Part shown: one piece after another, positions 1 to 14,581 of the stretch
Position numbering within the stretch: the first letter of the stretch is position 1
Layout of the letters: the number at the start of each line of letters is the position of its first letter
Assembly: GCA_041659085.1 (NCBI GenBank)
Contig: JBAZYZ010000014.1
Location: 836 to 15,416 of the forward strand
Source of the DNA: Minisyncoccota bacterium
GTDB taxonomy: Bacteria > Patescibacteriota > Minisyncoccia > Phycocordibacterales > VMEP01
Length of the DNA: 14,581 nt
Direction: 5' to 3'
Position numbers and translations under genes: made by a program
Notes under the pieces: generated by a model
The model's input: only the letters and a program-made list of their open reading frames with translations
The model's database searches: none
What the model was told of the DNA's origin: nothing

Positions 1-204
1 TTTGGGGGCGTCTCCCCCCGCCATGCGGCGAATGTTGCCGCTAACCAGAACAACGTCGTTCCCGATACGCATGAACTGGGGGTTCCATCCGAGGGATATG
101 CTCCATTTCCCGTGAATAAACCTCCACTCTCCGCGCACTTCGTCAAAAACAAGCGCGGGGGCCTCTTTTTGGGCTGGCATAGCGGCCGTCGTTTCTGTTC
201 CCAT
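1..204 (-). CDS. hypothetical protein, N-terminal part only; the ORF continues past the window start
   Basis: ATG at 204..202 with GAGGAG 6-7 nt upstream (reverse complement of 205-216). Open frame to position 1, translating MGTETTAAMPAQKEAPALVFDEVRGEWRFIHGKWSISLGWNPQFMRIGNDVVLVSGNIRRMAGGDAPK. No recognisable family. Local GC is higher than the window average. Confidence 0.35.
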   Translation of the reverse strand, partial: MGTETTAAMPAQKEAPALVFDEVRGEWRFIHGKWSISLGWNPQFMRIGNDVVLVSGNIRRMAGGDAPK

Positions 205-321
205 TTGATTCTCCTCGTTTATTGATGTTTTGTTGAACCGCCTACTGCTTCCTGGTAACCGCAAACAACATGCTAACTGCACTACAGAACTCCTCTCACA
301 TACTATCAATCCAGAATTTTT

Positions 322-349
322 TTGCAAAAGGCGGCTTTTACTGTATAAT
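322..349 (+). promoter_or_regulatory. sigma70-like promoter: TTGCAA, 16-nt spacer, TATAAT
   Basis: -35 TTGCAA (322-327) and perfect -10 TATAAT (344-349), with TG immediately 5' of the -10. The ATG at 367 lies about 17 nt downstream with no SD, so the leader is very short. Confidence 0.45.
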
Positions 350-366
350 CAAACGCATAATTTATT

Positions 367-837
367 ATGGCATTAGACGCAAACACCATCATTATCGTCC
401 TGCTTGGAATTATAGTTCTTTTGATTGGTTGGATTATATATTTTGAGGTTCGTTTAAGTAAGCTGCTCCGCGGGAAAGACGCCAATACTCTTGAGGACAG
501 CTGGAACAACATTTTGGCTGAATTAAAGGATGTCCAAAACGCCAGGCGTGAAATTGAAACATATTTACGAAGCGTAGAACAAAGACTTAAGCGTTCTATT
601 CAGGGGGTGGAGACGATCCGCTTCAATCCGTTCAAAGACCTAAACATGGGCTCCAATCAGAGCTTCTCAACCGCTTTCTTGGACGAGGACGGCAATGGTG
701 TGGTAGTTTCAAGCTTGTATTCCAGGGACCGTGTTAGCGTATATTCAAAGCCGCTTAAAAAGCATGCTTCCGAATACGGTTTGACGGAGGAGGAGAAAGA
801 AGCTGTGGCTAAGGCAAGACCGGGCAGAATAGCATAA
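367..837 (+). CDS. DUF4446-family small membrane-anchored protein
   Basis: 156 aa with an N-terminal TM helix (IIIVLLGIIVLLIGWIIYF). Core RFNPFKDLNMGSNQSFSTAFLDEDGNGVVVSSLYSRDRVSVYSKPL...LTEEEKEAV matches the conserved block of DUF4446 proteins as I recall it (R.NAF.D.G...SFS.A.LD..NNGVV.TS.Y.R..S..YAKP...LSEEE). Confidence 0.7.
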   Translation: MALDANTIIIVLLGIIVLLIGWIIYFEVRLSKLLRGKDANTLEDSWNNILAELKDVQNARREIETYLRSVEQRLKRSIQGVETIRFNPFKDLNMGSNQSFSTAFLDEDGNGVVVSSLYSRDRVSVYSKPLKKHASEYGLTEEEKEAVAKARPGRIA

Positions 838-875
838 CCATATGCGAATCGAGCTCCATATACAAAAAATTAAAC

Positions 876-2393
876 ATGGCGGAACAAAAACACAATATAA
901 CAGTGGAGCGTCCGCCCGTGATAGTAATCACCGGGCATATTGACCATGGTAAATCATCCCTGCTTGATTATATACGGAAAACCAACGTTGTCGCAGGAGA
1001 AAAGGGCGGAATCACCCAACACACTTCCGCTTACGAAGTAACGCACAAAAACGAAAACGGGGTTTCAAAAAAAATCACCTTCCTGGACACTCCGGGCCAC
1101 GAAGCGTTTTCTAAAATGCGCGCCCGCGGGGTTTCAGCCGCAGACATCGCCATTCTTGTTGTTTCCGCGGAAGACAGCGTCAAAGCGCAGACTATTGAAG
1201 CCCTGAAAACAATACAAGCCGACGGGCTGCCTTTCATTGTCGCCATAAACAAAATAGACAAGCCGGCGGCTAACATAGAGAAAGTAAAAATGGATTTGGC
1301 GGAAAACGGGGTCTATGTGGAAGGATTTGGAGGCAACACCTCGTGCGTTCCGATTTCGGCGAAAACAGGTCAGGGGGTTCCGGAACTTTTGGACACGATT
1401 CTTTTGGTCGCGGAAATGGAAGAGTTAAAGGGCGCCCCGGATGCTCCTGCTGAAGGATTTATCATAGAATCTAACGTGGATAAGCAACGCGGTATTTCCG
1501 CGACTCTTCTCATAAAAAATGGCACCCTCAAAAACGGAATGTTCGTGGTGGCTGAAGATGCTGTTGTCCCGGCGCGGCTCATAGAAAATTTCATGGGACA
1601 AAGTGTCAAAGAAGCCTGTTTCTCTTCCCCCGTCACAATAACCGGATGGAGCAAACTTCCAAACGTCGGAGCCCGCTTCGCCGTTTATGAAAAAAAGAAA
1701 GACGCCGAGACGGCAATTTCATCCTCAAAAGAATCGGCTCAATCTATCAAACATAAAAAACTCGCAGAGGAGCAGCCCGCCGAAGGAACCATAATAATCC
1801 CGCTTATCATCAAAGCCGATGTCGCCGGCACGCTTGAGGCTATTGAAAACGAAATTGGCAAAATTAAAAAAGAAGGAATTGCTGCCAGGGTTGTGCAACG
1901 CGGATGCGGCGCAATAACCGAAACCGACGTTAAGCTCGCAAGCGGGATGGATGGCGCTATTATAATAGGATTTAACGTCAAGGCTGAAAAATCGGCGCTT
2001 GAACTTGCTTCCACATTAAACGTCCGCATCAATTGTTTTGACATAATTTATAAAATAACGGAATGGCTGGAAGAGGAAGTGGAAAAACAGCGACCCCGAG
2101 TCACGGCGGAAGAAACAACGGGTTCCGCCAAGATAATGAGGTGTTTCAGCAAGACGAAAGATAAGCAAGTTGTCGGTGGAAAAGTGACCAAAGGTTCAAT
2201 CCTTTCAAACTCCAACTTAAAAATTATGCGCCGCGATTTTGAAATTGGCCGCGGTAAAATAGTGGAACTGCAACAAAGCAAGGCTAAAGCAAGAGAAGTC
2301 GGAGAAGGTCTTGAGTTCGGCGTTTCCATTGAAACACGGACTGAAATAGCGCCGGGAGACATGATAGAAGCTTATGTGGATGTCACGAAATAA
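876..2393 (+). CDS. infB: translation initiation factor IF-2, minimal form lacking the N-terminal extension
   Basis: G-domain motifs are present: GHIDHGKSSLLD (G1), GGITQH, DTPGHEAF (G3), NKIDK (G4). Domain order through the C-terminal beta-barrel matches IF-2. An in-frame stop lies just upstream of the ATG, so 505 aa is the full protein. rbfA follows immediately. Confidence 0.9.
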   Translation: MAEQKHNITVERPPVIVITGHIDHGKSSLLDYIRKTNVVAGEKGGITQHTSAYEVTHKNENGVSKKITFLDTPGHEAFSKMRARGVSAADIAILVVSAEDSVKAQTIEALKTIQADGLPFIVAINKIDKPAANIEKVKMDLAENGVYVEGFGGNTSCVPISAKTGQGVPELLDTILLVAEMEELKGAPDAPAEGFIIESNVDKQRGISATLLIKNGTLKNGMFVVAEDAVVPARLIENFMGQSVKEACFSSPVTITGWSKLPNVGARFAVYEKKKDAETAISSSKESAQSIKHKKLAEEQPAEGTIIIPLIIKADVAGTLEAIENEIGKIKKEGIAARVVQRGCGAITETDVKLASGMDGAIIIGFNVKAEKSALELASTLNVRINCFDIIYKITEWLEEEVEKQRPRVTAEETTGSAKIMRCFSKTKDKQVVGGKVTKGSILSNSNLKIMRRDFEIGRGKIVELQQSKAKAREVGEGLEFGVSIETRTEIAPGDMIEAYVDVTK

Positions 2394-2399
2394 GATTGT

Positions 2400-2732
2400 A
2401 TGGATATCAAAACAAACAGCCAGCGCCAGGAAAAAGTGACCGAACTTCTCCGAAACTTAACGGCGGAATTTTTGCAGCGCGAATCAGGCATTCAATCCCT
2501 GATTACCGTAACAAGCGCGAGTGTTTCCCCCGACCTGAAGCGCGCCACTGTGTACATAACAGTCCTTCCGGAAAACAAAGAAGACGCGGCGCTTGACTTC
2601 GCCAAAAGAAAAAGGAAAGAATTGAGGGAGTACGTTAAATCCAAAACAAAATTCCGCGTTCTTCCATTTCTGAACGTAGAATTGGACAAGGCGGAAAAAA
2701 TCCGGCAGAAGATTGATGGGCTATCAAGTTAG
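2400..2732 (+). CDS. rbfA: ribosome-binding factor A
   Basis: 110 aa directly downstream of infB, which is the canonical arrangement. KH-like RbfA pattern (LITVTSASVSPDLKRATVYITVL, C-terminal basic tail). Confidence 0.8.
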   Translation: MDIKTNSQRQEKVTELLRNLTAEFLQRESGIQSLITVTSASVSPDLKRATVYITVLPENKEDAALDFAKRKRKELREYVKSKTKFRVLPFLNVELDKAEKIRQKIDGLSS

Positions 2733-2736
2733 ATAA

Positions 2737-2809
2737 GGCGTAGTGGCCAAGTGGTAAGGCAAGGGACTGCAAATCCCTTATACGGCGGTTCGATTCCGCC
2801 CTACGCCTC
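2737..2809 (+). tRNA. tRNA-Cys (anticodon GCA)
   Basis: Acceptor stem GGCGTAG/CTACGCC is perfect. Anticodon stem AGGGA/TCCCT with loop CTGCAAA, T-arm GGCGG-TTCGATT-CCGCC, discriminator T. CCA is not fully encoded. Begins 5 nt after the rbfA stop. Confidence 0.85.
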
Positions 2810-2831
2810 AAGTGAATAAGTTTTCACTTTT

Positions 2832-2913
2832 GCCCGGGTGGCGGAACTGGTATACGCGCACGACTTAAAATCGTGTCTCGCAAGGGATGTGGGTTCGATT
2901 CCCACCCCGGGCA
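2832..2913 (+). tRNA. tRNA-Leu (anticodon TAA), long variable arm
   Basis: Acceptor GCCCGGG/CCCGGGC. Anticodon stem CACGA/TCGTG with loop CTTAAAA, long variable arm, T-arm GTGGG-TTCGATT-CCCAC, discriminator A. Confidence 0.85.
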
Positions 2914-2956
2914 CTAGTTTTGAGAATCGAATAAAGTTTGATAGATTTAGGAAGTT

Positions 2957-2994
2957 AAAAAATATCCGCCCATAGCTGTTTTGGTAGATATACA
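2957..2994 (+). pseudogene. degenerate partial copy of the tRNA-Lys 5' half (acceptor and D-arm only)
   Basis: AAAAAATATCCGCCCATAGCTGTTTTGGTAGATATACAG aligns at roughly 26/31 identity with AAAATAATATCCGCCCGTAGCTCAGTTGGTAGAGCAG of the intact tRNA-Lys 75 nt downstream, including the shared AT-rich leader. It has no anticodon arm, T-arm or 3' acceptor. Confidence 0.4.
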
Positions 2995-3040
2995 GTAAAG
3001 TAAATTTGAATAATAAAAAGGTAAAGTTTTAAAATAATAT

Positions 3041-3113
3041 CCGCCCGTAGCTCAGTTGGTAGAGCAGTTGCCTCTTAAGCAAATGGTCGTAGGTTCGATT
3101 CCTACCGGGCGGA
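3041..3113 (+). tRNA. tRNA-Lys (anticodon CTT)
   Basis: Acceptor CCGCCCG/CGGGCGG. D-arm GCTC-AGTTGGTA-GAGC. Anticodon loop CTCTTAA with one non-WC pair at 27-43. T-arm GTAGG-TTCGATT-CCTAC, discriminator A. Confidence 0.85.
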
Positions 3114-3124
3114 CAAGCGTTAAG

Positions 3125-3149
3125 AAAATTTCCCCTGCGGGAAATTTTT
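3125..3149 (+). terminator. intrinsic terminator-like hairpin plus T-run after tRNA-Lys
   Basis: Perfect 10-bp stem AAAATTTCCC/GGGAAATTTT with loop CTGC, followed by TTTTT. Confidence 0.45.
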
Positions 3150-3291
3150 AGCTTGTCCGAAGCGCAGCGATGTTTTTGTTTGAGCTTTGCTCAAGGCAAA
3201 AACCGCGAGCCGGGGTCGCGAAATTTTTCCGTCAGGAAAAATATTTGTGACGACAAGTGATACAATAATGCGTAGGGTGGTTTATTAATAC

Positions 3292-3373
3292 GGGCGAGTG
3301 GCGGAATTGGTATACGCGCGTGCCTTAGGAGCACGTTCCGAAAGGATTGGAGGTTCGAGTCCTCTCTCGCCCA
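3292..3373 (+). tRNA. tRNA-Leu (anticodon TAG), long variable arm
   Basis: Acceptor GGGCGAG/CTCGCCC. Anticodon stem CGTGC/GCACG with loop CTTAGGA, variable arm TTCCGAAAGGATT, T-arm GGAGG-TTCGAGT-CCTCT, discriminator A. The D region is nearly identical to the Leu-TAA gene. Confidence 0.85.
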
Positions 3374-3380
3374 CTATTAC

Positions 3381-3420
3381 TTTCTAAAGTTTCTAAAGTT
3401 TCCAAAGTGAGACTTTGGAA
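3381..3420. repeat. tandem 9-mer x3 (TTTCTAAAG, TTTCTAAAG, TTTCCAAAG) running into a 9-bp perfect hairpin
   Basis: Read directly: three 9-mer units at 3381-3407. TTCCAAAGT-gag-ACTTTGGAA hairpin at 3400-3420, followed by an A-run rather than a T-run. Confidence 0.6.
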
Positions 3421-3441
3421 AAAATAATGTTGTAAAATAAG

Positions 3442-3487
3442 GGTTAAAATTCAACCTAAAATCAAAATTTTGGGATGAATTTTAACC
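3442..3487. promoter_or_regulatory. 12-bp perfect inverted repeat (GGTTAAAATTCA ... TGAATTTTAACC) with a 22-nt spacer containing the 10-bp palindrome CAAAATTTTG; candidate operator or tRNA-cluster terminator
   Basis: The arms are exact reverse complements. The right arm ends 1 nt before the -35 of the downstream promoter, and a T-rich stretch (TTGACTTTTATCT) follows. Confidence 0.4.
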
Positions 3488-3516
3488 TTGACTTTTATCT
3501 CAAAACATGCTTAAAT
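3488..3516 (+). promoter_or_regulatory. candidate sigma70-like promoter: TTGACT, 17-nt spacer, TTAAAT
   Basis: -35 TTGACT at 3488-3493, 17-nt spacer, -10 TTAAAT at 3511-3516. Sits about 80 nt upstream of the 3595 ATG, which has an AAAGGAG SD. Confidence 0.4.
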
Positions 3517-3594
3517 TGAGACAGTTTTAGATTCGTCCCGGGTATGGAGAATCCTCTCTATCCCCGCCTGAAAATCTTAAAGGAGTAACTGGAA

Positions 3595-4770
3595 ATGGAA
3601 GCAATCTGGGAAAACATGCAAAGTATTCTCACGGTAATCGGCTATATCATCGGAGGAATAGTCGTGATTGCATCAATCTCTTTTGTCATTTTCTTGGGCG
3701 TTAAGATGGCGCCCATTCTTATCGACAAAAACCTCAAGCTAAGCAGAGTAAGAACTCTGTTCATATCGGGACCAATATTAACTATCGCGGGTTGGCCGAT
3801 ATTCCTCGTATTGATTCAGGTTTTATTCTGGATGACAAACTGGATAATCGGCAACTCTTACCTTGAGCACAATACCGTGACAATCGTTGCGGGATTATTC
3901 CTAAGCATTGCTTATTTTTACATCGGCGGGCTCGCCAAGGTAAAGAAAGCCAGTGTTGGGATGCCGGAAATTTTCGGCGCGCGCAGGGTTGGTTTCGTTC
4001 TGCCGGAGGGGTACTGTCATATTCCCCCGCGGCCGTTCATGAGCTACACAGAAACGCCAATAGAACTCATCACCACAAAACTGAACGAACCTATGGAGGT
4101 ATTAGTCGGCAAACAAATCAGCGCGGACCCCAACCAACCCCAGGCGGGACAAGTAATTCCTGATAACAAGCTTGTCTCAGAAGTGAAAATGAAAGTTGAC
4201 GCTTCTATAGCATGGCAGGCGGACCCCTTAAACCTTCTTGGGTACACAAGCGTTCAAGACGGCGCAAAGGGTGTTGAAAAAGCTCTGGTTGACATAATGC
4301 GCCGGGTCATTCGTGAAAAAGCGCAAGGGATGTCTGACTCTGAATTCCTGAAGGGGCAAAAAGATCTTGAAGAAGCCCTCAAAGCGGCGCTCGAAGCTCC
4401 ACTTAACGCCGAAGAAGAAGCCAAGAAAGCATCCAACGGAGACTGGCACAATCTAATCAGGCGACTGGGAATAACGGTAATCAAGATTCAGGTAACAAAA
4501 ATCGTTCCCGCGTCAGAGGAGATGATTACCAGGCTTGAAAGGATTCGCGGGGAACAACTTGACCAGGAGGCGGAAAAGAACCAGGTGCGTCATCTTATCG
4601 ACAACCTGGCTGGTCCCCTGATAAAAGAGCTCAACGTAAGTCCCGAAGCAGGTCTCCGTGCCGCGCTTGCCACCACTAAAGACGCGACAATGATCATAGT
4701 CGATGGCGCGGCAGGCGACTTCACGAAAGGGCAAGCTCTCGCCGCAAACAGTGGAAACCAAAGGAGGTAA
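3595..4770 (+). CDS. membrane-anchored SPFH/band-7 (stomatin/prohibitin/flotillin-like) domain protein
   Basis: About four N-terminal TM helices, then PEIFGARRVGFVLPEGYCHIPPRPFMSYTETPIELITTKL...VKMKVDASIAWQADP...WHNLIRRLGITVIKIQVTKIVP, which fits the Band_7 core pattern (G.hf.iP.i..v..vdlr / v.vda.v.yrv.dp / GieV..v.I.di.pp). A coiled-coil-like Glu/Lys/Ala-rich segment lies between. Good SD. Confidence 0.6.
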   Translation: MEAIWENMQSILTVIGYIIGGIVVIASISFVIFLGVKMAPILIDKNLKLSRVRTLFISGPILTIAGWPIFLVLIQVLFWMTNWIIGNSYLEHNTVTIVAGLFLSIAYFYIGGLAKVKKASVGMPEIFGARRVGFVLPEGYCHIPPRPFMSYTETPIELITTKLNEPMEVLVGKQISADPNQPQAGQVIPDNKLVSEVKMKVDASIAWQADPLNLLGYTSVQDGAKGVEKALVDIMRRVIREKAQGMSDSEFLKGQKDLEEALKAALEAPLNAEEEAKKASNGDWHNLIRRLGITVIKIQVTKIVPASEEMITRLERIRGEQLDQEAEKNQVRHLIDNLAGPLIKELNVSPEAGLRAALATTKDATMIIVDGAAGDFTKGQALAANSGNQRR

Positions 4771-4775
4771 CAATC

Positions 4776-5240
4776 ATGCTCCATCCTAACGTTGACAAAG
4801 GCATTTCAGCAACCTTCAAGTGGCTGGGTGTTTCAGCTTTAATCATCCTGGTCATCGGCGTGGGCGTAAGCGTCTACAAAAAAGTCAAACAAGACGCGCC
4901 TCCGCCTCCGCCTCCCCCCTCAGCAAGCGCTCTCATGGCAAGAGGTGGCATAGGACCGGAAATTAGAATGGTCCTGGCGCCAAGGGATGATTGGTCGGAC
5001 GGAGTTGATGCGACCGACAAGTCAAACAATATGTACCCGATTGGCGGAGGATGCTACAGGGTAAAGGTCAATGGAAAAGTGGCCACAAACGGCGCCGGGA
5101 AAGAAGAAATTTGCAACGGCGACGATGTTGCGGGCGGACAAAATACCGCCACTCGCCTCATTTTGAGATTCCAGTCTGCCGAAAAAGACAGGGACCTCAC
5201 GATGAAGGTGACCATGCATCGGAAGCCTCCCCGTGTGTAA
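4776..5240 (+). CDS. small membrane protein: one TM helix, poly-Pro linker (PPPPPPP), Cys-containing beta-rich C-terminal domain; co-operonic partner of the SPFH gene
   Basis: ATG lies 5 nt after the SPFH stop with a GGAGG SD 9 nt upstream. 154 aa with no recognisable family. Its position is analogous to NfeD partners of SPFH proteins (inference only). Confidence 0.5.
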   Translation: MLHPNVDKGISATFKWLGVSALIILVIGVGVSVYKKVKQDAPPPPPPPSASALMARGGIGPEIRMVLAPRDDWSDGVDATDKSNNMYPIGGGCYRVKVNGKVATNGAGKEEICNGDDVAGGQNTATRLILRFQSAEKDRDLTMKVTMHRKPPRV

Positions 5241-5282
5241 TCCGTTTTCAGGTGAGCGCAACGCTCAAATGCCAAACGGCAA

Positions 5283-5308
5283 AAGCCGCCCACAAGGCGG
5301 CTTTTTTC
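5283..5308. terminator. bidirectional intrinsic terminator between convergent genes
   Basis: Stem AAGCCGCC/GGCGGCTT with loop CACAA, followed by TTTTTT on the plus strand. The reverse complement also carries a downstream T-run. Confidence 0.6.
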
Positions 5309-5333
5309 TTGCCAAATTTTCCAAAACCCAAGT

Positions 5334-5585
5334 CTACGGATGAGTTACTGACACCTGTAGAGTACTCGCCAATATCTGAATAATCCCCCAGAAGCCGGTC
5401 ATAATAACAAGACCGACAAGCCCCCAGATAATATGCTGTTTGCCTTTTTCTCTTTCAGCTTCGCTGTTTTGGTAAAGGAAATATTCAATAACCCCGAAAG
5501 CGAAGTACGCAAGAGCCAGAACAAACATGAACCCGATAATCGGATTGAGCACGTACTGGTTAATTTTTAAGAGTAAGGCGTCCAC
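5334..5585 (-). CDS. small two-helix membrane protein, paralog A of a TrbC/VirB2-pilin-like family; no signal peptide, GTG start
   Basis: 83 aa. FMFVLALAYFAFGV...EREKGKQHIIWGLVGLVIMTGFWGI shares the helix-FxG-charged loop-W-helix core with the four upstream genes. Confidence 0.45.
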   Translation of the reverse strand: MDALLLKINQYVLNPIIGFMFVLALAYFAFGVIEYFLYQNSEAEREKGKQHIIWGLVGLVIMTGFWGIIQILASTLQVSVTHP

Positions 5586-5610
5586 GGTTCAGTGTGCCGA
5601 TAATTCCTCG

Positions 5611-5982
5611 CTAGAAAGTGCCGCCGGTAACAACACCGCCGGTGCCGATCGTAGCGTTAACGCCAGGAATAGGAGGACTGCCTCCGGTTCCCACACCAAG
5701 AGTGGTGGCAATGACCTTTACCAAGCCCCATACCGCAACCATCACGAAAAGAGCTATAACACCCCAAACCATGAGTCTGCGTCCTTCATCCGCTTTCTCG
5801 CCCGGACCGTTGAAAAGGTACATTGCGAGTCCCCAAAGGAAGAAGAGCAAAGCCAAGGCTACCACGATGACTGTGGCTATATTTATAATGGTGCCGACTT
5901 TCTGCAAGATATTCACGGCGTCCTGGGCCAATGCAAGCATCGGTAGGCCAAACGCTGCTATAATTGCTGCTGCTTTTTTCAT
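5611..5982 (-). CDS. secreted two-helix membrane protein, TrbC/VirB2-pilin-like (paralog B), Gly-rich C-terminal tail
   Basis: Signal peptide MKKAAAIIAAFGLPMLALA|QD. Core ALALLFFLWGLAMYLFNGPGEKADEGRRLMVWGVIALFVMVAVWGL is near-identical in pattern to paralog C. Tail GVGTGGSPPIPGVNATIGTGGVVTGGTF. Confidence 0.6.
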   Translation of the reverse strand: MKKAAAIIAAFGLPMLALAQDAVNILQKVGTIINIATVIVVALALLFFLWGLAMYLFNGPGEKADEGRRLMVWGVIALFVMVAVWGLVKVIATTLGVGTGGSPPIPGVNATIGTGGVVTGGTF

Positions 5983-6122
5983 ATTTTTTATAACTTGTCC
6001 CGTAGTGAGCCCTGCCCTGCTACTGGGATTACTTACTAATAATTTACTTCTTATACTTACAATTGTACTATATTTTGCCCAATTTGCCTGTTGATAATTA
6101 AATCAACTAAAATGGCCTAAAA

Positions 6123-6572
6123 TTAATTAGTCGGATTAAATGAACCTGGTAAATTAACACCTCCTGTATTGTAGGTGCTTCCCCCACTAGAGTTAAGCTG
6201 CGGCTGTCCGGAACTAAACCCAAACGTCCTCGAAATCACCCCGGCGAGCTGCATGGCGGCAACCATGACAAACAAAGCAATAATGCCCCATATCATAAAC
6301 TGCCGACCCTCATCCCGAGCCTTTTGGTCATCGGCTTTATAAAGAAACTTCGCCACCCCCCATAAAAACAGTAGGAGTGCCAGAGCGATGAGAAGGATAC
6401 TGAGTGTTTGAATCAGGCCTGAAGCGCAGGCAAACAAACCTATCAATCCGCTACTGCTGACGCTTGTACAAGATGAAGACTGGGCTAGAGCCAAAAATGG
6501 AGTAAGAGCCGCAACCGCAACCCCCGCCCTGAGAACCGTTAAATAATTTTGTTTTATCATTACTTTATTCAT
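6123..6572 (-). CDS. secreted two-helix membrane protein, TrbC/VirB2-pilin-like (paralog C)
   Basis: Signal peptide ...ALTPFLALA|QSS, two Cys before helix 1. Core ALALLLFLWGVAKFLYKADDQKARDEGRQFMIWGIIALFVMVAAMQL. Gly/Ser/Asn-rich tail. Confidence 0.6.
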   Translation of the reverse strand: MNKVMIKQNYLTVLRAGVAVAALTPFLALAQSSSCTSVSSSGLIGLFACASGLIQTLSILLIALALLLFLWGVAKFLYKADDQKARDEGRQFMIWGIIALFVMVAAMQLAGVISRTFGFSSGQPQLNSSGGSTYNTGGVNLPGSFNPTN

Positions 6573-6625
6573 TACCTGTTAAAATGGCTGTTGTTTGTTT
6601 GTCCTCCGCGTTCCGATAGATTAAA

Positions 6626-7063
6626 TTATCCTATTATCTGCGCGACCGTCGTGGTCAAAACTTTTGCGAGCAAACTCGCGCCAAGCAGTATCGCGGTACC
6701 AATAATAGTATACCAAAAAATCTGCTTGGCATCCTTTATGGCTTTTTCATCCCCCGCAGCGGTTACAAATTTGAACCCGGCAAAGATTATGAAAATAGCG
6801 GCGATTGGCACCCCCACCTTGAGGACAGCGTCGGCAATCTTTCCCAAAAAAGCCGAGAGGCTTGTGGAACCTATGGGGTTACAAAGCTTGCCCGGCTCAC
6901 AGTTTCCACTGCTCTGGGACGGGTTACTGTCTATGTTGTATGTGCCCGGGAAATTATCCTGGGCAAAAGCAAAAAACGGAATACCGAGCAACATAGCGAA
7001 AACAAACCAAACGGAGATAATTGAAAATATTATTTTTGTAAAATCATTTATGTTGCTTTTCAT
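6626..7063 (-). CDS. secreted two-helix membrane protein, same family (paralog D)
   Basis: Signal peptide ...FFAFA|QDN. Cys pair (GNCEPGKLCNP). Core IAAIFIIFAGFKFVTAAGDEKAIKDAKQIFWYTIIGTAILLGA. ATG overlaps the stop of the upstream gene (ATGA). Confidence 0.55.
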   Translation of the reverse strand: MKSNINDFTKIIFSIISVWFVFAMLLGIPFFAFAQDNFPGTYNIDSNPSQSSGNCEPGKLCNPIGSTSLSAFLGKIADAVLKVGVPIAAIFIIFAGFKFVTAAGDEKAIKDAKQIFWYTIIGTAILLGASLLAKVLTTTVAQIIG

Positions 7064-7548
7064 TTCTTTAATTCTATCACGTTAAAGCTAAGCTTGCCTT
7101 GGTATAACTCCGTTTTGGCCTGAAACGCGAAAAGTATGAACTTTACTATCAATACGGCGGCCAAAGCCACAAGAAACCCGACCACCACGTTCCAAAGTAT
7201 GCTCTTGGCCTCGTCCAAACTGCCTGAACTTGCGGATTTGAACATCATAAGAAAACCCGCCCACATAAACAGAATCACGGCAAACGGCAGAGCTACGTCT
7301 TTAAGGAGAAAATTGACGATATTATTACCCAGCGTTACCAGATCATTGAATGTGCATTGCGCGCGCGGCGTGCCCGCATCAATGCTCCTGCCGCAAGGAA
7401 TGAGATTTATCGCCGCGCTGGCGGAAAACGGGACCACGATAACCAACAACAAATAACCGACAATAAGCAATCGAACGAAGTTAAATTTCTCTGAACTTTC
7501 AGACCTTTCTCTCGTAAAAAACCCGAACGTTGTTGCAATTTTTTTCAT
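7060..7548 (-). CDS. secreted two-helix membrane protein, same family (paralog E); start placed at the internal ATG (MKKIATT...)
   Basis: The longest ORF would start at 7638 but would overlap the SBP gene by 89 nt. The ATG at 7548 sits 1 nt after the SBP stop. Signal peptide ...PFSASA|AIN, Cys pair, core FAVILFMWAGFLMMFKSASSGSLDEAKSILWNVVVGFLVALAAV. Confidence 0.5.
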   Translation of the reverse strand: MKKIATTFGFFTRERSESSEKFNFVRLLIVGYLLLVIVVPFSASAAINLIPCGRSIDAGTPRAQCTFNDLVTLGNNIVNFLLKDVALPFAVILFMWAGFLMMFKSASSGSLDEAKSILWNVVVGFLVALAAVLIVKFILFAFQAKTELYQGKLSFNVIELKK

Positions 7549-7549
7549 A

Positions 7550-8851
7550 TTAATTTTTGTTAAGCAGTTTGGCGAGCTCACCGTCGGCATTTGTAACAGC
7601 GTCATTAATCCGCAAGCGTCCCGATACAACGTTTTCAATCAATTCTTTAAAGATGGCGGATGTCTCGACGGGCGACGGATCAATCCAGCCACGGCTCATA
7701 AGAGCCGATTCAAAAAACACATTCATATACGCGTCTCCCGGCTTGCTTCCCAGTATATCGCGTCTGGCCGGCGGCAGGAAAGTCTGTTTGGCGAGTTTGA
7801 GCGCGTATTCCTGGTCCGTCATCAAACTTTCCACCCGGAGCGCAGCGGACAAATTTTTGGACCCGCGGAGAGCCGCCAACCCCTCAATTTCACCAATAGT
7901 GATCTTGGCGGACGCGCCCTTAACCTGCGGAACCGCGGTTACGTCAAAATTAAGATGCGGATTACGCTCGCGGATGCCGAACAATTCGCTCGCATAACCG
8001 AAATAAAAAGCCAAGGTTCCGGAAAGAAAAGCGTCCCGCGAATTGGGTTGCGATTTGGACCATGAATATGAAGATGTTACGGGATTGGAAAAATTGGCAT
8101 AGTAACGCACAGCTTCGTCAGCCGGTCGCAGCGATTGGCTTGAGGTGTCCCCAAATACGGATTTTAGACCGCTGTCGGCGCGCTGAACAATTTTGTTGCC
8201 GGCCTGCAATGTAAGGAGCGAAATTATGTCTTTGGCGTAATTAACATTCACAAATTCGCCAAAAGAGACCGCGCTTTTAACAACGTTCCCGGAAGAATCC
8301 TTCTCCACGAGCTCCGGAGTCATGGCCAAAAGCTCTTCCCATGTTTTCGGCGGAAGAGATATGCCGGAATTTGTGAGGCTGTCGCGGTTGAAGTACATAA
8401 CCATCGGGTCAATACGGAGAGGAAGAGCCAAAATACCCTGCGCGGTTAAGAAAATCTCGCCTTCTTCCACAAAAGTGTCTTTGAAATCCCGTTCGGAAAG
8501 AGTCGAGTAGGCAATCGGATAAATTTTATCGGAGTGGCGGTATATAAGCCCGCGCGGAAGCATTATCAGGTCCGGACCTAGTCCGGAAGCAAGAGCTTCG
8601 GTAAGGTCGCGGTCAAAAACGCTCCGGTTTTTCTCAACATAAGTAACTGAAATAGGCTTATATTTGAGGTTAAAATCGTCGATAATAGGGGCAATAGAAG
8701 TGGCCGGCACTGTCCCCCATAAAACTACGGCGCCGGAAACGTCTGAATCGCCGCCCATTTTAAGACCCGGGACAAGCCCGGAAAAAATCAAAACTGCCAC
8801 AAATATAAAGAGACCAAATACGCTTATTACAATGATTTGAAAGTTAGACAT
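7550..8851 (-). CDS. extracellular solute-binding protein, family 1 (ABC-type sugar/oligosaccharide-binding fold), N-terminal membrane anchor; no permease or ATPase in the window
   Basis: 433 aa with N-terminal TM anchor (IIVISVFGLFIFVAVLIFSGLV). Two-lobe SBP_bac_1-like features (LWGTVP, WEEL, AFYFGYASE, C-terminal helical region). Confidence 0.65.
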   Translation of the reverse strand: MSNFQIIVISVFGLFIFVAVLIFSGLVPGLKMGGDSDVSGAVVLWGTVPATSIAPIIDDFNLKYKPISVTYVEKNRSVFDRDLTEALASGLGPDLIMLPRGLIYRHSDKIYPIAYSTLSERDFKDTFVEEGEIFLTAQGILALPLRIDPMVMYFNRDSLTNSGISLPPKTWEELLAMTPELVEKDSSGNVVKSAVSFGEFVNVNYAKDIISLLTLQAGNKIVQRADSGLKSVFGDTSSQSLRPADEAVRYYANFSNPVTSSYSWSKSQPNSRDAFLSGTLAFYFGYASELFGIRERNPHLNFDVTAVPQVKGASAKITIGEIEGLAALRGSKNLSAALRVESLMTDQEYALKLAKQTFLPPARRDILGSKPGDAYMNVFFESALMSRGWIDPSPVETSAIFKELIENVVSGRLRINDAVTNADGELAKLLNKN

Positions 8852-8892
8852 GACTGATTTTCAGAATGAATCGGGAATCACTTTTGTTCCGC

Positions 8893-9423
8893 TCAAAATT
8901 TCTGAAACAAAAGCGCGTAATGATATTCCCCAGCCTCAATTTCATTATACAAAGAAAAACCCGAATTAAGAAACAGTTTTCTGGCGTCTCCTTCGGAAAC
9001 TACGTCTCCCTGCTTCGGTCCGAGTCCTCCGAAAGATTCTTTCCAATCCAAAACAAGAGCGTATCCGCGCGTCTTCAAAATCCTGGTTACTTCTTTTAAA
9101 ACTCCTTCTTTGTTTTCCACCTGAAACAACACATTGGCTAAAATCACCAACCCGACAGAGGAATCGCTAAGCCTGGTTCCGTTCGGCGCCTCGATGTCGC
9201 CCCAAATAACCTCCACATTGGAAAGTTTCTCGCGTGAAGCCGCCGCCTTAACGGCCCCAACCAGCTCTTTGTTGATTTCAACGGCATAAACATGACCGGA
9301 CGCGCCGACTCTTTTTGCAACGGGAACAGTGAAAGACCCGACGCCAGAACCAAAATCCGCAACAATAAGCCCTTCCTCAAGCGGAAGTTTTTTTGCGATT
9401 TCTTCGGGTTTTAAAAAAGCCAT
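8893..9423 (-). CDS. class I SAM-dependent methyltransferase (small, 176 aa)
   Basis: Motif I VADFGSGVG, motif II-like acidic residue (YAVEIN), and a Rossmann-like alternation pattern. Confidence 0.7.
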   Translation of the reverse strand: MAFLKPEEIAKKLPLEEGLIVADFGSGVGSFTVPVAKRVGASGHVYAVEINKELVGAVKAAASREKLSNVEVIWGDIEAPNGTRLSDSSVGLVILANVLFQVENKEGVLKEVTRILKTRGYALVLDWKESFGGLGPKQGDVVSEGDARKLFLNSGFSLYNEIEAGEYHYALLFQKF

Positions 9424-9551
9424 GTGTTTTTTTGCGAAAAATAATTTTCAGTTTTCAAATCTCAATTTTCGGTAAATTTTCGAATGAATTCGTTTGAATC
9501 ATCGGCGCCTGAAAATTCATTATTAATTGTAAATTGTTTACTGAAAATTGG

Positions 9552-12014
9552 CTAGAGGCACGTAAGAGAAGCTATGCTGTCTCCCGCGCGGAGCTTCATG
9601 ATACGCACGCCCTGTGTCTGCCTGCCGAGCGACGGCACGGAACTCAAATCTACTCTGACTACCTGGCTCTTTTTGGACATAGCGATAATTTGCGACATAT
9701 CTTCGCTTACAACCTCTGCTGCCATCACATTCCCTGTCTTGGCGGTTACCTTGGCTGTCTTGATGCCGGACCCGCCGCGTTTTTGCACCTTGTATTCTTT
9801 TATTGCTGTTCTCTTACCGAAACCGTTTTCCATCATAACCAGAAACATCGGGCCCTTGGATTCCTTTTTAACGACATCGGCTCCAATGAGCACGTCTCCA
9901 CGACCGAGCTTCATCCCGCGCACACCGCCCGCGGCGCGACCCATTTCGCGGATATCGGATTCTTTAAATCTTATCGCTTGACCTTTCTTGGTCGCCAATA
10001 TTACTTCATCGCCCTTATCCGTAAATAGCGTAGACAAAAGCAGATCGCCTTCCGAAAGTTTTATGGCAATGATACCGTTCCTGCGCACATCCTTGAAACT
10101 CTCGGCGGAAACTTTTTTGGCGGTGCCTTCTTTGGTAACCATGAGTATTGAAAGAGTGGCATTCTTAACCGCTTTCGGCATCGCCAAAATGGATGTCACT
10201 TTCTCATCGCCCCCGAGCTGGAGGAAATTCATTATTGACTTGCCTTTGGTGGCGCGGCGTCCTTCCGGTATGTCATACATTTTTATCTGATACGCCTTGC
10301 CTTTGTCGGTAAAGAACAGGAGATCGCTGTGGGTATTTGCGGTAAGGAGGTGCGTCACAAAATCCTCCTCCTTGGTGTCCAAATCAACCACACCCACGCC
10401 GCCGCGCTTCTGAACGCGGTATTCCGCAGGGTCGGTGCGCTTCACGTAACCGCCGGCTGTATAGACCAGAACGGATTCTTTTTCCGGAATTAAATCTTCC
10501 TCGGATATAACTTTGACCCCGCCTTTTATGACTTTGGTTCGGCGTTCATCACCGTACTTTGCTTTCGCTTCAACAAGTTCGTCCTTTACCACTTTCAAAA
10601 TCTTTTTGGCACTGGACAAAAGTTCCTTAAGTTTGCTTATAAAATCCTGAACTTCACTGAGTTCTTCTTCTATTTTCTTTCTTTCAAGTCCGGCAAGTTT
10701 CTGCAATTTCATTTCCAAAATCGCGGTAGCCTGGATTGCCGAGAACTTAAATTCTTTCATCAAATTGGCGTGCGCAGTCGGAGTATCTTTGGAACTTTTT
10801 ATGGTCTTTATTATTTGGTCTATGTGGTCAAGCGCCTTTTTTAGCCCGAGTAAAATATGCTCGCGTTCCAGAGCTTTCTTCAAATCAAACTCTGTTCGGC
10901 GGCGGACAATAACCTCGCGGTGCGAGATAAACTCCTTAAGCATGGCCCTAAGCGACAGTGTCTGCGGCACACCATCCACCAATGCCAAGACGTTGAAGTG
11001 AAAAACGTTTTCAAGCTCCGAGTGCTTGTAGAGATAGTTCAGAACCTTTTGCGGATGAATACCCGTCTTCAAATCTATGACTATGCGGATATCTTTGGTT
11101 GATTCGTCGCGGATATCTTTTATGCCTTCCAGTTTTTTCTCGTGGACCAAGTCCGCAATGTGGACTATAAGATCAGCCTTGTTTACGCGGTACGGAATGG
11201 AACTGATTATTATCTGGAATTGCCCGCTCTTGGTCTCAATAATCTCAGCTTCGCCGCGGCAAACCACCCCGCCCCGACCGGAAGCGTAAGCATGATGAAC
11301 TTCTTTATCGGCAAAAATGATTCCGCCGGTCGGAAAATCCGGCCCTTTTACGTACGTAAGCAAGTCTTCATTGGTTGCTTCTTCGTCGTCTATAAGATGA
11401 ATGGTGGCGTCAACCACTTCATTTAAGTTATGCGGCGGGACGGAAGTTGCCATGCCGACGGCAATACCAAGCGTGCCATTCAAAAGAAGATTGGGCAACG
11501 AGGCAGGCAAAACGGCAGGTTCTTTTTTGGTGTTGTCATAGTTGGGCCGCCACTCAACAGTTTCCTTATCCAAATCGCGGAGCATTTCGCTTGAAATCTT
11601 GGACATCTTGGCTTCCGTATAACGCATAGCCGCGGCTGAATCGCCGTCTATTGAGCCGAAGTTACCCTGACCTACGATGAGAGGATAGCGCATGGAAAAA
11701 TCCTGAGTCATTTTAACCATGGAATCATATACCGCCACGTCTCCATGCGGATGATATTTACCAAGCACCTCTCCAACCACGTTTGAAGATTTGCGGGTCT
11801 TTGCGGAGGAAGTGAGTCCAATCTCGTTCATCGCGTAGAGGATGCGCCGATGCACAGGTTTCAACCCGTCACGGACGTCAGGGAGCGCGCGCGAAGTGAT
11901 AACTGACATGGCGTAGTCCAAGTACGAAGTTCGCATTTCATGCGAAATTCCAACGGACACAATACCGTCTTCCAAAGCTCTTTTTGGGGCTATGTCCTTA
12001 TCCTTAGAAGCCAT
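9552..12014 (-). CDS. gyrA: DNA gyrase subunit A
   Basis: 820 aa. N-terminal breakage-reunion domain with the active-site Tyr region ([11 protein letters not shown]), QRDR-like block ([13 protein letters not shown]), C-terminal beta-pinwheel repeats and a GyrA-box-like QKRGGVG. The GyrA box argues for gyrase rather than topoisomerase IV. Confidence 0.93.
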
Positions 12015-12035
12015 AATTACTGTTTATACTAACAT

Positions 12036-12073
12036 AAATGAGTCATTTTTTCAAACAAAAAAATGACTCATTT
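12036..12073. promoter_or_regulatory. 16-bp perfect inverted repeat (AAATGAGTCATTTTTT - caaaca - AAAAAATGACTCATTT) between the small membrane-protein gene and the gyrA start
   Basis: Arms are exact reverse complements. It lies 22 nt upstream of the gyrA ATG and 23 nt downstream of the preceding gene stop. On the minus transcript it is not followed by a clean U-run. Confidence 0.5.
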
Positions 12074-12095
12074 ATGTCTTCATCCTGTTTTAAAT

Positions 12096-12407
12096 TTAGA
12101 ACTTTAGTTGACTTTTCAGCCCGGAAAAATTTCCAGAAAACGAGTTTTTAAAACTACCCCAATTGTCCTTGATAAGAAAAACCGGGGTAGCGATGTTTGG
12201 AGTTGAAGCGGAAGACTTATTCTCCGGCGGATTAAACAAAATGCTCCAGGAGGTAAGCCAAGTCACAAAAATAATGCCGGTAATGGAGACCGTGGACACC
12301 AGTAAGATGGCTCGGCGCACGTGAACGGGTTTTGAACGGAGTTTGTGCAGATAAGAAAGCATGGTATTTACACGATGCCAATATACGAATCCGTTAATCA
12401 TTCGCAC
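12096..12407 (-). CDS. small single-pass membrane protein, hypothetical; the true start may be the internal ATG at about 12362
   Basis: One TM helix (AILLVSTVSITGIIFVTWLTSW) plus a short Ser/Asn-rich tail. No family recognised. Sits immediately downstream of the MBL-fold gene. Confidence 0.35.
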   Translation of the reverse strand: MRMINGFVYWHRVNTMLSYLHKLRSKPVHVRRAILLVSTVSITGIIFVTWLTSWSILFNPPENKSSASTPNIATPVFLIKDNWGSFKNSFSGNFSGLKSQLKF

Positions 12408-12408
12408 A

Positions 12409-13038
12409 TTAGCCTTGCGGTTTTAATAGAACAATATCCCCTTCCTTCCCCTCAATATCTTTTCTCTTGACGGTATATTTATCCAATTCCTCCGCGTCTT
12501 CAGCGCTGCCTTCTTTCAGGAAAACCCTGAGAGCTGCCGCGTCATAATCCATAGGAATAATAACTTTCGGTCCGAATGACGAGGCAAGATTATAAGCATC
12601 GCGCGGGCCAAGTCCGGGGAGCCCCACCGGAACAAAAATAATATCCACACCGTCTATCGCTTCTTTTATTTCAGGTGACAAATCTTTTGCGGTAAGCGCG
12701 CCCAAAATACACATATTTATACCGTCCAGAGAAAGTGTATATATGGTATTTATAAATTTTTCACCTCCAACCTCCGCAACGCTTGGAAAGCCTTTTATAA
12801 AAATTCCCTTAACTTCATACTCGCCGGGGCCTGACAAAATAAGCGGTTTTTTCTCGCCGAAAGTTATTCCGTCCGCGCCGTTGTAATCGGGGTGATTAAT
12901 TGATATTAGCCCGACGTCGGCGCCAAAGCGTGAACCGCTCAGTTTTGAATCCTTGCCTATCGGATTAACGGCAATAACCGTATCCCCTAACTGCATCTTG
13001 AAGAATTGCTTGCCGAAGTAAGTTAAAATCATGACCAA
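12409..13038 (-). CDS. metallo-beta-lactamase-fold (COG2220-like) protein with a degenerate metal-binding motif
   Basis: ILTYFGKQ...VIAVNPIG...ADVGLISINHPDYNG follows the MBL-fold pattern (M.ITyLGhs....iliDP....aDvvliSH.H.DH), but H-x-H-x-D-H is replaced by INHPDYNG. Confidence 0.5.
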   Translation of the reverse strand: MVMILTYFGKQFFKMQLGDTVIAVNPIGKDSKLSGSRFGADVGLISINHPDYNGADGITFGEKKPLILSGPGEYEVKGIFIKGFPSVAEVGGEKFINTIYTLSLDGINMCILGALTAKDLSPEIKEAIDGVDIIFVPVGLPGLGPRDAYNLASSFGPKVIIPMDYDAAALRVFLKEGSAEDAEELDKYTVKRKDIEGKEGDIVLLKPQG

Positions 13039-13419
13039 AAGTATACCAAATTTATAGAAAAATATAAATCGCGCAGAAAATACGATTTTTTATCCCGCTT
13101 GGAAGCGACTCCCAAGAGACCGCCTTGTCTGTTTATCCCTTGCTGTTTTTAAATAAATAGGGTAGAAATCAAATAGGTGTATGCAAGGAACAACAGTGGC
13201 CAGGCACGGTGCCGAAACCAGCAAGTTGTTTTTTGCGGGAAGGAGGTGATCCAAAGCCCGACAGGCAATACTATAGGTCTACTTCATTCCGGCAGTACAA
13301 AAACAAGGAGGCTTCTATCGGGAACATAAACCACTAGAAATTCCACACCTCGGCCTTCAATGGCCAAAACCAAAGTGCGAGCCTTGGGGCCCGCACACCA
13401 GAACCACCAGTAATACTGG

Positions 13420-13450
13420 AACCCCGGCTTGCCCGGGGTTTCTTCATTTT
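13420..13450 (+). terminator. terminator-like hairpin plus T-rich tail
   Basis: Stem AACCCCGG/CCGGGGTT with loop CTTGC, followed by TCTTCATTTTT. No long ORF lies upstream on the plus strand. A 17-codon sORF (MAKTKVRALGPAHQNHQ) ends 8 nt before it. Confidence 0.4.
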
Positions 13451-13563
13451 TAAAATGGACTTGACAATAAATATATGTTGTGACAAGGTGGTAAGAAGTC
13501 AAAAGCTACGGGAAACCGACGGGCCAATGATGAGTTCAATTTCAACTTCAAAAGGAAACGACA

Positions 13564-13734
13564 ATGGCACCCGCACGCGCAGGCCCGGGGAACAATTCCC
13601 GGAGAGTAAATTCAAGGATTTCTTCGATCGCCACGATCGCTTTCGCCGGCGCCAATGGATCCGCCAACGCTGCGAACGACCAGGGCCTGGGCAACTTCAA
13701 CTGCAGCACCGGCGCCGGCGGCAACACGCCCTAG
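13564..13734 (+). CDS. candidate 56-aa secreted small protein (Sec-type signal peptide plus about 20-aa Gly-rich mature peptide)
   Basis: AAAGGAAA lies 7 nt upstream of the ATG. Product MAPARAGPGNNSRRVNSRISSIATIAFAGANGSANA|ANDQGLGNFNCSTGAGGNTP has a basic n-region, a 12-residue h-region and an AXA site. It lies in a GC-rich stretch where spurious ORFs are likely. Confidence 0.2.
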   Translation: MAPARAGPGNNSRRVNSRISSIATIAFAGANGSANAANDQGLGNFNCSTGAGGNTP

Positions 13735-14222
13735 CGCTACGGCTGGCCCGATTCGCTTTTAGCCACAACCTTATCGCGTGAAGCGATGAGTAGGCCAAGT
13801 AAATCGAGCGGCGTGTAGAAGTTCTCGGGAGCATTCGGCTGGATGTCTTCCGAGCGTAGGACCGGAGCAGTGGCGGCGATTATCGAGCGACGGGGACCTG
13901 AAATAATGTCCATCGCCCATTCGCCCACACGCGAGCTTCGGTAGAATGCCGGCATCGTTGAACGGAGCGCCCCTGGCCCATCAGCCAATAGCGCCGTTCG
14001 GGACAGCGATAGCCGACGCGCGACCGGCGGGGGCGGCGATGAAATGATACGCCCCCGCCGGAACGCGAATCCATTTTTTGTTTTCTTTTTGAGGGAGGAA
14101 ACGTTGTACCCGAGAGGTTAAAAAACCTACGGAATAACTTTGAAATTTTTTGAGGAAGGCCGCCATGAAACGCTTCTTTCCAACACCGCCCAGGCGACGC
14201 TCACCAGCGTAGCCGCGCGAAG

Positions 14223-14250
14223 AAGCCCCGCGATTGCGGGGCTTTAAACT
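14223..14250 (+). terminator. GC-rich 9-bp hairpin with a weak T-tail
   Basis: AAGCCCCGC-gatt-GCGGGGCTT followed by TAAACTTTG, 11 nt after the stop of a 15-codon sORF. Confidence 0.3.
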
Positions 14251-14279
14251 TTGTACTTGTCCGTTTACACAAATTCCCG

Positions 14280-14318
14280 CCACTTGGAGGTTGAGCCTCC
14301 AAGTGGCTTGTTTTTTTT
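14280..14318 (+). terminator. strong intrinsic terminator
   Basis: Perfect 11-bp stem CCACTTGGAGG/CCTCCAAGTGG, loop TTGAG, then CTTG plus eight T residues. Confidence 0.6.
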
Positions 14319-14416
14319 AGCCCATGATGTATAGTGTCTCCATTACCAGCGGCGCTCCCAAGGTAACCCCATCACTTTCCGGAAATACAGCCCGTGACGG
14401 AACCAGGGAAGCAGAT

Positions 14417-14441
14417 ACCGCATATGTGCGGTTTTTTATTT
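14417..14441 (+). terminator. terminator-like hairpin plus T-run
   Basis: ACCGCA-tatg-TGCGGT followed by TTTTTTATTTGTTT. Confidence 0.4.
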
Positions 14442-14481
14442 GTTTACTCACCACGAAACAAATAAAAAACGATTTAATAAT

Positions 14482-14581
14482 ATGAAAGATACTGACACAA
14501 TAGAGATACAAGATGTTGTCGCCCGCAACATGGATGAGGAGAAAACTCCGTCGGGAAAGATGCTCTTGGACAAGAGCGTCC
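14482..14581 (+). CDS. hypothetical protein, 5' end only; the ORF runs off the window
   Basis: ATG at 14482 and an open frame to the window edge (MKDTDTIEIQDVVARNMDEEKTPSGKMLLDKSV). AT-rich upstream region with no SD. Confidence 0.25.
   Translation, partial: MKDTDTIEIQDVVARNMDEEKTPSGKMLLDKSV

Follow-up and report, generated by a model that had tools for sequence, protein, structure and literature searches.

What is a sugar-binding protein doing at the head of a series of pilin-like genes, with no transporter in sight? The window, i.e., the whole stretch of 14,581 nucleotides analysed here, holds one copy of an operon that is conserved class-wide in Paceibacteria (Patescibacteria/CPR). The operon runs from a SAM methyltransferase through a transmembrane (TM)-anchored, MalE-type oligosaccharide-binding protein (SBP) to five proteins of the T4SS_pilin family, related to VirB2/TrbC and designated E, D, C, B, and A. 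Its composition and conservation suggest that it may encode a pilus together with a glycan receptor. In the reading put forward below, which is given about an even chance of being right, the pilin-like proteins would build a heteromeric pilus or a surface fibre, and a glycan receptor would be associated with it.

Architecture of the operon

The six co-directional minus-strand ORFs described in the first-pass annotation (SBP, E, D, C, B, A) were all recovered at the positions given there. They are preceded on the same strand by a gene for a class I SAM-dependent methyltransferase of 176 aa (8893-9423), which matches Methyltransf_31 of Pfam (9.2e-17), while none of the NCBIfam equivalogs searched reached its cut-off. 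Of 76 related loci, 71 have this conserved neighbour upstream of the SBP gene and in the same orientation; the distance from its stop to the SBP start has a median of 16.5 nt (≤20 nt in 47/76 loci), and the two genes overlap in locus L057 and in a JGI contig. The methyltransferase gene is probably the first of the transcription unit.

The SBP gene (7550-8851, minus strand, 433 aa) ends with a TAA at 7552-7550, followed after a 1-nt gap by the ATG of E at 7548 (7060-7548, minus, 162 aa). E in turn overlaps D (6626-7063, minus, 145 aa) by an ATGA, and C follows (6123-6572, minus, 149 aa). These four genes, with spacings that range from -4 to about 15 nt, form a tightly coupled unit. The genes B (5611-5982, minus, 123 aa) and A (5334-5585, minus, 83 aa, GTG start) form a second unit behind a conserved gap of ~120 nt with a -10 box. 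In the window, this gap (5983-6122, minus) measures 140 nt, is AT-rich as first described (GC 0.32), and contains a promoter-like site at 6094-6067 (TCAACA-16-TATAGT), in agreement with the internal promoter proposed earlier. In a set of 28 arrays with five genes, the junction between genes 3 and 4 measures 122.5 nt in the median (minimum 70), as compared to 4-15 nt for the other junctions, and the largest intergenic gap precedes the penultimate gene in 55/66 loci. The motif TAnAAT is present in 52 of 62 such gaps, versus 26 in shuffles; a leader hairpin in the gap before B is weak (z -1.85). Judging from these signals, positions 5983-6122 probably harbor an internal promoter and a leader for B-A.

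Between the convergent genes at the end of the array, positions 5283-5308, previously proposed as a bidirectional terminator, fold into a hairpin with an 11-bp stem and a 3-nt loop that the MFE and centroid structures have in common, with an A-tract on one side and a U-tract on the other. The element is terminator-like, its predicted fold resembling a terminator in either direction. The 66-nt piece reaches a z-score of only -1.53, and a consensus scan of the window for such elements did not list it.

The solute-binding protein

The SBP matches SBP_bac_8 (3.9e-17) and SBP_bac_1 (8.4e-15) of Pfam, which bears out its initial identification, and displays a MalE-type fold. A TM helix at the N-terminus (about residues 3-23) is joined by a poorly conserved linker to a bilobed SBP domain. 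The AF2 model (pLDDT 89, pTM 0.84) finds its best Foldseek matches among sugar/oligosaccharide SBPs (E about 1e-21, TM up to 0.75/0.82), including MalE in the MalFGK2 complex (3puy), at an identity to solved SBPs of merely 15-19%. Among 71 orthologs, the anchor is as conserved (score 0.53) as the globular domain (0.56), against 0.24 for the linker; within the anchor, F4 is found in 96%, Q5 in 85%, F12 in 85%, and F23 in 99% of the sequences.

The protein shares with the MalE-type SBPs of ABC importers its Pfam families, its bilobed fold, and a TM-score of 0.7-0.8 to oligosaccharide SBPs. It differs from them in being held by a conserved TM helix, whereas theirs are lipid-anchored or free in the periplasm, and in being encoded in an operon without permease or ATPase, in which pilin genes always come after the SBP. 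As first noticed, neither transporter component is present in the window. Among ~80 related loci, permease/ATPase genes occur in one only, and none lies within the operon: 1.04 Mb of flanks contain one Walker-A/LSGGQ ORF and one BPD_transp_1 ORF, both belonging to L057, 7.4 kb off and on the opposite strand.

The five pilin-like proteins

All five small proteins match PF18895 (T4SS_pilin), and E, D, B, and A exceed its gathering score of 26.6 bits, which upholds their assignment to the T4SS pilin family. An HMM check against PF04956 (TrbC/VirB2, cut-off 27.9 bits), suggested by the first-pass annotation, is passed by E (5.8e-7, 30.1 bits). Among 140 array members from 28 species, PF18895 is found in 135 and PF04956 in 32, and relatives of the window proteins are named "pilin" by NCBI. 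A profile of the array retrieved none of the solved pilins by sequence, and a fold search of the small proteins against VirB2, TraA, and solved pilins returned no detectable similarity, a test that cannot discriminate for such proteins.

A Sec signal peptide had been ascribed to all five. This holds for B, C, D, and E, each of which starts with a hydrophobic leader that ends in AxA and continues with two hydrophobic helices; the leader Pro and the AxA positions are conserved in homologs. It does not hold for A, which has none. Three mature N-termini begin with Gln, as predicted: those of D (leader ending in AFA), C, and B (both ALA).

E, the position-1 type, has a long leader ending in ASA, followed by Ala, a loop with a Cys pair (C52, C65), and a two-helix hairpin (PF18895 5.6e-6); its AF2 helices span residues 21-47, 67-105, and 111-149. 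All 51 E-type members contain at least two Cys. The E type may be an adaptor or display subunit. D, the position-2 type, likewise displays a Cys pair and a two-helix hairpin (8.2e-10, 39.1 bits). C, at the variable middle position and related to B, adds to these features a Gly/Ser/Asn-rich tail (3.3e-5, 24.3 bits, slightly below the 26.6 cut-off). B, of the penultimate type, combines a two-helix hairpin with a Gly-rich tail (4.1e-7, 30.4 bits), so that the Gly-rich tails reported for B and C are both present. Its type is the most expanded one (118/299 array members), and its gene lies directly downstream of the conserved promoter-like gap; B is the candidate bulk subunit. A, of the last-position type, consists of two helices only (3.2e-6, 27.5 bits). 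It can be at most 83 aa long and is leaderless because a TGA occurs two codons upstream of its GTG start; its orthologs (median 99 aa) are leaderless or have a mini-leader "..IAHA/IAYA".

The view of the array as five tandem paralogs is valid within A/B/C and within D/E, and fails between these groups, where pairwise similarity is at noise level and the link is provided only by the common Pfam family. B and C are close paralogs, as stated initially (45% over 75 aa, E 7.7e-19 with composition adjustment; raw score 85.9 bits versus a maximum of 22.7 in 300 shuffles). A resembles B (E 4e-12), and D resembles E (32% over 60 aa, E 1.2e-7).

It had also been suggested that the small proteins might be holins or Sec-dependent bacteriocin/immunity peptides. 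Beyond small size and a two-helix membrane topology, nothing speaks for this idea, and the Pfam pilin assignment already contradicts it. No lysin, bacteriocin-processing, or phage gene was found in the window or in related loci, and the array occupies a fixed core-genome spot adjoining gyrA in hundreds of species. We give it next to no probability.

Conservation and fixed subunit order

The SBP is encoded in at least 566 species-representative genomes, and its family comprises 1,111 clusters at 50% identity (E ≤ 1e-30). Among loci with at least 3.5 kb downstream of the SBP, 56/58 carry three or more pilin genes directly after it, with a mode of five; pilin matches elsewhere in the ±8 kb flanks are nearly absent. 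The same order is observed on six independently annotated contigs. An SBP combined with a pilin operon, initially considered unusual, is the rule within Paceibacteria.

The cross-species best-hit matrix is near-diagonal, with 720/745 hits on the diagonal for position 1, 753/756 for position 2, 625/756 for position 4, and 725/756 for position 5; position 3 (C) mixes with position 4. For the window proteins, the best cross-species match of E is the first array gene in 50/51 loci, that of D the second (51/55), that of B the penultimate (37/55), and that of A the last (45/55). These comparisons distinguish at least four subunit types, in the fixed order E, D, C/B (one or more), B, A: since positions 1, 2, 4, and 5 are orthologous across species, the types diverged anciently and each has been retained.

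A different view, put forward for such arrays in PMC12102498, is that of interchangeable major-pilin variants serving antigenic or host-range variation, by analogy with the VirB2 paralogs of Bartonella and Anaplasma. The low identity among copies agrees with it, as does a copy number of 3 to 8 per array that varies mainly by C/B-type duplications. This explanation is nevertheless very improbable here, given the positional orthology just described, orthologs of each type that are 32-40% identical, similar to the SBP and not hypervariable, and architectures that differ between types, with a Cys pair and ectodomains in E and a leaderless A.

Collinearity extends beyond the operon. GyrA is found in 56/59 loci and Lactamase_B_3 in 43/52, in the upstream region with the methyltransferase; RbfA lies downstream of the array in 17/35 loci, and RbfA/IF-2 in about half. 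Since the neighbourhood is collinear too, the linkage between SBP and pilins may partly be inherited gene order.

The link between the SBP and the E type

In L057, a single 560-aa protein combines SBP_bac_8 and T4SS_pilin in an in-frame SBP-E fusion. The E leader is precisely deleted from its pilin part, so that the topology of the fusion stays coherent, and 40/40 best hits of this part are position-1 pilins. The fusion is known from one metagenome-assembled genome; neither the best 150 representatives of the family nor a scan of metagenomes yielded a second one. Where an array is reduced, E (and D) remain beside the SBP. Other E-types bear subtilase, CHB_HEX_C/Fn3, or fn3 ectodomains as fusions, and the PF18895 domain also forms the C-terminal membrane part of large exoproteins. 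The spacing between SBP and E remains at 1-9 nt, or the genes overlap, even at 40-45% SBP identity. A natural SBP-pilin fusion lends support to the earlier proposal that the locus encodes a surface structure linked to ligand capture or to adhesion.

These observations bear on an alternative in which the SBP would serve an ordinary ABC importer as its receptor, with the permease and ATPase genes located elsewhere, as for orphan SBPs of Gram-positives, and the pilin genes beside it would reflect the frozen gene order of streamlined genomes and envelope co-transcription, with no physical or functional link. The canonical MalE-type fold, the structural matches to transporter SBPs, and the collinearity of the Lactamase_B_3-to-array region in most loci are in line with it. 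The persistent SBP-E spacing, the retention of E when the rest of the array is gone, the fusion with its precise leader deletion, the near-invariant residues in the TM anchor, and the lack of permease/ATPase genes in the operon at ~80 loci argue against it, as does the "dearth of transporters" reported in Parcubacteria (PMC4508563). We regard it as unlikely, though it is the strongest competitor.

Relation to known systems

The T4SS of Patescibacteria is of the monoderm type and comes with arrays of VirB2-like pilins (Quinonero-Coronel et al. 2025, PMC12102498), and Ca. S. epibionticum has a series of pilins that is essential (Wang et al. 2023, PMC10633639). In cultured Paceibacteria, the genes for T4SS pilins rank among the secreted-protein genes with the highest expression (PMC10936435). 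With such arrays published in 2023 and 2025, the kind is known. The window array shares with them PF18895/PF04956, tandem divergent copies, Sec leaders, a location on a Patescibacteria chromosome, and no relaxase nearby. In contrast to them, it is not beside virB4, carries a methyltransferase and a MalE-type SBP at its head, and consists of position-fixed orthologous types instead of free variants. No literature report was found of the class-wide SBP operon, its fixed order, its two units, the SBP-E fusion, or the transporter absence; the terms "solute-binding" and "substrate-binding" are absent from PMC12102498, and "substrate-binding" is absent from PMC10633639.

Resemblance to the TrbC/VirB2/TraA pilins of Gram-negative bacteria comprises the PF04956 match of E, a leader, two long helices, a short charged loop, and a predicted topology with both termini outside. 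Here, however, the host is monoderm and five types take the place of a single major pilin; a VirB5-type tip protein was not detected, and the locus has no adjoining T4SS genes. A also resembles the Mbov_0395 family of Mycoplasma ICEs (NF045849, "Mbov_0395 family pilin-like conjugal transfer protein"), likewise ~80 aa, leaderless, two-helical, and monoderm. It covers 70/80 profile positions with an E of 3.4e-9, yet its 36.3 bits are under the cut-off of 40, and an ICE context is absent around it.

SBP-fold sensors or receptors tied to T4SS or conjugation without local transporters are exemplified by PrgZ of pCF10 and ChvE of Agrobacterium. PrgZ, a peptide binder of the OppA type, feeds a chromosomal permease, and ChvE signals via the VirA kinase. 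Neither is known to belong to a pilin operon or to be fused to a pilin.

With the Sulfolobus bindosome (PMC4371748), the resemblance is one of concept alone: sugar-binding SBPs are tied to small pilin-like proteins in a putative surface assembly. The bindosome relies on the Bas type-IV-pilus-like system and type IV pilins, whereas the pilins here are VirB2-like; the window SBP lacks a class III signal peptide, the locus lacks PilB/PilC-like genes, and the host belongs to another domain of life.

A possible fibre with a glycan receptor

In the proposed model, Sec export and leader cleavage would leave the small proteins as hairpins in the membrane, with both termini outside. A chromosomal monoderm-type T4SS (VirB4/VirB6, encoded elsewhere) would extract these hairpins, which would then assemble into a heteromeric pilus or a short surface fibre. 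B (with A) would provide the bulk, and E, D, and C would be low-copy adaptor or initiation subunits. E would present an exposed module, which in most species would be the separately encoded SBP, attached via its conserved TM helix or its ectodomain. Presented in this way, the SBP would be a glycan receptor that attaches the cell to a host surface or captures oligosaccharides at the fibre; it would not serve a locally encoded ABC importer. That a T4SS assembles the fibre is assumed, since no T4SS ATPase or channel gene was found within ±8-10 kb of the examined loci (25 of 36 Pfam families listed), and no VirB4 was seen near the operon. These proteins may form a filament, as their homology to pilins suggests.

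The small proteins might instead form no filament, and be two-helix membrane subunits of a hetero-oligomer with the SBP, either a platform resembling the bindosome or an uptake channel of a new, ATPase-independent kind that the SBP would feed. A fixed, stoichiometric-looking subunit set translationally coupled to the SBP would fit such a complex, as would the conserved SBP helix, the lack of an adjacent T4SS, the use of PF18895 in exoproteins, and the Sulfolobus precedent. Against it stand the homology to VirB2/TrbC pilins and to the ICE pilin-like family, the relatives that adjoin virB4 in more than 1000 Patescibacteria assemblies and are essential T4SS-cluster parts in Ca. S. epibionticum (PMC12102498, PMC10633639), and a separate strong-looking promoter for B-A, as expected of a bulk structural subunit; transport via VirB2-like hairpins also has no known precedent. 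Such a complex appears quite unlikely, less probable still than an importer receptor.

If the fibre with its glycan receptor proves true, the poorly understood pili of the ultra-small Paceibacteria would include a sugar receptor.

Gene Organization

The operon on the minus strand of the window is, securely, Paceibacteria-wide, and consists of a methyltransferase, a transmembrane (TM)-anchored, MalE-type solute-binding protein (SBP), and five VirB2-family proteins belonging to at least four fixed types. The SBP gene (7550-8851) is followed by the genes of five pilin-like proteins, E (7060-7548), D (6626-7063), C (6123-6572), B (5611-5982), and A (5334-5585, 83 aa, GTG start). The ORF listing and the sequence bear out the six co-directional genes of the first-pass annotation and the details noted with them: the ATG of E lies 1 nt past the SBP TAA, E and D share an ATGA overlap, and an AT-rich gap of 140 nt (5983-6122, 32% GC) with a promoter-like site separates C from B. 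The terminator-like hairpin at 5283-5308 is also present, flanked by an A-tract and a U-tract, toward the convergent plus-strand genes.

Upstream of the SBP, and on the same strand, are found a SAM methyltransferase of 176 aa (8893-9423), GyrA (9552-12014), a small ORF, and a Lactamase_B_3 protein. The plus strand carries DUF4446, IF-2, and RbfA genes, and four clustered tRNAs (Cys-GCA, Leu-TAA, Lys-CTT, and Leu-TAG; 2737-3374). The neighbors convergent with the array (3595-5240) also lie on this strand: an SPFH/Band_7 protein whose N-terminal region is multi-TM, and a TM protein of 154 aa that includes the stretch PPPPPPPP. Two related loci, L085 and L086, possess a Band_7 protein and a 162-aa protein at the place equivalent to this pair. 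At the other end, about 1.5 kb (13039-14581) contain no ORF longer than 147 aa, with GC reaching 0.59 (13501-14000). No Rfam family reaches its threshold in the ORF-free 13000-14581 segment (best, RsmY at 14222-14343, 26.9 bits with 57 required), and tblastn finds no trace, within 13039-14581, of the S1-domain gene that lies beyond Lactamase_B_3 in syntenic loci.

The Pilin-Like Proteins

Four of the five small proteins reach the gathering score of the T4SS_pilin model PF18895 (cut-off 26.6 bits), with 26.8 bits for E, 39.1 for D, 30.4 for B, and 27.5 for A, while C falls just below (24.3). E also passes the TrbC/VirB2 model PF04956 (30.1 bits, cut-off 27.9), and PF18895 matches 135 of 140 orthologous array members (E ≤ 1e-3). 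The first-pass assignment to the TrbC/VirB2 pilins is therefore right, but of a kind already known, since VirB2-like series have been described. A search of 3,035 Patescibacteria genomes with PF18895 and PF04956 revealed 441 arrays of 2-11 VirB2-like genes, whose copy variation was suggested to aid host range (Quinonero-Coronel et al. 2025, PMC12102498). In Ca. Southlakia epibionticum, the pilin series within the T4SS cluster is essential, the T4SS and the series being required for epibiotic growth in the sole system tested (Wang et al. 2023, PMC10633639); a 2025 review restates these findings (PMC12857230). An array is counted in Patescibacteria when at least two PF04956/PF18895 genes stand in tandem or with one non-pilin gene between them, and the window has five in tandem. 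With the family assignment and the genomic context, the alternative reading as holins or bacteriocins is dropped. The curated model NF045849 (Mbov_0395, a pilin-like conjugal transfer protein of Mycoplasma ICEs; cut-off 40 bits) gives 36.3 bits for A, 24.4 for D, and 20.3 for B; judged by these scores A is related to this family, yet outside its membership by the curated rule.

Signal peptides had been proposed for all five proteins. Hydropathy agrees for B, C, D, and E, which display a leader with an AxA site followed by two hydrophobic helices with a short charged loop; three of the mature N-termini are Gln, and the leader Pro and the AxA are conserved among homologs. A is the exception, a leaderless two-helix protein of 83 aa, because a TGA lies two codons 5' of its GTG start. 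The AF2 model of E (pLDDT 73) contains a leader helix (residues 21-47) and a long hairpin (67-105 and 111-149). The five-way paralogy proposed from the sequence holds within two groups, A/B/C and D/E: composition-adjusted E-values are 7.7e-19 for B-C, 4e-12 for A-B, 2e-8 for A-C, and 1.2e-7 for D-E, and these four raw scores exceed all 300 residue shuffles. Between the groups, however, pairwise similarity stays at noise level.

A profile of the 140 array members does not find a solved pilin in the PDB, the best match being PsaF (E 0.15). A single-sequence search from E yields only seven matches, and a profile search is thus needed for its homologs. The best pilin-profile matches (P0128-P0214) are 190-360 aa long with apparently two or three tandem PF18895 hairpins, and in a 268-aa protein of locus L044 (10147-10950) two stretches match. 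Such genes resemble pilin-pilin fusions.

Conservation of the Operon

The SBP and pilin array had been considered an unusual combination. It proves instead to be a conserved module that recurs in related genomes. An HMM of the five pilin-like proteins of the window was run against the ORFs called in 80 species-level loci: at least three pilin genes stand right behind the SBP, on the same strand, in 56 of the 58 loci having at least 3.5 kb downstream, and almost no pilin matches occur elsewhere in the flanks. Five pilin genes are found in 28 of these 58 loci, six in 13, four in 7, seven in 6, and eight in 1. Six annotated neighborhoods, with homologs 42-46% identical, show the order GyrA, methyltransferase, SBP, then 4-6 T4SS_pilin genes. 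The methyltransferase precedes the SBP in 71/76 loci, with a median distance of 16.5 nt between the two genes and sometimes with an overlap. In the window (8893-9423) as in its orthologs, it is a small, SAM-type enzyme without an assignable specificity, a cytoplasmic enzyme in a surface-structure operon. GyrA lies upstream in 56/59 loci; the downstream order is looser, RbfA being found there in 17/35.

Members of the Taylor-, Nomura-, Yonath-, Zambryski-, and Wolfebacteria carry syntenic loci, and the NCBI record of an identical SBP is assigned to Candidatus Paceibacterota. Many species-representative MAGs with the Paceibacteria-type gyrA–methyltransferase–SBP–pilin locus (L005-L007, L013, L014, L024, and others) bear the title "uncultured Candidatus Saccharibacteria bacterium", which is probably generic and does not give their true class. 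One of the few breaks in the SBP-pilin junction is found in locus L035, in which two small ORFs (592-1195), HicB/HicA toxin-antitoxin-like by eye, are wedged between the SBP and the first pilin.

Fixed Subunit Types

In the 28 five-gene arrays, the best cross-species hits of each pilin fall near the diagonal: 720/745 for position 1 (E-type), 753/756 for position 2 (D-type), 625/756 for position 4 (B-type), and 725/756 for position 5 (A-type), position 3 sharing its best hits with position 4. Likewise, E of the window matches the first gene in 50/51 loci, D the second in 51/55, B the penultimate in 37/55, and A the last in 45/55. Extra array copies are duplications of the C/B type, which account for 118 of 299 members. 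Orthologs of each type are 32-40% identical, close to the conservation of the SBP. All E-types have at least two Cys ahead of the hairpin (consensus LvPC…C.f..L), D-types carry the motif IYSGFLFV…AK, and C, B, and A have in common F.WGV…G[RK]..M.WG..G.F.M.SVWG. A-types (median 99 aa) are leaderless or possess a mini-leader ending in IAHA or IAYA. The array is thus a fixed kit rather than a variant set. A tandem series with duplicated members could also be read as an antigenic-variation array, but this reading is contradicted by the positional orthology of the pilin types across species, and is dropped.

The Solute-Binding Protein

The SBP assignment is upheld by matches to SBP_bac_8 (63.4 bits, cut-off 27) and SBP_bac_1 (56 bits, cut-off 26) and by a type II periplasmic-binding-protein fold of the MalE/oligosaccharide class. 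Its AF2 model (pLDDT 89) is closest to the sucrose-binding Atu4361, a cyclic maltosyl-maltose binder, sophoro-oligosaccharide binders, and MalE (Foldseek best E ~1e-21, TM-score up to 0.82). Aromatic and charged residues are invariant at W45, Y71, D94, Y153, W171, Y262, W264, Y283, E289, R364, and W389, a set that would suit sugar binding. The N-terminus is a TM helix devoid of a lipobox. This helix is as conserved as the globular domain (F4 96%, F12 85%, F23 99%), whereas the linker is not, which is unusual for a passive anchor. The family has uniform lengths and is large, with 848 matches in a word-indexed search, and 1,111 clusters at 50% identity (E ≤ 1e-30); at least 566 species-representative genomes encode relatives.

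One of the main rival readings holds that the SBP and the small proteins form a non-filament membrane complex, of which the nearest conceptual precedent is the Sulfolobus bindosome (PMC4371748). The TM anchor and the pilin neighbors can be accommodated by such a complex. The SBP of the Sulfolobus system, however, has a class III signal peptide, whereas the N-terminus here, MSNFQIIVISVF..., lacks a Gly/Ala cleavage site preceded by a basic residue, and the locus has no PilB/PilC-like assembly genes. The bindosome comparison is hence an analogy, a likeness at the level of concept.

Transporter and T4SS Genes

No permease or ATPase is found in the window. The 1.04 Mb of flanks of ~80 loci contain a lone ABC-ATPase-like ORF and a lone BPD_transp_1 ORF, which share a single locus, L057 (14722-16162), on the opposite strand and 7.4 kb away. 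As the operon includes neither a permease nor an ATPase, in the window or in the ~80 loci, an ABC-transporter locus is discarded, in line with the orphan SBP of the first-pass annotation. Another main rival is an ordinary SBP served by a distal permease: the MalE-type fold and the family matches are those expected of it, while the arrays conserved behind the SBP, and its fusion to a pilin in L057 (see below), argue for a tie to the pilins.

VirB4, VirB6, and VirD4 families are absent from the window and from the six annotated neighborhoods (±10 kb), as well as from the families listed for large or multi-TM ORFs in ~80 loci. By the proximity rule of PMC12102498 (±20 genes), no virB4 is found locally, on a source contig of ~15 kb. 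Pilins away from virB4 are already known, since 1,135 of the 1,948 assemblies show a pilin close to virB4 (PMC12102498).

SBP-Pilin Fusion and Display by the First Pilin

In L057 (JBPOID010000005.1, Ca. Tayloriibacteriota MAG_71), a single ORF of 560 aa (7992-9674) encodes both the SBP and the first pilin; SBP_bac_8 covers residues 63-368 and T4SS_pilin residues 481-539. All 40 best matches of the pilin part are position-1 pilins. This part retains both Cys pair and hairpin and has lost its own leader, which would place the SBP domain, the Cys loop, and the C-terminus all outside. The methyltransferase overlaps the start of the fusion ORF, and D, C, B, and A types follow it. Further fusions are absent from the best 150 of 2,999 family representatives (all 394-460 aa), and a metagenome scan with the L057 junction finds no relatives; the fusion thus comes from one MAG.

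Five other loci harbor position-1 pilins of 377-617 aa with an N-terminal ectodomain before the PF18895 hairpin. The ectodomain is a Peptidase_S8 (subtilase) in L016 (4722-6344), CHB_HEX_C_1 plus Fn3_assoc in L068 (9291-10877), and fn3-like or fn3/Pur_ac_phosph_N in L027 (9327-10457), L004 (11312-12469), and L085 (7280-9130). The position-1 pilin domain therefore seems to be a display anchor. Reduced arrays keep E alone (L054) or E and D (L078) beside the SBP. Part of the SBP-pilin synteny may be inherited gene order.

Expression Units

The median junctions of the five-gene arrays are short between the SBP and position 1 (4 nt), 1 and 2 (6.5 nt), 2 and 3 (11 nt), and 4 and 5 (14.5 nt), whereas at the 3-4 junction the median is 122.5 nt and the minimum 70 nt. 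The biggest gap precedes the penultimate gene in 55/66 loci, and such gaps have 29% GC. TAnAAT occurs in 52 of 62 gaps (26 in shuffles) and GGTCG in 25 of them (2.7 in shuffles), where it lies 20-70 nt upstream of the start codon and may represent an operator or a leader element. GGTCG, which recurs besides a -10 box in such gaps (for example in loci L022, L045, L059, L060, and L079), is often followed by ATTATTA(G). The gap of the window (5983-6122) possesses a promoter-like site and ATTATTAG, and lacks GGTCG. A candidate RNA hairpin in the B leader (~5999-6045) falls below significance (z -1.85) and is rejected.

This layout fits two units, a coupled SBP, E, D, and C set made at low level, and B and A made separately and probably more strongly. 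In agreement with this, PF18895 proteins are among the five most expressed secreted-protein genes of cultured Paceibacteria (PMC10936435), although no link between those genes and this operon was found; SBP_bac_1/8 are not found among the entries listed in the supplement tables of that study.

Proposed Function and Implications

The five proteins may form a heteromeric pilus or fiber, assembled by a T4SS encoded elsewhere, in which B and A would provide the bulk and E would act as an adaptor presenting an ectodomain, the SBP working with E as a glycan receptor. Indirect support for polymerization into an extracellular filament comes from the high expression of PF18895 proteins in cultured Paceibacteria (PMC10936435). 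The proposal of a "T4SS-pilin bindosome", in which a MalE-like glycan receptor is an integral and stoichiometric part of a heteromeric VirB2-type pilus, docked on E and fused in one lineage, is tentative and rather unlikely to be correct. The conserved methyltransferase-SBP-pilin module itself appears undescribed, a solute-binding protein being unmentioned in PMC12102498, PMC10633639, and PMC12857230.

The annotation "ABC transporter substrate-binding protein" in this family (>1,100 clusters at 50% identity) is probably no sign of a capacity for sugar import when the metabolism of these organisms is reconstructed. Patescibacteria represent a large share of bacterial diversity, and the class Paceibacteria has almost no cultured members. 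The pilin set of Paceibacteria is a fixed five-part kit, hard-wired to a putative sugar-binding receptor, and its first subunit seems to be a general display platform for protease, fn3, or carbohydrate-binding-type modules, or for the SBP itself. The vague notion of "pili for attachment" is thereby turned into testable points: the SBP–E contact, the glycan specificity of the SBP ectodomain, which would be soluble and easy to express, the bulk role of B and A, and the dependence on VirB4. If the proposal is true, a solute-binding protein would for the first time be known as part of a conjugative-type pilus, and a conjugation-derived pilus would have become a sugar-recognizing organelle for finding hosts or scavenging nutrients, giving a concrete molecular handle on host recognition.

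Follow-up and report, generated by a model that had tools for sequence, protein, structure and literature searches.

The 1.4-kb spacer that precedes rpsA in a Minisyncoccota bacterium is probably a functional cluster of small plus-strand transcription units found in one Paceibacterota lineage. The cluster comprises a structured leader of rpsA (unit E), an mRNA for a mini-ORF with an RAGP motif (unit B), and a small RNA (sRNA; unit A); two shorter modules, units C and D, lie between units B and E. We infer the functions of units A to D from their sequence, conservation, and folds, and the promoters, transcript starts, and terminators given below are predictions from sequence and conservation. 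No unit matches Rfam, Pfam, or any other described family.

RESULTS

A gene-poor, GC-rich spacer separates an MBL-fold gene from rpsA

The window, that is, the whole stretch of DNA analyzed (14,581 nucleotides), contains at positions 13039 to 14481 the entire spacer between a minus-strand MBL-fold gene (12409 to 13032; Pfam Lactamase_B_3) and a plus-strand rpsA-like gene. The latter starts at ATG 14483, is truncated by the window edge (14483 to 14581), and was recognized by blastn to the gene starts of two related loci, L002 and L008. It aligns with the N terminus of the relatives' ribosomal protein S1 homologue, which has four S1 domains; in NCBIfam, the L002 protein scores best against models for 30S ribosomal protein S1, in each case under the equivalog cutoff. 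The initial annotation, made from the sequence alone, had described this spacer as a gene-poor region, and translation in all six frames indeed yielded no Pfam family at E ≤ 1. ORFs of at least 60 aa in the spacer measure 64 to 108 aa and occupy several frames, with mutual overlap. We do not consider the 108-aa ORF (13455 to 13781) a gene, given that its start precedes a conserved −35 box and that it reads an Arg-rich, unconserved, out-of-frame GC sequence. The shorter ORFs of 17, 56, and 15 codons listed previously are all present, but conservation in relatives is limited to the 56-codon ORF; the 17-codon ORF (13360 to 13413, plus strand), for example, is not conserved.

The GC content, measured in 300-nt windows, is 0.57 to 0.61 across 13501 to 14250, compared with a maximum of 0.557 and typical values of 0.40 to 0.50 elsewhere, which confirms the compositional shift noted at ∼13500 to 14300. 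The sequence outside this island has ∼46% GC, and the island exceeds its flanks by 10 to 15 points. The companion claim that positions 1 to 204 are similarly GC rich is weak (0.53 for 1 to 300). Positions 13500 to 14320 are also predicted to fold strongly, with z scores of −6.4 on the plus strand and −4.2 on the minus strand.

Hairpins followed by T runs occur at five plus-strand sites in the spacer. On this strand, a terminator scan called 13418 to 13442, 14279 to 14307, and 14417 to 14432; its total of 6 sites, compared with 3.0 ± 1.6 in shuffles, is a modest excess taken alone. The four hairpins reported previously are real, but the one at 14223 to 14250 has a weak T tract and fails the scan, and a fifth, larger hairpin had been overlooked.

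The Rfam scan suggested in the initial annotation detected no family at the gathering threshold in the region. Searches with Rfam 15, at the gathering threshold and at E ≤ 10 for the region and at E ≤ 0.1 for eight relatives, gave nothing usable: within the window, only four tRNAs, all outside the region, reached the gathering threshold, and the relatives showed a 17-nt, T-arm-like tmRNA fragment in L077 and otherwise nothing. ARAGORN found no tRNA or tmRNA. Several other candidates were rejected. The snoRNA C/D-box-like matches (AUGAUGA, 13521 to 13586) lack, in the second strand, the GA required for a kink-turn; the hammerhead-like CUGAUGAG of L007 has its counterpart in the window with an A where the hammerhead core requires C; and a type I toxin-antitoxin system was dismissed, given that the peptides are G/S/T/N rich with no hydrophobic stretch of transmembrane length and that no conserved minus-strand promoter was seen.

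The order and architecture of the units recur in related Paceibacterota

The order, strand, and architecture of the units are common to eight related loci (L072, L077, L079, L002, L008, L007, L078, and L009), whose MBL-fold proteins are 64 to 82% identical; for the Paceibacterota relatives that keep the ordered units, the overall range is 64 to 84%. There are two exceptions: L078 and L009, which are the most distant of these relatives, have no unit A, and L078 also has no unit D. Across these relatives, blastn aligns unit E only, the rest of the island having mostly diverged beyond its reach; nevertheless, the promoters of units A, B, and E are conserved. For units A to D, the comparison covers ∼9 relatives from one narrow clade, and covariation there is thin. 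One of the earlier proposals, that the region is a cluster of small-protein or sRNA genes, gains support from these comparisons, given that ordered units with promoters and terminators recur in relatives and that the 56-codon ORF keeps its frame, Shine-Dalgarno (SD) sequence, and peptide motif.

Unit E is a covarying leader of rpsA

The predicted promoter of unit E (14308 to 14335, plus strand) consists of TTGTTT, a 16-nt spacer, and TATAGT, in which TTG and T..TATA.T are invariant in six aligned relatives. The structured leader that follows, of ∼100 nt (14336 to 14445, plus strand), was defined by CM and covariation. At E ≤ 0.01, the CM recovers unit E at 42 of 47 related rpsA loci, in every case directly upstream of the S1 homologue. 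Its structure is shown by covariation: 79% of the cells are paired, versus 38 to 50% in slid controls; the covariation score is 0.404, versus 0.04 to 0.14 in slid controls, and none of 500 shuffles reaches 0.404; and 14 of the 19 pairs have changed on both sides. Rfam contains no match to unit E, and a metagenome pattern scan returned only copies identical to those of L002 and L008.

The 3′ strand of helix P1, CCGC (14418 to 14421), is also the 5′ arm of the attenuator hairpin at 14417 to 14432, which is followed by T6, and this double use of (U)CCGC holds in the window as well as across the alignment. The hairpin had been taken, like the others, for the end of a small gene; it is instead an attenuator within the rpsA leader. 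Unit E would be the oldest element of the island, with a promoter of its own, and its closing helix P1 would compete with the intrinsic terminator for the CCGC strand. Because P1 and the terminator share this strand, folding of the leader would decide whether transcription reads through into rpsA, the effector presumably being a ligand or S1 itself.

Unit E resembles terminator-based riboswitches and the leaders of ribosomal protein genes, such as those of L10, L20, and S15 or the autoregulated rpsA of E. coli, in being a conserved leader that covaries, lies 5′ of a ribosomal protein gene, and contains an aptamer helix whose formation precludes that of an intrinsic terminator, and vice versa. 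It matches no Rfam family in sequence or structure, however. In E. coli, control of rpsA is translational and does not involve attenuation. Furthermore, simple negative feedback would be the opposite of unit E as drawn, in which a folded P1 would favor read-through.

Unit B combines a mini-ORF with a RAPP-like motif and a GC-rich 3′ domain

The predicted promoter of unit B (13461 to 13489, plus strand) has a −35 box TTGACA (13461 to 13466), a 17-nt spacer, and a TG-extended −10 box CAAGGT (13484 to 13489). Its sequence, GGGGTTGACA, is invariant in four aligned sequences, and the same box is present in L072, L077, L078, L079, and L009. The small ORF downstream (13564 to 13734, plus strand) encodes 56 aa (MAPARAGPGNN...STGAGGNTP), with the RAGP codons at 13576 to 13587, and a hairpin, CCGGGGAACAAUUCCCGG (13585 to 13602), begins at its Pro codon. 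In nine loci, the SD-like purine tract, the start codon, and a frame of 37 to 56 codons are all kept, and the indels are multiples of three. The RAPP-like motif is RAGP in five of these loci (the window, L002, L008, L077, and L007), RASP in L079, and HGPP in L072, with none in L078 and L009. When the five copies with RAGP are compared, the codons of the motif show differences at synonymous third positions only; conversely, the peptide outside the motif evolves fast, with 12 to 21 nonsynonymous versus 3 to 5 synonymous codon differences. The motif falls within residues 3 to 12, with 2 to 7 residues ahead of it and 28 to 48 codons after it. An identical peptide is called on an independent ENA contig (P0124). 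The ORF matches no Pfam family, and a profile search with the small peptides returned the query sequences themselves and nothing else. We also rejected an RNA-level reason for RAGP conservation, in which GGCCC would pair with GGGCC upstream of it: the pairing exists in the window only, and the codons vary synonymously.

The ORF has no regulated gene immediately after it: ∼290 nt of GC-rich noncoding RNA lead to a terminator, and rpsA comes ∼750 nt further on, after another three terminators and a promoter of its own. The structured 3′ domain (13735 to 14012, plus strand) has ∼60% GC, and no coding signal was found in it. Together with the terminator (13735 to 14095), it has a GC content of 0.60 and a fold z score of −3.2; five homologous domains reach 0.59 to 0.66 and −5.8 to −8.7, respectively. 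A sub-hairpin with compensatory changes occurs in the 3′ domains of L002, L008, L078, L079, and L009. The domain of the window is unalignable to those of the relatives and has no evident counterpart of their conserved GGGAUGG hairpin; a viral scan with the core of this hairpin gave two matches within phage genes, which we judged to be chance. A predicted helix encloses the stop codon of the ORF, pairing the last codons with the sequence just 3′ of the stop. The terminator, read from the sequence (14013 to 14090, plus strand), is the fifth hairpin mentioned above: a long GC hairpin with arms at 14024 to 14035 and 14050 to 14061, extendable to ∼14013 to 14068, and a T-rich tract at 14074 to 14090. 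Counterparts (GGCC..GGGGCCGGGC / GCCCGGCCCC..GGCC plus a U-tract) are present in L002, L008, and L077, and a similar one is present in L078. High GC and strong folding are thus kept in every relative despite sequence divergence, which argues for selection for RNA structure rather than for foreign composition.

Unit B would be an mRNA for the 37- to 56-codon ORF, in which the N-terminal RAPP-like motif is the only well-conserved peptide feature in the subclade of the window. The ORF may be a regulatory, ribosome-pausing leader peptide rather than a folded protein, and its translation would remodel or stabilize the long GC-rich 3′ RNA domain. RAGP, RASP, and HGPP have all been used or found as RAPP-like arrest cores (PMC10987492), and RAGP is strongly avoided in bacterial proteomes (PMC12992588). 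With the known arrest peptides (SecM RAGP, ApdA/ApdP RAPP, and the “RQH” uORF family), unit B shares these core tetrapeptides, a location in a noncoding regulatory region, and a small ORF of rapid evolution in which the motif is the main part of the peptide to be conserved (PMC10987492, PMC12992588, PMC10951299). In those peptides, however, the core is near the C terminus, whereas in unit B it lies at codons 3 to 12. A RAPP-like motif is reported not to suffice by itself and to require an upstream tunnel segment (PMC12992588); unit B, with 2 to 7 residues ahead of the motif, lacks such a supporting nascent chain, and stalling, which in the known peptides occurs with Gly/Pro at the P/A sites, is putative. 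Furthermore, the known peptides are encoded directly upstream of the gene that they regulate (secA, secDF, yidC, or other), unlike unit B, which has neither a sec or yidC gene nor a hairpin sequestering the SD of a downstream gene, and two of its relatives (L078 and L009) lack the motif.

Unit A is a candidate sRNA with a site complementary to the 16S rRNA tail

The putative promoter of unit A (13140 to 13168, plus strand; −35 TTGCTG at 13140 to 13145, 17-nt spacer, −10 TAGAAA at 13163 to 13168) aligns in eight relatives as TTGC(A/T)(A/G)-17-TA(G/A)AAA; a consensus scanner made no call there. The sRNA, of ∼275 nt (13175 to 13452, plus strand), would run from the predicted start to an intrinsic terminator (stem 13418 to 13442, T tract to 13452). 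Both nhmmer and CM recover it in nine relatives, at the same locus only and as a single copy per locus; Rfam gave no match, and the fold z score is −2.75. At its 5′ end is a hairpin with an apex of variable size, P1 (13183 to 13236, plus strand), for which RNAalifold on nine sequences gives seven pairs, four of them compensated on both sides. Another hairpin, GGCCUUCAAUGGCC (13352 to 13365), is T-loop-like.

Following P1 is a “super-SD,” GGAAGGAGGUGAUCCA (13238 to 13253, plus strand), which is a 15-nt complement of the 16S rRNA 3′ tail; no start codon stands at SD spacing from this GGAGGUGAUCC site. The predicted duplex with a 16S tail sequence that is not this organism's own has −29.2 kcal/mol, and the next best on either strand of the window has −17.2. 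Values of −23.5 to −29.2 kcal/mol are found in all nine homologues, the sites of which are 9 of the 10 strongest in 1.09 Mb scanned. Units that combine a super-SD with a hairpin and a terminator are also present in the locus L059. The exact 12-mer of the site occurs once in the window, and substitutions in the site are mostly A/G opposite U. In predicted folds, the site is partly paired in cis, with P(unpaired) of 0.23 to 0.50. A second SD-like sequence, AAGGAGG (13305 to 13311, plus strand), is matched at the aligned position by AGGAGG or GGAGA in every relative. Most genes of the window have no SD.

Unit A would thus be a stand-alone sRNA that presents the 16S complement directly 3′ of its 5′ hairpin and that may engage the anti-SD tail of 30S subunits or form an SD/anti-SD-like helix in cis. 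Its pairing with the downstream units, in duplex folding with no length limit set, a setting in which this method is uninformative, was no better than that of shuffles. In a more elaborate and rather speculative version, to which we give a small chance, unit A would be a stable, ribosome-directed sRNA, capped by its terminator, whose exposed 16S complement captures or marks 30S subunits, as an anti-SD decoy or as a chaperone of 16S 3′-end maturation, with the RAGP stalling mini-ORF of unit B as a translation-status sensor beside rpsA. Such capture would be set in a lineage whose genes mostly lack SD. The Bacteroidetes rpsU/bS21 system, in which a strong SD senses anti-SD availability (PMC7797042), likewise combines SD-poor genes with one unusually long SD-like stretch beside a gene for a ribosomal protein; there, however, the site is in the translation initiation region of the ribosomal protein gene, whereas the unit A site is in a noncoding sRNA, where no start codon follows at the distance usual for an SD.

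Units C and D are short hairpin modules

Unit C (14091 to 14250, plus strand) consists of an SD-like GAGGGAGGA (14091 to 14099), hairpins, the 15-codon ORF (14165 to 14212), and a hairpin at 14223 to 14245, AAGCCCCGC-GAUU-GCGGGGCUU, with a weak T tract. Every relative has a unit in this position, which opens with GGGAG or AGGAGG and closes with a terminator followed by CAUUUG. The sequence is alignable within subclades only, the mini-ORFs are unconserved, and the relatives as a set yielded no consensus fold. Unit D (14279 to 14318, plus strand), called by the terminator scan, is a 13-bp hairpin, CUUGGAGG/CCUCCAAG, followed by a T8 tract that overlaps the −35 box of the unit E promoter. The hairpin is near-identical in L072, and L002, L008, and L077 have long hairpins of other sequence in the same place. 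Neither unit has a recognizable promoter, and some of the “units” may be parts of one transcript. Units C and D would serve as hairpin/terminator modules that insulate the other units from each other.

Units A to D appear to be additions to an older rpsA/MBL pair

In more distant relatives (∼21 loci), rpsA and the MBL-fold gene are direct neighbors, 185 to 410 nt apart, and units A to D are absent, which points to a lineage-specific gain; judged from these sequences, units A to D are clade-specific additions to an older divergent pair. The interpretation first offered for the region, with its three options, is therefore partly supported as a whole. Beyond the small-gene cluster, the idea of a horizontally acquired fragment stands as regards a lineage-specific gain but not as regards foreign composition, given that high GC and folding persist in every relative. 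A decayed locus is unsupported: the six-frame Pfam scan is empty, tblastx between relatives gave only all-frame, stop-containing matches with no frame-specific similarity, and the island shows no similarity to the genes that lie between rpsA and MBL in other relatives.

DISCUSSION

Several other readings of the island have to be weighed against a cluster of small transcription units. All units lie on the strand of rpsA, which suggests that everything from the unit B promoter to rpsA could be a single multi-attenuator 5′ leader, with the RAGP ORF and the mini-ORFs of unit C as leader peptides controlling successive terminators and unit A alone as a separate sRNA. Units C and D have no recognizable promoter, as such a leader would predict; a strong SD-like tract follows each terminator, at times with a minimal ORF (AUG-CGU-UGA in L002 and L008); and U-rich tracts lie 5′ of these SDs. 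S1 binds U-rich RNA. Nevertheless, we consider this arrangement unlikely. Unit E has its own conserved promoter right after a strong terminator and precedes rpsA in 42 loci, most of which have no units A to D, so that rpsA needs no upstream units; moreover, very little read-through would pass four strong serial terminators, and the ORF stop, ∼290 nt from the unit B terminator, is too distant for direct ribosome-terminator coupling. Alternatively, the 56-aa ORF could encode a genuine small protein or secreted peptide, the GC-rich sequence being a stabilizing 3′ UTR with a terminator and RAGP being unrelated to stalling. The 28 to 48 codons beyond the motif, a second block (..N.S.K.GAG..) common to several relatives, and a G/S/T/N-rich composition like that of some secreted or modified peptides are compatible with this improbable case. 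Yet the sequence overall evolves near neutrally, and the GAG block is a GC-only palindrome, CCGGCGCCGG, in which synonymous changes are nearly absent (the one seen is GGC to GGT, in L008), a sign of probable nucleotide-level constraint; neither a signal peptide or hydrophobic segment, nor nearby modification or export genes, nor a family match accompanies the ORF.

The absence of units A to D where rpsA and MBL adjoin, the GC excess of 10 to 15 points over the flanks, and the variable module content (unit A absent from L078 and L009, unit D differing) could also be explained by a functionless remnant of a horizontal or mobile element that was inserted in an ancestor, between rpsA and MBL, and retained the GC of its donor. 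We regard such a remnant as quite improbable: terminal repeats, transposase or integrase remnants, copies elsewhere, and repeats linking the island to the rest of the window are all lacking, and blastn gave no matches in phage and plasmid collections. In addition, conservation extends to the promoters, the order of the units, the site complementary to the 16S tail, and the frame of the ORF while neutral sequence has diverged past blastn, and GC and fold stability are high in every lineage, with no drift to the genome average. Finally, GGA or AGGAGG motifs at 13238 to 13253, 13305 to 13311, 14091 to 14099, and 14283 to 14290 recall a CsrB/RsmY-type sponge, in which unit A and the GGA-rich hairpins would titrate a CsrA-like or other SD-binding protein. 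The best sub-threshold Rfam match in the region is in fact RsmY (26.9 bits, E = 3.7e−4); however, this match is on the minus strand, far under the gathering threshold of 57, and comes from two terminator hairpins. With four GGAGG on the plus strand, little above the composition expectation, a conserved site that runs well past GGA into a 15-nt match with the 16S tail, and no csrA gene seen in the window, a sponge is extremely unlikely.

The cluster reading, which we prefer, has a broader parallel in dual-function sRNAs and long, GC-rich, structured noncoding RNAs, which likewise are GC rich in a lower-GC genome, have strong fold z scores and their own promoter and terminator, and contain a short ORF. 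The island differs from them in that it shares no sequence or fold with a described class, is confined to one narrow clade, and has a poorly conserved 3′ domain.

Candidate-phyla-radiation bacteria have tiny, densely coded genomes, and to our knowledge, almost no regulatory RNAs have been characterized in them. A conserved, 1.4-kb noncoding island is conspicuous against this background. The rpsA leader/attenuator motif, which recurs in 42 of 47 related Paceibacteria loci and is absent from Rfam, is a testable candidate. The mini-ORF, whose peptide has its SecM-type RAGP core right at the N terminus, offers a test of the nascent-chain length that such cores need. Of the anti-SD complements found in ∼0.5 Mb of related sequence, that of unit A is the longest, in an organism where most genes have no SD. 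Any of these three candidates would extend the knowledge of translation control in organisms with reduced ribosomes.

Gene content and composition of the spacer

The flagged region (13039-14481) is the exact interval between an MBL-fold hydrolase gene on the minus strand (12409-13032), which borders it on the 5' side, and a gene on the plus strand, beginning at 14483, that can be aligned with the first part of the 375-amino-acid, four-domain ribosomal protein S1 homolog of relatives. The rpsA models are the best NCBIfam matches of this homolog, all scoring under the equivalog cutoffs. A protein identical to the MBL-fold protein is recorded in a "Candidatus Paceibacterota bacterium" MAG (protein record P0001), and the window, which is from a genome of the Patescibacteria (Paceibacterota), also encodes IF-2, four tRNAs, an SPFH protein, a T4SS-pilin-like protein, a solute-binding protein, a methyltransferase, and GyrA.

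The rise in GC content described in the initial annotation is evident, with values of 0.57 to 0.61 across 13501-14250 compared with at most 0.557 elsewhere in the window. The spacer indeed lacks an ORF of protein character: six-frame translations matched no Pfam family, and the suggestion of a decayed locus or pseudogene was rejected on this result and on comparisons among related loci. Of the four terminator-like hairpins originally listed, three passed a terminator scan, and the fourth has a good stem but only a poor T tract. An additional, larger terminator (∼14013-14090), overlooked in that list, was read from the sequence. Relative to shuffled sequences, the segment 13500-14320 folds far better on the plus strand (z = −6.4; minus strand, z = −4.2). 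An Rfam scan of the region returned nothing at the gathering threshold and noise only at E ≤ 10.

Several other features of the window were recorded. A perfect 20-nt inverted repeat (12032-12077; ACATAAATGAGTCATTTTTT and AAAAAATGACTCATTTATGT, 6 nt apart) lies between the gyrA start (12014) and an upstream 103-amino-acid ORF and might act as a bidirectional terminator or as an operator. Within the tRNA cluster, 75 nt ahead of the real tRNA-Lys gene, 2957-2988 is a 32-nt copy, 84% identical to 3032-3063, of the upstream flank and 5' part of that gene, possibly a tRNA fragment or pseudo-tRNA. Just past the cluster, 3434-3495 holds a 29-nt imperfect inverted repeat (83% complementary, 4-nt loop). 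The 1,044-amino-acid GyrA of the related locus L002 (11173-14307) contains an intein (PF14890) that is missing from the 820-amino-acid GyrA of the window (9552-12014).

Conservation of the spacer in related loci

The spacer was compared with fetched contigs encoding close MBL homologs, all of them MAGs of Paceibacteria or Patescibacteria. A comparable gene-poor spacer is present upstream of the MBL gene in nine independent relatives (loci L002, L008, L072, L077, L079, L007, L071, L073, and L078) and in L009. Alignment of the spacers by blastn is limited to the last ∼100 to 135 nt before the rpsA gene, termed unit E below, and the gene start. Placed side by side, the spacers contain five successive units, A to E, in identical order and on the identical strand. 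Units B and C are present at MBL identities of at least ∼64%, and unit A at at least ∼72%. The pairing of rpsA with the MBL gene was seen in 47 loci, and in ∼21 more distant relatives the two genes are direct divergent neighbors, 185 to 410 nt apart; therefore, units A to D are additions in one lineage.

In a distant relative (L059, 3690-3990, plus strand), the rpsA-MBL spacer holds two short units on the MBL strand, opposite to the arrangement in the window. Each opens with a very strong anti-Shine-Dalgarno (anti-SD) complement (AAGGGAGGTGATCA and AAAGGAGGTGCGCC), followed by a hairpin, and closes with a terminator; ∼100 Ns (3549-3648), possibly a scaffold gap, adjoin them.

Unit E is a leader of rpsA

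Unit E (14336-14445, plus strand) is a previously uncatalogued leader and putative attenuator of rpsA. A covariance model, built first from five sequences and then from 18, yielded 42 matches at E ≤ 0.01, all on the rpsA strand and immediately 5' of the S1 homolog. Across 41 distinct sequences, 79% of the cells are paired, compared with 38 to 50% for slid partners, and changes on both sides occur in 14 of 19 pairs. The covariation score of 0.404 (slid controls, ≤0.14) was reached by none of 500 shuffles; fitting the alignment to the model raises such figures somewhat, but the gap to the controls is wide. A predicted promoter (TTGnnn, 16 to 17 nt, TATAnT) is conserved upstream. The motif (U)CCGC forms both the 3' strand of helix P1 and the 5' arm of the hairpin preceding the U tract; therefore, either the leader folds or the terminator forms, but not both, an arrangement that would attenuate rpsA transcription.

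Unit A carries a complement of the canonical 16S rRNA tail

Unit A (∼13175-13452, plus strand) is a single-copy putative sRNA found at this locus only. It has a conserved predicted promoter, and its RNA begins with a hairpin, P1, with compensatory changes in four of its seven pairs. Directly 3' of P1, GGAAGGAGGUGAUCC can pair over 15 nt with the canonical bacterial 16S 3' tail, GGAUCACCUCCUUUCU, from which the tail of this organism may differ. The predicted duplex reaches −29.2 kcal/mol, compared with −17.2 for the runner-up anywhere in the 14.6-kb window, both strands included. The site occupies the same place in all nine homologs (−23.5 to −29.2 kcal/mol), its differences being mostly A/G changes opposite U, and its copies hold nine of the top ten scores across 1.09 Mb of related DNA. 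No start codon lies at SD spacing from it. Among the gene starts of the window, 8 of 11, including rpsA at 14483, show weak or no SD pairing (−0.7 to −5 kcal/mol), and clear SDs occur only at 4776 and 3595. Unit A would contact the 30S anti-SD; because predicted folds pair part of the site with a CU-rich segment farther downstream, it may form an SD/anti-SD-like helix in cis instead of pairing in trans. Further parts of the unit are a second AGGAGG, a terminator, and, in most relatives, a T-loop-like hairpin (UUCAAU loop).

In two relatives (L002, 9650-9700; L077, 975-1000, minus strand), unit A includes a perfect tRNA-like T-arm, GCGGGUUCAAUCCCCGC, which matches the tmRNA model in part, over 17 nt; neither an acceptor stem nor a tag frame was found there.

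Unit B combines a small ORF with a structured 3' domain

Unit B (plus strand) comprises a promoter (13461-13489), an ORF (13564-13734), and a GC-rich domain with a terminator extending to ∼14090. The promoter, GGGGTTGACA, is invariant in four aligned sequences and visible in the remaining relatives. Among the short ORFs noted ahead of the hairpins in the initial annotation, this one has a frame of 37 to 56 codons, with a purine-rich SD and a start codon, that is kept in nine loci, whereas the 15- and 17-codon ORFs are not conserved. The peptides have no Pfam match and no relatives outside this clade among 5.8 billion database proteins. They share an N-terminal motif, M-x(1-6)-[IA]-R-A-G-P, and RAGP is the arrest core of SecM. 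The motif codons of the five RAGP copies show only synonymous changes, at third positions (CGC/CGA, GGC/GGG/GGT, and CCG/CCC). Variants are RASP (L079) and HGPP (L072); no RAGP-type motif was found in the ORFs of L078 and L009. Both variants belong to the RAPP-like motifs that Fujiwara et al. (PMC10987492) used or found; such tetrapeptides are strongly avoided in proteomes, and arrest needs an upstream nascent-chain segment (PMC12992588).

Outside the motif, the peptide evolves almost freely, with 12 to 21 nonsynonymous versus 3 to 5 synonymous codon differences (L002, L008, and L077). A C-terminal G-A-G block is conserved, but it falls on a GC-only palindrome, CCGGCGCCGG, with hardly any synonymous variation (a single GGC-to-GGT change, in L008), and is probably constrained at the nucleotide level. 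The ORF resembles regulatory leader peptides in that a stalling core is conserved and the rest of the mini-ORF is unconstrained, but, atypically, its core is N-terminal, its tail is long, and the downstream gene is missing. The unit B ORF would pause ribosomes.

The 3' domain extends 210 to 460 nt past the stop codon in every homolog, with a GC content of 59 to 66% and plus-strand fold z scores of −3.2 to −8.7. A predicted helix pairs the last ORF codons with sequence after the stop codon. A hairpin, CCGCC(G/U)CCC...GGGAUGGCGG, shows compensatory changes in L002, L008, L078, L079, and L009; it was not identified in the window's copy of the domain. In L009 (3590-3700, minus strand), this hairpin, of ∼60 nt (CCGCCGCCC...GGGGAUGGCGGGCAG), is tandemly duplicated within the domain, and in L007 (∼60-130, minus strand), unit B ends with an extreme poly-G/poly-C hairpin (runs of ∼12 G and ∼18 C) that may be real or an assembly artifact.

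Units C and D are conserved in position

Between units B and E, on the plus strand, units C and D are short modules: unit C combines an SD-like tract and small hairpins with a terminator, and unit D is a long hairpin whose window copy pairs GGAGG with CCUCC. Their position is conserved and their sequence only loosely so; for unit C, the relatives yielded no consensus fold. A minus-strand match to RsmY (14222-14343; 26.9 bits versus a gathering score of 57) arises from two back-to-back terminator hairpins and was judged spurious.

Interpretation of the island

The spacer could instead, with lower probability, be one long multi-attenuator leader of rpsA; all units share the rpsA strand, but unit E has a conserved promoter of its own. 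For unit B, a rival is a true small protein followed by a long 3' UTR; the almost free evolution of most of the peptide speaks against it. The region might also be a remnant, mobile or horizontally acquired, as its GC content could suggest; in the 3' domain of unit B, GC and stability stay high although the sequence has diverged, which speaks for selection on structure and against a foreign base composition. A CsrB-like sponge is a further rival.

The architecture and promoters, the frame and motif of the ORF, the site complementary to 16S rRNA, and the structure of unit E are all conserved, which supports the earlier proposal of a cluster of small-protein or sRNA genes. The units are of recognized kinds: a leader of a ribosomal protein gene, a leader peptide that has a RAPP-like core, and an sRNA. 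No described family is matched by any of them, and the unit B ORF and the unit A sRNA each differ from the nearest known kind in a defining respect. There is a minority chance that unit A is something categorically new. Overall, the evidence best supports reading the spacer as a functional island placed before rpsA and made up of small RNA and mini-ORF units, all linked to translation.
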